Positions 1 to 64,000 of a stretch of 64,000 nt of DNA are shown piece after piece; within the stretch, counting starts at the first letter, position 1, and each line of letters opens with the position of its first letter. The DNA comes from Fidelibacterota bacterium (GTDB lineage Bacteria; Fidelibacterota; Marinisomatia; Marinisomatales; Marinisomataceae): assembly GCA_002701645.1 (NCBI GenBank), contig NZWP01000013.1, forward strand, positions 778 to 64,777, read 5' to 3'. The notes beneath the pieces were generated by a model that made no database searches, was not told the DNA's origin, and saw nothing but the letters and a program-made list of their open reading frames with translations. Position numbers and translations under genes: made by a program.

Positions 1-174
1 GTTTAGATTTTTAATATGTTCAATAGGAGTTAACCCTTGTTTGATCATTTTTTCGCCCCCAATCCCATAAAACTCATAAGTTTCGTTAGATTGTTTTAAA
101 GCTTTTATAAGCTGAGAACCGTGCAAATCTCCGGAATCTTCTCCAGCAATAAGTACTATTTTTTTATGAGCCAT
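1..174 (-). CDS. lpxB: Lipid-A-disaccharide synthase LpxB, N-terminal 58 codons only (gene continues past window start)
   Basis: Reverse translation of 174..1 gives MAHKKIVLIAGEDSGDLHGSQLIKALKQSNETYEFYGIGGEKMIKQGLTPIEHIKNLN. This matches the LpxB N-terminal signature (AGE-SGD ... GIGG-x-M). The frame is open to the window edge, so it is absent from the ORF track. Its ATG at 174..172 overlaps the upstream gene by 11 nt. Confidence 0.8.
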   Translation of the reverse strand, partial: MAHKKIVLIAGEDSGDLHGSQLIKALKQSNETYEFYGIGGEKMIKQGLTPIEHIKNLN

Positions 175-1150
175 TTTTAATAATTTTTTTTTCAATTTCT
201 AGAGCAATCTCTAAAGCCTGTAACCCTTGTTTTCCATCGACAATAGGGGTCTGTCGACTGTTTATAGAATCAATAAAATTATTTATTTCTTCTAAAAGTG
301 CATCTTGTTTTTCTGGTGTTAGTTTATCATAAAATAAATTTTTAGATCCTGTAGCAGTATCAACAACTTTCTCTATACAGTTGTCAGAAAATGCAGAAGT
401 CTTTTCAAGGCCATAGATTTCAATTTGTGGTATCATTAAATCTGTAATAGTATAAAGATTTTTTTCATATGTGCGGATTTTTCTAACATAGTTTTGAGCA
501 ATTCTGCTAGATTTTAAATTTGCGACGACGCCATTTTCAAACTCAATATGTGCGTGCGCAAGATCCACCGTATCGCTCATCATTGTAGCCCCGCTAGCAT
601 GAATATTTATAATAGTTGAATCTATCATTGATAAAATTAGATCAATATCATGTACCATTAAATCTAACACCACCGGTACTTCGGCACCCCTTGCTTGAAA
701 AGGGGCCAATCTTTCTATTTCAATATAGTGTGGCGCTGAAACAATATGTTTAAGCTTATTAATGGTAGGATTAAATCTTTCAATATGACCCACTTGCACA
801 ATACATTTTTTAGACGCCGCCATTTGAATGATTTCATTGGCCTCTTGTGTAGTGCTCGTTATAGGTTTCTCAATAAAAATGTCTTTATTTTGTTGTAGAC
901 ATTTCAGGGCAATTTGATAATGAAAGTTCGTGGGAGTAACAATGTGTAATCCATCTGATTTAGATATTAATTCATCAATATTTTCGAACGCTTTTACCGC
1001 AAATTCTGTTGCTACTTTTTCAGCATTGTCTTGGTCCACATCAAAAAACCCAACAAAATCAATGTTGGCATGCTTAGATAAATGATTAATATGAAATTTA
1101 CCTAAATGTCCTGCACCTATAACACCAATCTTAATTTTTGTTTGCATCAT
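164..1150 (-). CDS. Gfo/Idh/MocA-family NAD(P)-dependent oxidoreductase; candidate UDP-GlcNAc 3-dehydrogenase (GnnA-like)
   Basis: 328 aa with Rossmann 'KIGVIGAGHLGKFH', 'IFIEKPI' and 'VGHIERFNP' motifs of the Gfo/Idh/MocA family. It overlaps ychF upstream (4 nt) and lpxB downstream (11 nt). The family call is solid; the GnnA role is inferred from context. Confidence 0.8.
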   Translation of the reverse strand: MMQTKIKIGVIGAGHLGKFHINHLSKHANIDFVGFFDVDQDNAEKVATEFAVKAFENIDELISKSDGLHIVTPTNFHYQIALKCLQQNKDIFIEKPITSTTQEANEIIQMAASKKCIVQVGHIERFNPTINKLKHIVSAPHYIEIERLAPFQARGAEVPVVLDLMVHDIDLILSMIDSTIINIHASGATMMSDTVDLAHAHIEFENGVVANLKSSRIAQNYVRKIRTYEKNLYTITDLMIPQIEIYGLEKTSAFSDNCIEKVVDTATGSKNLFYDKLTPEKQDALLEEINNFIDSINSRQTPIVDGKQGLQALEIALEIEKKIIKNGS

Positions 1151-2238
1151 TGTCCTTTAATAAAGTACGCAACATCGCCTTCTTGCATAATATAATCTCT
1201 ACCAACATTTTTCACCAAGCCCAATGTTTTTAATTCTTTAATATTATCTTGATGTTTTATGGCATCATCAAAACTATATATTTCTGCTTTAATAAATTTT
1301 GTTGCAAAATCTGTATGAATTTCTGCAGCAGCATCTACCGCACAATCATTTTTCTTAATTGTCCAACCACGAACCTCCATTTCGCCGCATGTGAAAAATG
1401 TTTGAAGCCCAAGAGTGTTATATGCCTCTTTTATCAGAGCGCTCAGCCCAGTCTCTTTTAAGTTATAATCTTCTAAAATTATTTTTTTCTCTTCTTCGTC
1501 AAAATCTGCCATTTCTGCTTCTAACTTCCCGTTAATGGCGACAAAAGATGAATGATTATTTACCGCAACCTCTTTAGTCTTTGACAATTGATCGGTATCG
1601 GAAAAATGATCATCTATATTTGCCACATAGATCATTGGCTTATCGGTTAAGAGAAATAAATTTTTAATTACCTCGTCTTCTTTTGATTCTCTTTTAAATG
1701 ATCTCGCAGCTAATCCTTCATTTAAATGAGATAAAAGACCCGTTAGAGCTGCTTCTGCTATTTTACCTTCCGGCTTATTAGCATTAAGAAGTTTTTGATT
1801 TTTTTCTAAAGACCTTTCTACGGTTTTCATATCAGCCAACACCAACTCAGTATTAATAATTTCTATATCATCTAATGGATCCAGGCGATTTTCAACATGT
1901 GTAATATTTTTGTCAGAAAAAAACCGAACAACCTGCACTACAACTTTTACAGATCGGATTTGTGACAAAAATTGATTGCCAAGACCTTCTCCTTGATGCG
2001 CATTTTTTACTAAGCCTGCAATATCAATAAACTCTATTGTATTATAGATAGTTTTTTCTGGTTTAAAAATTTTTGATAGTGCGCCAAGCCTTGCATCTGG
2101 AACTTCTACCACTCCAGTATTGGGTTCTATAGTACAGAAAGGATAGTTTTCTGCAGCAATATTATTTTTGCTCAGAGCATTAAACAGGGTTGATTTCCCT
2201 ACGTTTGGTAATCCTACAAATCCACAATTTAACTTCAT
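1147..2238 (-). CDS. ychF: Ribosome-binding ATPase YchF (Obg-like GTPase family)
   Basis: 363 aa. P-loop 'GFVGLPNVGKSTLFNALS', 'IEFIDIAGLV', and a C-terminal TGS-like end 'RDYIMQEGDVAYF'. Confidence 0.9.
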   Translation of the reverse strand: MKLNCGFVGLPNVGKSTLFNALSKNNIAAENYPFCTIEPNTGVVEVPDARLGALSKIFKPEKTIYNTIEFIDIAGLVKNAHQGEGLGNQFLSQIRSVKVVVQVVRFFSDKNITHVENRLDPLDDIEIINTELVLADMKTVERSLEKNQKLLNANKPEGKIAEAALTGLLSHLNEGLAARSFKRESKEDEVIKNLFLLTDKPMIYVANIDDHFSDTDQLSKTKEVAVNNHSSFVAINGKLEAEMADFDEEEKKIILEDYNLKETGLSALIKEAYNTLGLQTFFTCGEMEVRGWTIKKNDCAVDAAAEIHTDFATKFIKAEIYSFDDAIKHQDNIKELKTLGLVKNVGRDYIMQEGDVAYFIKGQ

Positions 2239-2288
2239 TGTGAGAATATAATACTTAATTGGATGAGTATTTATTAAATTGAATTTCT

Positions 2289-3068
2289 ATGAGTAAACAA
2301 TGGGCAATCATTTTAGGATGTTCTACGGGACACGGCGCTGCAACCGCTTTAGCACTAGCAAAAGAGGGGTACGGGATTATTGGATTTCATTTAGATCGAG
2401 GTCCCATAAAAAAAGAAGCAGAATCTCTTAAAGAAGAAATTCAAAAAATTAATGGGGGGCATGCACATTTCTGGAACGAAAATGCGGCAGATAAAGAAGT
2501 AATGTCGAAACATATAGAAGAAATTGTTTCAATTACAAAAAAACAACCCATTAAATTATTAATGCATTCCATTGCTTTTGGGAGCACTACAAATTTTTTT
2601 GAACCTATCCCAGTAAGACAACGACAAATGGATATGACCCAACATGTAATGGCACATTGCCTTATCTATTGGACTCAATTATTGCTCGAACATAGTCTTT
2701 TATCTAAAGGATCGAGAATTCTTGGCTTAACCAGCGAAGGTAGTTATAAAGCGATAGAGGGGTATGGCCCGGTAGGAGTAGCAAAAGCCTCTTTGGAGGC
2801 TGTTATTAGGCAAATAGGCTGGGAGCTTGGATCTAAAGGTATTACTGCAAATACTATACAGGCGGGTATTACCCCAACAAGGGCGTTAACAAAAATTTCC
2901 GATAATTGGAAAGAATGGGTAGAGAAAACAGTTGAAAGAAATCCTATGGGAAGAACTACCACCCCAGAAGATGTGGCAGGGTTAGTCAGTTTATTATTAT
3001 CCGATAAAGCAGATTTTATTAATTGTTCTACTATTTTTTGTGACGGCGGCGAACATCGCTCTTTATAA
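2289..3068 (+). CDS. Short-chain dehydrogenase/reductase, enoyl-ACP reductase-like (FabI/FabL-like)
   Basis: 259 aa. 'GYGPVGVAKASLEAVIRQ' resembles the Y-x6-K 'AKASLEA' segment of FabI; C-terminal 'IFCDGGE'. Substrate assignment is uncertain. Confidence 0.55.
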   Translation: MSKQWAIILGCSTGHGAATALALAKEGYGIIGFHLDRGPIKKEAESLKEEIQKINGGHAHFWNENAADKEVMSKHIEEIVSITKKQPIKLLMHSIAFGSTTNFFEPIPVRQRQMDMTQHVMAHCLIYWTQLLLEHSLLSKGSRILGLTSEGSYKAIEGYGPVGVAKASLEAVIRQIGWELGSKGITANTIQAGITPTRALTKISDNWKEWVEKTVERNPMGRTTTPEDVAGLVSLLLSDKADFINCSTIFCDGGEHRSL

Positions 3069-3182
3069 GGCTTAATCCCTGCTTTATTAATCCCCAACCA
3101 TTTACAATAAGCTGCATACCATTTGTTCCCTTAGTCACCTTGCGTTTTTTCACATCTTGCATCACTCTTTTTAAACCTGATA

Positions 3183-3734
3183 TCAAGATATACCACCTAT
3201 ACCTGTTATATTCAGTTGGTCTAAACCAAAATCTTTAATTAAGCTCCCCCAAATTAATTTTGGACCCATGTTAAAAATTTGTTCTGTGTTATTATAAACC
3301 AACCAATCACCTCTTTTTATTTCGTCTTGTAACTGGTCTGTATCCCATGCTGCATGCCCAAAAATTAATTTTGTATTTTTTGGGTCTGTATCGTCGAATA
3401 AAATCTTTTGTATTAAATCAAGATCATTAGAAAGCTTAATTTTCTCTGATATATCAAATAAAATGTTTGAATTTTCTTTTTCGCTTAATACGCAAGCTTC
3501 ATGTAGCATAACAGGCCCCCCAAAATAAATTTTTTCGGACTCAGAAATAAGATCTTTAAAAAATTTATTTTTTAATCCAGCGCCTACAACTTTCATTTGA
3601 CTGATAGGTTTGTTAATAATTAAACCCAACACCCCTTCATCGCTATCTTCACATATAAGAATAACGCTTTCTGCAAAGTATGGATCTGCCATATTTGGCA
3701 TTGCGACCAATAGTTTATTTTTTAAGCTATTCAT
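3183..3734 (-). CDS. YqgE/AlgH family protein (UPF0301/DUF179)
   Basis: Internal Met of the 3183..3959 ORF gives 'MNSLKNKLLVAMPNMADPYFAESVILICEDSDEGVLGLIINKP', the typical YqgE/AlgH N-terminus. The upstream 75 codons overlap uvrA and look non-coding. Confidence 0.75.
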   Translation of the reverse strand: MNSLKNKLLVAMPNMADPYFAESVILICEDSDEGVLGLIINKPISQMKVVGAGLKNKFFKDLISESEKIYFGGPVMLHEACVLSEKENSNILFDISEKIKLSNDLDLIQKILFDDTDPKNTKLIFGHAAWDTDQLQDEIKRGDWLVYNNTEQIFNMGPKLIWGSLIKDFGLDQLNITGIGGIS

Positions 3735-3825
3735 TTTATTTATACATAAACCTAAATCTTTTTTTGAATCATTTCTATAGTTAAGTAAGTTATATGTTAA
3801 GTTTTTTTTGAAAGAAAATGAAAAA

Positions 3826-6639
3826 ATGAAAAATAAATTATTAATCAGAGGGGCGAGACAACACAATCTTAAAAATATCGACGTTGATATAGAAAAAAAT
3901 AAGCTAGTTGTTATTACCGGCCCATCTGGTTCAGGCAAGTCTTCGCTGGCGTTTGACACAATATACGCAGAAGGTCAAAGACGATATGTTGAATCGCTTT
4001 CAGCTTATGCACGACAATTTTTAGATTTAATGGAAAAACCAGACGTTGATACAATTGAGGGTTTGTCTCCAGCTATATCGATTGAACAAAAAACTGGTTC
4101 GCGCAATCCAAGGTCTACCGTTGGAACAATTACAGAAATACATGATTATTTAAGGTTGCTATATGCTAGCATTGGTAAGCCACATTGCTGGGAATGTAAT
4201 CGAGCAATTAATAGACAAACACCAGAACAAATAGTAGATCAAATTTTAAAATTACATCTTGATGATAAAGCATATATTTTATCTCCTGTTGTCCAAGGAC
4301 GTAAGGGCGAGCATAAGAATATTATCGACGACATTAAAAAGAAGGGTTTTTTAAGAGCAAGAATCGATAAAAAAATTATTTCTTTGAGAAAGCCTGATTC
4401 TTTAGAAAAAAATAAAAACCACGACATAGACGTTTTAATTGATAGAGTAGTTATCAATAAAGATGTAAAATCACGTTTATTGGAGTCTGTAGAATTGGCA
4501 CTAAAGATGGGTGGGGGTATTTGCATTATAAGTATTAATGGCAAGAAAGACTTTATGTTTAGCGAGCATTTTGCTTGTGCATACCACCCTTATATAATGT
4601 TGTCCGATTTAAAGCCTAGAATGTTTTCATTTAACTCACCATATGGGGCATGTCAACAATGTGATGGTCTCGGTTATATTACAGAAATTGATCCGACCCT
4701 AGTTATACCAGATAATAAAAAATCACTTCTTCAAGAAGCAATTCGTCCCATAGGAAGTCAGCCAAAAGGTTTCCATGGTAATAAATTAAGAGCTTTAGCT
4801 AGAGAGCACCCACTTTCTTTTTCTAAGCCATGGAATCGGTTAAGCAAAGAAGTCAGAACTATTATTTTATACGGGCTAAAAGGACATAACCTAGATATCA
4901 ATTTTAAAAATAAAAAATGGTCTGGCACCTATACCGGTGAATGGGAGGGCGTAATCCCAGAACTACAAAGGCGTTATAAACAAACTCAATCTTATGGTAT
5001 ACGTCGTTGGATTGAAAGTTTTATGAGCACAAGAAAATGTGATGCTTGCGTAGGTAAAAGATTAAAAAAATCTTCGATGCACGTTAAAATAGATACCAAA
5101 AATATTGGGGACCTCTGTTCTAAAAATATAGAAGATGCGTTACAATTTTTTGAAAATTTTCAAATATCTAAAAGCGACCATGAGATTGCAGACGGCATTT
5201 TAAAAGAAGTAAAAAAGCGATTAAATTTTTTAATTAATGTTGGTCTTAGCTATTTAACATTAGATAGAGCCTCACGCACTTTATCTGGTGGAGAAGCTCA
5301 AAGAATTAGGCTTGCTTCTCAAGTAGGCTCTCAACTTACTGGCGTATTATATGTATTAGACGAACCATCAATAGGTCTTCATCCTAGAGATAACAATCGA
5401 TTAATTCAGACATTGCAATCATTAAAAGATATTGGGAATACGGTCATTGTAGTAGAGCATGATTTAAACACCATTGAATCTGCAGATCAAATTATTGATA
5501 TGGGCCCTAAGGCTGGAGCTAATGGCGGAGAAGTTGTTTTTTCGGGTACATTAAAACAAATTTTATCTAATAAAAAAACACTCACAGGGGAGTATTTATC
5601 TGGTAAAAAATATATTCCCTTGCCTGACTATAGAACAGTAACATTTGATCATTTTACGATTCAAGGAGCTCAAGGGAATAACTTAAAAAATATTGATGTG
5701 AGTTTTCCGTATGATAGGCTTATAGCGGTGACAGGGGTGTCTGGAAGCGGCAAAAGCTCTCTTATTAATCAAACGCTTTATCCAGCTTTATCTAACCTGG
5801 TGAACTTAGGAGTAAAAGATATGTTACCTTTTACAAATTTATTGAGAGCTGACAGAGTAGAAAGGGTGATTAACGTAGATCAGAAACCCATCGGAAAAAC
5901 TCCACGATCAAACCCAGCAACTTATACAGGAATTTTTACTCATATAAGAGACTTATTTGCACAAATAAGAGAGGCAAAATTGAGAGGGTATAAGTTAGGT
6001 AGATTTTCATTTAATGTTAAAGGCGGAAGATGTGAAAAGTGCCAAGGAGCAGGGATTATTAAAATTGAAATGAATTTTTTACCAGACGTGTATGTTAATT
6101 GTGAAGACTGTAATGGTAAGAGATATAATATCGAAACATTACAGATTGAATATAAAGGCTTAAATATAGCTGACGTATTAGCACTTTCCGTAGATGAAGC
6201 TCGAATTTTCTTTAAAAACATATTTTCTATTAAAAAACGCCTTGATACGTTGCATGATGTGGGATTAGGATATATTAAGCTCGGCCAACAAGCAACAACT
6301 TTATCTGGAGGAGAAGCACAGCGTATCAAATTGTCTACAGAGCTTTCAAAAAATAATACAAAAAATACGGTTTATTTTTTAGATGAACCAACTACGGGGT
6401 TGCACGTAGATGATATTCAAATGCTAATGTCTGTATTGCAAAAACTAGTTAATGAAGGCAATACAGTAATAGTTATTGAACATAACTTAGATGTTGTTAA
6501 GTGTGCAGACTGGATTATTGATCTAGGCCCAGAGGGCGGAGAAGGCGGCGGTGAGTTAGTAGCTGAAGGTACGGTACTAGAAATTGCAAAAAATAAAAAA
6601 TCCACCACAGGACAATTTTTAAAAAAAGTATTAAAATAA
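3826..6639 (+). CDS. uvrA: Excinuclease ABC subunit A
   Basis: 'LIRGARQHNLKNIDV', 'GPSGSGKSSLAFDTIYAEGQRRYVESLSAYARQF', two ABC modules ('LSGGEAQRIRLA', 'LSGGEAQRIKLS') and the C-terminal zinc module 'CEKCQGAG...CEDCNGKRY'. The ATG at 3826 is preferred over the TTG at 3808. Confidence 0.95.
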   Translation: MKNKLLIRGARQHNLKNIDVDIEKNKLVVITGPSGSGKSSLAFDTIYAEGQRRYVESLSAYARQFLDLMEKPDVDTIEGLSPAISIEQKTGSRNPRSTVGTITEIHDYLRLLYASIGKPHCWECNRAINRQTPEQIVDQILKLHLDDKAYILSPVVQGRKGEHKNIIDDIKKKGFLRARIDKKIISLRKPDSLEKNKNHDIDVLIDRVVINKDVKSRLLESVELALKMGGGICIISINGKKDFMFSEHFACAYHPYIMLSDLKPRMFSFNSPYGACQQCDGLGYITEIDPTLVIPDNKKSLLQEAIRPIGSQPKGFHGNKLRALAREHPLSFSKPWNRLSKEVRTIILYGLKGHNLDINFKNKKWSGTYTGEWEGVIPELQRRYKQTQSYGIRRWIESFMSTRKCDACVGKRLKKSSMHVKIDTKNIGDLCSKNIEDALQFFENFQISKSDHEIADGILKEVKKRLNFLINVGLSYLTLDRASRTLSGGEAQRIRLASQVGSQLTGVLYVLDEPSIGLHPRDNNRLIQTLQSLKDIGNTVIVVEHDLNTIESADQIIDMGPKAGANGGEVVFSGTLKQILSNKKTLTGEYLSGKKYIPLPDYRTVTFDHFTIQGAQGNNLKNIDVSFPYDRLIAVTGVSGSGKSSLINQTLYPALSNLVNLGVKDMLPFTNLLRADRVERVINVDQKPIGKTPRSNPATYTGIFTHIRDLFAQIREAKLRGYKLGRFSFNVKGGRCEKCQGAGIIKIEMNFLPDVYVNCEDCNGKRYNIETLQIEYKGLNIADVLALSVDEARIFFKNIFSIKKRLDTLHDVGLGYIKLGQQATTLSGGEAQRIKLSTELSKNNTKNTVYFLDEPTTGLHVDDIQMLMSVLQKLVNEGNTVIVIEHNLDVVKCADWIIDLGPEGGEGGGELVAEGTVLEIAKNKKSTTGQFLKKVLK

Positions 6640-6680
6640 ATTTTTGGATAACCATGTTTCTCTAATTATCTTAGTGTATA

Positions 6681-7679
6681 GTGAATAGTGAAGAAAAAAT
6701 AGTTATTTCGTCGAACGAAGAACGAAATTTTGACAAACAGATTAGACCAAACGTATTTGATGAATTTGTGGGGCAAGAAGCCCTAGTACATTCTTTAAAA
6801 ACTTACATATTAGCAGCAAAAGAACGAGAAGAAGCTTTAGATCATATTTTATTATATGGCCCCCCAGGTTTAGGAAAAACTACCTTGTCTAATATTATTG
6901 CAACAGAATTAGGGCAAGGGTTTTATGGGTCTTCGGGCCCCGTAATTTCAATCCCAGGAGATTTATCTGGCCTGTTAACAAACCTACAAAGTTGCGACGT
7001 CTTATTTATCGATGAAATTCATAGAATGAATACATCAGTTGAAGAGTATTTATATTCTGCTATGGAAGATTATAAAATTGATATTTTAATTGATTCAGGC
7101 CCCAATGCTAGGACAGTAAGAATAGATTTGGAGCCATTTACTTTGGTTGGTGCAACGACAAGACTGGGAAACATTTCTACGCCCATGAGAGATAGATTTG
7201 GAGCTATTTTTCGCGTTGATTTTTATAACACAGATGACTTGTTTACAATTTTAGAACGAACAGCGGGAATCTTAGGTGTTAAGGTAGACGAAGATGCGCT
7301 GTATGAAATTGCTCTCAGGTCACGCGGAACACCAAGAATTGCCAATAGAGTATTAAAGAGAGTACGAGACTTTGCACAAGTTAAAAAAATTAAAACGATT
7401 GATATAGACACTGCCAAGAATTCATTGGAGAGTATAGGTATTGATAAAAATGGCCTTGAAGAAATGGATAGAAAAATATTAAAAAATCTCATTCTGAATT
7501 TTAACGGAGGTCCTACGGGAGGAAAATCTTTAGCGATATCTGTGAATGAAGACGTACAAACCGTTGAAGATGTATATGAACCTTACTTAATAAAAGAGGG
7601 TTTCATTGAAAGGACATCAAGAGGGCGCAAAGCAACAGATAAAGCATATAAGTTATTTGGTATTTCAAAACAAAAATAA
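6681..7679 (+). CDS. ruvB: Holliday junction branch-migration helicase RuvB
   Basis: 'LLYGPPGLGKTTLSNIIA', 'LFIDEIHR', 'GTPRIANRVLKRVRDFA'. GTG start. Confidence 0.95.
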   Translation: MNSEEKIVISSNEERNFDKQIRPNVFDEFVGQEALVHSLKTYILAAKEREEALDHILLYGPPGLGKTTLSNIIATELGQGFYGSSGPVISIPGDLSGLLTNLQSCDVLFIDEIHRMNTSVEEYLYSAMEDYKIDILIDSGPNARTVRIDLEPFTLVGATTRLGNISTPMRDRFGAIFRVDFYNTDDLFTILERTAGILGVKVDEDALYEIALRSRGTPRIANRVLKRVRDFAQVKKIKTIDIDTAKNSLESIGIDKNGLEEMDRKILKNLILNFNGGPTGGKSLAISVNEDVQTVEDVYEPYLIKEGFIERTSRGRKATDKAYKLFGISKQK

Positions 7680-7696
7680 ATAGGAGAATTAATTTA

Positions 7697-8749
7697 ATGA
7701 TCGAAAAAAAGAAAAAATATAAACTAACAGATTTCCGCTACCAACTTCCTAAAAAGTTTATTGCACAAAAACCAAAACTAAAAAGAGATAGTGCAAAAAT
7801 GATGGTTCTAAATCGAGAAGATCAATCTATTAAGCATAGTAAGTTTTCAAAAATTATAGATTATTTCCAAAAAAATGATCTATTAATTATGAACAATACT
7901 AAGGTATTCCCAGCAAAGTTATATGCTACCAAAGATAGGACCGATGCAAAGGTTGAAATTTTCTTGCTTAGAGAGTTGGGGGATAGGCTTTGGGAAGTAT
8001 TAGTCAAACCAGCAAGAAAGGTAAGAATTGGGAATAAGTTAATTTTATCTAAAGATTTATTTTGTGATGTGATTGATAACACAGTGTCGGGTGGTAGGGT
8101 AGTAAGATTTGAATTTGGCGATCAAAATTTTGATGATATTTTAAATAAAATTGGTCATCCACCTTTACCGCCATACATTACAAGACCTACTACTAAGCAA
8201 GACACCAAAAGATATCAAACGGTATATGCAGAAAAAAGAGGCGCAGTTGCAGCTCCGATTGCTGGGCTACATTTTACGCCCGAGCTAATAACAGCTCTTA
8301 AAAAGAAAGGAGTAAGAATTTATAATATTACACTTCATATAGGGCTTGGTACTTTTAAGCCCGTGCAAGTAGAAGATTTAAATAGACATCATATGGATTC
8401 TGAATACTTTGAAGTTAGCCCGGAAACTGCTTTAGCAATTAATGAAGCTAAAAGAAAAAGAAGAAGAATTTTTGCAGTAGGAACATCTACAGTTAGAGCT
8501 TTAGAGACTGTTAATGTTTCAGGTTTTCAAATTTCACCTAAAAAGGGTTGGACTAATAAGTTTATTCACCCACCGCATGAGTTTAAAATTGTAGATGGGT
8601 TAATTACTAGTTTTCATCAACCAGAAAGCACCCTATTAATGCTTACTTCTGCATTTGCAGGTTATAATTTTGTTAAAAAATCATACAGGGAAGCCAAAAA
8701 GAAAAATTATAGGTTTTTGAGTTATGGTGACGCGATGCTTATTGTGTAA
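7697..8749 (+). CDS. queA: S-adenosylmethionine:tRNA ribosyltransferase-isomerase
   Basis: 'GHPPLPPYI', 'YQTVYA...GAVAAPIAGLHFT', 'VGTSTVRALE', 'SYGDAMLI'. Confidence 0.9.
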   Translation: MIEKKKKYKLTDFRYQLPKKFIAQKPKLKRDSAKMMVLNREDQSIKHSKFSKIIDYFQKNDLLIMNNTKVFPAKLYATKDRTDAKVEIFLLRELGDRLWEVLVKPARKVRIGNKLILSKDLFCDVIDNTVSGGRVVRFEFGDQNFDDILNKIGHPPLPPYITRPTTKQDTKRYQTVYAEKRGAVAAPIAGLHFTPELITALKKKGVRIYNITLHIGLGTFKPVQVEDLNRHHMDSEYFEVSPETALAINEAKRKRRRIFAVGTSTVRALETVNVSGFQISPKKGWTNKFIHPPHEFKIVDGLITSFHQPESTLLMLTSAFAGYNFVKKSYREAKKKNYRFLSYGDAMLIV

Positions 8750-8755
8750 TATACG

Positions 8756-9898
8756 ATGAATATTGGAGTAATAGTTGCTGGTGGAACAGGAGAAAGATTC
8801 GGTGGTCATAAACAAATCACGGTTTTAAATAATAAACCAATATATCAATATAGTCTCGACGTTTTTAATGATTCTGATCTAATAGATAGTATCTATTTAG
8901 TTTTCCCAAAAGATTTATTAGTAGAAATTAAAAACGATTTATCTACATATAATTCTAGTAAACCTGTCATATTATGTCAGGGTGGAGAAACAAGATCGGA
9001 ATCTGTCTATAATGCTATCAAACAATTAGACAGTAATACAAAAATAGTTATTATACATGATGCAGTGCGGCCATTAATTAAAAATGAACATATTAAAGAT
9101 TTGGCTATAGCTTGTCAAAAAAATGATGGAGCCATATTAGCGCATCCAGTTTCTGATACACTAAAAAAAAGTAATGACAATATTGTAGATTTCACAATAG
9201 ATAGAAATAATCTTTGGTTGGCCGAAACCCCTCAAGCGTTTAATCTTAACCTCCTAAGCTCTTGTTATGATAATATAGAGACAAACGATCGAAAAGCGTT
9301 TACAGACGAGGCAAGTTTAATGGAGCACTTTGGACATAAAATCCAAGTGGTTCATAATAGATCTGAAAATATTAAAATTACCAAAAAAGAAGATTTAGAG
9401 CTTATTAAAGGTAGATTATATAATCAAAATAAGATGGGCATAGGAGTTGATTTTCATTCTCTTGTTCAAGGAAAATATTTAATTGTAGGTGGACATAAAA
9501 TTAATTGTGAATTTGCCTCAGATGCTCATTCAGATGGAGACGTTTTAACGCATGCAGTCACAGATGCTTTATTAGGAGCGCTAAATTTAGGAGATATAGG
9601 AGAACATTTTCCAAACACTCCCGAATATTTAAACATTTCTAGCATTGAGCTATTACAAAAAATTATCAAGAAAATACCAAAAGATACAAAAATAGCAATG
9701 GTTGACATTTCAATTGTTCTTAATGCCCCAAAAATTTCTCCCCATAAAAAGGCTATTAAAACATCTCTTTCAGAAGCGCTAGGGGTTAATGAAGATATTA
9801 TTTCAATCAAAGCAACCACTACAAATGGGTTAAGATTCTTAGATATGTCAAACGGCTGGGGATGTGAGGCAATTGTAACGCTCAGTCATGCAAATTAA
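8756..9898 (+). CDS. ispDF: Bifunctional IspD/IspF (MEP cytidylyltransferase / MEcPP synthase)
   Basis: N-terminal 'VIVAGGTGERFG' and 'IIHDAVRP' (IspD). C-terminal 'GIGVDFHSL' and 'AHSDGDVLTHAVTDALLGA' (IspF zinc and substrate motifs). Confidence 0.9.
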   Translation: MNIGVIVAGGTGERFGGHKQITVLNNKPIYQYSLDVFNDSDLIDSIYLVFPKDLLVEIKNDLSTYNSSKPVILCQGGETRSESVYNAIKQLDSNTKIVIIHDAVRPLIKNEHIKDLAIACQKNDGAILAHPVSDTLKKSNDNIVDFTIDRNNLWLAETPQAFNLNLLSSCYDNIETNDRKAFTDEASLMEHFGHKIQVVHNRSENIKITKKEDLELIKGRLYNQNKMGIGVDFHSLVQGKYLIVGGHKINCEFASDAHSDGDVLTHAVTDALLGALNLGDIGEHFPNTPEYLNISSIELLQKIIKKIPKDTKIAMVDISIVLNAPKISPHKKAIKTSLSEALGVNEDIISIKATTTNGLRFLDMSNGWGCEAIVTLSHAN

Positions 9899-10727
9899 TT
9901 CTTATGCTAAAATCAATCTCGGGTTGCATGTTCTTAATGAGAGAGCAGATGGTTTTCATAATATTACTACTATTTTTCAAGAGCTTAATTTTTGCGATCA
10001 AATAACAATTGAAGAATCCCAAAAAATGAGCTTTGACACGAATGTTGATTGGGTAGATCGAAACAATAACACCTGCGTAAAAGCAATAAAAATTTTACAA
10101 AACCATTATTCTGATTTACCTAATTTTAAAATTTTTTTACAAAAGAATATTCCTACAAATGCCGGTCTAGGAGGAGGGTCTAGTAATGGTACAGCTACCC
10201 TAAAGGCAATTAACCAATTATGCGAGTTAAATATCCAAGAAAAAGAAATGAAACAATTTGCAGAAAAAATTAGTGCAGACTCAACATTTTTTGTCAATGG
10301 CGGACTGCAAGGCGGGGAACAAAAAGGAGAAAAGCTATACCCAATCAAAGATAGTACAATTGACACCCAGATTTTACTCGTAATGCCCAGTATAAGAGTA
10401 CAGACTTCCGATGCTTTTATGTTTATAAAAAAGTATTTGGTAAAAGGAAAAACGGACGTTAAGTTGTCGCAAATGTTGGAAGAGCTTAAAGTTAATAAAT
10501 TAAGCTCCGAGTTATTTTACAATGATTTTGAGATGTATGTTTTTAAGACACATCCAGAAATTGGCAAAATCAAATTAGAGATTTTGGATTTAGGTGCAAA
10601 ATACGCCAGTTTGTCGGGTAGTGGTTCGACTGTGTTTGGAATATTCTCAGACAAACAAACAGCGCAAAAAGCGCAGTCTTTTTTCAGTCCCCATTATTCT
10701 ACAATTATAGCGAATCCAAAAATTTAA
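9888..10727 (+). CDS. ispE: 4-diphosphocytidyl-2-C-methyl-D-erythritol kinase
   Basis: 'AKINLGLHVL..R.DGFH', GHMP motif 'IPTNAGLGGGSSNGTA', 'SLSGSGSTVFGIF'. Conserved position upstream of prs. Confidence 0.85.
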   Translation: MQINSYAKINLGLHVLNERADGFHNITTIFQELNFCDQITIEESQKMSFDTNVDWVDRNNNTCVKAIKILQNHYSDLPNFKIFLQKNIPTNAGLGGGSSNGTATLKAINQLCELNIQEKEMKQFAEKISADSTFFVNGGLQGGEQKGEKLYPIKDSTIDTQILLVMPSIRVQTSDAFMFIKKYLVKGKTDVKLSQMLEELKVNKLSSELFYNDFEMYVFKTHPEIGKIKLEILDLGAKYASLSGSGSTVFGIFSDKQTAQKAQSFFSPHYSTIIANPKI

Positions 10728-10729
10728 TT

Positions 10730-10801
10730 TGGGGGGTCGTCTAATTGGCAGGACACCTGGTTTTGGTCCAGGCAGTCGGGGTTCGAGTCCCTGCTCCCCA
10801 A
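10730..10801 (+). tRNA. tRNA-Gln (anticodon TTG)
   Basis: Hand-folded cloverleaf: acceptor TGGGGGG/CTCCCCA, D-arm GTCT..GGAC, anticodon stem CCTGG/CCAGG with loop TTTTGGT, T-arm CGGGG-TTCGAGT-CCCTG. No encoded CCA. Confidence 0.85.
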
Positions 10802-10814
10802 CAAATAAAAAATT

Positions 10815-11777
10815 ATGGGACAATATATACAAAAACTATTTTCCGGTACAAGCAACCGCGAGCTAACTGCTAAAATTGCAGAGCAAGCCAACTTACCTGT
10901 TGGCGACCTTGTAATTGAACGATTTAGTGACGGTGAAATATGGGTGAAGTATAATGAAAATTTACGCGGTAATGATGTTTATATCGTACAAAGCACTAAT
11001 GCACCAGGAGATAATATTATTGAGCTAGCATTATTAATTGATGCAGCCAAACGTGCAAGTGCAGAAAAAATCAATGTAGTTATTCCATATTTTGGATATT
11101 CCAGACAAGATAGAAAAGATAAACCAAGAGTTCCTATCTCTGCCAAAGTGATGATGGATATTTTCACACAAGCTGGTGCAGATAGAATTATTACTATGGA
11201 TCTTCACTCGACACAAATACAAGGTTTTACTAGCATTCCAGTTGACAATTTATATGGGAGCTTAGTTTTGATGGATACACTACAAATATTTTTTGATAAA
11301 ATTAAAAATGATCACAAATGTGTAGTTTTATCCCCTGATATTGGTTCAAATAAATTGAGTCAAGCTTATGCTAAGAAACTGGGCATTGGTTTTGCATTAA
11401 TAGATAAACGAAGAAACGCACACAACCAATCTGAGGTCGCACACCTAGTGGGGAATCTAGACGATAGGCATGTTTTAATTATTGATGACATGATTGATAC
11501 TGCAGGCACTATTTTTAATGCTGCTACAGTAGCTAAAGAAAAAGGGGCATTATCAGTGACAGTAGCTGCTACGCATGGAGTTTTATCGGGTGAATCAATA
11601 AAAAAACTATCCCATAAAAATATTGATAAAGTATTTTTATCTGATACGGTACATATACCAGAGAATAAAAAATTTGAAAAGCTAACAATTGTTTCTTCAG
11701 CAAAAATATTTGCAGATACAATTAGTAGAATTCATAAAGGTGAATCAGTAAGTCAACTATTTGGGGAAGTAACATGA
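10815..11777 (+). CDS. prs: Ribose-phosphate pyrophosphokinase
   Basis: 'VIPYFGYSRQDRK', 'DLHSTQIQGF', PRPP loop 'LIIDDMIDTAGT'. Confidence 0.95.
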   Translation: MGQYIQKLFSGTSNRELTAKIAEQANLPVGDLVIERFSDGEIWVKYNENLRGNDVYIVQSTNAPGDNIIELALLIDAAKRASAEKINVVIPYFGYSRQDRKDKPRVPISAKVMMDIFTQAGADRIITMDLHSTQIQGFTSIPVDNLYGSLVLMDTLQIFFDKIKNDHKCVVLSPDIGSNKLSQAYAKKLGIGFALIDKRRNAHNQSEVAHLVGNLDDRHVLIIDDMIDTAGTIFNAATVAKEKGALSVTVAATHGVLSGESIKKLSHKNIDKVFLSDTVHIPENKKFEKLTIVSSAKIFADTISRIHKGESVSQLFGEVT

Positions 11778-12472
11778 GCAAATTTGAAAAATTAGAAGTA
11801 GATATTCGTAAAGAACAAGGTACATCGGCAGCTAGAAGAACTAGATTGCGCGACAGGGTGCCAGCTATTTTATACCACTCTGGGATAGAAGCAACTCCAT
11901 TATCGATGGATAAAAAAAGTCTATATAAAGCATTAAGAACAGGACAAATGATTTTTGAAGTTATTGTAGATAAAAAATCACAATTTGTGTTATTAAAAGA
12001 AGTTCAGTATCATCCAGTAACAGATGAAGTGATACATGTTGATTTTCAAAAAGTAAAAGAAGATGAAAAACTCTCATTAGAGGTTGCTATAAGAAGCGTC
12101 GGAGAATCTCAGGGCGTAAAATTAGGCGGTATATTAGTACAACTACTTAACTCAGTTACAATTAAATGTAAGCCTTCTGAAATTCCAGAGTTCTTAGAAA
12201 TTGATGTAGCAGAGATGGAGATGAATACTAATCTGTCTGTAAAAGATATTATACTCCCTAAAGATGTAGAAATGATTACACCAGAAGATATTGCAGTCAT
12301 GTCTGTTCAAGAACCTAAAGAAGAGCAGGAAGAAGAAGTGTCTGCTGAAATGGATGAAGAAGGAGCAGAAGATTCAGAGGATTCAGATACGACTGAAGGT
12401 GGGGAATCTTCAGAAAAAGCAGAAGATAGTGCTCCAGAATCAGGTGATAAATCAGATGGAGACAATCAATAA
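11774..12472 (+). CDS. rplY: 50S ribosomal protein L25/general stress protein Ctc (long form with acidic tail)
   Basis: 'RRTRLRDRVPAILYHSG', the conserved prs-ctc-pth position, and an unusually long D/E/S-rich C-terminal tail (about 50 aa). Confidence 0.85.
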   Translation: MSKFEKLEVDIRKEQGTSAARRTRLRDRVPAILYHSGIEATPLSMDKKSLYKALRTGQMIFEVIVDKKSQFVLLKEVQYHPVTDEVIHVDFQKVKEDEKLSLEVAIRSVGESQGVKLGGILVQLLNSVTIKCKPSEIPEFLEIDVAEMEMNTNLSVKDIILPKDVEMITPEDIAVMSVQEPKEEQEEEVSAEMDEEGAEDSEDSDTTEGGESSEKAEDSAPESGDKSDGDNQ

Positions 12473-13041
12473 TGATAATTTTTGTTGGGCTAGGTAATAG
12501 TGAATCAAAATATCTTTCTACTAAGCATAATGTAGGTTTTTGGGTGATGGATAAATTTGCAGAATCCCATGATATGGATTTCAAACCAGGCAAGGGTAAC
12601 TATATTTTTGCAAAAAAAGGTAGTGAATTCTTACTGGTTAAACCGACTACTGGTATGAACAATAGTGGCTCTATAATTCGCGAAGTACTAAATTTTTATA
12701 AAGCTGAGATAAAAAATCTTGTCGTAGTTTTTGATGATGTAGATTTACCGTTAGGTGAAATTCGAATTAAAACAGATGGCGGCGATGGCTGTCACAACGG
12801 TATGAAATCAATTCTTCAAGCCCTTTCAACTGATCAAATTACCAGATTAAAAATTGGTATTGCTGCTTCAGACTATAGAAGGCCTTCAGAAAAATATGTA
12901 CTAAAACCATTTAATAAAAAATTTCATCCCTTAGTAGAAGAAGTGCTAGTTACAGCAAATGAGGCTATGCTTTCAATACTCAATAAAGGAACCAATGAAA
13001 CAATGAATAATTTTAATAAACAAAATATAGGAGTAGCATAG
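12472..13041 (+). CDS. pth: Peptidyl-tRNA hydrolase
   Basis: 'IIFVGLGN', 'TKHNVGFWV', '[22 protein letters not shown]'. Confidence 0.9.
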
Positions 13042-15086
13042 TGGAAAATCTATTTTACTTAATACCAGTATCTGGTGTTTTAGCAATTTTATTTGGGCTT
13101 ATGAAAAGCAACTGGATTAATAAACAAAATCCAGGTAACGAAAAAATGCAAGAAATTGGTCTTGCAATTCGTGAAGGTGCAACCGCATTTATTGTTAGAG
13201 AGTATAAAGTTCTAGCAGTGTTTGTTGTAATAGTAGCCGGATTATTGTACTTGGTAAATATGGCTAGCGATACGACGGAAGTAGCGTTTTCTTTTGTTGT
13301 GGGAGCAGCTTGTAGTGCTTTAGCTGGAGCTTTAGGAATGCGTGTAGCAACCTTAGCAAATCACAGAACAACAGAAGCAGCGAGAACAAGCTTAAGCTCA
13401 GCGCTAAATGTTGCATTCAATGGTGGAGTAGTGATGGGAATGAATGTAGTAGGTCTAGGAATTCTAGGGCTATCATTATTATTCTATATCTATAGTGACG
13501 GCTTAATGAGTACAGACTTAAGCAATGTAATGACGAAAGTTTCTGGTTTTGCAATGGGAGCATCATCAATTGCTTTGTTTGCAAGAGTAGGCGGAGGAAT
13601 TTATACAAAAGCTGCAGATGTTGGAGCAGATTTAGTTGGTAAGGTAGAAGCCGGAATACCGGAAGATGACCCTAGAAATCCTGCAACTATTGCAGATAAC
13701 GTTGGTGATAACGTTGGTGATGTTGCTGGAATGGGAGCAGACTTATTTGAATCTTATGTCGGATCTATGATTGGTGCAATGGTGTTAGCCGCTGCCGCAG
13801 GTTCTACAGAGTTAGTATTTTTACCTTTATTTTTAGCAGCAGCAGGAATTGGTGTATCTATCTTAGGTACATTTTTTGTAAAGACAAAAGAAGGCGGAAA
13901 TCCACAAACTGCACTTAATATCGGAGTTTTTGGTTCGGGAGCTGCAATGTCAGTGGTGAGTTATTTTCTTATTAAGGAATTTGTGACTGAATCAGTAAAC
14001 TTAGGAATAGATCATACTGCAGTGGGTTCAATTCATTTATTTGCTGCAACCATAGTAGGTCTTGTATCTGGTATAGCAATTGGTTTATTAACAGAATATT
14101 ATACCTCAGATCATCAAAGGCCTTCAAGAGCAATAGCGGAAGCCAGTGAAACAGGAGCAGCCACAAATATTATTTCTGGCTTAGCAAATGGTATGTTTTC
14201 AACAGCATTACCAGTGCTTGTAATTGCAGGAGCAATTATGGGATCTTATCATTTTGCAAGTCTTTATGGTATTGCTTTAGCTGCGCTAGGAATGTTATCC
14301 ACAATTGGAATTCAATTAGCAGTTGATGCATATGGTCCGATTGCAGACAATGCTGGTGGTATTGCTGAAATGGCTGAACTACCAAAAGAAGTGAGAGAAA
14401 GAACAGATAAATTAGATGCAGTAGGAAATACTACAGCAGCTATTGGTAAAGGGTTTGCAATTGGTTCTGCCGCTCTTACCTCATTAGCTCTTTTTGCAGC
14501 ATTTAGAGAGACTGTTGGAGGGTTGGTGTTAGATATTAGCGACCCAACTATTATGGCTGGTTTGTTTATAGGAGCCTCTCTTCCTTTTGTATTTTCGGCA
14601 CTTGCGATGCAAGCGGTTGGAGATGCTGCTTTCGAAATGATTGAAGAAGTAAGAAGACAATTTAGAGAAATCAAAGGTCTTCTAGATGGTAAGCCTGGCG
14701 TAAAAGCTGACTATGCAAAATGTGTAGATATAGCAACAACAGCTGCTATCAATAAAATGGTTCTCCCTGGAGCGCTAGCAATTTGTACCCCTATCTTTTT
14801 TGGGCTAGTATTAGGACAAAAAGAAATGTTAGGTGGCATATTAGCTGGAGTAACAGTGACAGGAGTTCTATTAGCTATCTTTATGTCTAACGCTGGAGGT
14901 TCATGGGACAATGCAAAGAAATACATTGAATCTGGTGCACATGGCGGGAAAGGAAGCACAGCACATAAGGCTGCTGTTGTAGGCGATACTGTAGGAGATC
15001 CATTCAAGGATACTGCAGGGCCATCTTTAAATATTTTAATTAAGCTGATATCGGTTGTATCATTAGTGATCGCACCGCTTATCTAA
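13041..15086 (+). CDS. hppA: Membrane-integral ion-translocating pyrophosphatase (K+-dependent sequence type)
   Basis: 681 aa, polytopic. '[21 protein letters not shown]', '[18 protein letters not shown]' (Ala at the A/K position, not Lys), '[21 protein letters not shown]'. The GTG start overlaps the pth stop by 1 nt. Confidence 0.95.
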
Positions 15087-15098
15087 CGGAGAAAGTAT

Positions 15099-15452
15099 AT
15101 GAATTATTATGAAATATTATATGTTGTAAACCCGAACCATGGTAAAGATAAAATATCTGAAATTATTGGTGAGGTAAGCAGTCATATTGAATCTAAAAAA
15201 CATGCAGTAGTTGATCACAATTTTTGGGAGAAAAAACAATTAGCATATCCTGTAAATAAGCAGAAATATGGTAATTATGTTTTACTTAATGCTGAGTTTA
15301 AAAATTCAGATTTTGTGAATGACTTCAAGATGTTTCTTAATCTGCACGCAGAAGTGTTAAAGTATATGATTATTAAACTTGATGGGAAGCCTATAGCTCC
15401 AGCGGAAGATGCTCCTAGCGAAGTAGAAGATAAAAAAGAAAAGGAGAGTTAA
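15099..15452 (+). CDS. rpsF: 30S ribosomal protein S6
   Basis: 'MNYYEILYVVNPN' and the rpsF-rpsR-rplI order. GGAG Shine-Dalgarno upstream. Confidence 0.9.
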   Translation: MNYYEILYVVNPNHGKDKISEIIGEVSSHIESKKHAVVDHNFWEKKQLAYPVNKQKYGNYVLLNAEFKNSDFVNDFKMFLNLHAEVLKYMIIKLDGKPIAPAEDAPSEVEDKKEKES

Positions 15453-15677
15453 ATGTTATCTAGTAGAAAAAAATCTTGTTATTTTAAAAGAAATAACATT
15501 CATGAAATTGATTATAAAGATACTAAACTTTTAAATAGGTTTATTAACGACCAAGGTAAAATTACTCCAAGAAGAGTAACTGGTACCAGTAGTAAGATGC
15601 ACAGAAAACTAGTAACAGCAATTAAGAGAGCAAGAAATATTGCATTGCTTCCGTTTGCGGCTATTGATAGGGACTAA
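15453..15677 (+). CDS. rpsR: 30S ribosomal protein S18
   Basis: '[50 protein letters not shown]'. Confidence 0.9.
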
Positions 15678-15680
15678 CTA

Positions 15681-16127
15681 ATGAAATTAATACTTACAAA
15701 AGATGTAGAGAATGTTGGGAATGAAGGTGATATAGTAGATGTAAAGCCTGGTTTTGGAAGAAATTTTCTTATTCCACAAAAATTAGCAATTATTTTTTCT
15801 AAATCTCAATTAAAACACGTAGAAGAAAAACGTAGCCAAGAAGATCGTAAAATTGAAAGACAAAAAGATGTATTGGTAGATTTACTAGATAAGGTTGCTG
15901 ATTTGGACATGACAGTAAAAATGAAATCCGAAGATGGTGAGAAACTTTTTGGTTCAGTTACAAAATTAGATATTGAAAAACTTTTACTAGAAAAGGATAT
16001 TGTGTTTGATAAAAAATATATTGATTTATCTTCACCCATTAAAACCTTAGGCGAGCATAAGGTTTACGTAAAATTTAGTAATGATATTTCAGGTAGTTTT
16101 AAGCTTACTATTGAAAAAGAAGATTAA
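15681..16127 (+). CDS. rplI: 50S ribosomal protein L9
   Basis: 'MKLILTKDVENVGNEGDIVDVKPGFGRNFLIPQKLA'. Confidence 0.9.
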   Translation: MKLILTKDVENVGNEGDIVDVKPGFGRNFLIPQKLAIIFSKSQLKHVEEKRSQEDRKIERQKDVLVDLLDKVADLDMTVKMKSEDGEKLFGSVTKLDIEKLLLEKDIVFDKKYIDLSSPIKTLGEHKVYVKFSNDISGSFKLTIEKED

Positions 16128-16561
16128 TTTCTTGTCACTTTAATAATTGTTTTTATGTTGTTGCATTCCTTGCAAAAAAATGACATATCTTTAAAATCAG
16201 ATACTTCATCTTTACAACCTGCTTTATTGCTAGCACAGCTATAAGTATATGATTGTGGCGTAACAGGTTCATTCCCTACGGTATTAGTACTTTTTCTTAA
16301 CCAGTTACGAAAAAATGCCCTATAATCTTTTTTTCTTTTATTTGTGGCTTTGAGCCAGTCTAACATTTTAGCTAACTCAAATTCTATATCAATAGTAGGA
16401 AATTTTTGAGACCATATTTTAATTTCTGCTTCGATTTGTGCAATCTGTTCTTTTTTTGATGGTAATTTTCTTTTAGCAATTGGAGCAATTTCTTCAAGTC
16501 GTATCTCAATTTTAACTATTCTTTCTAAAATATCATTTAAGGTTGTTTTTTTATTTGCCAT
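16124..16561 (-). CDS. Hypothetical protein: N-terminal coiled coil, basic middle, C-terminal four-Cys cluster
   Basis: 145-aa ORF with no family I recognise. 'YSCASNKAGCKDEV...FFCKECNN' (C-x7-C ... C-x2-C) suggests a zinc ribbon. Tail-to-tail 4-nt overlap with rplI. Confidence 0.5.
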   Translation of the reverse strand: MANKKTTLNDILERIVKIEIRLEEIAPIAKRKLPSKKEQIAQIEAEIKIWSQKFPTIDIEFELAKMLDWLKATNKRKKDYRAFFRNWLRKSTNTVGNEPVTPQSYTYSCASNKAGCKDEVSDFKDMSFFCKECNNIKTIIKVTRN

Positions 16562-16617
16562 TTTCTTAATTTAGTAGGGATTAATGTGATACAAAACTAT
16601 TAAAAAGGGTATCAATA

Positions 16618-17625
16618 ATGAAAATTACAGCAGAATATATTTGGATGGATGGGCATGAACCAACACAAAAACTCCGTTCAAAAACAAAAATATTAAACAA
16701 AAAAATAGAATCAGTATCAGAATTACCAGAGTGGGGGTTTGATGGTTCTAGTACCAATCAAGCAGAAGGTAATTTTAGCGACTGCCTATTAAAGCCAATA
16801 TGGCTATGCAAAGATCCAATTCGCGGTGAAGACAATATTCTTGTCATGTGCGAAGTAATGAATTCCGATGGATCGGTGCACGCTTCAAATACTAGAGCAC
16901 ATTTAAGAGAATTAGCAGAAAAATTTGCAAAAGAAAATGTCTGGTTTGGCATAGAACAAGAATATACATTTTTTGAGGGGCGTAATCCACTTGGTTGGCC
17001 TGAAGGCGGTTATCCAGCACCACAAGGACCTTTTTATTGTGGAGTAGGTGCCGATGAGGTCTTTGGGCGTGAAATTGTTGAAGATCATTTGGACATATGT
17101 CTTGAGGCTGGACTAGAAGTATCTGGTATTAACGCTGAAGTAATGCCAGGTCAATGGGAGTATCAAATTGGACCACTGGGACCGCTAGAAGTGGCAGACC
17201 AAATGTGGGTATCAAGATGGTTACTTTATAGGGTATCTGAAGATTACGGAGTAAGCGCAACATTACACCCAAAACCTGTGAAGGGCGACTGGAATGGGGC
17301 CGGAGCACATATCAATTTTAGCACACAATCAATGCGCAAAAAAGGCGGCATGAAGGTTATTGAAGATGCTTGTGAAAAACTTAGCAAGAAACACGATGAG
17401 CATATTGCCGTATATGGCGCGCATAATGACCAAAGATTAACAGGCAAACACGAAACATGTAGTATAAGCCAATTTCGTTATGGTGTAAGCGATCGTGGTG
17501 CATCTATTAGAATACCAATGCAAACTGCCAATGATGGGTTTGGGTATCTTGAAGATCGACGACCGTCTGCTAACATGGATCCATATCAAGCTTGCGCGAT
17601 ACTGATTGAAACTACTTGTAGTTAA
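16618..17625 (+). CDS. glnII: Glutamine synthetase type II (eukaryote-like GSII)
   Basis: 335 aa. 'AEYIWMDG', 'GIEQEYTFF', 'NAEVMPGQWEYQIGP', 'HPKPVKGDWNGAGAHINFS', 'ASIRIP'. Confidence 0.9.
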   Translation: MKITAEYIWMDGHEPTQKLRSKTKILNKKIESVSELPEWGFDGSSTNQAEGNFSDCLLKPIWLCKDPIRGEDNILVMCEVMNSDGSVHASNTRAHLRELAEKFAKENVWFGIEQEYTFFEGRNPLGWPEGGYPAPQGPFYCGVGADEVFGREIVEDHLDICLEAGLEVSGINAEVMPGQWEYQIGPLGPLEVADQMWVSRWLLYRVSEDYGVSATLHPKPVKGDWNGAGAHINFSTQSMRKKGGMKVIEDACEKLSKKHDEHIAVYGAHNDQRLTGKHETCSISQFRYGVSDRGASIRIPMQTANDGFGYLEDRRPSANMDPYQACAILIETTCS

Positions 17626-17645
17626 TGATAAGAGAGGTGTAGTCC

Positions 17646-18680
17646 ATGCTCTCAACACAACTGCTTTCTTGGTATTCAGAAAATAAAAGATCTCTCCCTT
17701 GGAGGCTCACTAAAGATCCATATAAAATCTGGATTTCAGAAATCATGTTACAACAAACCCAAGTAGCTACTGTTATTCCTTATTATACAAAATGGATGAA
17801 TAGTTTCCCCGATATTCAAACATTAGCACATGCCGACTATGATCACCTATTAAAACATTGGGAAGGATTAGGCTATTATTCTCGATGTAAAAATATACAC
17901 TTAACAGCAAAAGCCTTAGACAAGGATTTTCCAGATACATTTAACGAGTTAATTAAACTCCCAGGAATTGGTGAATATACCGCAAAAACTATTTTAGCTA
18001 TTGCATACAATCAAACTGAAGTAGGGATAGACACTAATTTAGAGCGCATTGGTTTTAGATTGTTGGGGCTAAAAAAGAAATCAAAGTTTAATAATAATAG
18101 AGTAAAAAAATTTCTTGAGGGCAAACAAGATAAAGCACATCCAGGAGATTTTAATCAAGCTTTAATGGACTTAGGAAGCAATTTTTGTCAGGCAAAAGTA
18201 GTGAATTGCGATGCTTGCCCTATTACCGTTCATTGCAAAGCTGCCTTAACAGATAACCCATTACAATATCCAGAAGTAAAAAAGAATAAACCTATTCCAG
18301 AAATTCAAGTAGCCGTTTGTTTTATTATTTATCAACATAAATTACTCCTGATTCAGCGCCCAGAAAAGAAGATGCTTGCAGGACTGTGGGAATTCCCCGG
18401 GGGTAAGATTGAATCTGGGGAATTAAAAGAAAATGCTGTGATACGAGAAATTAAAGAAGAAACTAATTTATCACTTAAGAATGTAGAATATGTTGGAGAA
18501 ATAAAACATCAATACAGTCATTTTAAAGTGGTTGTATCATTATTTTCTAATACAGTTGATGATATTAGCTCTCTTAAAATTAAAGAAAATTATATATGGA
18601 CTACTATGAAGGGGTTAGATAAGTTTGCTTTGCCGAAAGCAAATTATAAAATGTTAGAACTCTTAAACAAAGACATATAA
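17646..18680 (+). CDS. mutY: A/G-specific adenine DNA glycosylase MutY
   Basis: 'LPWR...DPYKIWISEIMLQQTQV', HhH 'LPGIGEYTA', 4Fe-4S loop 'CQAKVVNCDACPITVHC', C-terminal NUDIX-like 'GLWEFPGGKIE'. Confidence 0.9.
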   Translation: MLSTQLLSWYSENKRSLPWRLTKDPYKIWISEIMLQQTQVATVIPYYTKWMNSFPDIQTLAHADYDHLLKHWEGLGYYSRCKNIHLTAKALDKDFPDTFNELIKLPGIGEYTAKTILAIAYNQTEVGIDTNLERIGFRLLGLKKKSKFNNNRVKKFLEGKQDKAHPGDFNQALMDLGSNFCQAKVVNCDACPITVHCKAALTDNPLQYPEVKKNKPIPEIQVAVCFIIYQHKLLLIQRPEKKMLAGLWEFPGGKIESGELKENAVIREIKEETNLSLKNVEYVGEIKHQYSHFKVVVSLFSNTVDDISSLKIKENYIWTTMKGLDKFALPKANYKMLELLNKDI

Positions 18681-18682
18681 TT

Positions 18683-19405
18683 ATGATCAATGTATTCAAT
18701 AAGATTCTGTCCCGTTTTATTATCTTACTCTTTTTCCCTTTTTTTTCATTGCTACTAATCTTTGTAATTTTATCTAGTTACATAACACATCCTAAAAATA
18801 CTTACCCATTATTGGTCCCATTAGGAGCTAGGCTGACTATGATGAGTGGGTTACAATTTTTTACTGTTAAGGGTAAAGTTCCACCTAAAAAAAATGGACC
18901 ATATTTGTTTATGTTTAATCACGAATCAATGTTTGATGTGTTGATGCTTGCCGGAGCCATTCCATATTACATTAACGCGATTGGATGGGAAGGGGTATTT
19001 AAAATTCCATTGTTTGGATATATGGCCAAGCGATATGGTGCATATTCTATTACACATGACAACACCGATAAAGCCAAAGAAACACTAAAAGCTGCAGAGA
19101 AAATATTATTAGTTGATAAAAATTCAATGGTTTTATCTCCAGAAGGACAACGTACCATTACAGGTGAAATGGGAGAATTCAAAAAAGGCGGTTTTCATTT
19201 TGCTAAAGCCACTAAAGTTACGATAGTTCCTATCGGGTTAATTGGCGCTTACCGAGCAAACAAAAGAACGAGCTGGACGATTAATCCAGGTAGATTAACA
19301 TTGGCATTCGGAAATCCAATTACTGCTGATCAGTATGCAGATTTATCGGTGGAGCAGTTAAGGGATTTGACAAAAGACAAAATTTCGAAACTTATAAAGC
19401 CTTAA
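18683..19405 (+). CDS. plsC: 1-acyl-sn-glycerol-3-phosphate acyltransferase
   Basis: N-terminal TM segment, HX4D 'FNHESMFD', 'SPEGQRT', 'VPIGLIG'. Confidence 0.8.
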   Translation: MINVFNKILSRFIILLFFPFFSLLLIFVILSSYITHPKNTYPLLVPLGARLTMMSGLQFFTVKGKVPPKKNGPYLFMFNHESMFDVLMLAGAIPYYINAIGWEGVFKIPLFGYMAKRYGAYSITHDNTDKAKETLKAAEKILLVDKNSMVLSPEGQRTITGEMGEFKKGGFHFAKATKVTIVPIGLIGAYRANKRTSWTINPGRLTLAFGNPITADQYADLSVEQLRDLTKDKISKLIKP

Positions 19406-20598
19406 TTTAAATATTTAATCTTTGGATGCATTAATCCAACAATCCCAGTGGCACCCGCCAGTATTCCAAAAATTAAGAAGATTGTTTTAATATCAAAAAA
19501 GTCTGCCATCACCCCAATGATTCCACTAGATACTGCTGCCATACTAACAATAGAGATAGAAATAATAGCAAAAATTCTTCCTAAAAGTTTTTCTGGGATA
19601 TGTTTTTGCATAATAGATACACGAGAAATAATTAAGAAGGGTACCCCAATCCCATGTATGACTGATAAGAAATTAAGTTGGTTTATATTTTCTACAAAAT
19701 AGTATAAACAAAAGCTAGCACCATCAATAAATAAGCCTAATAAAAATAACAAGCCATGCGTAACTCGATTGCCGATTCCGTATACCATGGTAGTGCCTAA
19801 CAACATTCCCAATCCAATAAATGCTTCCACTAAAGCAAAATCAGATGCGCTACCGCCTAAGTGCAGTTTTACCAATATAGGAACTCCTATTATTGCAGGA
19901 CCCATTACAAATAAATTGCTTAGTAATGTTAAGATAATAATAAAGCGAAACGTGGCCCTATCTTTTAGATATTGTAACCCTTCTTTAGTTTTTTGAATTA
20001 TTTTTTTAGTATTAATTGGTTCTTTTTCTACAGTATCTTTTGGAGCCACAGCAGTTAGCGCAGCTGCGCAAAAATAGAAAAAAACACAAAAATAGAATAA
20101 ATTTTCTACCGGATAAATGGTGAGTAATTGCGCTGCTATAATTGGTCCAATTAGTACAGCAGTTTGCCAAGAAATATTTACAATAGAATTAGCTTTTAAC
20201 AGATTTTCTTTTTTAATCTGTGTTGGTAAATAAGCATTAAACGCTGGGACCATAGGCAATGCAAATCCGTTATGAAAAAAAGCTAACAACATAAGGAGCC
20301 ATACAGATGCAATGTTATAAAAAAATAATAAAGGTATACATAATAGAACTAATCCTTGCATGATGGTAGCAAGAGAAATCATTTTAGTTTTAGGAAAAAG
20401 ATCTACAATTGCTCCAATAAATAAGCCACAAAGAATAGCAGGCAAGTACGTAGTCATCGCTACAAATCCTGTAATTTTTTCAGAATTGGTAATATCTAAT
20501 ATAAGCCATATAAATGCAACGTCATAAATAGACCGTCCAATAGAGTTAAATAAAGGGACGGTCCATAGAAATATATTTAATTTTTTTTGTTTGTGCAT
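19402..20598 (-). CDS. MFS transporter
   Basis: 398 aa with about 12 hydrophobic helices and an MFS-like loop 'GAIVDLFPKTKM'. Substrate unknown. Confidence 0.8.
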   Translation of the reverse strand: MHKQKKLNIFLWTVPLFNSIGRSIYDVAFIWLILDITNSEKITGFVAMTTYLPAILCGLFIGAIVDLFPKTKMISLATIMQGLVLLCIPLLFFYNIASVWLLMLLAFFHNGFALPMVPAFNAYLPTQIKKENLLKANSIVNISWQTAVLIGPIIAAQLLTIYPVENLFYFCVFFYFCAAALTAVAPKDTVEKEPINTKKIIQKTKEGLQYLKDRATFRFIIILTLLSNLFVMGPAIIGVPILVKLHLGGSASDFALVEAFIGLGMLLGTTMVYGIGNRVTHGLLFLLGLFIDGASFCLYYFVENINQLNFLSVIHGIGVPFLIISRVSIMQKHIPEKLLGRIFAIISISIVSMAAVSSGIIGVMADFFDIKTIFLIFGILAGATGIVGLMHPKIKYLN

Positions 20599-20663
20599 AG
20601 GTTGATTTTGAACATGAAACTACGTATAATTATAGATTCTAATAACAAAGAAAATTAAATAAT

Positions 20664-20966
20664 ATGACATATATAATTACAGATCCATGTATCGGTACTT
20701 GCGATACAGCTTGCATTGAAGTGTGCCCTGTAGACTGCATACATGGTCCGGATGATCCAGAAGGATCGGGTGAGGAGGCAAAAGCTGCTGATTTTGATGC
20801 TACATCAAAACAACTTTTCATTAACCCGGAAGAATGTATTGATTGCGGAGCTTGCGAGCCTGAGTGTCCAGTCGATGCTATTTATGACGAAGATGAAACA
20901 CCAGAAGAATATGAGCCATCCATTGCGAGTAATTATAAGTTTTTTGGGCAAGACCCACCATCATAG
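20664..20966 (+). CDS. Dicluster ferredoxin
   Basis: '[19 protein letters not shown]' and '[16 protein letters not shown]' cluster motifs, with an acidic C-terminus. Confidence 0.85.
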
Positions 20967-21018
20967 ATTTATATAACATCTTAGAGTAGTCTTTTCTATT
21001 TTTAACTGTCTTTATTTT

Positions 21019-22122
21019 ATGATAAATAAAAATCAAATATTACATCAACTAAAGTCAGTGAATTATCCTGGCTTTAATAGAGATATTGTATCATTCGGGA
21101 TGGTAAAAGAAATTCTGGTTGATCATAAAACTATTACTATTATGTTATCTATTTCTTCTCAAAACGAGGAGAAAAAGTCAGAACTTATCAAGATTATTAA
21201 AGAAACTATTGTTGCTGATGATTTTGAAGTAACAATCAAGATACTAGACCGTCCACCTCAAAAGGCAGAAGTAGATACTTCTAATAAGCATCAAAATGTT
21301 GAAGGAAATATTAAAAAAATTATTGCAGTAGCTAGCGGAAAAGGTGGTGTCGGAAAATCTACCATTGCACTTAATTTAGCTGCCGCCTTAACAAGCAGTG
21401 GACACAAAACTGGATTATTAGATTTAGATATTTATGGACCATCTTTACCTCTAACTATGGGAATCCAAGCAAATCCAGAAGTTGATGAAGATCAAAAAAT
21501 TATTCCTTTAGAAAAACATAATTTAAAACTCATGAGCTTTGGCTTTATTAGCGGTAATCAAGCACCAGTAGTTTGGAGAGGCCCATTAGTAGCTAAAATG
21601 ACTGAACAGTTTTTTAGAGATGTAAAATGGGGCGATTTAGATTATTTGATTCTTGATTTACCCCCAGGTACAGGCGATGTTCAGCTTACTTTATCTCAAA
21701 AGATTCCATTGGATGGTGCAATTATTGTGACTACACCCAACGATATTGCTTTAACAGATGTAAGAAAAGGCGCTGATATGTTTAAGAAAGTAGAGACTGA
21801 GCTGTTGGGCGTTGTAGAGAATATGTCTTACATGGAAATTTCAGGAGCAGTTCCTGGCAGTAAAAATGCAGATATTGTGATTAATGGAGAAAAAGTAACG
21901 ACCAATGAAAATGGTAAATTTAATTTAAAATTTGATCTATTTAAGCGTGGCGGAGGTCAAACAGAAAGTACTAGGCTTGATATACCGCTATTAGCAGAAG
22001 TGCCTTATTCCCATGAATTAATGGAGTCAATTGATAGCGGTGAACCAATTGTTTTTTATGACAAAGAATCGCCTGTATCAAAAATATTCTTAAAATTAGC
22101 ACAACAAATAGCAGCTATATGA
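21019..22122 (+). CDS. Mrp/ApbC/NBP35-family P-loop ATPase with N-terminal DUF59-like domain (cysteine-free)
   Basis: 'YPGFNRDIVSFGMVKEI' (DUF59-like), deviant Walker A 'ASGKGGVGKST', 'LDLPPGTGD', 'VVENMSY'. The family CxxC site is replaced by a Cys-less insertion. Confidence 0.85.
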   Translation: MINKNQILHQLKSVNYPGFNRDIVSFGMVKEILVDHKTITIMLSISSQNEEKKSELIKIIKETIVADDFEVTIKILDRPPQKAEVDTSNKHQNVEGNIKKIIAVASGKGGVGKSTIALNLAAALTSSGHKTGLLDLDIYGPSLPLTMGIQANPEVDEDQKIIPLEKHNLKLMSFGFISGNQAPVVWRGPLVAKMTEQFFRDVKWGDLDYLILDLPPGTGDVQLTLSQKIPLDGAIIVTTPNDIALTDVRKGADMFKKVETELLGVVENMSYMEISGAVPGSKNADIVINGEKVTTNENGKFNLKFDLFKRGGGQTESTRLDIPLLAEVPYSHELMESIDSGEPIVFYDKESPVSKIFLKLAQQIAAI

Positions 22123-22820
22123 CACTCAAACCAACCAATCTTAATCACCTCGCGATTATTATGGATGGTAATGGTAGATGGGCTAAAGATCAGAAATTAG
22201 ATCGTCTTTCTGGACATAAAGAAGGCGCTAAATCTGCTAAAAAAATTATTCAAGCATGTTCCAATTTAAAAATTAAATATCTTACTCTTTATACATTTTC
22301 AACGGAGAATTGGAATCGTCCACAATTGGAAATAGATAGTTTAATGGCTTTATTAAGCTCAACGTTAAATAATGAAATTCAGGAATTAGAGAGGAACAAT
22401 ATAGTATTTAATGTCGTTGGAAAAGTAGAGGATTTACCAAAGAACATACAAAACATCATTGCTAATACAATAGAAAGAACAAAGCAAAATACAGGCCTAG
22501 TTCTCTCTCTTGCGCTAAGTTATGGTGGTAGACAAGAAATTATAGATGCAATTAAGAAAATTGGAGCAAGTAAAAAAAGTAAAATAATAGATGAAGAGAT
22601 TGTAAAAAATCACTTATATTGCCCTGAAATCCCTGATCCGGATTTAATAATTAGAACGGCAGGAGAATATAGATTAAGTAATTTTTTATTATGGCAATCT
22701 GCTTATGCAGAGCTTTATGTAAGTAAAAAAAATTGGCCAGATTTTCAAGAAGAAGATTTAATGCAAGCGTTAAAAGATTTTGAGAACAGAAATAGAACTT
22801 TTGGTAAATTAACTGATTAA
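22119..22820 (+). CDS. uppS: Undecaprenyl diphosphate synthase
   Basis: 'HLAIIMDGNGRWAK', 'LTLYTFSTENWNRP', 'RTAGEYRLSNFLLWQSAYAELY'. Confidence 0.9.
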   Translation: MTLKPTNLNHLAIIMDGNGRWAKDQKLDRLSGHKEGAKSAKKIIQACSNLKIKYLTLYTFSTENWNRPQLEIDSLMALLSSTLNNEIQELERNNIVFNVVGKVEDLPKNIQNIIANTIERTKQNTGLVLSLALSYGGRQEIIDAIKKIGASKKSKIIDEEIVKNHLYCPEIPDPDLIIRTAGEYRLSNFLLWQSAYAELYVSKKNWPDFQEEDLMQALKDFENRNRTFGKLTD

Positions 22821-22822
22821 AT

Positions 22823-25201
22823 ATGAAAAATATATATATAACAATAATGCTATTATTTTTTGTCAATATTTTATATGGGCAAGAAGTAACTCTTTATCGT
22901 GTAAATATTGAAGGGAATACCACGACATCTGATAAGATGATTAAGTATTCTGCGGGTTTACGTGATGGAACTCAAATTCAAAGATCTGATATATCAACTG
23001 CTTTAACAAGATTATGGGATTTAGGTTTATTTGATGATGTTAATATTGTTCTTAACAATGATTCTGAATATGGGGTAGAAATCACAATTCAAGTAGAAGA
23101 AAGTCCCACTTTAAATAATATTTTATTTGAAGGTACATCTGTTAGAGAGTCTAGATTTACAGAAAAAATTGATTTAAAAATAGGGCAGAGAATTCGTCCT
23201 AATTCATTAGATGCTGCTGTTAAAAAGATTACAGAAATTTATCAAGAGGACGGATATTTTGATGTAGAAGTAAGTTCAACAATAGAAGTACCACAAGATA
23301 CCTTAGTACGTGCCGCCTATGCTAGAGATGTTATTTTTCAGGTGAAAGAACATGAAAAGTATAGACTAAAGAGTATTCAATTTACAGGAAACACTAATTT
23401 TTCAGCACGTAAGTTGAAAAAAGAATTAAAAGATACAAAAGAAAGAAAGTGGTGGTCTTTTTGGGTAAAAAGTCTTGACGAAAAAACATTTGATGCAGAT
23501 AAAAAAGCATTAGCTACGTTTTATCACAATGAAGGCTATAGAGATTTCCAAGTAGTAAGCGATACTCTGATGGTAGATAGGGAAAATTTTTCTTTGACAT
23601 TGGTATTATCTTTAAAAGAGGGGGAGCAATATCATTATCGTAATATTACATTTGAAGGTAACGAAATTGCAGATGAATCTACCCTTAAACAATTATTAAA
23701 AATTGAAAAAGGGGATGTTTATTCAGAAAAAGATTTTACTAAATCAGTCTATGAAGATATGATGAGCGTATACCAAGATAAGGGGTATATCTTTAGTAGT
23801 GTTAATCCAGAAATCATACCATCTGGTCTCGATTCTTTAGATATTAATTTTGTTTTTAATGAGGGGAGTAAGGTATACATCGAAAACATCTTTGTTTCTG
23901 GAAATAATAAAACTAGAGAAAATGTTATTAGACGTGAATTAAAGCTATTTCCTGGTGATGTTTTTAATAAATCTAAGTTAATGCGTAGCCAACGCGATAT
24001 CTGGATTTTAAATTATTTTGATAATGTAATACCAGATGTTAGTCCTATATCAGAAGATAAGGTAAATTTAGATTTTGTAGTTCAAGAGAAAAAGTCTACT
24101 CAAAGAATTAATGCAAACCTTGGTTTTACTGGGGAGTATGGAATAACAGGTGGAGCAGGAGTTGAATTTGATAATTTTATGGGAAGAGGGCAAAAATTTA
24201 ATATTGGTTTAAGTACAGGAACTAATTTTTCTCTTTACTCTAATCAAGAGCCTTCAAAATATAGATCATTAAATATTAGCTTCCAAGATCCTATGATTAA
24301 CGATAGCCCATATTTGGTTGGAGCATCAATATTTTATTCTTATAGAGGTTCATCTACAAATTATTATTTCCCACTAGACTTTACAGTAGCAGGAGCAGTT
24401 GCTAGTTTTGGAAGAAGACTAGAATGGCCAGATGATTTCTTTAGAGTTATGTGGTCTGCAAAATTAATGGAAAAACAATATCAGGGAACACAAGCCGATA
24501 TTGATCAATATATTGGAGGTTTAGACACAACTCGAGGGATTAGTTTTTCTCAAATGTTGTCTAGAGATAGTAGAAATAGGGCAGAATTCCCTACTTCCGG
24601 TTCTCGATTCCAAATTGAGAACACTTATTCAGGTGGATTTTTAGGAGGAAATGAAAACTTTCAAAAACATATATTAGATTTAAATTGGTTTACACCTACT
24701 TTTTCTAAAGTCGTATTATATAATTCTTTTAAATTGGGTGTTATCAAGACATTGGACGTAGATGACGACGTCCAAAGCTTTGTTCCCTTTGATGAAAGAT
24801 TTATTATGGGAGGTAATGGAATTCCTTACGGTAATGCCTTAAGAGGATATCCAGATAATTCTATTGGGCCACAAACAGCTTCTGGTCAAGCTGTTGGAGG
24901 AAATTCAATGGGGAAAGTCACTACAGAATTAAGGTTCCCATTATCAGAAAATCCTGTAATATACGTAATGGCTTTTGGAGAAATGGGAAATGTATGGAAC
25001 AGCTCAAAAATGTCTGAGCCGTTTTATATAGAGAGAAATGGCCCTCTTTCTATGAAAAAATCTGCCGGTGTTGGTGTTAGGTTTTTTATGCCAGGTATTG
25101 GTAAATTAGGGTTTGATATGGGATATGGATTTGACGATATTAATGGTGATGGTAATCCACAAGGTTGGGAGTATACTATCACATTTGGACAAACGTACTA
25201 A
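22823..25201 (+). CDS. bamA: Outer membrane protein assembly factor BamA
   Basis: 792 aa. Signal peptide, repeated POTRA-like units ('I.F.GN....'), C-terminal beta-barrel ending 'YTITFGQTY'. Followed by skp-lpxD. Confidence 0.9.
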   Translation: MKNIYITIMLLFFVNILYGQEVTLYRVNIEGNTTTSDKMIKYSAGLRDGTQIQRSDISTALTRLWDLGLFDDVNIVLNNDSEYGVEITIQVEESPTLNNILFEGTSVRESRFTEKIDLKIGQRIRPNSLDAAVKKITEIYQEDGYFDVEVSSTIEVPQDTLVRAAYARDVIFQVKEHEKYRLKSIQFTGNTNFSARKLKKELKDTKERKWWSFWVKSLDEKTFDADKKALATFYHNEGYRDFQVVSDTLMVDRENFSLTLVLSLKEGEQYHYRNITFEGNEIADESTLKQLLKIEKGDVYSEKDFTKSVYEDMMSVYQDKGYIFSSVNPEIIPSGLDSLDINFVFNEGSKVYIENIFVSGNNKTRENVIRRELKLFPGDVFNKSKLMRSQRDIWILNYFDNVIPDVSPISEDKVNLDFVVQEKKSTQRINANLGFTGEYGITGGAGVEFDNFMGRGQKFNIGLSTGTNFSLYSNQEPSKYRSLNISFQDPMINDSPYLVGASIFYSYRGSSTNYYFPLDFTVAGAVASFGRRLEWPDDFFRVMWSAKLMEKQYQGTQADIDQYIGGLDTTRGISFSQMLSRDSRNRAEFPTSGSRFQIENTYSGGFLGGNENFQKHILDLNWFTPTFSKVVLYNSFKLGVIKTLDVDDDVQSFVPFDERFIMGGNGIPYGNALRGYPDNSIGPQTASGQAVGGNSMGKVTTELRFPLSENPVIYVMAFGEMGNVWNSSKMSEPFYIERNGPLSMKKSAGVGVRFFMPGIGKLGFDMGYGFDDINGDGNPQGWEYTITFGQTY

Positions 25202-25214
25202 AGGAGAGAATAAA

Positions 25215-25721
25215 GTGTATAAAAAAATAGTGATTTTATTATTATTAGTTGGGGTATCATTTGCTCAAGAAAAAATTGGTGTAGTTTTTTCAGAAAAAAT
25301 TAGACTTGATTTTGAAGAGTTCAATGAAGTAGAACAGCAATTACAGCTTGATCTACAGGTCATTCAAAAAGAATACCAAGCAATGGCAACCGAGCTTGAT
25401 AGTATGGTTAAAGAATATGAGCAACAAAGCTTAATGATGTCAGAAGAGTTAAAAAAGGCAAAAGAGCAAGATATTAGAGATATGGATAATTCAATGCAAG
25501 GTTATCAGCAGGCAAAAGTTGGTCCAAACGGAGAGCTTACTAAAAAGCAAGCTCAGCTAGAGTATGAATTAGTTCAAAAGTTTAAATCAGCAGTTGATGC
25601 GGTAGCAATATCAAAAGGTTATGATATTATTATGGATGGTTCTCAAGCATCTCTTTATACTAAACCAACACACGATTTAACAGACGATGTTCTTTACGAA
25701 TTAAGAAAATCGAAAGAATAA
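25215..25721 (+). CDS. skp: Periplasmic chaperone Skp (OmpH family)
   Basis: GTG start 7 nt after 'AAGGAGAG'. Signal peptide 'VYKKIVILLLLVGVSFAQ' and a Q/E/K-rich coiled coil. Position between bamA and lpxD. Confidence 0.75.
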   Translation: MYKKIVILLLLVGVSFAQEKIGVVFSEKIRLDFEEFNEVEQQLQLDLQVIQKEYQAMATELDSMVKEYEQQSLMMSEELKKAKEQDIRDMDNSMQGYQQAKVGPNGELTKKQAQLEYELVQKFKSAVDAVAISKGYDIIMDGSQASLYTKPTHDLTDDVLYELRKSKE

Positions 25722-25735
25722 TATAGAGATTTCTC

Positions 25736-26725
25736 TTGTTGACACTTAAACAAATTGCCTCAGAGGTAAAGGGTGTAATAGTCGGCGATAGTTCAATTAT
25801 TATTACTAGCGTTGACGATATTGAAGAGGCTGTTGCTGGAGCAATATCATTCGCCTTTCTTCCAAAATATAAGAAGAAAATTATATCTTCCAATGCATCA
25901 GCTTTCATTGTTACGAGCAAAGAAGATTTACAGAAGTGTCCTGGAATTGTCGTTGAAAATCCATATTTAGCGATGATTAAAATATTAGAATTATTTTCTA
26001 AAAAACTTTCTACAGATCATACAATTAATGTTAATACAGTTATTTCCAACTCAGCTTCTTTAGGCAAAAATATAGGCATTGCTCCCTTTTCTGTAATTGA
26101 AGAAAATGTGACTATTGGAAACAATGTAACTATTGGTTCAGGAGTAAAAATCAATTCAGGAGTGACTATTGGATCTAATTCTAGTATAAAAGATAATGTT
26201 GTTATTTATGATGATGTTATTATAGGAGAAAACACATTAATTCATAGTGGTTCTATTGTGGGTAGTGATGGTTTCGGATTTACTACTATTGATAAAGTAC
26301 ATCATAAAATACCCCATATTAAAAGCGTTGTTATAGGTGATTTTGTAGAAGTAGGTGCGACGTGTACTATTGATAGAGGGTCAGTAAAGAACACTATTAT
26401 TGAAGATTATTGCAAGCTAGATAATCAAGTCCATATTGGACATAATGTAAAAATTCAAGAAGGGTGCTTATTAGCTGGAGGAGTATTTGTTGGAGGAAGT
26501 GCAATAGTTGGAGCTTATTCTATGATTGCTGGGAAAACCGATATTGGCCCCCATGTTATATTAGGCAATGAGTCTGTTGTCGCTGCACGCTCTTGCGTAT
26601 TAAAATCCTTAGATGGAGGACAAATGTATGCAGGAAATCCTGCTCGCCCTATTAAAGAGAAGCAAAAAAGAGATGCAGTGTTTACAAGATTAGAATTATT
26701 AGAAAAGAGACTAAAAAAACAATGA
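25736..26725 (+). CDS. lpxD: UDP-3-O-acylglucosamine N-acyltransferase
   Basis: Left-handed beta-helix hexapeptide repeats, 'GSDGFGF', C-terminal helical tail. TTG start. Confidence 0.9.
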
Positions 26726-27639
26726 ACAAAAAACAGCAAACAATTAAACACCCCGTATCTTGTACTGGTGTTGGGTTACATACCGGAGTAGAAAGCACTA
26801 TTACCTTTCATCCAGCTGAAGAAAATTTTGGTATAAAATTTAGGAGAAATGATAAGGATGATCAGATTGTTACGCCCGATATAGATAATGTGGTAGATTT
26901 AACTAGAGGAACCACTATCGAAGAAAATGGAGTAAGAGTCCATACAACAGAACATGTTATGTCTGCATGTGCAGGTATGGGAATTAATAATCTTTTAATT
27001 GAGCTTAATAGTAAAGAACCTCCAGTAATGGATGGTAGTTCGAAAGATTTTGTGGCGGCTTTAAAGGAAGGTCAGCTTATTGAACAAGAAGACAATGTTG
27101 ATTTTTTAACAATTACTAAGCCAGTCGTATATACTGATGAAGAAAAAGATGTGGAAGTATTAGCAGTGCCTTATGATGGTTTTAAAACGACATTTACTAT
27201 TCAATACGACTTAGATGACTTAGACGTGCAATATAGTTCCGTACAAAACATGTATACTAATTATGAAAAACAGATTGCACCAGCACGCACTTTTTGTTTA
27301 TTAAGTGAAATAGAAGGCTTGGAAAAACAAGGTTTGATTAAAGGCGGCAATTTGGGGAATGCTGTGATTATTGTAGATAAAGAAATAGACCATGAAGAAG
27401 TACAGTTCTTTAAAGAAAGATTTGGTATTAAATTTTATAAACAAGATAGGGGGTTATATAAGTCACAGATTTTACGCTTTAGAAATGAACCAGTGAGGCA
27501 CAAAACATTAGATCTTATTGGAGATCTTGCGTTGCTAGGCAAGCCAATTGTAGGTCATGTGACTGCAATTAAGAGCGGGCATAAAGGAAATGTAGAATTT
27601 GCAAAATTATTACGAAAAGAATTTAAGGATCAATTTTAA
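26722..27639 (+). CDS. lpxC: UDP-3-O-acyl-N-acetylglucosamine deacetylase
   Basis: 'GVGLHTG', '[10 protein letters not shown]', '[14 protein letters not shown]', 'SGHKGN'. Confidence 0.9.
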
Positions 27640-28074
27640 ATGCAAGATATTAACTATATATTAGAGGTGATGCCACATCGCTATCCATTCTTAATGGTAG
27701 ACCGTATTATAGAACATCGAAAAAAAGAAAGTATAAAAACCCTTAAGAATGTTTCTATGAATGAATCTTATTTTCAAGGACATTTTCCTGGCAAACCTAT
27801 CATGCCAGGTGTATTAATTTTAGAATCTATTGCACAGTCAGCATGCTTACTTATGGTAGATTTCATGGAAGATCCTTCTAAAAAATTCGTATTTATGTCA
27901 AAAGTAGTAAATTATAAGATACATCATAATGTTATTCCTGGAGATCAGCTATGTATTGAAGCAAAGTTATCCCAGCATAAATTAGGTTCTTTTAAGTTTG
28001 ATGCAATATGTTGTGTAGGAGATAAAAAGATAGCTTCAGCAGAATTTTTTGCCACAGTAGTAGATAGAAAGTAA
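27640..28074 (+). CDS. fabZ: 3-hydroxyacyl-ACP dehydratase FabZ
   Basis: 'LPHRYPFLMVDRI', 'FQGHFPGKPIMPGVLILE'. The ATG directly abuts the lpxC stop. Confidence 0.9.
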   Translation: MQDINYILEVMPHRYPFLMVDRIIEHRKKESIKTLKNVSMNESYFQGHFPGKPIMPGVLILESIAQSACLLMVDFMEDPSKKFVFMSKVVNYKIHHNVIPGDQLCIEAKLSQHKLGSFKFDAICCVGDKKIASAEFFATVVDRK

Positions 28075-28077
28075 ATA

Positions 28078-28848
28078 ATGAGTAATATACACCCAACAAA
28101 TATTATAGCAGATTCAGCGAAGATTGGTAACAATGTAACAATAGGTGCTTATAATGTTATTGAACAGGACGTTGTTATTGGTGACAATGTAACCATAGGT
28201 AATTTTAATACTATTGGTCAATATACAGAAATTGATGATGAATGTAATATTTTTCATAACAGTAGCATTGGAGTAGCGCCACAAGATAAAAAATTTGGGG
28301 GTGAAAAAACTAAGCTCATAGTTGGAAAGCGCACTGTCATTAGAGAGTTTGTAACGTTAAATCGTGGTACAAGCGCTACAGGAGTAACCACGATTGGAGA
28401 TGATGTGTTAATTATGACAGGTGTTCATGTTGCGCATGATTGTATTATTGGTAATAATGTGATTTTAGTTAATTTAGTTGCTTTAGGTGGACATGTTGAA
28501 GTTGGTGATTGGGCTATTTTGGGTGGCGCAAGCACCGTCCATCAATTTTGTAAAATAGGCAAACATGTAATGTTAGCAGCAAATTCAAAAATTGTTCAAG
28601 ACGTACCTCCGTATATATTAGCAGGGAAGCATCCTTTGAGATATTCAGGAATTAATTCTCTAGGCTTATCTAGAAGAGGGTTTAGCAAAGAAGATAGAAT
28701 AGTTATTAAAAAAGCATACCGTTATTATTTTAGATCTGAATTAAATCCATCTATTTCACTTAAAAAAATAAAAGAAGCATTTCCAGATAACGCTCACGTT
28801 AATGAGATTGTTGATTTTATTGAAAAAAGTGATAGAGGAATTATTTAA
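28078..28848 (+). CDS. lpxA: Acyl-ACP--UDP-N-acetylglucosamine O-acyltransferase
   Basis: Hexapeptide repeats throughout, 'FVTLNRGT', 'GLSRRGFS'. Confidence 0.9.
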   Translation: MSNIHPTNIIADSAKIGNNVTIGAYNVIEQDVVIGDNVTIGNFNTIGQYTEIDDECNIFHNSSIGVAPQDKKFGGEKTKLIVGKRTVIREFVTLNRGTSATGVTTIGDDVLIMTGVHVAHDCIIGNNVILVNLVALGGHVEVGDWAILGGASTVHQFCKIGKHVMLAANSKIVQDVPPYILAGKHPLRYSGINSLGLSRRGFSKEDRIVIKKAYRYYFRSELNPSISLKKIKEAFPDNAHVNEIVDFIEKSDRGII

Positions 28849-28858
28849 TCAATTTTTA

Positions 28859-29995
28859 ATGAAAAGAATTTCTATATTTGGTTCAACTGGCTCTGTTGGT
28901 ACTCAAACGTTATCAGTAATTAATCAAAATAAAGACCAGTTTAAAGTTGTGTGTTTATCCTGTAATCATAATGCAGATTTATTGTTTGAACAAGTGCAGC
29001 AGTTTATGCCTCAAAAAATTGCCATCAATACATTAAATTCCCATCATCCACTAAAAGATTTTTGTAAAAAACATAATATTGAGTTAATTATAGGAGAAAA
29101 TTCTTCCACTATAGTGTCACAATATCAAGACATTGATCTTGTTGTTAATGCTATTGTGGGAACAGATGGTTTAGTTCCAACACTCAATACAGTTCATAAT
29201 AACATTGAATTAGCACTTAGCAATAAGGAATCCTTGGTCTTGGGTGGGCACCTCATTATGCCAAAAGTGAAAGAAAATTCAGCAAATTTAATCCCCGTGG
29301 ATAGTGAGCATTCTGCTATCTTTCAATGTCTTTATGGGGAAGAAAAGAATACTCTCAAAAAAATTATCTTAACCGGTAGCGGAGGACCATTTTTAAAAAG
29401 AGACTTAGATACATTTAACTCTATTAAGCCGGAAGAAGCGTTGAAGCACCCTAATTGGGATATGGGAAAGAAGATTTCCATTGATTCAGCTACTATGATG
29501 AATAAAGGATTAGAATTGGTAGAAGCAATGTGGTTATTTGATGTCGGCATAAAAGATATCGAAATTGTTATTCATCCCGAATCAATTATACATTCTATGG
29601 TCCAGTTTGTAGATGATTCTTATAAAGCACATCTGGGTATACCAGATATGAAAATTCCTATACAATATGCTATGTCTTTTCCTGGACGAATTAATAGTGA
29701 TTACGGTAGTTTAAATTTTGCAGATATCGGTCAATTCACTTTTTTAAAACCAGACTATGCAAGATACCCAGCATTAGCACTGTTAATAGAATTAATTGAT
29801 AAGGGAGGTAATAGAGTCCCTGTCATGAGCATGGCAAACGATTATATTGTTAATCAATTCTTAAATCAAAAAATTCTTTTTACAGACATAGTAAGCTTGC
29901 TTGAAAAAACAGTGAATGAATTTCAAGATAATTCAAACCCATCTGTAGAAGATTTACTTACGTTAAATCAGCAAATAAAACTATATTTAGGCTAA
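28859..29995 (+). CDS. dxr: 1-deoxy-D-xylulose 5-phosphate reductoisomerase
   Basis: Starts at 'MKRISIFGSTGSVGTQTL'. 'PVDSEHSAIFQC', 'LTGSGGPF', 'HPNWDMGKKISIDSATMMNKGLE'. The track ORF start at 28802 overlaps lpxA and is rejected. Confidence 0.9.
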   Translation: MKRISIFGSTGSVGTQTLSVINQNKDQFKVVCLSCNHNADLLFEQVQQFMPQKIAINTLNSHHPLKDFCKKHNIELIIGENSSTIVSQYQDIDLVVNAIVGTDGLVPTLNTVHNNIELALSNKESLVLGGHLIMPKVKENSANLIPVDSEHSAIFQCLYGEEKNTLKKIILTGSGGPFLKRDLDTFNSIKPEEALKHPNWDMGKKISIDSATMMNKGLELVEAMWLFDVGIKDIEIVIHPESIIHSMVQFVDDSYKAHLGIPDMKIPIQYAMSFPGRINSDYGSLNFADIGQFTFLKPDYARYPALALLIELIDKGGNRVPVMSMANDYIVNQFLNQKILFTDIVSLLEKTVNEFQDNSNPSVEDLLTLNQQIKLYLG

Positions 29996-29999
29996 TTTT

Positions 30000-31070
30000 A
30001 TGATCTACATAATCGCATTTATTATTCTTATTAGTGTTATTGTCTTTGTACACGAGCTTGGTCATTATTTGGCTGCACGAAGCATAGGCGTAACGGTTGA
30101 ACAATTTTCAATTGGGATGCCTCCTACAATATACAAGTTTAAACCAAAAAATATTAATACAGTTTTTGTCATCGGAGCACTACCACTGGGTGGGTATGTT
30201 AAAATAAAAGGCATGTTAGATGAAAATATGGATACTGAACTTGTTGGAGAAGACGATGAATTAGAATCGAAGAATGCATTACAAAAGATTTGGGTGTTAA
30301 GTGCAGGCGTAATTATGAATATCATCTTAACTTTTTTTGTCTTTTCTGCCATTGGTGCGATAGAGGGAGATGCAGTACCTGTTGATCAAGATGCCATAAT
30401 AGATTTTGTGGTCCCTGGTGGTCCAGCAGAGAATGCTAATTTGTTCGTGGGAGATGAAATTGTTGCAATTAATAATATTGAAGTTGCAAGTTGGGAAACT
30501 GCTGTAAGTATAGTAGAAAAAAATCCTAATCAAGAAGTACATATCACAGTGATAAGAGATGGTGAGCTTTATCAACAGAATATCACATTATCCTCTGGTG
30601 TTAATTTTAAAACAGGTAGAGTAGATCAGACTATTGGATTAATTGGTGTTGCTAAAGATATGAGCGCTAAAGAACTCAGTCTTGTTGAGTCTTTTCAGTA
30701 TGGGTATAATCGTACAGTCTGGTCAATGGTCTTAATGAGCTCTTCTTTAAAAATGATTTTCCAGGGTAATGTATCTAGAGATGAAGTTGGTAGCGTTATT
30801 ATGATTGGGCAAATGGCCGGAGAAGCAGCTCAGGCTGGGTTAAGTCAATTCTTATTCTTGATGGCTTTAATTAGCGTCAATTTAGCATTCATTAATATTT
30901 TACCAATCCCAGGACTGGATGGCGGACATATTGCAGTCATTTTAATTGAAGTATTGATGAGAAGAAAATTATCAGTTAAAGCAAGAATGCGTATTCAGTC
31001 AGTAGGCATGTTTATTTTATTATCATTAATGGCATTTTTAATAATCAATGATATTGCTAGACTTTTTTAG
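30000..31070 (+). CDS. rseP: RIP site-2 metalloprotease RseP (single PDZ)
   Basis: 'VHELGHYLAAR' (HExxH), a PDZ-like middle region, 'NILPIPGLDGGH'. Confidence 0.85.
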   Translation: MIYIIAFIILISVIVFVHELGHYLAARSIGVTVEQFSIGMPPTIYKFKPKNINTVFVIGALPLGGYVKIKGMLDENMDTELVGEDDELESKNALQKIWVLSAGVIMNIILTFFVFSAIGAIEGDAVPVDQDAIIDFVVPGGPAENANLFVGDEIVAINNIEVASWETAVSIVEKNPNQEVHITVIRDGELYQQNITLSSGVNFKTGRVDQTIGLIGVAKDMSAKELSLVESFQYGYNRTVWSMVLMSSSLKMIFQGNVSRDEVGSVIMIGQMAGEAAQAGLSQFLFLMALISVNLAFINILPIPGLDGGHIAVILIEVLMRRKLSVKARMRIQSVGMFILLSLMAFLIINDIARLF

Positions 31071-31787
31071 CTTTAACACAATTACTCCATTACCCAATTT
31101 CAATGATATCTTAACGGGTACAGTTCTATTGTTAATAATTCCATATGATATTTGCATATCCCCCTTATTTTTTAATGCCGACTTGCCATTATATAGAGGT
31201 TTATATGTATAAGCATCAAATTTTCCCGCACGAGTACGGATGGTTTTTAACCCAATATTTTGAATCTCAATCTCTCTAACTTTCCCGCCATCTAGGATAG
31301 TAAATTTTTTTGATTCTTTCTCTGCAATATTTTCATTTTTTAAAATCATGATTAATGCATATGGGTCAAATACATTTTCTGGTATAGTATATTCTTTTCC
31401 ATCGGTAATAGCGGTATTACCTGTAATTATAGTGGTGGATTCACGCCTTACATTTCTTTCACGTAATTTTTTAACCTGCTTAATCAATTGAAGTGATTCA
31501 GTATCAACCCATACATCTATTGTATCTCTTATTTTATATAAAGCATCACCCATTTTAGAAGTTTTTACCGAAAAGTTTAAATGATAGGCTTGCTGTCCAT
31601 TAATTGTATCTATCTTCTTTATACTAAGAGTGGCTGAACCTAATTTGATTAAGTTGGGACCAATCTTTATCAAATCAACAAATAGATCATATTTATATTG
31701 CTCTCCAGGTATAAAGGACGATTCTTTTTCTATGGGTGTTTGTCCTAGTAAAAATGAAACAGAAAGAAGTGTAATCAATTTTTTCAT
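31038..31787 (-). CDS. DUF3108-like secreted beta-barrel protein
   Basis: Signal peptide. 'GEQYKYDL...G.ATLSI...' with an alternating beta pattern typical of DUF3108. The 3' end overlaps rseP by 33 nt, tail to tail. Confidence 0.55.
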   Translation of the reverse strand: MKKLITLLSVSFLLGQTPIEKESSFIPGEQYKYDLFVDLIKIGPNLIKLGSATLSIKKIDTINGQQAYHLNFSVKTSKMGDALYKIRDTIDVWVDTESLQLIKQVKKLRERNVRRESTTIITGNTAITDGKEYTIPENVFDPYALIMILKNENIAEKESKKFTILDGGKVREIEIQNIGLKTIRTRAGKFDAYTYKPLYNGKSALKNKGDMQISYGIINNRTVPVKISLKLGNGVIVLKLKKSSNIIDY

Positions 31788-31790
31788 TAT

Positions 31791-32357
31791 TTATCTAATT
31801 TGAGAAATATTATCTTTATCAAACATATAAATTTTAGAAGCAGATTTATTATTGATAATCCCACCATCTAGTATTAAGTCTATGCTATCACCAAACATTT
31901 CTTCTATTTTATCTGGATTATTCAGTGGTGCTTGGCCGGTAGTATTAATACTAGTGGTTGTTATAGGTTTTGTATATTCAGATAGTAGGGTTATTAAAAA
32001 AGGGTAATTTGGTATACGAAATCCAATTCTTTTATCTTTAGTAATTAAGTCATTAAAGCTTCCTGATTTATATTTTATAATACAGGTATCTCCAGTACCA
32101 ATAATGATATTCATTTGGTTTTGTAATTTAGGAGATATAATCAGCTTGCTAGCAATATTATCAAAGCTATGAGTAATAATACTCATTGGAGCTTCACGCT
32201 TTTTAAGATAATTAATTTTTTTTATACCCAAATCGTTGTCTATATCTGTACCGATACCATAGATTGTATCGGTTGGGTATACAATCACTTGATTTTGTTT
32301 TAATGCTAATAATGCTATGTTGATAGCATCTGGATGATCTATTGGTATCCTTTTCAT
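31791..32357 (-). CDS. tsaC: L-threonylcarbamoyladenylate synthase (YrdC/TsaC type)
   Basis: 188 aa with 'VIVYPTDTIYGIGTD' and 'ITTTSINTTGQAP'. Confidence 0.8.
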   Translation of the reverse strand: MKRIPIDHPDAINIALLALKQNQVIVYPTDTIYGIGTDIDNDLGIKKINYLKKREAPMSIITHSFDNIASKLIISPKLQNQMNIIIGTGDTCIIKYKSGSFNDLITKDKRIGFRIPNYPFLITLLSEYTKPITTTSINTTGQAPLNNPDKIEEMFGDSIDLILDGGIINNKSASKIYMFDKDNISQIR

Positions 32358-32358
32358 T

Positions 32359-33192
32359 TTAGTGATGAGATGTTTTCCATCGTTTATGAAACCAAAAATA
32401 TTGTTCTGGGCTTTTTTTAATCGCGTTTTCTAATTCGAAGGTGTATTCTTGTATAATTTGATCAATATTTAATGTGTTAGAAGCATTTATCTTTTTGAAG
32501 TCTACATCATATTGATCCTTATTCTGTGTAATCGAGAAGAAAACAATAGGTGAGTTCATTCGTTTATGCAATATAGCTGCTCCCGCTGGAGTGGATGAAG
32601 GAATATCAAAAAAGTTAACAAATTTTCCTTTCCCTCTCGCGTCTTGATCGCTTAGTAGAACTAATATTTCATTATTTTTTAATGCTGTTTTAAGATCTGT
32701 GCTTGAACCGCCCTTATAAAGTTGTCTTTGCATATATTTTTCTCTGATGTTTTTAAAAAATTGATCTGCATTACCGTCATTTTGTTTATATGCTACTCCG
32801 CAGAGAGGGTATCCTTTGCGGGATAGGCCATAAAGCAGTTTATCGAAAGATCCAAAGTGCCCGCTAACAAAAATTACCCCCTTATTTTCTTTTAATGCAT
32901 CATCTAATATCTCAAGCTTGTTAAAATGTATTTTTTCAGTATTAAAATATCTTGGGAAAGAAAGAAACTCTAAAAAATCTTCTACATAAAACTTATAGCA
33001 TCGTGTAGCAATATTATTATACCAACTTTTCTCCTTATCAGGGAATGCTCTTTCTAAGTTCTCTAATACTACTTTCCGTCTTATTCTTAGTAAATGGAAT
33101 AGTAGATTATAAACACATTTATAGGTAAATTTATTTAAGAATGTTGGAACAATTCTTAGAGAGAATGAAAGCATTTTTAAAAATATATACAT
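32359..33192 (-). CDS. Lipid A biosynthesis (Kdo)2-lipid IVA acyltransferase family (LpxL/HtrB-like)
   Basis: 277 aa. N-terminal hydrophobic anchor, 'GVIFVSGHFGSFD', 'STPAGAAILHKR', 'PEQYFWFHKRWK' as in late acyltransferases. Confidence 0.6.
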   Translation of the reverse strand: MYIFLKMLSFSLRIVPTFLNKFTYKCVYNLLFHLLRIRRKVVLENLERAFPDKEKSWYNNIATRCYKFYVEDFLEFLSFPRYFNTEKIHFNKLEILDDALKENKGVIFVSGHFGSFDKLLYGLSRKGYPLCGVAYKQNDGNADQFFKNIREKYMQRQLYKGGSSTDLKTALKNNEILVLLSDQDARGKGKFVNFFDIPSSTPAGAAILHKRMNSPIVFFSITQNKDQYDVDFKKINASNTLNIDQIIQEYTFELENAIKKSPEQYFWFHKRWKTSHH

Positions 33193-33220
33193 TTAGTAAA
33201 TGTAAATCTTTGTATCAGTA

Positions 33221-34423
33221 ATGAAAACAAAATTTAAACACATCTGGCTATTTATTTTATTGCTCACTTTGGGGAGCAGTGTGGCCGAAGAAACTAAAAA
33301 AAATATTTATATAGTGCCTATACAAGATACGATTGATTTAGGTATCCCAAGTTTTGTAAAGCGTGCTATTGACATCGCAGAATCGGATAACGGTGAATTA
33401 ATTATTTTTGATATTGATACTTTTGGAGGTCGCGTTGATGCTGCTACTCAAATTAAAGATGCTATATCAGCTACAAGCATTACAACTATAGCTTTTATTA
33501 ATCGCAGAGCAATTTCAGCTGGTTCTTTAATCTCTTTATCTTGTGATAAAATTTATATGACAGATGGGGCAACTATTGGAGCAACAAGCGTTGTAGATAT
33601 GACAGGATCAAAACAGTCAGAGAAATCTCAAAGTTATATGAGAGAAGAAATGGCGGCTACTGCAGAAAAAACAGGGAAGAATACCACCATCGCTAGAGGA
33701 ATGGTTGATGAAGAACTAAGTTTTGAATTTTTAGTTATTAATGGAGACTCGTTACAGGTTGATGATATAGAAGGAAGAAAAGAAGGAAAACTTATTACAT
33801 TGACTACAGAGCTAGCATTAAAATATAGTATTGCTGACGGTAAAAGCGAATCAGTAGAAGAAATTTTATCTAATCTCGGTATAGAAAATTATAATATTAT
33901 TACTTTGAATGAAAATTGGTCTGAAGATGTAGTTCGTTTTTTGACAGATCCCACTATTTCTTCATTATTGACTACCTTTGGTACTATTGGTATTATTTCT
34001 GAATTGTATAGTGCTGGTTGGGGGATTGGAGGAACGATTGGCATTGTCTGTCTAACCTTAGCGCTAGGAGCAAGTTATTTAACTCAATTAGCATCTTCCA
34101 CAGACTTATTAATTATTATGAGCGGTTTATTACTACTGGTAATAGAATTTATAGCAATTCCTGGGTTTGGATTTTTTGGTATTGCAGGAATTGGTGTTTT
34201 ATTTTACGGACTATATTTGTTGTTAATTCCTGATATCCCCGTAAGCGATGAAATATATTCACAAGCATTAGATGGTTTTTCATGGGGAATTGTTGGAGGG
34301 ATTATAGCATTAATGATGGTGATCCACTTATTATTAAAATCAAAATTTTTAGAAAAATTTATTACTAAAGACTCTAATACAGCCAACCTTAAAAAGAATT
34401 ATAAAAAAAGAGGGAAGGTGTAG
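33221..34423 (+). CDS. NfeD-like membrane-bound ClpP-class serine protease
   Basis: Signal peptide. 'FDIDTFGGRVDAA', 'AISAGSLISLSCDKIYMTDGATIGA', then about 4 TM helices. Upstream of floA, as in the yqeZ-yqfA operon. Confidence 0.7.
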   Translation: MKTKFKHIWLFILLLTLGSSVAEETKKNIYIVPIQDTIDLGIPSFVKRAIDIAESDNGELIIFDIDTFGGRVDAATQIKDAISATSITTIAFINRRAISAGSLISLSCDKIYMTDGATIGATSVVDMTGSKQSEKSQSYMREEMAATAEKTGKNTTIARGMVDEELSFEFLVINGDSLQVDDIEGRKEGKLITLTTELALKYSIADGKSESVEEILSNLGIENYNIITLNENWSEDVVRFLTDPTISSLLTTFGTIGIISELYSAGWGIGGTIGIVCLTLALGASYLTQLASSTDLLIIMSGLLLLVIEFIAIPGFGFFGIAGIGVLFYGLYLLLIPDIPVSDEIYSQALDGFSWGIVGGIIALMMVIHLLLKSKFLEKFITKDSNTANLKKNYKKRGKV

Positions 34424-34483
34424 TATTATATGAGAGTTTATTAATAAATTGTAGAAGATTTTTATAAACAAAAAGGAGGAGTA

Positions 34484-35452
34484 ATGGGACTTTATGTTGC
34501 CTTGCCGCTAATAGTATGTATTTTATTGTTGTTATGGGTCGTACCAGTAGGATTATGGCTACAAGCCATATTTAGTATTGGAAGTGGCCACGTCACTATT
34601 TTTAATTTGATTGGAATGCGATTCAGGCGAGTACCTCCAGGTATTATTGTCAATGGATTAATTGCATCTCGTAAAGCAGGAATTATTGTGAAAAGCGATG
34701 ATTTAGAAGTGCATTTCATGGCGGGTGGAGATGTAGATAAGGTTGTTGATGCACTCATTGCTGCCTCAAAAGCAGGGATTGAACTGACTTTTGAAATTGC
34801 AACTGCCATTGATTTAGCGGGACGTGATGTTTTGTCTGCAGTACAAACAAGTGTATATCCAAAAGTTATTGATGCTCCAGTAGATGGAAAATTATCTGCT
34901 GTTTCAAAAGATGGTATTGAAGTAAGAGCCAGAGCAAGAGTTACTGTAAGAACTGATATCCCTAATTTAGTAGGAGGAGCAACTGAAGATACTATTATTG
35001 CAAGAGTTGGAGAAGGAATTGTGAGTGCGATTGGTTCTAAAGAATCCTATGAAGCAGTATTAGAAAATCCAGATTCAATTTCTAGGAATGTGCTTGATAA
35101 AGGCTTAAATCAGGGAACAGCCTTTGAAATACTTTCAATTGATATTGCCGATATTGATGTAGGTAAAAATATTGGTGCTCAATTACAAGCAGATCAAGCG
35201 GAAGCAGATTTAAGAGTAGCGCAAGCAAAGGCAGAAACTAGAAGAGCGATGGCCGTAGCGCTTGAGCAAGAAATGAAAGCAAAAGTTGTAGAGGCAGAAT
35301 CTGAAGTACCTAAAGCTATGGCTCAGGCATTCAGAGAGGGTAATTTAGGAGTGCTAGATTACTATAAGCTTGATAATATTGCTTCTGATACTAGTATGAG
35401 ACAATCTATTGCTGGCACAGGAGAAGAACCAAAAGACGATTCAGAGGGTTAA
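34484..35452 (+). CDS. floA: Flotillin-like protein FloA (YqfA/UPF0365)
   Basis: Near-colinear with B. subtilis FloA from memory: '[13 protein letters not shown]', '[22 protein letters not shown]', '[13 protein letters not shown]', '[27 protein letters not shown]'. Strong 'AAGGAGG' Shine-Dalgarno. Confidence 0.9.
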
Positions 35453-35454
35453 AT

Positions 35455-35961
35455 TTGGAAGAACTACTTTATTGGGGAGCGATACTAGGCTTTTATCTTT
35501 GGTCTGCGTATAGAAGTAAGAAAAAAAAGGCTGAGCGATTGATGCCCCAACCTCAACAAACACCATCTCAAAAGGAAGCAGACAGTCCTCAAATACCTAA
35601 CAATCAAAAAATCAATGTCCTAGATTTTTTGAATAAAGCATTTGAAGAATCTATATCTGATAAAGTAGTACGTGAGCCAAAGGTGTTAAAAAAGACAAAA
35701 GACCATTCTGCTAAAAGTACATTTGTAGAACACTTTGATACCGAGCATGATTTAAGCAAGATTGATGATCGTCATTTAAAACATATTAAGAAAGAAAATC
35801 AGAACTTAGGTTATATACAATCACGATTACACACCAAGACCAACCATTCAATTAACAATAAAAATTTGTTGTTGTTAGTTCAACAAAAATATAAAAACCA
35901 TCCTACTAAGCTTGCAATCACCATGCAGGCAATTTTTGAATCACCAAAAGCAATGCAGTAG
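35455..35961 (+). CDS. Hypothetical membrane-anchored protein (third gene of the nfeD-floA operon)
   Basis: TTG start 3 nt after the floA stop. One N-terminal TM helix followed by a K/Q/H-rich low-complexity region. No recognisable family. Confidence 0.45.
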   Translation: MEELLYWGAILGFYLWSAYRSKKKKAERLMPQPQQTPSQKEADSPQIPNNQKINVLDFLNKAFEESISDKVVREPKVLKKTKDHSAKSTFVEHFDTEHDLSKIDDRHLKHIKKENQNLGYIQSRLHTKTNHSINNKNLLLLVQQKYKNHPTKLAITMQAIFESPKAMQ

Positions 35962-36516
35962 ATGAGAAAACTTTTAATAATGGGGCCACCAGGGGCAGGA
36001 AAAGGAACGCAGGCTAAAATACTTGCAGAAAAATATAATCTTTTACATTTATCAACCGGTGATATTTTAAGAAGTGAGATACAAAAGAAAACTGTCACTG
36101 GGTTAGAAGCACAGTCTTATATGGATGCGGGAAATTTAGTACCAGACACTGTAATGCTATCTATGATGGAAAGCACACTAACAGAACTGAAAAATGGAGG
36201 TATTATTTTAGACGGCTTTCCAAGAACAGTTCCACAAGCGAAAGGATTAAATAAAATTTTTGAAAAACTTAATTCAAAAATAGATTACGTATTAAATATT
36301 CACGTACAAGACACAATATTAATAAAGAGATTAATTGAGAGAGCTCAAAATTCTGGTCGTAAAGATGATACAGAAGAAGTAATTATTAATCGCCAGCAAG
36401 TATATACAAAATTAACAGCCCCATTAATTGATTTTTATAACAATGAAATTATTCATATTAATGGAGATGGATCTATCAATCAGGTAACACAACATATTCT
36501 AGAAAAACTTCAATAA
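35962..36516 (+). CDS. adk: Adenylate kinase (short-lid type)
   Basis: 'GPPGAGKGTQA', 'ILDGFPRT', and a short lid 'RAQNSGRKDDTEEVI' without the zinc-finger lid insertion. Confidence 0.9.
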   Translation: MRKLLIMGPPGAGKGTQAKILAEKYNLLHLSTGDILRSEIQKKTVTGLEAQSYMDAGNLVPDTVMLSMMESTLTELKNGGIILDGFPRTVPQAKGLNKIFEKLNSKIDYVLNIHVQDTILIKRLIERAQNSGRKDDTEEVIINRQQVYTKLTAPLIDFYNNEIIHINGDGSINQVTQHILEKLQ

Positions 36517-37127
36517 TGATTGTTGTTGGGGTAACTGGAGGGATAGCTTCTGGTAAAAGCACAGTATCCAATATTTTTAAAGAAGAATACAATGCATATA
36601 TTTTTGATGCAGATAAAGAGGCAAAGCTTCTTTTGCTCAATCAGGAAATATCAGAAGAGATTCTCAAAACTTTTCCAGAGCTAGAAAGCGCTGATCCACT
36701 ATCTATAAGCAAAATAGTATTTAAAAATGAAGAGAATCAGAAAAAATTAAATGCAATTCTTCATCCAGCTGTAAATGTAGAACTTTTAAAAAGAATTGAA
36801 AAGATTGATCATAAAAAGAAGTATCCGATATTTATTGTTGATGCCGCACTTATTATTGAGAGTGGTTCTTATAAATATTATCATGAATCTGGAGCATATC
36901 TTATATTATTAACTAGCTTAAAAGCTACACGTATTCAACGCGCTTTATCTAGAGGTAACTTATCAGAAGAATCGATTAAAGAACGCATGGACCTACAATG
37001 GGCTGATAAAAAAAAGAAAGACTATGCAGACTATATTCTTGAGAATAATGGTTCTTTAGATCAACTAAAATCTTCAATTACATTTTTAGTTAAAGAGATA
37101 AAAGAAGCTTTCATAAGTACACATTAA
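36516..37127 (+). CDS. coaE: Dephospho-CoA kinase
   Basis: 'VGVTGGIASGKSTV', 'DAD', 'HPAV'. Confidence 0.85.
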   Translation: MIVVGVTGGIASGKSTVSNIFKEEYNAYIFDADKEAKLLLLNQEISEEILKTFPELESADPLSISKIVFKNEENQKKLNAILHPAVNVELLKRIEKIDHKKKYPIFIVDAALIIESGSYKYYHESGAYLILLTSLKATRIQRALSRGNLSEESIKERMDLQWADKKKKDYADYILENNGSLDQLKSSITFLVKEIKEAFISTH

Positions 37128-37171
37128 TTGATTTAGTCAAATTATTAACCATAACATATGTAATTTCCACA

Positions 37172-38149
37172 ATGCAAAGATTAGCTAAAATTTTACTCTT
37201 CTTATTAATCATTGGATGTGGATCTAATGCAGGATCCCAGATAATAACATCTAGCGGGGACATAGACCCTAATACTGGCAACGGGAATGGTAATAATGGA
37301 GGGAATGGTGGAGATAATACTATTCCAGATCTTACGGTAGAATTGATTTCTTATTATAATGATGATACTGCATCTTTTTCTACAGTATTTGGTAATTATA
37401 TGCGCAGTTTTATTGTTCATACTCCACCTAACTATGATCCAAATAATGGTCCGCTTCCATTGCTATTTGTATTGCATGGCTATACAAGTCAAGCGCCTAT
37501 TATACGAAACTATTCTAGGTTTGATACCATTGCAGATGAGGAAAATTTTATAGTGGTTTATGTACAAGGAGTAACCGATGTCACGGGTACCACTGGTTGG
37601 AATGTGGATGTGGTTTCTACCTTTGATCAAGTAGATGATGTCGGATTATTTGCTGCGTTGATAAAATATTTTAAAGCAAACTATAATATCGCTAATGATA
37701 AGATTTTTTCTACTGGAATGTCTTTAGGCGGATTTATGAGCTATAGACTTGCATGCGAATTAGATGAAATAAATAGCATTGGGTCTGTTACAGGTTCAAT
37801 GGCAGTGTACTATAATTGCGTACCGCCAAATCAAAAAAGTATTATTCATCTTCATGGAACATCTGATACAGTAGTGCCTTACAACGGAAATTTTTGGACC
37901 TATAGTGTAGAGGATGCACATTCATTCTGGGCGAACTATAATAATTGCCAAAATCAGTCTGAAGTTACTGTTCCAGATTTCAATGGAGACGGAGTCTATT
38001 CTACACAACTTACTTCATATGACTGTGATGGGAGCCGAGAAGTAATTCTATATAGTATTCAAAACGCAGGTCATGTATGGTTTACAAAAGAGGGGGGTTA
38101 TGATGTAGACACTTCAGCATTGATTTGGGAATTTTTTAAAGATAAATAA
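37172..38149 (+). CDS. Secreted lipoprotein esterase (PHB depolymerase/LpqC-like alpha/beta hydrolase)
   Basis: Lipobox 'LLIIGCGS', Gly/Asn linker 'GNGNGNNGGNGGDN', 'PLLFVLHGYT', nucleophile elbow 'GMSLGGFMS', 'HLHGTSDTVVPY'. Confidence 0.65.
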   Translation: MQRLAKILLFLLIIGCGSNAGSQIITSSGDIDPNTGNGNGNNGGNGGDNTIPDLTVELISYYNDDTASFSTVFGNYMRSFIVHTPPNYDPNNGPLPLLFVLHGYTSQAPIIRNYSRFDTIADEENFIVVYVQGVTDVTGTTGWNVDVVSTFDQVDDVGLFAALIKYFKANYNIANDKIFSTGMSLGGFMSYRLACELDEINSIGSVTGSMAVYYNCVPPNQKSIIHLHGTSDTVVPYNGNFWTYSVEDAHSFWANYNNCQNQSEVTVPDFNGDGVYSTQLTSYDCDGSREVILYSIQNAGHVWFTKEGGYDVDTSALIWEFFKDK

Positions 38150-39037
38150 CTAAAATAATTCATTAGTAAGACAGTGCACTGAACCTCCGCTCAAATTGAA
38201 TTGAGATACATTGGATACGTGCATATGAATATTATTTTGATGAGCGAAATCTATAACTTGTTCATTGTTAATTGGGCTTGTACCTACTAATAATCCTGGT
38301 AAGGTTAAACAATTCATAGCCGATCTTGCTTCTAAAGATTTTTTCATATCACGATTCTCAATATCTAATAATTCCCAACTATACTTTTTACATATATCTT
38401 TTAAAATATGATAGTTCTTATCATCAAACACTTCTTTCGCACAATTAATACCTACACAATCATATTCATCGTTGAATATGGGACAAATTGCTGTATCAAG
38501 ATGATATCCATCTGATTCAATGATATGTAATTGGTCTACTTCCATTAATTCTGCCATTGATTCAGCACCTTTAAGATTATTACGGCATAAACCTGATAAT
38601 AAAATATTTTCTTTGGATAGATAAAAGAATTCTCCGCCTTCTGCTAAACAGTCTTGTGTTGGTAGATAGTTCACTGTATGGCCAGATTGTTTCATTGTTT
38701 CGATTGCAAATTTTCCTTCATTTAAACGCTCTTCAAGACGCATATTGCACATTACAATTTTTTTATTTTTATTACATAAAAAATGATCTCTCATAAAAAT
38801 AAAATCAAATTTTCCTTCTTTTTCTAGAGTATTTGAGAATGGGACTATGACAGTTTCTAGCCCTAAACGTTCTATAAGTGATACTAGTTTTTGGTATTCA
38901 TGTTCTAGGACAGATTGATTGGGTATAGCACCATCTACCATCATATCATTATCTGGATATGCAACAATACCAGAGCCCCACCAATCATTTTTTGGTAAAG
39001 CACTCAAGGCAATTTTGATTTTATGTGCATGTATCAA
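38150..39037 (-). CDS. Guanidino-group-modifying (pentein) superfamily enzyme (amidinotransferase/DDAH/deiminase-like)
   Basis: 295 aa. C-terminal catalytic-Cys motif 'SGGSVHCLTNEL', plus 'FMRD' and 'HLDT' motifs typical of the fold. Substrate not assignable. Confidence 0.6.
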   Translation of the reverse strand: MIHAHKIKIALSALPKNDWWGSGIVAYPDNDMMVDGAIPNQSVLEHEYQKLVSLIERLGLETVIVPFSNTLEKEGKFDFIFMRDHFLCNKNKKIVMCNMRLEERLNEGKFAIETMKQSGHTVNYLPTQDCLAEGGEFFYLSKENILLSGLCRNNLKGAESMAELMEVDQLHIIESDGYHLDTAICPIFNDEYDCVGINCAKEVFDDKNYHILKDICKKYSWELLDIENRDMKKSLEARSAMNCLTLPGLLVGTSPINNEQVIDFAHQNNIHMHVSNVSQFNLSGGSVHCLTNELF

Positions 39038-39091
39038 GATAATAAACTTACAATTTTTAAATTAACTTTATAAGACTAAATTCTAACTATC

Positions 39092-39829
39092 ATGCAGAAT
39101 GAAATACTTACCGTAAAAGATTTGAATCGTTATTTGCCTGCTATAAAGACAAATGAAGATATGATGTTTACAAACAAGCTGCATGAAGGAATATTTTTAT
39201 CAGACCCTATTGATGGTTTAGCAAATATTCCTGATGAATCTATCGATTTGATTGTCACAGAGCCTACACTGCAACCAAAAAATAATAGCTTATCTGGTAA
39301 AAGTCCTACATTTACAAATTATATAGATTGGGTAAATGGATGGTTAGAAGAATCTAAAAGAGTGTTAACAACAAATGGATCAATTTATATTATTTGTCCT
39401 TGGAAATCTTCTTCAATGTATCATTCAATCTTAGATCAAAAATTTAGTATTCAATCTAGAATCACTACAGAAAGCACATCTGAACAAGAAGGTTTATCTC
39501 AATGGAAAAATACAATATCTGATATTTGGTTTGCTACTAAGACCAATGATTATATTTTTAACCAAAATTATATTGTAGATGGGAAAAATATTAATAATCC
39601 GCATCCAGAAGAGATTAAAAATAATTTATGGTTTCATTTAGACTACGATGAAATTATTCATAGGATTGTAAAGGCAAGTAGCTTCAAGTTAAATTGGATA
39701 TTAGACCCATTTATGGGAATTGGCAGTGTCGGATCCGTAGCAAAAAAAAGAGGCAGACGATTTATTGGATTTGAATCCAATCAAGATCAGTTGTTATTGG
39801 CGATGAAAACTATTAATGAAGGAAAATAA
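39092..39829 (+). CDS. Beta-class N4/N6 DNA methyltransferase-like protein with degenerate catalytic motif
   Basis: C-terminal motif I region 'LDPFMGIGSVGSVAKKRGRRFIGFE' (canonical DPFxGSGTT...GRxxIGxE). At the motif IV position 'IDLIVTEPTLQP' replaces xDPPY. Confidence 0.7.
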   Translation: MQNEILTVKDLNRYLPAIKTNEDMMFTNKLHEGIFLSDPIDGLANIPDESIDLIVTEPTLQPKNNSLSGKSPTFTNYIDWVNGWLEESKRVLTTNGSIYIICPWKSSSMYHSILDQKFSIQSRITTESTSEQEGLSQWKNTISDIWFATKTNDYIFNQNYIVDGKNINNPHPEEIKNNLWFHLDYDEIIHRIVKASSFKLNWILDPFMGIGSVGSVAKKRGRRFIGFESNQDQLLLAMKTINEGK

Positions 39830-39833
39830 ATTT

Positions 39834-40271
39834 ATGTTAGATCAAATCGAAAATGATTTAAAAGTAGCATTAAAAAGTCAAGACAAAACAAAGGTAGGCG
39901 TTTTACGTATTGTAATTTCTAAATGTAGGAATAAGTCTATTGCAACGGGGAAATCGCTAGAAGACAGCGAGGTAATGAAAGTTTTGCAAACTGCTGCTAA
40001 GCAACATAAAGAATCTATTAAGCTATACAATCAGGGCGGAAGGAATGATCTTGTAGAGCAAGAAACTTTAGAGCTTAATATTGTAGAGGCTTATTTGCCT
40101 TCCATGATGACAGAAGATGAAATCAAATTGATTGTAGTATCTGTCATTGAAAAAACTGGAGCATCTAGTATGGCAGATTTTGGTAAAGTAATGCCTCAGG
40201 TGATGAAAGAAGGTGCCGGTAAAATTGATGGAGGGGTGGCACAAACTCTTTTAAAAGAATTATTATCTTAA
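39834..40271 (+). CDS. GatB/YqeY domain protein
   Basis: 'IENDLKVALKSQDK..V.VLR', 'E..IVEAYLP'. The ATG at 39834 is preferred because the 39816 start overlaps the upstream gene. Confidence 0.8.
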   Translation: MLDQIENDLKVALKSQDKTKVGVLRIVISKCRNKSIATGKSLEDSEVMKVLQTAAKQHKESIKLYNQGGRNDLVEQETLELNIVEAYLPSMMTEDEIKLIVVSVIEKTGASSMADFGKVMPQVMKEGAGKIDGGVAQTLLKELLS

Positions 40272-40272
40272 T

Positions 40273-40758
40273 ATGGTTATAGATATTCTTTTTTGTTTGT
40301 TAATAGGGCTTAATGCTATCTTAGGTATTAAAAAAGGACTTTTAGATGCTATATTTGAATTTATAGATATTGGCATAGGGCTATTCTTTGCTCTTTCTTT
40401 CTACTTTGATTTAACAGTATTCTTATCATCGTTTTTGGATATCAGTACCAGATGGATATTCTTTATTTCTGCAGTGTTTATATTCTTTTTCTCTATTATA
40501 ATTTCCAGGTTTATTACTAGCGTATTATTATTTCTATTTCGCGGATCAACCTCTTTTATTTTAACAGATAAAGTGTTTGGATTTTTCTTTGGAGGTTTAA
40601 AAACACTTGTGTTATTGACCGTGTTTATTTGGTTTTTTGATACTTTTATATCTAGTAACATATATAACATTCTTTATAGCGAATCACAAATTCTTGTTTT
40701 ACTGGACCCTTTCAAAGATTATATTAGTCAATCAATGTCACGTTCGATGCCTATATGA
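40273..40758 (+). CDS. CvpA-family membrane protein
   Basis: 161 aa with 4 TM helices. The N-terminal 'DILFCLLIGLNAILGIKKGLL' pattern resembles CvpA. Weak call. Confidence 0.5.
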   Translation: MVIDILFCLLIGLNAILGIKKGLLDAIFEFIDIGIGLFFALSFYFDLTVFLSSFLDISTRWIFFISAVFIFFFSIIISRFITSVLLFLFRGSTSFILTDKVFGFFFGGLKTLVLLTVFIWFFDTFISSNIYNILYSESQILVLLDPFKDYISQSMSRSMPI

Positions 40759-42500
40759 GAAGAATAGCACAAGAAACTATTAATCGTGTTTTAGAAGAAG
40801 TAGATATACTTGATGCCATTTCTCAATATGTGGACTTAAAAAAAAGAGGTCAAAACTACTTTGGTTTAAGTCCTTTTAGATCAGAAACTAAACCTTCCTT
40901 CAGTGTAGCGCCTGATAAAAATATGTGGTATGACTTTGGCTCAGGTCAAGGAGGAAATGTAGTACAATTCTTAATCGAATATGAAAAAATTAGTTTTCCA
41001 GAAGCGATACGTTCTTTAGCTGAGAAATATGGTATTGAAATTATAGAGTTAGGGGATCAAGAACAGAATAATTTATATGATCAATTATATGAAATCCATG
41101 AACTAGCATGTATCTATTTTGAAAATAACGTACAAACTAAACCTGGGAATAAAGCAACAACATATTTAAAAGATAGAGATTTTGATACCAATATTATTAA
41201 TAAGTTTAGAGTTGGATTTGCTCAAGATAGTTGGGATAGTCTTTTAAAAGAGGTCAAAGGAAAGTTTGATAATGATATTTTAAAGAAATCTGGTTTATTT
41301 TCAGAGTCAAAAAAAGGGCCACTTATTGATCGTTTTCGTAATCGTATTATGTTTCCTTTCTTTAGCTTATCAGGTAAAATTATTGGGTTTAGCGGTAGAA
41401 GTTTATCAGAAAAAGAAGATGTTAAGTACTTAAACTCGCCCGAAACATTATTATTCGAAAAAAGTAAGATTTTTTATGGGTCTTATCAAACACTACCAAA
41501 TATTCGCAAGCAAAATTTTGCTATTTTAGTAGAAGGACAAACTGATTTTTTACGTCTAGTGGAACAAGGATTTGACAATGTACTTGCTACATCGGGAACG
41601 GCATTTTCGAGCAAGCATGCAATTGCACTAAAGAAATATACTAATAGAGTAATTTTGTGTTATGATTCAGATAATGCAGGTATTAATGCCGCTATTCGTA
41701 CAAGCTATGTTTTATTACAGCATGGTATTGAAACAAGAGTGTTGTATTTAGGTAATGGCGATGATCCAGATGATTTTTTCAAAAAAGATAGTACTACAAA
41801 AGAAGATTTCAGAACACTGATTAAAACAGCAGCACATCCTATTAGTTTTATTATTAGACATAAAGATATTTTAAGCCAAGGCGCTGCAGACCAATCAAAA
41901 TTTTTAAATGAATGTATTGGTGAAATACAATTAGTACCAGACGTAATGATCCGAAATGATTTGATTCGTAAGCTATCCAATGCATTGGGGGTAGTAGAGG
42001 CTGAGATATTTGATCGTTTTAGTTCACTGAAACAAAAAAGATATAATGTCTCAAATGAAGAAGATACAAGCACTACAGCTGCTACCCATTACAACTCATC
42101 TGCAGATAAAGCACAATTAGAGCTCATCAAATTAGCGCTACACTCTCCACAGCTTGCTACGAAGATGCCTATAGCACTATTTACAAACAAATTACTGCAT
42201 AATGTTTTGAAAGTTCTAATTGATAATAGTGATAAAGAGTATAATCCAGGCCAGATTCTTGAATTAATAAGAGGGTCATCAGAGGAACGTAATTTAATTG
42301 CATCTTTAGCTATAGAAGTGCCCGCTAAGGAATATGAAGCTACTATTTTAAATGATTGTATTGCTACCTTAGAACGTGAGCCTATCAAAAAAGACATTGC
42401 AGGACTTAGAGATCAAATTCGCAGACTAGAAGAAGAAGATTCTATACCAGATAAAGCGCTCCTTGAAGAATTGAGTGCTCTCCAAAAAAAACTACAATAA
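40755..42500 (+). CDS. dnaG: DNA primase DnaG (zinc-ribbon ligands all substituted)
   Basis: 'ETKPSFSV', RNA-polymerase core, TOPRIM 'ILVEGQTDFLRL' and 'CYDSDNAG', helical C-terminal domain. The zinc ribbon reads 'LSPFRSETKPSFSVAPDKNMWYDFGSGQGG'. Confidence 0.9.
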   Translation: MRRIAQETINRVLEEVDILDAISQYVDLKKRGQNYFGLSPFRSETKPSFSVAPDKNMWYDFGSGQGGNVVQFLIEYEKISFPEAIRSLAEKYGIEIIELGDQEQNNLYDQLYEIHELACIYFENNVQTKPGNKATTYLKDRDFDTNIINKFRVGFAQDSWDSLLKEVKGKFDNDILKKSGLFSESKKGPLIDRFRNRIMFPFFSLSGKIIGFSGRSLSEKEDVKYLNSPETLLFEKSKIFYGSYQTLPNIRKQNFAILVEGQTDFLRLVEQGFDNVLATSGTAFSSKHAIALKKYTNRVILCYDSDNAGINAAIRTSYVLLQHGIETRVLYLGNGDDPDDFFKKDSTTKEDFRTLIKTAAHPISFIIRHKDILSQGAADQSKFLNECIGEIQLVPDVMIRNDLIRKLSNALGVVEAEIFDRFSSLKQKRYNVSNEEDTSTTAATHYNSSADKAQLELIKLALHSPQLATKMPIALFTNKLLHNVLKVLIDNSDKEYNPGQILELIRGSSEERNLIASLAIEVPAKEYEATILNDCIATLEREPIKKDIAGLRDQIRRLEEEDSIPDKALLEELSALQKKLQ

Positions 42501-42502
42501 AA

Positions 42503-42534
42503 AACCCTCCAAAAAATTGAAGGGTTTTTTATTT
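42503..42534. terminator. Bidirectional intrinsic terminator between convergent dnaG and the TonB-dependent receptor
   Basis: 'AACCCTCC-AAAAAATT-GAAGGGTT' hairpin (one C.A mismatch), flanked by an A-run 5' and a T-run 3'. This gives a U-tract on both strands. Confidence 0.55.
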
Positions 42535-42559
42535 AATACTAATCTATAATAAAATGAGA

Positions 42560-45247
42560 TTAATAGTTAATTGTCACTCCGACGTTATATGATCTTGGTT
42601 GACCGACACGAACTCTTAAATTCGCAACGTCTCCAGAACCATCATACGCATCAACAAAGTCACCAACATATAATTCATCCAATGCATTGAACACTGATGC
42701 ACTTAAAGTAACATCTTTGCCCATTAGCTCGGTTGTATAGCTGCTAACTAAGTTTACTAGGGTTGTGCTGCCCGTAACATAAGCATCTTCAGCAAAGGTA
42801 TTTCCTTCACCTAATAAGAAGCCTAAGTCTTGAATAGCTCCATCATAACCCCATCTTGGGTACTGTTTAGAGAATGATTCAACTTCAGCAGATACTTTTA
42901 ATCTGTTGAAGAAACCAGTTACTATTAGAACAGTTTGTGATTGTGGTGCACCAGAAATCATTATGTCTTTAACATAAAGACTTAATGTTTCTTCACTAGA
43001 TGGATCACCTTCGACTTCATTATAAGAATAATCTAAGTCATCAGTAAATCTCCAATCACTTTCATGACCTCTAATATCAAGTCTCAATACTGGAATTGGT
43101 TGCCAAGCAATAGAGTATTCGAACCCAGAGTGCTTTTCATTTAATCCAGTAATACTAAAGAATGATTCAGTCCCATCAAGTGATTCCGAAGTACCACTTT
43201 GATTTCTATCAGACCATAATGCATAGTAATAATTCATACTACCAGCCCATTCGCCGTTAGCTGATTTAAATCTAGCACCCACATCAAACCATGTAGCTTT
43301 TTCATTTTCAAAGCCTGAATTGACTGTGTTGTTGTAATCATTAATTAGTTTATCAAGAGAAGGTGTCATTGCAGAGTAACTTACATTACCGAATAATTGC
43401 CATGTGTCGCTTAATGCACGACTTCCACCAGCTTTCATTTGATATCCTAGCTCAGCGTCTGCTTCGATTTTATTATTATCAAGTGTGAAATGATCTTGGT
43501 TAGTATAGCTAGCTGAAGTTGCTCCAAACATAGCGAAACCATTAGTACCATCCCCATCATCAAAGTTTGCTTGAGCGTAACCACCCATCCAGTCTACAGT
43601 ATTAGTGTAGTCATAGAATACCTTGTCACCAAGAGTTCTGTGACGTGCGTCTTCTGACCAGTTTGGGTTAGATGAGTTATAGTAGAAGTCACCACCTAAT
43701 AGGTTGTATACTTCACGATAGTGCTCAACTTTTGCGGTTCTAACATCTACACCAAAAGTCAGTGACATCGTGTCACTTACTTCCATGTCTAATTTAGAAA
43801 CTACACCAAAAGTATGTTGATTATTTCTACTTGCTCTTAGGATACCTGCTGATTGATAGCCATAGCCATCGACATAATTATCAGTTTGGTTTCTTAAGAT
43901 TGTACCGTCATAGTCTCTGTGACCATCGCTACCCCATTTGATAGAACCAGCAGAACCGGAACCACCACCTTCACCACCTGAAAAGTAAAGTGAAGAAGCT
44001 AAAGTCATTGTATCATTTAGCTTGTTGTATGAGTTTAATTGTACAATTGGTTTGTGAAAGAAGTTTTCTCTTTCATTAATTAATGTACTTGAATACATGT
44101 CAGCTGAACGATTGTTCCAGCCGTCAAATGGTAACCAACTAGCAGTAGCTTTTTGACCTGTAAAAGGCGTATCTAGATAATCTGCTCTAGGGTTATAATC
44201 CATTCCGTATTCAGTTCTTAAATCTTCCTCTGCAACACCCATATCGCGGGCTAGTTCATGACTGTAGTTTGAAACACGGTTGTTCCAAAAATTGTGTCCA
44301 TGAATCTGAGGTGATCCAAGTGCAACAAATTCAAGACGATTATCTGTATCAAAGGCATAAGACGCATTGAAATAATACGAATATGCTTCTGAGTAGGTAC
44401 CTCTTGCGAATAGTTTGTCAGCAGTTCTTTTAGACGCTGATGCTAGTATCGCAAGTTTACCATCCATCAATAGACCGGTGTTAATAGTAATACCAGTTTT
44501 TGAGTAAGAATGTTGTCCTGCTTGTTGTTTAAATACAACACTTGGCTCAGAAGATGCTGGCATACTCATAAAGTTTACCACACCACCTAAACTAGGTGTT
44601 GCTAAATTAACAGATCCTGCTCCTCTTTGAACTTGTACTACTGATGCAACATCAGCTAATACACTCCAGTTAGAGAAGTATAAATTACCATTTTCCATGT
44701 CATTCATAGGGATACCATTAATCAGATAAGATGTATAACGATCGTCAAAACCACGAACATATACATTTTCATCGTCCCAACCACCACCATTTTCAACGTA
44801 AACGTTTGGTAGGGTTGATAATGCTTTTGGCAATCCACGACCACCTAATCTGAAATCAATTTCAGCTTTGGTATAGTCATCATAAGGGATTGCGGAGGTA
44901 TTGTCTACACGATCAGCTAGTACTTCAACTCCGCCTAACGCGACGGAAGATGATGCTAAAGAAAAGCTTGCAGACGCGTTAGAATCTGAAACCTTTACAG
45001 TTGCACTTTCTGATGTATAACCCACTACACTAGCAGTTACTGTGTATGTACCATTAGGAACGCTTACTGAGTAAGATCCGCTAAGCGTAGCAGCTGCACC
45101 CAATGCAGTTCCTTCAACTACAACATTTGCTCCTGGTAAGGCATCTCCGTCTGCATCTGTAACAGTTCCAGACACGGTGCCTTGACCAAAGAGAGCGCTA
45201 GAAATCATTACAATTCCAAATAGCGCACCAAGAATCGTTCGATTCAT
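42560..45247 (-). CDS. TonB-dependent outer-membrane receptor with N-terminal carboxypeptidase-regulatory-like domain
   Basis: Start moved to 'MNRTILGALFGIVMISSALFGQG' (AAGGAG 7 nt upstream). 'GTVSGTVTDADGDALPGANVVVEG' (CarbopepD_reg-like), plug 'VYVRGFDDRYTSYLINGIPMND', long beta-barrel ending in an aromatic residue ('VTINY'). Confidence 0.85.
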   Translation of the reverse strand: MNRTILGALFGIVMISSALFGQGTVSGTVTDADGDALPGANVVVEGTALGAAATLSGSYSVSVPNGTYTVTASVVGYTSESATVKVSDSNASASFSLASSSVALGGVEVLADRVDNTSAIPYDDYTKAEIDFRLGGRGLPKALSTLPNVYVENGGGWDDENVYVRGFDDRYTSYLINGIPMNDMENGNLYFSNWSVLADVASVVQVQRGAGSVNLATPSLGGVVNFMSMPASSEPSVVFKQQAGQHSYSKTGITINTGLLMDGKLAILASASKRTADKLFARGTYSEAYSYYFNASYAFDTDNRLEFVALGSPQIHGHNFWNNRVSNYSHELARDMGVAEEDLRTEYGMDYNPRADYLDTPFTGQKATASWLPFDGWNNRSADMYSSTLINERENFFHKPIVQLNSYNKLNDTMTLASSLYFSGGEGGGSGSAGSIKWGSDGHRDYDGTILRNQTDNYVDGYGYQSAGILRASRNNQHTFGVVSKLDMEVSDTMSLTFGVDVRTAKVEHYREVYNLLGGDFYYNSSNPNWSEDARHRTLGDKVFYDYTNTVDWMGGYAQANFDDGDGTNGFAMFGATSASYTNQDHFTLDNNKIEADAELGYQMKAGGSRALSDTWQLFGNVSYSAMTPSLDKLINDYNNTVNSGFENEKATWFDVGARFKSANGEWAGSMNYYYALWSDRNQSGTSESLDGTESFFSITGLNEKHSGFEYSIAWQPIPVLRLDIRGHESDWRFTDDLDYSYNEVEGDPSSEETLSLYVKDIMISGAPQSQTVLIVTGFFNRLKVSAEVESFSKQYPRWGYDGAIQDLGFLLGEGNTFAEDAYVTGSTTLVNLVSSYTTELMGKDVTLSASVFNALDELYVGDFVDAYDGSGDVANLRVRVGQPRSYNVGVTINY

Positions 45248-45289
45248 AGTTAACTCCTTTTTCTCGGTTATCTTCATATATTAATATAT

Positions 45290-45342
45290 TAACGTAAGAG
45301 TACAAGCTATGTACTCTGCGTAAATTTGGGCCATTTACGTTA
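45290..45342 (-). promoter_or_regulatory. Structured leader / palindromic element upstream of the TonB-dependent receptor
   Basis: Two adjacent perfect or near-perfect hairpins (45297-45304/45310-45317, 8 bp; 45318-45325/45333-45340, 8 bp with one G.U). An outer complement TAACGTAA (45290-45297) / TTACGTTA (45335-45342) competes with hairpin 2. A 12-bp palindrome TTAATATATTAA lies at 45281-45292. Confidence 0.3.
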
Positions 45343-45463
45343 GAACCGCAACTATTAATTGCTATCTCAATAAAACTCATACATTTTTAATCAAATTTTA
45401 TTATAAATATCATATTATTTTTTATCTTTCCAGTGATAATTGTATTAATTTTATATTAATCAA

Positions 45464-46573
45464 ATGGAATTTTTAGACTTAAAAACACAACAAAAAAGAA
45501 TTCGAAAATCTCTTGAGAAGAGATTAGGTACTATTTTAGATCATGGTGCTTATATCATGGGACCTGAAGTATATGAATTAGAGGGAAAATTAGCAGATTA
45601 TTGTGGAGTAAAACATGCGATTTCATGTTCATCGGGAACAGATGCATTGTTAATCCCTTTAATGGCATGGGGCATAGGTCCTGGAGATGCCGTATTTACT
45701 ACACCCTTTACGTATGTTGCTACCGCAGAAGTAATCGCTTTATTGGGCGCAACCCCTGTTTTTGTTGATGTTTACGACTCTACTTTTAATATTGACTGTG
45801 AAAAATTAGAAAGTGCGATTAAAAATACTATAAAAGATGGAAAATTAACGCCTAAAGCAATTATCCCCGTTGATTTGTTTGGAGTTTCTGCTCGTTATCG
45901 TGTCATTGAAGACATAGCAAAAAAATATAATTTAAAAGTGATTGAAGATGCCGCTCAAAGCTTTGGCGGATCAATTGGTAATCAAAAAGTAGGTACATTT
46001 GGAGATGTTGCTGCTACCTCATTTTATCCAGCAAAACCATTAGGTTGCTATGGAGATGGAGGAGCTATTTTTACCAATAATGACGATTTAGCAGAACAAT
46101 GTAAAGCAATTCGTATTCATGGTACAAATTCAGATAAATATAATAGTGAAATGATAGGACTTAATGGACGATTAGATAGTATGCAAGCAGCAGTATTGCT
46201 AGAAAAACTTACAATTTTTGATGAAGAGCTAGAAATGAGAAATAAGGTAAATGATTATTATAGGAAGTATTTGAATAATGCACAGTATATACCAAAAAAT
46301 TATCATTCAGCGCATGCATTGTTTTCAGTTACATTAGGTTCTCACGATAAAAGAGATCAAATGATTTATAGATTAAATGAAAATAATATTCCTACGGTTG
46401 TTTATTATAAATACCCTATTCATTTAATGAAAGGTTTTGCATATTTAGAATATGATAAAGGAGATTTTCCAGTTTCTGAAAAACTATCAAATACTATTGT
46501 AAGCTTGCCTATGCATCCGTATTTAAATCATGACGACATTGATTTGATAATTAAAACATTAAAAGATAAATAA
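45464..46573 (+). CDS. DegT/DnrJ/EryC1-family PLP sugar aminotransferase (WbpE/GnnB-like, 3-keto-sugar type)
   Basis: 'FLDLKTQQKRI', 'ISCSSGTDAL', 'EDAAQSFG', 'SFYPAKPLGCYGDGGAIFTN', 'NGRLDSMQAAVLL'. Close to WbpE as I remember it. Confidence 0.85.
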   Translation: MEFLDLKTQQKRIRKSLEKRLGTILDHGAYIMGPEVYELEGKLADYCGVKHAISCSSGTDALLIPLMAWGIGPGDAVFTTPFTYVATAEVIALLGATPVFVDVYDSTFNIDCEKLESAIKNTIKDGKLTPKAIIPVDLFGVSARYRVIEDIAKKYNLKVIEDAAQSFGGSIGNQKVGTFGDVAATSFYPAKPLGCYGDGGAIFTNNDDLAEQCKAIRIHGTNSDKYNSEMIGLNGRLDSMQAAVLLEKLTIFDEELEMRNKVNDYYRKYLNNAQYIPKNYHSAHALFSVTLGSHDKRDQMIYRLNENNIPTVVYYKYPIHLMKGFAYLEYDKGDFPVSEKLSNTIVSLPMHPYLNHDDIDLIIKTLKDK

Positions 46574-47484
46574 TGAAATATGTAGTAACTGGCGGTGCTG
46601 GTTTTATCGGTTCACACTTAGTAGATGCACTGGTTGATCAAAAGCACGAAGTCCATGTAATAGATAATTTTTCTACTGGTAAAAAAGAAAATTGTAATAC
46701 AAATGCCATATATCATAATTATGATATATCCGATACTGCAAAAAATAAAAATTTTATTAAAATTATGGAAGGTGCAGATAGTATATTTCATTGTGCAGCA
46801 TTAGCAAGAGTGCAACCCTCTATTAATAATCCTGTTAAATATGAAATGAATAATACAATAGGTACAATGAATATGCTTAAGGGAGCAAGTGATGCAAAAG
46901 TCAGAAGATTTATTTATAGTGCGTCTTCAGCAGTATATGGCTCAACAACCATCCTACCATCCTTTGAACATCATTTACCCAACCCAAGTTCTCCCTATGG
47001 AAGTCAAAAATACTATGGAGAAATTTGTTGTAAAATGTTTTCTAAGGTCTATAATCTTGAAACTGTGTCTTTAAGATATTTTAATGTATATGGAGAGAGA
47101 CAAGATTTAGGTGGAGCTTATGCGACAGTAATTGGTATTTTTATTAAGCAATGTTTAAATGATACTCCAATGACAATTAATGGCGATGGAAGTCAAAGGA
47201 GAGATTTTACTTATGTTGGAGATGTAGTAAAGGCAAATATTTTATCTGCACAATCTGATAAAGTTGGTGATGGAGAATCAATTAATATTGGTAGTGGAAA
47301 GAATATTTCTATTAAAAATCTTGCAAATTTCATTGGCAATGATATTATCTATAGAGATCCTGTAAACGAGCCATTTGCTAATTTAGCTGATGTTACTAAA
47401 GCAAAAAAATTATTAGATTGGGAACCTATAGTAGAATTAACAGATTGGATAGTAGATTATAAATCTAAAATAGGATTGAATTAA
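46573..47484 (+). CDS. NAD-dependent NDP-sugar epimerase (extended SDR, GalE-like)
   Basis: 'VTGGAGFIGSHLV', 'SSSAVYG', catalytic 'SPYGSQKYYGE', 'RYFNVYG'. Confidence 0.8.
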   Translation: MKYVVTGGAGFIGSHLVDALVDQKHEVHVIDNFSTGKKENCNTNAIYHNYDISDTAKNKNFIKIMEGADSIFHCAALARVQPSINNPVKYEMNNTIGTMNMLKGASDAKVRRFIYSASSAVYGSTTILPSFEHHLPNPSSPYGSQKYYGEICCKMFSKVYNLETVSLRYFNVYGERQDLGGAYATVIGIFIKQCLNDTPMTINGDGSQRRDFTYVGDVVKANILSAQSDKVGDGESINIGSGKNISIKNLANFIGNDIIYRDPVNEPFANLADVTKAKKLLDWEPIVELTDWIVDYKSKIGLN

Positions 47485-47488
47485 TATA

Positions 47489-48514
47489 ATGAGTAAAACA
47501 ATACTAATTACTGGCGGCGCAGGCTTTATAGCACATCATGCTATTAATAAGATTTTATCTGAAACAGATTGGAAAATTGTTACTTTAGATAGATTGGATT
47601 TTAGCGGTAACCTTAATCGACTAAAAGAGGTTGTCGATACCTTCCCATTATCAGAGCAAAAAAGAGTTCAAGTAGTATATCATGATTTAAAAGCAGAATT
47701 GAATCCAGAAATTGCTGCTACTATTGGTAAGGTAGATTATATAGCTCATCTAGCGGCAGGATCTCACGTTGATAGATCAATATCTTATCCTTTAGAATTT
47801 GTAATGGATAATGTAGTAGGGACTGCACATATTTTAGATTATGCGAGAAAGTTAGATAGTTTAGAAAGATTTGCATATTTCAGTACAGACGAAGTATTTG
47901 GACCAGCACCAGGAGATATTAAGTATAAAGAAAACGATAGATACAATTCTACAAATCCATATTCTGCAACAAAAGCAGGTGGAGAAGAATTGGTAGTTGC
48001 TTTTGAAAATACTTATGGTCTTCCTTCTATAATTACCCATACTATGAATGTGTTTGGTGAGAGGCAAAATCCCGAAAAATATATTCCAATGGTTATCAAG
48101 AGAGTAAGAGACGGTGAAAAAGTTACAGTTCATGCAAACAGTGAAAAGACTGTTGCTGGATCTAGGCATTATATTCATGCTGAGGATGTTTCAGGCGCAT
48201 TATTATTTTTATTAAACTATAATATGTCTCAAATGCAACCAGATGTTACAGGAGCTAAATGTCAAAAATTCAATATTGTAGGTAAGGATGAAATAGATAA
48301 TTTACAATTGGCACAGTTTATTGCTGAAACACAGAACAAAGAATTAGATTATGAAATGGTTGATTTTCACTCTCAAAGGCCTGGTCATGATTTGAGGTAT
48401 GCTTTAGATGGGTCAAAGATGGTTAATATGGGCTGGAGTCCTCAATCTGCCTTTAATAGATTAGAAAGCACAATAAAATGGACACTGAAGAATAATAGAT
48501 GGCTAGCAATATAA
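47489..48514 (+). CDS. NDP-sugar 4,6-dehydratase (RfbB/RmlB-like)
   Basis: 'ITGGAGFI', 'STDEVFG', 'YSATKAGGE', 'RPGHDLRYALD'. Confidence 0.75.
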   Translation: MSKTILITGGAGFIAHHAINKILSETDWKIVTLDRLDFSGNLNRLKEVVDTFPLSEQKRVQVVYHDLKAELNPEIAATIGKVDYIAHLAAGSHVDRSISYPLEFVMDNVVGTAHILDYARKLDSLERFAYFSTDEVFGPAPGDIKYKENDRYNSTNPYSATKAGGEELVVAFENTYGLPSIITHTMNVFGERQNPEKYIPMVIKRVRDGEKVTVHANSEKTVAGSRHYIHAEDVSGALLFLLNYNMSQMQPDVTGAKCQKFNIVGKDEIDNLQLAQFIAETQNKELDYEMVDFHSQRPGHDLRYALDGSKMVNMGWSPQSAFNRLESTIKWTLKNNRWLAI

Positions 48515-48553
48515 TATATTTGTAAAGACTCTATTTAAAACTATATTCAAAAT

Positions 48554-50461
48554 ATGAAAAAGATATATATTATGTTTTTACTTTCTTTAAGCGCAGTTTT
48601 TGCTCAAGTATCAATGAGCGATATTAATAAGCTGAGTAATCAACAATTAGATGCGATCAAGGCAGAGTTGCAAGCTAGTACAGAAACAACTATAATGGAA
48701 AGTGTACCAGCTTCAACGTCATCTGAATCGAATTCTGTTTCACTTACATCAACTACTGCGGCATTAATGACAGGAGATTATTTTGGGTATAATTATCTGA
48801 GAAAAGATATATCATTTTTTGATAATATTCCTACTCCAGCTGATTATAGATTAGGCCCGGGAGATGAGATTATTATATCATTATGGGGTGAAACAAATTC
48901 TAGAGAAAATTTGGTCATCAATAAAGATGGAATGATTTTTTATAATAATGTCGGATTTATCAATTTATCTAATCATACTCTTGAATCTGCAGAGCTAATG
49001 CTAAAAGAAGAACTCTCTCGAATTTATTCAACTTTAAAAGACGAAGACAATCCGACCAAGTTAATGCTATCGCTCGGGAAATTAAAATCCATGAATATTT
49101 ATTTTTCTGGACAGATTGAAAATCCAGGTATTAATCTTGTACATCCTTTTTCTGATATTTTTACAGCTATCATCCAAGCAGGAGGAATAAACGAAAATGG
49201 TTCTTTGAGAGAATTGCAATTAATACGAAATGATACAATAATTGCTAAGGTAGATTTTTACTCTTTTTTTATGGATGGAAAAAATCAATTTTCTAATATA
49301 AAACTTATTGATGGTGATATAATACATGTTCCAACTATTAAAAAGCGTGTTTCTATATCAGGTGAAGTAAAGAGACCTTCTTCTTATGAATTATTGAATA
49401 ATGATACATTAACAGATTTAGTAAATTATGCTTCTGGATTTACTAGCAATGCATCATCCAATCTTATTCTAGATAAAATTATACCTGTAGATCAAAGATC
49501 TTCTGATGATAATGCCAAATCTAGTATGAATATAAATTTTAAAAATGCCAAATTAGTAACTTTGAATAATGGCGATCGTGTACGGGTATTTTCTCTAAGT
49601 AATGTTAATTCAAAAGTACAAGTTTTGGGGCACATAAAAAATCCAGGACAATATTCAGCTATTAATTCTACATTACTGAATGTTTTAGATATCGCAGGAG
49701 GTTTTGATGACCCTGTATATAAACAAACGATTATCGATCCCGTTGTAGTATTGCGTAAAGATGCTAATCAATTTTATAGCGAAGAAATACATATACGATA
49801 TGAAGATGCGGGGAAGTTTAAACTAGAGGTAGACGATAAGATATTTGTTTATGAAAATACTAATTATAAACATTCTTTTACTTATCGTATCGAAGGTGAA
49901 GTCGCTAAGCCTGGTACTTATGTTATACACTCTTCTGGTCTAACAATAAGACAAGCTTTAGAATTAGCTGGAGGCTTAACAGAGTTAGGTTCCGAAAGCA
50001 CTCTTACTATACAACAAGAATTTACTTCCATTGATGAGTCCGGGAATACAGTCACCGATTCAGAAACTGTAAATAATGCTACTCTAGATTTTGAAATAGG
50101 GATTAATTCAGTAATTATCGCTGCGCCTCTTGAAAATGTTGTTCGAATACAAGGGAATGTATATAACCCAGGTCTAATTACATTTAAATCAGGAGTAAGA
50201 TTACCAGAGTATATTCAACTTGCTGGAGGCTATAAACCAGACACTCTGGCAGGAAAGGTTTATATCAAAAGAGCAAATGGTAATATAGAAAGAACCAGTA
50301 GGTTCTATCTTTTTGGAAAAAAGATTTATGCAGGTGATACAATTATAGTTCCTTTAGATCCAAACCCAACTAAGTTTGATACAGCAACATTTACTGCTGA
50401 CATATTAAGTGTTCTGGCAAATCTTGTAGCCATAGTGGCTATAGCTGATAACAACAATTAG
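48554..50461 (+). CDS. Polysaccharide export outer-membrane protein (Wza-like, multiple SLBB repeats)
   Basis: Signal peptide, Poly_export motif 'YRLGPGDEIIISLWGE', several 'V.V.GEV..PG.Y' SLBB-like repeats, and a hydrophobic C-terminal helix 'ILSVLANLVAIVAIA'. Confidence 0.75.
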   Translation: MKKIYIMFLLSLSAVFAQVSMSDINKLSNQQLDAIKAELQASTETTIMESVPASTSSESNSVSLTSTTAALMTGDYFGYNYLRKDISFFDNIPTPADYRLGPGDEIIISLWGETNSRENLVINKDGMIFYNNVGFINLSNHTLESAELMLKEELSRIYSTLKDEDNPTKLMLSLGKLKSMNIYFSGQIENPGINLVHPFSDIFTAIIQAGGINENGSLRELQLIRNDTIIAKVDFYSFFMDGKNQFSNIKLIDGDIIHVPTIKKRVSISGEVKRPSSYELLNNDTLTDLVNYASGFTSNASSNLILDKIIPVDQRSSDDNAKSSMNINFKNAKLVTLNNGDRVRVFSLSNVNSKVQVLGHIKNPGQYSAINSTLLNVLDIAGGFDDPVYKQTIIDPVVVLRKDANQFYSEEIHIRYEDAGKFKLEVDDKIFVYENTNYKHSFTYRIEGEVAKPGTYVIHSSGLTIRQALELAGGLTELGSESTLTIQQEFTSIDESGNTVTDSETVNNATLDFEIGINSVIIAAPLENVVRIQGNVYNPGLITFKSGVRLPEYIQLAGGYKPDTLAGKVYIKRANGNIERTSRFYLFGKKIYAGDTIIVPLDPNPTKFDTATFTADILSVLANLVAIVAIADNNN

Positions 50462-50466
50462 TAATC

Positions 50467-51207
50467 ATGAAATTAATTCTTCTCCGTCATGGTGAAAGTC
50501 AATGGAACCTTGAAAATAGATTTACGGGATGGAAAGACGTTGATTTAACTGAAGACGGAATTAATGAAGCTAAATTTTCAGCCCAACAACTTCTTAAAAA
50601 GAATATTACTATAGATACCTTACATACATCATTACTTCTAAGATCAACCAATACGGCTAAAATTATAGCAGATATAATCAGTTTTAATAAAGAGAATATC
50701 AAATATGATTGGCGTCTGAATGAAAGGCACTATGGTGCTTTAGAAGGATTAAATAAATCCGAAACAGCAGCCAAATATGGTGAAGAACAAGTTCATATAT
50801 GGAGAAGAAGTTATGATATATCACCACCATTGCTTCAAGAGGATGATGATAGACATCCAAGATTTAATAAAAAATTCAAAAATATTGATGGGAAACTACC
50901 TAAGGGTGAAAGTTTAAAAAATGTTATTGATAGGTTAAACCCATTTTGGAAACAATACATAGATCACATAAAGAAAAATACAGGTAATCATTTAATTATT
51001 GCTCACAGCAATTCATTGAGGGCTATTATAAAAATATTAGATAAATTATCAGATGAAGCAATTATCTCAGTGAATATTCCTACTGGTGTTCCTTTAGTTT
51101 ATACATTAGATAAAAATTTAAATGTTATAAATAAAGAATATTTAATGGATGAGGATGAATTAAAAACAAAACAAAAAATAGTAGTAAATCAAGGAAAGGC
51201 AAAATGA
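50467..51207 (+). CDS. gpmA: 2,3-bisphosphoglycerate-dependent phosphoglycerate mutase
   Basis: 'LILLRHGESQWNLENRFTGW', 'LNERHYGALEGLNK', 'AHSNSLRA', 'IPTGVPLVY', C-terminal 'NQGKAK'. Confidence 0.9.
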   Translation: MKLILLRHGESQWNLENRFTGWKDVDLTEDGINEAKFSAQQLLKKNITIDTLHTSLLLRSTNTAKIIADIISFNKENIKYDWRLNERHYGALEGLNKSETAAKYGEEQVHIWRRSYDISPPLLQEDDDRHPRFNKKFKNIDGKLPKGESLKNVIDRLNPFWKQYIDHIKKNTGNHLIIAHSNSLRAIIKILDKLSDEAIISVNIPTGVPLVYTLDKNLNVINKEYLMDEDELKTKQKIVVNQGKAK

Positions 51208-52145
51208 ATTTAGATTTTTCAGATATTAAAGTTCTATTAATTGGCGATTTTATGATAGATCATTATATCTTCGGTACATCTACTAGAATGTCACCAGAAG
51301 CACCAGTGCCTGTAATAATTCCAGAAAAAGAATATTCAATTCCAGGAGGAGCTGGAAATGTAGCTATGAATTTAGCTGCATTAGGCGCAGATATAACATG
51401 TTTAGGGTGTGTTGGTAATGATATTTGGGGCAAAAGTCTACTTTCAATATTAGAAAACAAAGGCATTAAAACTGAAAAGATAGAAATAATTGACAACTAT
51501 CCCACTACCTTAAAACAAAGGATTTATTTAGATGATAAACAGGTTACTAGGCTAGATACTGAAAAGATAATTAATTGGAAGCTTGATGATATCGACACCA
51601 GAAACTTGGTCAAAAAATATGATATTATGATATTATCAGATTATAATAAAGGAGTCTTAAACTTTGAGTCGTTTCTTATCAATATTGAACGTTCATATGA
51701 AAGTCGTTTAAAACATATAATTGTTGATCCTAAAAAAGATGATTTTAGTTATTATACTGGAGCAAATATTATTACTCCAAATTTAAATGAGCTTGCAAAA
51801 GCTACGACAATAAAAATTCATGATAACCAATCAATTGTAGCGGCCTGCAAACATTTAATTGAAGAACATTCTTTTGAATATATAGTTGCCAAAAAAGGTG
51901 ACAAAGGGATGATAGTTGTAGGTAAAGATAATTTTATAAAACATATAGATGCTCATTTTGTCAGTACCCCAGATGTTACAGGAGCGGGGGATACTGTAAT
52001 TTCTGCTTTATCACTTGCATACGCTCAAACTAATGACATAGAGTTTGCATGTAATATTGCTAATGCAGCAGCAGCTATTGCTGTAAGAAAACCTGGTACT
52101 AATACCGTTACTATTAAAGAAATAAAAGAATTATTGGCTAAATAA
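51204..52145 (+). CDS. hldA: D-glycero-beta-D-manno-heptose-7-phosphate kinase (HldE domain I only, HldA-type)
   Basis: 'VLLIGDFMIDHYIFG...RMSPEAPVPV', 'PGGAGNVAMNLAALGA', 'TGAGDTV'. 313 aa with no fused adenylyltransferase domain. ATGA overlap with gpmA. Confidence 0.85.
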   Translation: MNLDFSDIKVLLIGDFMIDHYIFGTSTRMSPEAPVPVIIPEKEYSIPGGAGNVAMNLAALGADITCLGCVGNDIWGKSLLSILENKGIKTEKIEIIDNYPTTLKQRIYLDDKQVTRLDTEKIINWKLDDIDTRNLVKKYDIMILSDYNKGVLNFESFLINIERSYESRLKHIIVDPKKDDFSYYTGANIITPNLNELAKATTIKIHDNQSIVAACKHLIEEHSFEYIVAKKGDKGMIVVGKDNFIKHIDAHFVSTPDVTGAGDTVISALSLAYAQTNDIEFACNIANAAAAIAVRKPGTNTVTIKEIKELLAK

Positions 52146-52472
52146 TTTCTTTCTAATTTTTGTAGCAGAAATTTCACCAATATCAGAAGGAGGAACATGT
52201 TCAATAATATCATAACCTACACCTCTTCCATAATTTACAGACTCAATATCTGGTATAATTATTACTCTTACTCTTTTAGCGTCAATTAGATCTTTTAATT
52301 CTTTTTCAACATTGGCTTTAACATCTTGAGGGTTGTAGGGATTACTATCATTTTTACTTACCTCTCTGACACATATTAATATATTTTTATTTTGATTAAG
52401 ACGCTGGTCAATTAGCCATCTATGTCCATCATGCCATGGTTGCCACCTACCTATAAACATTGAGTATTTCAT
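52131..52472 (-). CDS. Minimal HxGH-motif nucleotidyltransferase (cytidylyltransferase/NMNAT-like, 113 aa)
   Basis: 'FIGRWQPWHDGH' (HxGH) near the N-terminus and 'ISATKIRKK' (ISxTxxR) near the C-terminus. Overlaps hldA tail to tail by 15 nt. Confidence 0.6.
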   Translation of the reverse strand: MKYSMFIGRWQPWHDGHRWLIDQRLNQNKNILICVREVSKNDSNPYNPQDVKANVEKELKDLIDAKRVRVIIIPDIESVNYGRGVGYDIIEHVPPSDIGEISATKIRKKLFSQ

Positions 52473-52497
52473 TATAATTTATCTCCCTTTTTTTGTT

Positions 52498-53778
52498 TTA
52501 AAAGCTTCGTGAAATTACGAGCCCTGTACCTATTTTTTTATTATCATTTGCTATAAATAATCCAATATTGAAATTATTATTTATTTCTTTACCAATAGAG
52601 ATTTGATATTGAAAACTATCACTAATACTAGTTCTTCTTCCAAATTTTATTTCATAATAATTGGATAGAATTTCACCATTAATACCAAAATGTATTACAT
52701 CAACTTTTTCAAGTGGCCAATTTGGATAGTCTTCTGGAACAGGCAATTTAATATATGGATTACCTAATATATAATTATTGTAACTCCATCCTAATCTATA
52801 ATGATAATGATAATAATATAATTTCTCAAAATGATTCGGATTTCTAAATTGATTTGATGTGACTAAATATTCAATCAAAAGATTAGTTTTCGGAATATAG
52901 TTTATTAACTCTAAACCCCATAGACCATCAAATCTATTTTTAAATCTTAATCCGCTAGTATCTTCAAAAATATGTTGATAGTAAAACTTGGTTAACCTTT
53001 CATTGTTTGTTTTTTCAAATATAAAATCCCATATCGCAACATGATTTCCTAGTGCATTTTGATGTGATCCTTCATGTGAATCAAATCCATCTCCTGCTGT
53101 AAATATTTTTAAAAAATCTTTAAAAGAGTGAGAAAAAGTTCGACCATCATAACCATCTCCATCTGAATATGCACCACCCCACATTGCTTCATGAACCAAT
53201 CCCAAGCTAATTCTATAGTTATTATTTTTTATGTGCATATAAATAAATTTCTCGTGAAGCAACGGAGCTTTAGTATAATAGTTTTCTTTTTCAAAAAAAC
53301 CATGTGCTATTCCACCTTCAAATGTTAGTTTGTTAAACTTTTCTATATTTTTTGATGTCACAAGACCAATTTTTGGCATAGGTCTTGCGTTGTGGCTTAT
53401 CAACATATGCCCAGAACTAAGGTTGTCATTTAAATAATTACTAAAATCTCTATAATATCTTCCCATGCGTAAAAATGTTTTATCTGAAAAATTGTATTTA
53501 ATAAATGATTCATTAAGATAAATTTTTTCTGAATCATCTTGAGCAAGAATATTAATTACATAAGTAGTTTTTGATGTTTTTAATTTCCAACTACCTCGAA
53601 AATCAAAATTAGCAGGTTTTATTCCAAAGTTATTTTTTTCTAACCACCAATAATCTGAATCTGTAGGATTTGATTTGATTTTAAATGTTAGTTTTTGTTC
53701 CTGAGCTACTAATGTTGTATTTAATACTAAAATCAACATTATTAGAAATGAGATTTGATTATTTTTTCTAATTAACAT
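52498..53778 (-). CDS. Capsule assembly protein Wzi-like outer-membrane beta-barrel
   Basis: Signal peptide. 'SSGHMLISHNARPMPKIGL', 'ALGNHVAIWDF', 'YYQHIFEDTSG' resemble Wzi-family motifs from memory. Ends with an aromatic residue ('SRSF'). Confidence 0.55.
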   Translation of the reverse strand: MLIRKNNQISFLIMLILVLNTTLVAQEQKLTFKIKSNPTDSDYWWLEKNNFGIKPANFDFRGSWKLKTSKTTYVINILAQDDSEKIYLNESFIKYNFSDKTFLRMGRYYRDFSNYLNDNLSSGHMLISHNARPMPKIGLVTSKNIEKFNKLTFEGGIAHGFFEKENYYTKAPLLHEKFIYMHIKNNNYRISLGLVHEAMWGGAYSDGDGYDGRTFSHSFKDFLKIFTAGDGFDSHEGSHQNALGNHVAIWDFIFEKTNNERLTKFYYQHIFEDTSGLRFKNRFDGLWGLELINYIPKTNLLIEYLVTSNQFRNPNHFEKLYYYHYHYRLGWSYNNYILGNPYIKLPVPEDYPNWPLEKVDVIHFGINGEILSNYYEIKFGRRTSISDSFQYQISIGKEINNNFNIGLFIANDNKKIGTGLVISRSF

Positions 53779-53783
53779 TGACT

Positions 53784-54239
53784 TTAATTTAACTGTTTAT
53801 AGCAATCTATAATTTTAGTAGTACATTCTTGGATTGTGAGTAGACCAGTATCTATTTTTACAGTCTTTGGATCGGTAGGCATTTCATAATCTTTTGCAAA
53901 ATAATCTTCTCTACCTCTTATTTCTGAAGTATGTAAATAAATTTCTAAAAAAGGAAACTCATTTTTTAGCTCATCTCGTAAAAATTTGTATGGTGCAACG
54001 ATAGAAACTACACAAAGATAATTTTTATTTGCTAAAAATCTCATAATAGAAATCGCAGTAGATATATTTTTAATTCTACCTTCTTTAGAATAATCCTTAT
54101 TCTTATTTATACTTCTCAAATCATCGCCATCTAAATTAATAACATCCAAATCTGGTTCTTCTTTTTGAATAGATTTTATAAAAGAATTAGCCAGCGTAGT
54201 TTTCCCACTTCCAGGTTGGCCTGTTAACCAAATAATCAT
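53784..54239 (-). CDS. Adenylyl-sulfate (APS) kinase-like protein, short form
   Basis: 'IIWLTGQPGSGKTTLA', 'LDGDDLRS', 'KEGRIKNI', 'SIVAPYKFLRD', 'FLEIYLHTS'. It lacks the CysC N-terminal extension and most of the lid segment. Confidence 0.75.
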   Translation of the reverse strand: MIIWLTGQPGSGKTTLANSFIKSIQKEEPDLDVINLDGDDLRSINKNKDYSKEGRIKNISTAISIMRFLANKNYLCVVSIVAPYKFLRDELKNEFPFLEIYLHTSEIRGREDYFAKDYEMPTDPKTVKIDTGLLTIQECTTKIIDCYKQLN

Positions 54240-54400
54240 ACTATTCTCCTTTCTGATATAAAATTATCAACACAGTATTTAATTCCATCTTCTAGTGATG
54301 TAAAATTTGTAAATCCAGCTTTTTTAATTTTTGTCATATCTCCCTCAGTAAAATTTTGATATTTACCAATAAATCTACCAGCCCCTGTAATTAAAATCAT
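54236..54400 (-). pseudogene. 54-codon ORF: head-plus-tail relic of an NAD-dependent epimerase/dehydratase
   Basis: Hand translation gives MILITGAGRFIGKYQNFTEGDMTKIKKAGFTNFTSLEDGIKYCVDNFISERRIV*. The Rossmann start 'ILITGAGRFIG' is joined in frame to a typical SDR C-terminal tail ('..K..GF......LEDGI...V.NF'). It is below the track's size cutoff. Its TGA overlaps the APS kinase ATG (ATGA). Confidence 0.5.
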
Positions 54401-54407
54401 AATAATT

Positions 54408-56120
54408 TCACTTTAATAAACTATTATTTGAATCTTGTTTTTTTATATAAAATTTCCAATCCATAACTTCAATAGCTGTATGTTTTCTGATATCAAAGGA
54501 TTGAAATTCTTGATTAGGTAAAACTCTTTTTTCAATGCCGTTTACTAATAAACCCATTGGCATAATAAAATTATCATTGACATTATTCCATTTGTAATAA
54601 AAGCTTGAATCTGTTTGATAATATTCAAGTGCAGGTTGATTTGGGGTATAAAAATATTGTTCTGAAAAATATGAATAGTCATCGCCGGTTTTCTCTTTAA
54701 CTTTATCAAAGAAATCTTCTGTGCTTACATGACCTTTTGCATTTTCAACCATAAATTCTTTTAGTATTGCAAACCAAGCAGGGTCATCATTTATAACACT
54801 TCTTAAAGTATGCATTACCCAAGCACCTTTCATATAAGTATCACCATTTAAAGCCCAATAATTTTCATTTTCTGGACCTACAATAGGTATTTTGTTTTGA
54901 ATCCTTGCTTTAATACTCTTTAAGTAATCAACACTTACTGGATAGCTATTGAATTTATCTTCAAAATATAATGCTTCAGAATAGACTTGTAATCCTTCAT
55001 GAATCCAAATATGTGTTGGATCGATTGCAGTAACACTGTTTCCAAACCATTCATGCCCACTCTCATGTATAATTAAGGGATCAATCACTCCATACATAGC
55101 CCAACTGTCGCTCCTGACACCATTATAAATACTAAATCCGTTGCCATAGGTTACAGCCGACTGATGCTCCATGCCTAGATATGGTGCTTCAATCAGTTTA
55201 TATCCATCATCCCACCATTGGTAGTCCCCAAAATATTTTTCATAGAAACGAATAATTTCTTTTGATTGCACGAAGTAGTTTTGTGCAACTTCTTCATTAT
55301 AGTCTAAAACATAATGGTTCATATAATGCGTTGTATCTTCTTTTATAAATGTATCTTGAACAGCAACATAATTTCCAATTTGAACAGAGATATTATAATT
55401 ATTAATCGGATTGCTAACAAACCACTCATAGGTAGTTTTATTATTTTCTTTTTCTATCACACTCTTTAGTTGACCATTAGCAACGCTCACTAAATTAGAT
55501 GGTACAGTAAAAGCCATTCTAACGCTATCTGGCTCTTCAGAAATATGATCTTTATTAGGCCACCAAATTCTTGCCCCTTCACCCTCACAAGAAACTGCTA
55601 CCCAATCTCTATCATTCTTATCTTTAGCCCATGTAAATCCTCCTGACCAAGGTGGATTGTCAGCGCTTTGAGGTGTCCCATTATAATGAACTGTGAAATC
55701 AAATAATGTATCTTTATTTATAGGCTGGTTAAAGACTACCATCACAGCATCTTCTTCTCGACTATATTCAACAGAACTGTTTTGATGAATAATTTTTGTA
55801 ATATTTAAATTTTTAGCTAGATCTACTTGTAAAGTATCAATATCATTAAGGCTTTTTGCTTTGATTGTTACAAATCCATCGATTGATTTTTTTTCAATAT
55901 CAAAATCTATATTAATATCATAATATGTTACATCGTATGAGCTACGATATTCATTTAAAAACCCCATCAAATAATTATTGCGAGTTAATTCAGGTGTATC
56001 TGTCTGAGAGCCATGAGGCCTAGATTCATTTGTAATCGAATTGAGCTGATAATTAGCTAATAGCGCAATGACTGCATAGCCAATTACCATAAAGATAATT
56101 ATTTTATATTTTTTTTTCAT
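54408..56120 (-). CDS. M1-family zinc metallopeptidase, membrane-anchored
   Basis: N-terminal TM 'IIIFMVIGYAVIALLA', exopeptidase-like 'GMEHQS', zinc site 'HESGHEWFGN...WIHEGLQVYSE' (HExxH-x18-E). The start at 'MKKKYK' (56120) is preferred; 56153 is possible. Confidence 0.85.
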   Translation of the reverse strand: MKKKYKIIIFMVIGYAVIALLANYQLNSITNESRPHGSQTDTPELTRNNYLMGFLNEYRSSYDVTYYDINIDFDIEKKSIDGFVTIKAKSLNDIDTLQVDLAKNLNITKIIHQNSSVEYSREEDAVMVVFNQPINKDTLFDFTVHYNGTPQSADNPPWSGGFTWAKDKNDRDWVAVSCEGEGARIWWPNKDHISEEPDSVRMAFTVPSNLVSVANGQLKSVIEKENNKTTYEWFVSNPINNYNISVQIGNYVAVQDTFIKEDTTHYMNHYVLDYNEEVAQNYFVQSKEIIRFYEKYFGDYQWWDDGYKLIEAPYLGMEHQSAVTYGNGFSIYNGVRSDSWAMYGVIDPLIIHESGHEWFGNSVTAIDPTHIWIHEGLQVYSEALYFEDKFNSYPVSVDYLKSIKARIQNKIPIVGPENENYWALNGDTYMKGAWVMHTLRSVINDDPAWFAILKEFMVENAKGHVSTEDFFDKVKEKTGDDYSYFSEQYFYTPNQPALEYYQTDSSFYYKWNNVNDNFIMPMGLLVNGIEKRVLPNQEFQSFDIRKHTAIEVMDWKFYIKKQDSNNSLLK

Positions 56121-56301
56121 AATAGGTAGTTGATTGGAACATATTTTTAGCAAAAATAATATAGTACAGCAGAATACAAAATAAAAACCAAAGAACTATA
56201 GCAAAAGCTTCCTTTATTACAAATAATATATAGGCAATAGCAAAATATACTATCCATTTTATCCAGTTAGGTTGGTTCCATAGCTTTAATAATAAATTCA
56301 T
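56104..56301 (-). CDS. Small two-helix membrane protein (65 aa)
   Basis: 'WIKWIVYFAIAYILFVI' and 'IVLWFLFCILLYYIIFA' form two hydrophobic helices. ATGA overlap with the upstream sulfotransferase stop and a 17-nt overlap with the peptidase start. No family recognised. Confidence 0.4.
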   Translation of the reverse strand: MNLLLKLWNQPNWIKWIVYFAIAYILFVIKEAFAIVLWFLFCILLYYIIFAKNMFQSTTYYEKKI

Positions 56302-57014
56302 CGTTCTGCAAAATAATACAATTTGTTATAATAATCTAATGCTTCATCATAAATTGATTGATATTTTTTATCTAACTCGCTTTGATTTGCTGAAAACTTC
56401 TGAAAATGAGTCGTGGTAATAACATTATCATACCAATGCTTCCACCAAATACCATCTTGAGGATGATTTCCTTTCTGCCATTTCAACATAGAAATATCAA
56501 ATTCTAAATTAATACTTCTGCACCACTGCGATAATATTTTTTCAGGGTTATTAAGTAGAATATTGGAATCAACCACAATAAATTTTTTACCAATACTATC
56601 TAAATATCTCATGATTTTATATTGCTGAGGATATCCCAGCTCATCTACATGATTGAGAGTATTTTTCTTCACATAAGAGTTTATTACATCTTTAGGATGG
56701 CGAATTAAAATACAGTTTTCAAAATTTTTAATCCAATGGATGTTATTTAAGTCAATTAAATGATGTGCCATATGTTTCTGATACCAATGTTCTTTGCCAT
56801 TAGGTATTTCAGAACTAAGACTTGTAACTACATCATCATATTTATTAGGATAATGCTCAATAATTTCTTTATACATTGGATGTTTTAACTCCTGCTCTTT
56901 AAGGTAATAAGCATAAAAAGGTTCATCTGAAACAAATGAATCACTTCTAGATGACCAAGATCTCATAAGTGCAGTAGATATATTTCTTGGGCCTGACCAA
57001 CAAGCAATTTTCAT
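56298..57014 (-). CDS. PAPS-dependent sulfotransferase-like protein
   Basis: N-terminal 5'-PSB-like loop 'WSGPRNISTALMRS' and 3'-PB-like motif 'LIRHPKDVINSY' (compare RxPKDVxVSYY of sulfotransferases). 238 aa. Confidence 0.65.
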   Translation of the reverse strand: MKIACWSGPRNISTALMRSWSSRSDSFVSDEPFYAYYLKEQELKHPMYKEIIEHYPNKYDDVVTSLSSEIPNGKEHWYQKHMAHHLIDLNNIHWIKNFENCILIRHPKDVINSYVKKNTLNHVDELGYPQQYKIMRYLDSIGKKFIVVDSNILLNNPEKILSQWCRSINLEFDISMLKWQKGNHPQDGIWWKHWYDNVITTTHFQKFSANQSELDKKYQSIYDEALDYYNKLYYFAER

Positions 57015-57015
57015 G

Positions 57016-57924
57016 TTAACCTATATAGTTTTGAATTTCTTTATTGTACAGCATTCTAATTTTATTAACCAAAGAATCAGAATTAGTCGATTCTAATTTT
57101 CTGCCTTCTAATTGTGAGACAGGAATAATACCTGCAAAGGTACCTGTTACAAAAGCCTCATTACAGTTTTTAATATCTTCGAATGTAAAATTAGTTTCAG
57201 AACATGCTATATTATTTTGATTACATACTAAAATAGCTTTTCCTCTTGTAATTCCATTTAAACAATACTCTCCGGTAGAAGTTAAAACTCTATCATTTTT
57301 AATAAAAAATAGATTAGTAGAATTGCATGTACTAATATTACCATTCATATCATTCATTATTCCTTCATCGTATCCAAGCTTATTTGCCTCTATGCTTGCT
57401 AAAATACAATTCAGTTTGCTTAGAGTATTATAGTGTGGACTTAATATACTCTCATTAGGTCTAATATTGGGAACTCTACCGATATTTACACCCTTTATAT
57501 ATGTGTTCGGGTCTGTTTGTTTATATTCAGGAATAATTACCAAATTAATTGGGCCTACATTTGCATTAGGATTCTGATATGGAGTAATTTTATCTCCTCT
57601 AGATACAACTAAACGAATGTGTATTTGATCATCCATCTTATTCTTATCTAAGACTTTATTTATTTCATAAATTATTTCTTGTTTTGAGTAAGGGATATCT
57701 AATGAGATACCTTGTGCACTTGCAAATAATCTATCTAAGTGATCTTCAATAAACACTAGTTTTGATTGATGAAGTCTAATACCTTCCCAAACACCATCTC
57801 CTAGTAAAAATCCACTATCAAAAACAGAAATTTTTGCTTCGCTTCTATGGAATAATTGTCCATTAATATTTATATAGATAGCCTGGTTAGCAGGGTTTGA
57901 TATGTAAGAATGTGAGCCCATCAC
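57016..57924 (-). CDS. Class IV (branched-chain/D-amino-acid type) PLP aminotransferase
   Basis: 'SVFDSGFLLGDGVWEGIR', 'IRLVVSRG', 'LSKLNCILASIEANKLGYDEGIM.D..GNI', 'NGITRG', 'EAFVTGT'. Confidence 0.8.
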   Translation of the reverse strand: MMGSHSYISNPANQAIYININGQLFHRSEAKISVFDSGFLLGDGVWEGIRLHQSKLVFIEDHLDRLFASAQGISLDIPYSKQEIIYEINKVLDKNKMDDQIHIRLVVSRGDKITPYQNPNANVGPINLVIIPEYKQTDPNTYIKGVNIGRVPNIRPNESILSPHYNTLSKLNCILASIEANKLGYDEGIMNDMNGNISTCNSTNLFFIKNDRVLTSTGEYCLNGITRGKAILVCNQNNIACSETNFTFEDIKNCNEAFVTGTFAGIIPVSQLEGRKLESTNSDSLVNKIRMLYNKEIQNYIG

Positions 57925-57942
57925 TAAGCTATGTTTGAAAAA

Positions 57943-58935
57943 TTATTTCTTAGTCTGATTTTTGATCCATTCAAATGTATGTTTCATACCTCTATCTAAA
58001 GGGTAGTTAGGCTCCCAACCTATGTTTTCTTTAAAGAGTTTATTATCTGAATTTCTACCTCTAACCCCTTCTGGGACAGGAAATCCATACTTCTCTTCAA
58101 ATGCTTCACCTTGCAAGTTATTGATTTTGATATCTTTTTCAGATAAATCTATAGCTATTTGAGCTAGCTCATTAATCTGAACCATTTCTTCAGAACCAAT
58201 ATTTACAGGATCGGTAAAATCTGATTTCATAAGCCTTTGAACAGCTTCGATACATTCATCTATATAAAGAAATGATCGTGTTTGTAAACCATCCCCCCAG
58301 ACTTCAACTGAAGAATTTTCATCACACAGTATTGCTTTTCTACACATAGCAGCCGGAGCTTTTTCTTTTCCTCCATCCCATGTGCCTTCTGGACCAAAAA
58401 TATTATGGAATCTTCCAATCCTAATATTAAGGCCATAATTTCTAGCAAAAGCCATATATAGTCTTTCACTAAATAATTTTTCCCAACCATATTCACTGTC
58501 AGGTGCTGCAGGATATGCACTATCTTCAGCACACATTGGATTATCTGGATCTTCTTGATTGTGAGCTGGATACATACACGCAGAAGAAGAATAAAAGATT
58601 TTCTTTACACCTTTTTTTAGTGATTCGTGAACAGTATTTAAATTAATTAATCCAGAATTATGCATTACATTGGCATCATTATCCCCTGTAAAAATATATC
58701 CTGCTCCGCCCATATCAGCTGCAAATTGATATAATAAATCCATATCTTTTTCAATGACTTTTTCTACCACTTTAGGGTCTCGTAGGTCTCCAATTACAAA
58801 ATCATCAGCATGAGTTTCTGAAAATTCTGTATGTTTTAAGTCAACTCCTCTAACCCAAAACCCTTCAGATTTTAATCTCTTCACCATATGACTACCAATA
58901 AAGCCTCCAGCGCCCATTACAATAGCTTTTTTCAC
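57943..58935 (-). CDS. GDP-mannose 3,5-epimerase-like NAD-dependent epimerase
   Basis: Colinear with plant GME from memory: 'GAGGFIGSH', 'SSACMYP', 'YGWEKL', 'IGRFHNIFGPEGTWDGGKEKAPAAMCRKA', 'WGDGLQTRSFLYIDECIE', 'KSDF.DPVNIGSEEMV', 'PEGVRGRNSDN'. Confidence 0.8.
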   Translation of the reverse strand: MKKAIVMGAGGFIGSHMVKRLKSEGFWVRGVDLKHTEFSETHADDFVIGDLRDPKVVEKVIEKDMDLLYQFAADMGGAGYIFTGDNDANVMHNSGLINLNTVHESLKKGVKKIFYSSSACMYPAHNQEDPDNPMCAEDSAYPAAPDSEYGWEKLFSERLYMAFARNYGLNIRIGRFHNIFGPEGTWDGGKEKAPAAMCRKAILCDENSSVEVWGDGLQTRSFLYIDECIEAVQRLMKSDFTDPVNIGSEEMVQINELAQIAIDLSEKDIKINNLQGEAFEEKYGFPVPEGVRGRNSDNKLFKENIGWEPNYPLDRGMKHTFEWIKNQTKK

Positions 58936-58945
58936 AATACTCTCC

Positions 58946-59719
58946 TTATTTTATTTTTAAAACAAATTCTTTCAAGACTAGAATAATAAATTTTGGCACC
59001 ATTTCAAAATATCTTTTATATAATCTTTTTGGCTCTAGAATTAATCTAAAAAACCACTCTAAGCCCATTTTCTGAATTAGTTTTGGAGCTACTATTATAC
59101 TACCTGTATGATAGTCAAAAGCTGCGCCAACCCCAAACATTAGCTTACAATCAAGCTGATTTATCCATTCATTCATAAAAAGTTCTTGCTTAGGAGTACT
59201 TAAGCCAACCCAGATTATATCTGGGGTTTTTTGTTTAATTAGATTTCTTAATTCCTCATCTTCTTTTTTATTTAAAGGCCTAAAAGGGGGACAATATGTA
59301 CCCACAATATTTGCATTAAATTTATTTTCAAAATTTGATTTCAGTTTTTCTGCAACACCTTCATTACCTCCATAAAAAAAATGTCTGAAGTTTGATTTTG
59401 ATGTTTTCTTAAAAAATTCATACATCATTTCAGGACCAAAACATCTTTTAATTGATTCAGACCCTTTTGATTTTGAATACCAAACAAGAGGAGTACCGTC
59501 CGGTATTGATAGATACGAGTTATTGTGAGCTTTTGCTACATTTTTATTTTTTTGAGATTCAATAACTCCATGTACGCCAGTAACTGTAATAAACCCTTTT
59601 ATATCATTTGCCAATAGTTTGATTTCTAAGTGGCTAATTAATTTAGAGATAGATGTTTGAGCAATCTTAACACCATAAATGTCTATTGTTTTTAAATCAG
59701 ATAGTTTGTCCAGTTTCAA
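58946..59719 (-). CDS. WecB/TagA/CpsF-family glycosyltransferase (GT26)
   Basis: 'TVTGVHGV', 'SIPDGTPLVW', 'GGNEGVAEK', 'IIWVGLSTPKQE', 'GVGAAFD', 'PK..QK.GLEWFFRL..EP.R'. Confidence 0.8.
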   Translation of the reverse strand: MKLDKLSDLKTIDIYGVKIAQTSISKLISHLEIKLLANDIKGFITVTGVHGVIESQKNKNVAKAHNNSYLSIPDGTPLVWYSKSKGSESIKRCFGPEMMYEFFKKTSKSNFRHFFYGGNEGVAEKLKSNFENKFNANIVGTYCPPFRPLNKKEDEELRNLIKQKTPDIIWVGLSTPKQELFMNEWINQLDCKLMFGVGAAFDYHTGSIIVAPKLIQKMGLEWFFRLILEPKRLYKRYFEMVPKFIILVLKEFVLKIK

Positions 59720-59740
59720 AATATTCCCTAGATCCGATTT

Positions 59741-60616
59741 CTAATGTTGATTTTTAAACTGTCTTAGGGAAGATCCAACAATTAATCTTAAGAAATCAAG
59801 AGGCAAATGAATTAAGAAAAACTTTATTCCGAAAGATTTATATATGTATACAGCTCTTTTTAATAAAAAATGAGGAGACCTTCTTGTAAAAAAAGAATAG
59901 ATAAATTGACTAAATGATAATTTTCTTAATTCATTATTAAGGCCTGTATTCTTCATATGAGTATAAACAGGAGCATCATAGCAAACAATAGGTTGTACAC
60001 TATTTTTTCCTGCTCTAAATCCAAATTCATAATCAGCAAAATATTGTGGTAACATTTCATCAAATAAACCAATTTTTTTAATAATAGGAATTGGAATTAA
60101 AATACCTCTCCCTGGAAGAGTACTGCTTTTAATAGTCATATTATGAGTGTTTTTACAGACGTTATCATAATTTTCATTATGATTAATTCTTTGGTATTTG
60201 GCTGTCCATTTATTAACAATCACTCCTCCAAACTTTATTAAGTTTGAATCTAAATCAACAGTAACTGATCCAATTAGATTATTGGGATTCTTTTTATTAC
60301 AGATTAAAAGATTATTTAAATAATCTTTCTTAACAATTGTATCACAATTAATTGTTAAAATAAAATCATTTTCGGTAGCATTTTTTAATGCATGCTGAAT
60401 ACCAGCATTTGTTGATTTTGTCCACCAATAACTTTCATCATTTAAAACTAAATCAACATAAGGATATTTTTTTACAATCATATTGTCTGTGCCATCGGAA
60501 GACCCATTATCTGAAATAATAATTTTAAAATCAGATACAGTTTGATCGTTTAATTTCTCAATTAATTCTTTAATAAATTTTTTTTCATTAAATGTTGGTA
60601 TAACGATATAAATCAT
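59741..60616 (-). CDS. Family 2 glycosyltransferase
   Basis: 'IVIPTFNE', 'IIISDNGSSDGT', and a 'DxD'-like 'NCDT'. Confidence 0.85.
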   Translation of the reverse strand: MIYIVIPTFNEKKFIKELIEKLNDQTVSDFKIIISDNGSSDGTDNMIVKKYPYVDLVLNDESYWWTKSTNAGIQHALKNATENDFILTINCDTIVKKDYLNNLLICNKKNPNNLIGSVTVDLDSNLIKFGGVIVNKWTAKYQRINHNENYDNVCKNTHNMTIKSSTLPGRGILIPIPIIKKIGLFDEMLPQYFADYEFGFRAGKNSVQPIVCYDAPVYTHMKNTGLNNELRKLSFSQFIYSFFTRRSPHFLLKRAVYIYKSFGIKFFLIHLPLDFLRLIVGSSLRQFKNQH

Positions 60617-60743
60617 TTCTTATTTATTATTGTTCATTTGCAGTTTATCATAAATGCTTTTTTCATTTGTAAGATTTAAAGATTGATTAATGCAAAATAT
60701 AAATACAATTCTTCACTATTAAAATTAAATATTCAAACTCTCT

Positions 60744-60817
60744 GTGGGCCCACAGGGACTTGAACCCCGAACCTGCGGATTATGAGTCCGTTGCTCTAAC
60801 CAATTGAGCTATGGGCC
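60744..60817 (-). tRNA. tRNA with CAT anticodon (elongator Met or lysidine-modified Ile2)
   Basis: The reverse complement folds as GGGCCCA-TA-GCTC-AATTGGTTA-GAGC-A-ACGGA-CTCATAA-TCCGC-AGGTT-CGGGG-TTCAAGT-CCCTG-TGGGCCC-A. No encoded CCA. Confidence 0.85.
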
Positions 60818-60831
60818 CTCTGATTATATTT

Positions 60832-61407
60832 TTAGAAACCTTTTTCAAACACTTCAAGCATAATATGAGATAAAGTAACATGAGACTCTTGAATTCGAGC
60901 AGTATCATTTGATGGGACACAGATATTTATATCTGCTATATTCTTACATAAACCTCCATTTTCTCCGGTAAAAATGATTGATGTTATACCTATTTTTTTA
61001 GCCATTTTTAGTGCATTAACTACACTTTCAGAATTACCCGAAGTACTATATGCAATCAATATATCTCCCTTTGAACCCATACCAGATAGTTCTCTAGAAA
61101 AAACATCATCATAGCCATAATCATTTGCTATTGCTGTCATAGAACTAAGGTTCGATCCCAAAACAACACCTTTTAAAGATTTCCGTTCAATTTTAAATCT
61201 TCCTGTTAATTCCGCAGCAATATGCTGCGCATCAGCCGCACTTCCACCATTACCACAAAAAAAGATAAAATTATTGTTTTTAATAGCTAGGCTTATAGAT
61301 TGAATTGCTTTGGATAAATTTTTAATAATCTCTTCATTTTGAAGGATTTCCTCTTTAACTGAAATAGAGGTCTTAAGAAGAATTTTAATAGTATTAATAT
61401 CGTTCAT
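60832..61407 (-). CDS. gmhA: Phosphoheptose isomerase (sedoheptulose-7-phosphate isomerase)
   Basis: 'FFCGNGGSAADAQHIAAELTGRF', 'TAIANDYGYDDVFSREL', 'STSGNSESV', 'TARIQESH'. Confidence 0.9.
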   Translation of the reverse strand: MNDINTIKILLKTSISVKEEILQNEEIIKNLSKAIQSISLAIKNNNFIFFCGNGGSAADAQHIAAELTGRFKIERKSLKGVVLGSNLSSMTAIANDYGYDDVFSRELSGMGSKGDILIAYSTSGNSESVVNALKMAKKIGITSIIFTGENGGLCKNIADINICVPSNDTARIQESHVTLSHIMLEVFEKGF

Positions 61408-61449
61408 TTTTAAATTTATAAAGAATAAGAGATTTCTCCTACAGGCTAT

Positions 61450-62613
61450 TTATGATTCTAGCAATGTATCTATGCTTGAGAACACTTCCTCAAAATTATT
61501 GTATAAATCATCATTCAATAGGAAGACTTTTTTCATATTGCTTGAAGGGAAAGAATCGGGATAGGGTAAAAAGCGATTATAAGTAATTGATTGTTTTTTA
61601 AACATTATAGTTTTGCAATCAAGCATGTTACTTACATGGACCATGAATGTATCATTAGTAATTACCTTTTTACATGAGCTAGCAATATCAAATATGTCTG
61701 GGATGCTAGTTTTCCCATGTAAATTTACAATTTTATCACCAAATTTTTCTTCTATCCTATTACATATATGTTTTTCATATAAAGAATGTCCAGTTAAGAT
61801 TATCTTTTGGCTGCTGTTTGATAAAATGTATTTAATTATTTTGTAGTAATAAATTTCTGGTAGATTCCTGCTCTTTTTTCTAGAGCCACAATTAACTATA
61901 ATATGATTACTGTAATCAATATTTCCCCACTTAAAAAAGAAAGTATCAAGATTTATAGAAGAATGATAAAGTGTAGCCGATGAATTTGTAGTTAGCTTAA
62001 TAATTTCATGATTTAAATGAAAGTCATGTATACTTTCATTGTGATTGATTTGAAGAAGTTGGTCATAAAATTTATTTCCTATATAATTAAAGAAAGGTGA
62101 GGAGTTTTCTAAATTTCCCAAAACACCAATTTTATTTTTTGATCTAATAAATCGTACTACCGAATCTTCCAAAAGAATTTCTTTTGAAAAAACAGGATTA
62201 ATAATTTCATCACACTGCATTCTATTAATTTGTGACAGTATTTTAAATCTATAAAAAATATTTATTTTGAATTTTACCCTATCAATAACAAAATAATGTT
62301 TTACATTTTTAAGATTTTTGACAAAACTTTCTTGAAGATTTGAAACTATATATAATACCTCGTCTTTATTATTGGCATTTATGTAGTCAATAAATATTAT
62401 TGCATCTCCTAAACCATCTAAGCGGACACAAACCTTTTTAATAGTTTTTTTATTTTTTAAGGGTATGATTTTTAAAACAGCCAAGAGAAGGCTATCACAA
62501 ATTAAAAAAATTAGTTCATTAATTTTTTTTAACACTCGCTTGACAGAATCTTTTAGCCTATCTACGATAAAGCGTGCACCATTATCTGAATTTATTTTAT
62601 TTGTTTGCTTCAT
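61450..62613 (-). CDS. GT9-like glycosyltransferase (heptosyltransferase family candidate)
   Basis: 'RLDGLGDAIIF' and 'LHGKTSIPDIFDIASSCKKVITNDTFMVHVSNML' resemble the two GT9 signature regions. Adjacent to gmhA. Confidence 0.55.
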   Translation of the reverse strand: MKQTNKINSDNGARFIVDRLKDSVKRVLKKINELIFLICDSLLLAVLKIIPLKNKKTIKKVCVRLDGLGDAIIFIDYINANNKDEVLYIVSNLQESFVKNLKNVKHYFVIDRVKFKINIFYRFKILSQINRMQCDEIINPVFSKEILLEDSVVRFIRSKNKIGVLGNLENSSPFFNYIGNKFYDQLLQINHNESIHDFHLNHEIIKLTTNSSATLYHSSINLDTFFFKWGNIDYSNHIIVNCGSRKKSRNLPEIYYYKIIKYILSNSSQKIILTGHSLYEKHICNRIEEKFGDKIVNLHGKTSIPDIFDIASSCKKVITNDTFMVHVSNMLDCKTIMFKKQSITYNRFLPYPDSFPSSNMKKVFLLNDDLYNNFEEVFSSIDTLLES

Positions 62614-62679
62614 TTTTTATCATCGTATTATAACATATTTAATAGTATTATTAAACAAAACAATCCTAAAAATATAAAG

Positions 62680-64000
62680 ATGTTTTCATTATCAAAAATC
62701 AAAATTGCTTTTCAGTGGTCTTTTATGAGGACTTTTGTGCAGCAATTTCTAATTCCTTTTTTAAGATTATTTATTATACCAATTGTAGGTCCTTCTAATT
62801 ATGGAGTTGTCGCAATAACATTTCTTTATTTCCGCTTTATTGAAATCCTTTTTCCTTTTGGTGTTCGAGACTTTATTCTAAGTAGAGATATAGATACAAA
62901 GAAGCAGATTGAGATGTTGCATTCTTTATCCTTTATTTTATCTTTATGTGCATTTTTTTTATGTCTAGCTCTATCATTTCTTTTGCCTTATTTTTATGAC
63001 TCGAATCAAATTGCTTCAGCACTGTTTGCAACCAGTTTTTTGTTTCCCTTCATAGGTATTGGTTTAGTTCCACAGACTATTATTGAAAAAAAATTAGATA
63101 TAAAATATTTATTCTATATCAATTTGATTCCATGTTTAACATCAATATTTGTAGCAATTCCACTTGCTATATATGGGTATGGATTTTGGGCAATACTAAC
63201 TAGTCATATCTTGAATTATAGCCTAAGTAATATGATTTATTTTTTATTAAATCCGGTTTCTTTTGTTCTTCCATCAAAAGATTTACTCTCTAAACTTTTT
63301 TCTTTTGGTAAATGGAATACAGCTGAAAAGTCTTCAGAGTATTTTATTGGATGGATTGATTTATTTTTTGTTTCATTCTTAGGTATAGAAATCGCGGGTA
63401 TATATAGTTTTGGTAAAAATTTTGCTGTTATACTGTTTACTTTAATCAGCAGCCCAATTGTGAATATTATTTTACCCATTTTTTCTTCTATGAAAAATAA
63501 TATTAAAAAATTATTATCTTTTTTTATAGATATAATAGGTATATCTATATTAGTTAATATTTTCTTTGGATTTATTGCTTCTATTGTTTCATATTATTTA
63601 TTTCAAGTATTCTTAACTAGCTGGCAAAATTTAAACATAGTGTGTTTGTATCTATTTATTAGTTCAATATTTGCAAGAAGTTATACATTATTAAGAGAGT
63701 ATTTAAAAGTTCAAAATAAGATTAAGCCATATCCAATATTAATGATATGTTCAGGAGTAATTTTTGTACTCTCTTTTTTAATTATAGAGCCATCAACAAT
63801 CATTGATTTTTTAAAATTAAAATTATTAAATGATATGTTATATGCTTTGTTAATGACAATATTACTAATAAATACAATTAAGAATTTTAGTTCTTCTTTA
63901 AGGCATTTTTTATCCTACGGAGTAAAATTTTTATTTTTATTATCGTTTAATTTTTTACTAATATTGATTTCTATTAATGATTGGTTTTTATCGAATAATC
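62680..64000 (+). CDS. wzx: Polysaccharide flippase (Wzx/MOP superfamily), 3' end beyond window
   Basis: I verified codon by codon an ATG at 62680 followed by 440 stop-free codons to the window edge, in very AT-rich DNA. It is missing from the ORF track because no stop lies in the window. Polytopic, with 'FGKWNTAEKSSEYFIGWIDLFFVSFLG..IAGIYSFG' typical of Wzx-type proteins. Confidence 0.7.
   Translation, partial: MFSLSKIKIAFQWSFMRTFVQQFLIPFLRLFIIPIVGPSNYGVVAITFLYFRFIEILFPFGVRDFILSRDIDTKKQIEMLHSLSFILSLCAFFLCLALSFLLPYFYDSNQIASALFATSFLFPFIGIGLVPQTIIEKKLDIKYLFYINLIPCLTSIFVAIPLAIYGYGFWAILTSHILNYSLSNMIYFLLNPVSFVLPSKDLLSKLFSFGKWNTAEKSSEYFIGWIDLFFVSFLGIEIAGIYSFGKNFAVILFTLISSPIVNIILPIFSSMKNNIKKLLSFFIDIIGISILVNIFFGFIASIVSYYLFQVFLTSWQNLNIVCLYLFISSIFARSYTLLREYLKVQNKIKPYPILMICSGVIFVLSFLIIEPSTIIDFLKLKLLNDMLYALLMTILLINTIKNFSSSLRHFLSYGVKFLFLLSFNFLLILISINDWFLSNN

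What the first reader, a model, noticed from the sequence alone, without database searches (positions are those of the whole stretch)
53784..57924. PAPS-supply plus sulfotransferase module of unassigned function inside the polysaccharide locus
Six co-directional minus-strand reading frames are packed with gaps or overlaps of only 1-17 nt, including ATGA overlaps at 56298-56301 and 54236-54239:
- A class IV aminotransferase (57016-57924).
- A 238-aa protein (56298-57014) with both PAPS-binding signatures of sulfotransferases ('SGPRNISTALMRS' and 'LIRHPKDVINSY').
- A 65-aa two-helix membrane peptide.
- A membrane-anchored M1 zinc peptidase.
- A 54-codon epimerase relic.
- A 151-aa APS-kinase-like protein.

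The APS kinase keeps the P-loop, 'LDGDDLR' and 'SIVAPY' segments. The lid region of CysC (DPKGLYKKARAGE..FTGID as I remember it) is replaced by roughly half as many unrelated residues.

An APS kinase next to a sulfotransferase implies local PAPS production. The sulfated target could be a glycan from the surrounding locus or an amino compound made by the aminotransferase. I cannot map the aminotransferase + sulfotransferase + peptidase combination onto a described pathway, so it is the best candidate here for an undescribed system.
Basis: partly seen in the sequence, partly recalled or inferred. Interest (0 to 1): 0.65.

Follow-up and report, generated by a model that had tools for sequence, protein, structure and literature searches.

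The report
Sulfotransferase with lysine-less aminotransferase partner
A sulfate-transferring enzyme and an aminotransferase look-alike that has lost its catalytic lysine form a gene pair of unknown function, found side by side in most of 78 genomes checked across many bacterial phyla and one archaeon; in this abundant ocean bacterium the pair sits next to what is probably its own supply of activated sulfate.

Summary
The six minus-strand ORFs, both ATGA overlaps and the quoted motifs are real. The window comes from a marine Marinimicrobia (SAR406) genome.

The six genes are not one module. They break into separate units:
- **Core pair.** The 238-aa Sulfotransfer_5 protein has a high-confidence sulfotransferase fold, closest to the CurM/OLS and TPST sulfotransferases. 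The 302-aa "class IV aminotransferase" has Asn166 where the catalytic lysine should be. The two genes are adjacent on the same strand in 64 of 78 testable genomes from many phyla, in both gene orders. None of 54 partners aligned keeps the lysine (33 Asn, 20 His, 1 Ala). Five natural fusions exist.
- **Kinase pair.** The 151-aa kinase belongs to an abundant ~154-aa APS-kinase subfamily missing 18 lid residues. Its constant partner is a 113-aa NMNAT-like nucleotidyltransferase at 52131-52472, outside the finding and here split off by Wzi.
- **Lineage-specific genes.** The two-helix peptide and the M1 peptidase accompany the core pair only in Marinimicrobia.

In Marinimicrobia the kinase pair stays within 8 kb of the core pair in three different arrangements. 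In one other lineage a canonical ATP-sulfurylase/APS-kinase fusion follows the core pair. Local PAPS supply is therefore plausible.

I found no link to glycan synthesis. The acceptor is unknown, and I found no publication on the pair.

The parts
57016..57924 (-). Fold-type-IV (class IV aminotransferase-like) protein without the catalytic lysine: Asn166 at that site, Lys170 four residues later. The usual partner of the sulfotransferase.
   Evidence: Pfam Aminotran_4 E=2e-40. It scores below every NCBIfam BCAT/DAAT/ADCL cut-off. Best solved relative is 7z79, 'Aminotransferase, class 4' (E=1.5e-60), with its variant 9j32, which carries Lys at the aligned site. In an alignment of 54 sulfotransferase-linked homologues the site is Asn in 33, His in 20 and Ala in 1, and never Lys. 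The phosphate-binding Arg65 is kept in all but two rows of the alignment, and the Glu/Asp of 'DE/DD' is kept by eye in the printed alignment. Adjacent on the same strand to the sulfotransferase in 64 of 78 genomes.
56298..57014 (-). Sulfotransfer_5 (PF19798) sulfotransferase, the presumed catalytic PAPS-dependent subunit.
   Evidence: PF19798 E=1e-46. AlphaFold2 model pLDDT 96.4. Foldseek best hits are CurM ST, TPST1/2, Stf0 and HS 3-OST. A family profile hits CurM ST at 5e-10 and OLS ST at 1.5e-8, and 'wsgPRnlSTal' aligns with CurM 'LSSPRSGSTLL'. T14, D30, K80, W179 and Y195 are invariant. R10, S13, E31, H85, R105 and S113 are near-invariant. It aligns over its full length with the cyr-cluster sulfotransferase: 29% identity, E=1e-35.
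56104..56301 (-). 65-aa two-helix membrane peptide, overlapping the sulfotransferase stop by ATGA. A Marinimicrobia-specific companion.
   Evidence: ATGA overlap. No family hit. Conserved at 66-95% identity and always between the sulfotransferase and the M1 peptidase in Marinimicrobia loci. Absent from the loci of other phyla.
54408..56153 (-). M1 zinc aminopeptidase with a hydrophobic N-terminal stretch (probable membrane anchor). The likely start is the ATG at 56120. A Marinimicrobia-specific companion of the pair.
   Evidence: Peptidase_M1 E=1e-17 and Peptidase_M1_N E=5e-8. 'HESGHEW...WIHEG' is read directly in the translation. It moves with the pair as one block in all three Marinimicrobia arrangements. 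It is not found next to the pair in other phyla.
54236..54400 (-). 54-codon ORF, probably an internally deleted remnant of an SDR sugar epimerase. It fills the space between the peptidase and the kinase.
   Evidence: Weak match to the HldD C-terminus, E=1.7e-4. A Rossmann-like 'ILITGAGRFIGK' N-terminus aligns weakly with window epimerases. Homologous ORFs of 59-64% identity lie directly upstream of the kinase in L138 and L171.
53784..54239 (-). Short-lid member of the APS-kinase family (~154-aa marine subfamily), the presumed 3'-kinase that makes the sulfuryl donor.
   Evidence: APS_kinase E=5e-18, but only profile positions 4-110. It scores below the NCBIfam cut-offs. Solved APS kinases match residues 2-105, E down to 8e-15. 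The family gives 2956 hits with E<=1e-5; the 120 best listed are nearly all 149-164 aa (one is 202 aa). The P-loop, LDGDxxR, R55 and N58 are kept and 18 lid residues are deleted. 44 of 46 informative loci carry the sulfotransferase block within 8 kb.
52498..53778 (-). Wzi-like capsule assembly gene. Not part of the system; here it separates the kinase from its usual partner gene.
   Evidence: Caps_assemb_Wzi E=3e-21. It lies between kinase and nucleotidyltransferase in the window. Four further loci (L098, L120, L141, L165) have Wzi directly after the kinase, and in L098 and L165 the nucleotidyltransferase is seen beyond it.
52131..52472 (-). 113-aa NMNAT-like nucleotidyltransferase ('GRWQPWHDGH' ... 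'ISATKIRK'), the regular partner of the short kinase.
   Evidence: NCBIfam NMNAT subfamily E=4e-9 and TIGR00125 domain 27.8 bits against a cut-off of 27.7. Archaeal NMNAT structures match at E~6e-4. It follows the kinase directly and overlaps it in 65 of 69 testable loci.

Best explanation
The region holds two separate two-gene units that Marinimicrobia keep close together, plus lineage-specific passengers.

**Unit 1 (57924-56298), the conserved core.** This is a two-protein sulfotransferase system. The Sulfotransfer_5 protein is the catalytic subunit. It binds a 3'-phosphoadenosine-type donor, most likely PAPS, through its 'GPRNxST' loop and its 'R..P....S' motif. Its catalytic set resembles that of CurM/TPST sulfotransferases. 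Its partner keeps the class IV aminotransferase fold, the cofactor phosphate pocket, the acidic residue that pairs with the pyridine nitrogen, and a BCAT-type carboxylate arginine. It has replaced the Schiff-base lysine with Asn (or His in the other subtype). It therefore cannot work as an ordinary transaminase. I infer that it either binds and presents a small carboxylate-bearing acceptor (amino-acid-like or oxo-acid-like), or processes the sulfated product.

**Unit 2 (54239-53784 plus 52472-52131).** This is a lid-less APS-kinase homologue and a 113-aa nucleotidyltransferase. I infer that together they make the donor: nucleotidyl transfer to a small anion, then 3'-phosphorylation, giving PAPS if the anion is sulfate.

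**Passengers.** The 65-aa membrane peptide and the M1 peptidase are Marinimicrobia-specific companions. The 54-codon ORF is a relic. Wzi is an insertion.

**Shown:** folds, motifs, loss of the lysine, and the conservation patterns.
**Inferred:** donor identity, physical partnership of the two core proteins, the role of the nucleotidyltransferase, and the class of acceptor.

The system is not a glycan-modifying part of the polysaccharide locus.
For: - **Sulfotransferase fold and motifs:**
- **A family member in a known sulfation pathway.** The cyr-type cluster sulfotransferase on plasmid CP070234 is PF19798. It aligns over its full length with the window protein and is followed by cysC. The CyrJ/CyrN precedent is described in PMC2885083.
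- **Pair conservation.** 64 of 78 testable genomes from Marinimicrobia, Alpha- and Gammaproteobacteria, Verrucomicrobiota, Planctomycetota, Gemmatimonadota, Actinomycetota, Acidobacteriota, Myxococcota and a Poseidoniales archaeon, in both gene orders.
- **Five natural fusion proteins** carrying PF19798 plus PF01063.
- **Lysine lost in every partner aligned,** while Arg65 is kept in all but two rows and, by eye, the Glu/Asp as well. The best solved relative, 7z79, shares the Asn.
- **Strong purifying selection.** Concatenated type-B pairs are 61-65% identical across phyla.
- **Kinase and nucleotidyltransferase adjacent** in 65 of 69 loci. The kinase family's lid motif is invariant, so it is not decaying.
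- **The two units stay linked.** They lie within 8 kb in 44 of 46 informative loci, in three arrangements: 21 with the block upstream on the same strand, 18 as kinase-nucleotidyltransferase-pair, and 5 divergent.
- **Independent case.** In L012 the pair is followed, with overlap, by a PUA_2 + ATP-sulfurylase + APS_kinase fusion.
Against: - No biochemical datum exists for any of the four proteins. Donor and acceptor are inferred.
- Across the 80 genome loci, PAPS-synthesis genes are next to the pair only in L011 and L012. The link to the kinase could therefore be lineage synteny.
- Two kinase loci, plus L095-L097, sit in capsule loci with no sulfotransferase detected within 5-8 kb.
- L010, a Marinimicrobia genome, has the pair without the kinase.
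- The kinase has lost 18 lid residues including the 'FTGID' segment. From my own knowledge of APS-kinase structures, that segment covers the APS adenine, so its substrate may not be APS.
- The nucleotidyltransferase resembles NMNAT rather than ATP sulfurylase.
- Ten ST5 loci have no aminotransferase-like gene within 6 kb.
- I have no cofactor-binding data for the solved relative 7z79, and could not retrieve its paper.
Confidence: 0.45

Rival explanations
1. Independent units, with synteny only. The lysine-less protein and the sulfotransferase use the cell's general PAPS pool. The short kinase and the nucleotidyltransferase belong to capsule biosynthesis and make a different 3'-phospho-nucleotide donor. 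The model is Campylobacter Cj1415-Cj1418, which make CDP-phosphoramidate 3'-phosphate for capsule decoration.
For: - The kinase pair occurs inside capsule loci (Capsule_synth, NeuB, CTP_transf_3, Wzz) with no sulfotransferase detected nearby: L095-L097, L156, L159.
- In the window it is flanked by Wzi and polysaccharide genes.
- The lid that covers the APS adenine is deleted.
- Outside Marinimicrobia and L012 the core pair has no PAPS genes next to it.
Against: - Three different gene arrangements keep the two units within 8 kb in 44 of 46 loci. In 18 of them the four genes are consecutive and co-directional.
- L012 places a canonical PAPS synthase in the same position.
- I saw no homologues of the glutamine kinase or amidohydrolase of the phosphoramidate pathway among the annotated neighbours.
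- The phosphosulfate-contacting Arg42, Arg55 and Asn58 are invariant.
Confidence: 0.25
2. A single six-gene pathway in which a working class IV aminotransferase makes an amino compound, or the surrounding locus supplies a glycan. The sulfotransferase then sulfates it with locally made PAPS, and the M1 peptidase takes part.
For: - Tight packing and ATGA overlaps.
- The block of pair, peptide and M1 peptidase moves as a unit in Marinimicrobia.
- L012 has a different aminopeptidase (M24) after the pair and the PAPS synthase.
Against: - The catalytic lysine is absent in all partners.
- The protein scores below all BCAT/DAAT/ADCL cut-offs.
- The peptidase and the peptide are absent from the pair's neighbourhood in every other phylum.
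- The peptidase appears to be membrane-anchored (read by eye), whereas I saw no signal peptide in the pair by eye.
- In most lineages no glycan gene accompanies the pair.
Confidence: 0.1
3. The aminotransferase-like protein is an inert pseudoenzyme or a regulator, and the sulfotransferase acts alone on an unrelated acceptor. The adjacency would then reflect co-regulation only.
For: - Loss of the catalytic lysine.
- Ten ST5 loci lack the partner within 6 kb.
- The cyr-cluster family member works without such a partner.
Against: - Very high cross-phylum conservation of the partner, including the cofactor phosphate and pyridine-nitrogen residues.
- Two distinct and consistent substitutions (Asn or His), each tied to one gene order.
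- Natural fusions exist.
Confidence: 0.1

Closest known systems
CyrJ/CyrN (cylindrospermopsin) and SxtN/SxtO (saxitoxin): a tailoring sulfotransferase with its own APS kinase
   Same: A cyr-type cluster sulfotransferase is a PF19798 member that aligns over its full length with the window protein (29% identity, E=1e-35). It is followed by cysC. Reviews describe CyrN and SxtO as the local PAPS supply for CyrJ and SxtN (PMC2885083).
   Different: Those genes sit in toxin clusters with PKS/NRPS and use a full-length APS kinase. They have no aminotransferase-like partner and no mini nucleotidyltransferase. Here the pair is a stand-alone chromosomal unit found in many phyla.
CurM and OLS 'activating' sulfotransferase domains (PDB 4gbm, 4gox)
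   Same: The nearest solved structures by both sequence profile (5e-10, 1.5e-8) and fold (E=2.6e-7). They share the 'PR.GST' loop and the 'RHP....S' motif.
   Different: Those are domains of polyketide synthases acting on carrier-protein-bound beta-hydroxyacyl groups. From my own knowledge, the sulfate then leaves during decarboxylative elimination by a thioesterase. Here the protein is free-standing and its neighbour has a PLP-enzyme fold.
PDB 7z79 / 9j32, 'Aminotransferase, class 4'
   Same: About 50% identical to the window protein over residues 4-279, with the same Asn at the catalytic-lysine position. 9j32 carries Lys at that position.
   Different: Only a structure is on record. I could not retrieve its paper or any function. 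The source organism, which I recall as Variovorax paradoxus, and its gene context are unverified.
NodH with NodPQ, and RaxST with RaxPQ: bacterial sulfotransferases with a dedicated PAPS synthase
   Same: The logic of a sulfotransferase with its own ATP sulfurylase and APS kinase (my own knowledge). L012 shows exactly this next to the pair.
   Different: Those use canonical CysDN/CysC-type enzymes and known acceptors (Nod factor, the RaxX peptide). The Marinimicrobia version uses a lid-less kinase and a 113-aa NMNAT-like protein.
Campylobacter jejuni Cj1415/Cj1416 (capsule methyl phosphoramidate pathway)
   Same: A nucleotidyltransferase and a kinase that I recall being CysC-like, adjacent in a capsule locus, contributing to a 3'-phospho-nucleoside diphosphate donor (PMC11800397).
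   Different: That pathway also needs a glutamine kinase and an amidohydrolase, which I did not see here. Its nucleotide is CDP. No sequence comparison with Cj1415 could be made.
Lysine-less PMP-dependent sugar dehydratases (ColD, E1)
   Same: PLP-fold enzymes in which the Schiff-base lysine is replaced by His and which eliminate a leaving group next to a ketimine (my own knowledge). The type-B partners carry His at this site.
   Different: Those belong to fold type I and act on nucleotide sugars. Here the fold is type IV, and in the window's subtype the residue is Asn. This is an analogy only.

Membership tests
Sulfotransfer_5 (PF19798) / PAPS-dependent sulfotransferases | Profile score above the curated cut-off | tested here: met
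   159.7 bits against a cut-off of 23.2, covering residues 1-230.
Sulfotransfer_5 (PF19798) / PAPS-dependent sulfotransferases | Sulfotransferase fold | tested here: met
   Model pLDDT 96.4. The top 17 Foldseek hits are all sulfotransferases, with TM-scores up to 0.62.
Sulfotransfer_5 (PF19798) / PAPS-dependent sulfotransferases | 5'-phosphosulfate loop and 3'-phosphate motif conserved | tested here: met
   'WSGPRNxST' and 'R105..P107.....S113' are near-invariant in 69 diverse members and align with the CurM motifs.
Sulfotransfer_5 (PF19798) / PAPS-dependent sulfotransferases | Binds PAPS and transfers sulfate | not testable with these tools
   Needs binding or 35S-PAPS assays.
Class IV (fold type IV) aminotransferases: BCAT, DAAT, ADCL | Pfam Aminotran_4 domain | tested here: met
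   139.6 bits against a cut-off of 28.5.
Class IV (fold type IV) aminotransferases: BCAT, DAAT, ADCL | Catalytic Schiff-base lysine | tested here: not met
   Asn166 aligns with the Lys of 5mqz 'IKSLNYLN'. No Lys among the 54 linked homologues aligned.
Class IV (fold type IV) aminotransferases: BCAT, DAAT, ADCL | Reaches an equivalog or subfamily cut-off for BCAT, DAAT or ADCL | tested here: not met
   Best is NF006185 at 217.9 bits against a cut-off of 363. All 18 models hit score below their cut-offs.
Class IV (fold type IV) aminotransferases: BCAT, DAAT, ADCL | Cofactor phosphate Arg and the acidic residue facing the pyridine nitrogen | tested here: met
   Arg65 is kept in 55 of the 57 alignment rows. 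The Glu/Asp in 'DE/DD' is kept by eye in the printed alignment. 'GITR' and 'TGT' are read in the sequence.
APS kinase (CysC; PF01583, TIGR00455) | Profile score above the curated cut-off | tested here: inconclusive
   The Pfam cut-off is met (66.1 against 21.1) but only for profile positions 4-110. The NCBIfam equivalog-domain and subfamily cut-offs are not met (74.4 against 138.7; 64.3 against 127).
APS kinase (CysC; PF01583, TIGR00455) | P-loop, LDGDxxR, and the Arg/Asn that contact phosphosulfate | tested here: met
   G12, K13, T15, D37, G38, D39, R42, R55 and N58 are invariant when aligned with two canonical APS kinases.
APS kinase (CysC; PF01583, TIGR00455) | Mobile lid segment 'AR.GEIK.FTGID' | tested here: not met
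   18 residues are deleted. The replacement 'EIRGRE(D/N)(Y/F)FAKDYE' is conserved across the subfamily.
APS kinase (CysC; PF01583, TIGR00455) | Phosphorylates APS to PAPS | not testable with these tools
   Needs an enzyme assay or complementation of a cysC mutant.
Nucleotidyltransferase superfamily (NMNAT / cytidylyltransferase-like), for 52131-52472 | HxGH and ISxTxxR motifs, and a profile match | tested here: inconclusive
   'WHDGH' and 'ISATKIR' are read in the sequence. TIGR00125 domain scores 27.8 against a cut-off of 27.7. The NMNAT models score far below their cut-offs. Pfam CTP_transf_like scores 19.4, below 21.
M1 zinc aminopeptidases | Both M1 domains and HExxH...E zinc ligands | tested here: met
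   PF01433 and PF17900 score above their cut-offs. 'HESGHEW' and 'WIHEG' are read in the translation.
   Only the aminotransferase-like gene co-occurs across phyla. The peptide, the peptidase and the kinase are confined to Marinimicrobia. The kinase is absent in L010.

The most novel reading that the evidence does not exclude
Marinimicrobia carry a self-contained four-gene sulfation system with two unusual halves. In the first, a 113-aa NMNAT-like nucleotidyltransferase and a lid-less APS-kinase homologue together act as a minimal, previously unrecognised PAPS synthase, with the small protein standing in for ATP sulfurylase. In the second, the CurM-like sulfotransferase installs sulfate as a leaving group, and the lysine-less PLP-fold partner then eliminates or replaces it on an amino- or oxo-acid-like metabolite. 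The second half would be common to the many genomes, from many phyla, that carry the pair.
Probability: 0.15. Interest if true: 0.85.

Novelty: new variant of a known kind. Interest (0 to 1): 0.6.

Why it matters
- **A widespread unknown.** The sulfotransferase and its lysine-less partner form a gene pair found in at least several hundred species-level genomes. These include abundant ocean lineages (SAR406, a Poseidoniales archaeon, Rhodobacterales) and soil lineages (Udaeobacter, Gemmatimonadota). I could not find any experiment or paper assigning it a function.
- **Misleading annotation.** Databases name the two proteins 'branched-chain amino acid aminotransferase' and 'HAD family hydrolase'. 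This can inflate amino-acid-metabolism predictions in metagenomic models.
- **A likely new metabolite or reaction.** A PLP-fold protein that has systematically replaced its lysine, yet is conserved at over 60% identity between phyla, suggests an undescribed sulfated metabolite or a sulfate-activated reaction.
- **A possible alternative route to PAPS.** The kinase and nucleotidyltransferase pair may be a different route to a PAPS-like donor in streamlined marine genomes. This matters for marine organic-sulfur budgets.

Tried and rejected
- **Literature.** Searches for Sulfotransfer_5, PF19798, At5g27410/At3g05190, 'class IV aminotransferase' with sulfotransferase, and Variovorax/7Z79 found no functional study. 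My recollection that plants carry a fused version (BCAT-like proteins) could not be verified and is not used as evidence.
- **Kinase structure.** A single-sequence AlphaFold run gave pLDDT 59 and was unusable. That used one of the two prediction jobs, so I could not model the kinase or nucleotidyltransferase properly, nor any complex.
- **Unavailable or failed tools.** The afdb50 fold library was unavailable. The first genome scan with the 69-sequence alignment failed for lack of a conserved stretch and was redone with a 17-sequence subset.
- **A third conserved neighbour.** Clustering of about 830 flanking ORFs found only lineage-specific housekeeping genes: MsrA, ArgG, IlvA, Tmk, a DacC-like protein, an S9 peptidase and an MFS transporter, identified by eye. 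High-GC shadow ORFs contaminated the naive ORF calls, for example cluster 2.
- **Plasmids.** One distant hit only, which turned out to be a cyr-type toxin cluster.
- **Sulfate-activation genes in the window.** I looked for sat/cysDN/cysH. The gene annotations retrieved for about 59 kb of the 64-kb window (roughly 1-59.7 kb; the last ~4 kb was not annotated) show housekeeping genes (lpxA-D, bamA, dnaG, uvrA and others) and, from ~45.5 kb, the polysaccharide locus, but none of those genes. The rest of the genome could not be searched.
- **Other PAPS synthases.** A tblastn search with the L012 PAPS synthase against the other 79 loci found nothing.
- **Paper not held.** PMC5938747, on the Cj1415 kinase, is not in the library.

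Full report

Yes. The six minus-strand ORFs lie at the reported coordinates. The two ATGA stop/start overlaps are visible in the DNA.

Profile searches confirm the family calls:

| ORF | Family | E-value |
|---|---|---|
| 56298-57014 | Sulfotransfer_5 (PF19798) | 1e-46 |
| 57016-57924 | Aminotran_4 | 2e-40 |
| 53784-54239 | APS_kinase | 5e-18 (first two-thirds of the profile only) |
| 54408-56153 | Peptidase_M1 + M1_N | 1e-17, 5e-8 |

The 54-codon ORF matches the C-terminus of ADP-heptose epimerase only weakly and has a Rossmann-like N-terminus. 'Relic' is therefore reasonable but thinly supported.

The source is a marine Candidatus Marinimicrobia (SAR406) genome. Identical proteins in the same gene order occur on TARA and other ocean contigs. 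Roughly the first 45 kb of the window is housekeeping. The polysaccharide locus starts at about 45.5 kb. No sat, cysDN or cysH appears in the gene annotations retrieved, which reach about 59.7 kb; the last ~4 kb was not annotated.

**2. The sulfotransferase**

The family has 2534 representatives at 50% clustering. The 150 best-scoring are almost all stand-alone proteins of about 240 aa or fragments. In 69 diverse members the loop 'WSGPRNxST', Glu31, Lys80, His85 and 'R105-x-P107...S113' are invariant or nearly so.

An AlphaFold2 model built on that alignment has pLDDT 96.4. Its best structural matches are all sulfotransferases: CurM ST, TPST1/2, Stf0 and heparan sulfate 3-OST.

A family profile finds the CurM and olefin-synthase 'activating' sulfotransferases at 5e-10 and 1.5e-8. 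It aligns the N-terminal loop with CurM 'SSPRSGSTLL'.

A distant family member sits in a cylindrospermopsin-type toxin cluster on a Dolichospermum plasmid. It shares 29% identity over its full length with the window protein (E=1e-35) and is directly followed by cysC. This matches the CyrJ/CyrN precedent for a sulfotransferase with its own PAPS supply (PMC2885083).

NCBI names the Marinimicrobia protein 'HAD family hydrolase', which looks like a misannotation.

**3. The 'aminotransferase' is not an ordinary one**

Its best solved relative is 7z79, 'Aminotransferase, class 4' (E=1.5e-60). Both 7z79 and the window protein have Asn where branched-chain and D-amino-acid aminotransferases have the Schiff-base lysine. 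The second entry, 9j32, is the same protein with Lys at that site.

I aligned 54 homologues that lie next to a Sulfotransfer_5 gene. None has the lysine.

- **Type A** (the window's type, gene order partner→sulfotransferase): 'N-(S/T)-x-S-K-L-N-C'.
- **Type B** (gene order sulfotransferase→partner): 'I-H-H-x-N-L'.

The phosphate-binding arginine is kept in all but two rows of the alignment. The acidic residue that faces the pyridine nitrogen, the 'GITR' and 'TGT' phosphate loops, and a BCAT-type 'H-x-R' carboxylate arginine are also retained; I read these by eye from the alignment and the sequences.

The protein scores below every NCBIfam cut-off for BCAT, DAAT and ADCL. It is therefore a conserved lysine-less member of the fold, not a decaying gene. 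Concatenated type-B pairs are 61-65% identical between Verrucomicrobiota, Planctomycetota, Gemmatimonadota and Gammaproteobacteria.

**4. What is co-conserved**

A scan of one genome per species returned 598 confirmed sulfotransferase loci. I examined 80 of them.

- The lysine-less partner is directly adjacent on the same strand in 64 of 78 testable loci. It is upstream in 42 and downstream in 22.
- The carriers include Marinimicrobia, low-GC marine Alphaproteobacteria SAGs, Rhodobacterales, Sphingomonadales, Chthoniobacterales/Udaeobacter, Phycisphaerales, Gemmatimonadota, Ilumatobacter, a Thermoanaerobaculia MAG, a Polyangiaceae MAG and a Poseidoniales archaeon.
- Four more loci have the partner within 1-2.4 kb of the sulfotransferase, or convergent with it.
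- A profile of concatenated pairs retrieved five natural fusion proteins of 549-625 aa. One is on a 212-kb bacterial contig.
- No third gene is conserved. Recurrent neighbours are lineage-specific housekeeping genes.
- The 65-aa peptide and the M1 peptidase accompany the pair only in Marinimicrobia.

It is strongly contradicted for the two-gene core.

**5. The kinase and its real partner**

The 151-aa protein belongs to an abundant marine family: 2956 hits with E<=1e-5, and the 120 best listed are nearly all 149-164 aa (one is 202 aa).

Compared with two canonical APS kinases it keeps the P-loop, LDGDxxR, Arg55, Asn58 and the 'SP(Y/H)' strand. It lacks 18 residues of the lid, including 'AR.GEIK.FTGID'. 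The replacement, 'EIRGRE(D/N)(Y/F)FAKDYE', is invariant in the family, so this is a derived design and not decay.

In other contigs the kinase is followed directly by a 113-aa NMNAT-like nucleotidyltransferase, with the two genes overlapping. This holds in 65 of 69 testable metagenomic loci. In the window, and probably in four other loci where Wzi directly follows the kinase, Wzi has been inserted between them.

The general logic is a nucleotidyl transfer followed by 3'-phosphorylation. From my own knowledge, Sat/CysC, CoaD/CoaE and Campylobacter Cj1416/Cj1415 all follow it. The last set yields CDP-phosphoramidate 3'-phosphate (PMC11800397).

**6. Are the two units functionally linked?**

*Evidence for a link.* Within Marinimicrobia, 44 of 46 informative kinase loci carry the block of partner, sulfotransferase, peptide and peptidase within 8 kb. 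Three different arrangements occur:

| Arrangement | Loci |
|---|---|
| Block upstream of the kinase, same strand | 21 |
| Kinase–nucleotidyltransferase–partner–sulfotransferase, consecutive | 18 |
| Divergent | 5 |

Persistence through rearrangement argues for selection and not just inherited order.

Independently, in L012 (an uncultured bacterium; a neighbouring gene carries a Por_Secre_tail sorting domain, which from my own knowledge is typical of Bacteroidota and their relatives) the pair is followed, with overlap, by a PUA_2 + ATP-sulfurylase + APS-kinase fusion and then an M24 aminopeptidase.

*Evidence against a link.*
- Two loci, plus L095-L097, place the kinase pair in a capsule locus with no sulfotransferase detected nearby.
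- L010 has the core block without the kinase.
- No other phylum shows PAPS genes next to the pair.

**7. Most likely mechanism**

*Shown:*
- a CurM/TPST-like sulfotransferase with intact nucleotide motifs;
- an obligate lysine-less PLP-fold partner;
- a lid-less APS-kinase homologue with a mini nucleotidyltransferase;
- linkage of the two units in this lineage.

*Inferred:*
- the donor is PAPS, or a close analogue made by the kinase pair;
- the two core proteins act together on a small carboxylate-bearing metabolite;
- the partner either presents the acceptor or acts on the sulfated product.

The nearest solved relatives of the sulfotransferase use sulfate as a leaving group. This makes a sulfation-then-elimination scheme attractive, but it is speculative. 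I found nothing that supports glycan sulfation by this pair.

**8. Verdict**

This is a new variant of a known kind, namely a sulfotransferase with a dedicated donor supply. Its distinctive feature is a widespread, uncharacterised partnership with a lysine-less aminotransferase-fold protein. I found no publication describing the pair.

Noticed in passing
window 52131-52472 (-) and 53784-54239 (-); L091-L097, L098-L177: A short-lid APS-kinase homologue (~154 aa) and a 113-aa NMNAT-like nucleotidyltransferase form an overlapping gene pair in 65 of 69 marine loci. In the window, and probably in four other loci where Wzi directly follows the kinase, Wzi separates them. This could be a minimal route to a 3'-phospho-nucleotide donor.
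   Followed up: partly
L012:5079-11323: An uncultured bacterium carries partner, sulfotransferase, a PUA_2 + ATP-sulfurylase + APS-kinase fusion (overlapping the sulfotransferase stop), an M24 aminopeptidase P and a class III aminotransferase in one co-directional run. An aminopeptidase of a different family sits downstream of the pair, as the M1 peptidase does in Marinimicrobia.
   Followed up: partly
L178:7989-9917 (CP070234.1, Dolichospermum plasmid): A cylindrospermopsin-type cluster (PKS, two amidohydrolases, a 2OG oxygenase, a MATE transporter) lies on a conjugative cyanobacterial plasmid. Its sulfotransferase belongs to PF19798 and is followed by cysC.
   Followed up: partly
L107, L110, L124, L133, L136, L145, L168, L170 (contig ends about 150-450 nt after the kinase): Many metagenome contigs stop just after the kinase, within or at the end of the nucleotidyltransferase gene, at the junction where the aminotransferase-like gene begins in other contigs. 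This suggests a strain-variable breakpoint in this locus.
   Followed up: no
window 52498-53778 (-); L098-L177: The Wzi-like gene occupies several positions relative to the same neighbours: between peptidase and kinase, between kinase and nucleotidyltransferase, after the peptidase, or several kb downstream of the kinase pair. Its identity to the window copy ranges from 27% to 88%, so it is far more variable than its neighbours.
   Followed up: no
window 54236-54400 (-); L138, L171: The 54-codon ORF with a Rossmann-like start and an epimerase-like end is conserved at 59-64% identity directly upstream of the kinase in other contigs. Its 3' end carries an AGGAG that could be the kinase's ribosome-binding site.
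   Followed up: partly
window 50467-52145 (+), 60832-62613 (-): Heptose-pathway-like genes are scattered in the locus: a PfkB kinase, a SIS (GmhA-like) protein and a GT9 heptosyltransferase. I found no intact HldD-type epimerase or HAD-type GmhB. A histidine-phosphatase (GpmA-like) gene overlaps the PfkB start by 4 nt and might replace the phosphatase.
   Followed up: no
window 60744-60818 (-): A tRNA-Met gene sits inside the polysaccharide locus, between the GT2 glycosyltransferase and the SIS gene.
   Followed up: no
L041, L055, L058, L062, L064, L081, L084, L087, L038, L067: Ten Sulfotransfer_5 loci, mostly Rhodobacterales, lack the aminotransferase-like gene within 6 kb. In several of the Rhodobacterales loci an MsrA-like gene lies just upstream on the opposite strand. 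They may be a partner-independent paralogue.
   Followed up: no
P0001, P0045, P0054, P0119; P0271, P0273, P0283 and others: Public annotation names the sulfotransferase 'HAD family hydrolase' and the lysine-less partner 'branched-chain amino acid aminotransferase'. Both names are probably misleading.
   Followed up: partly
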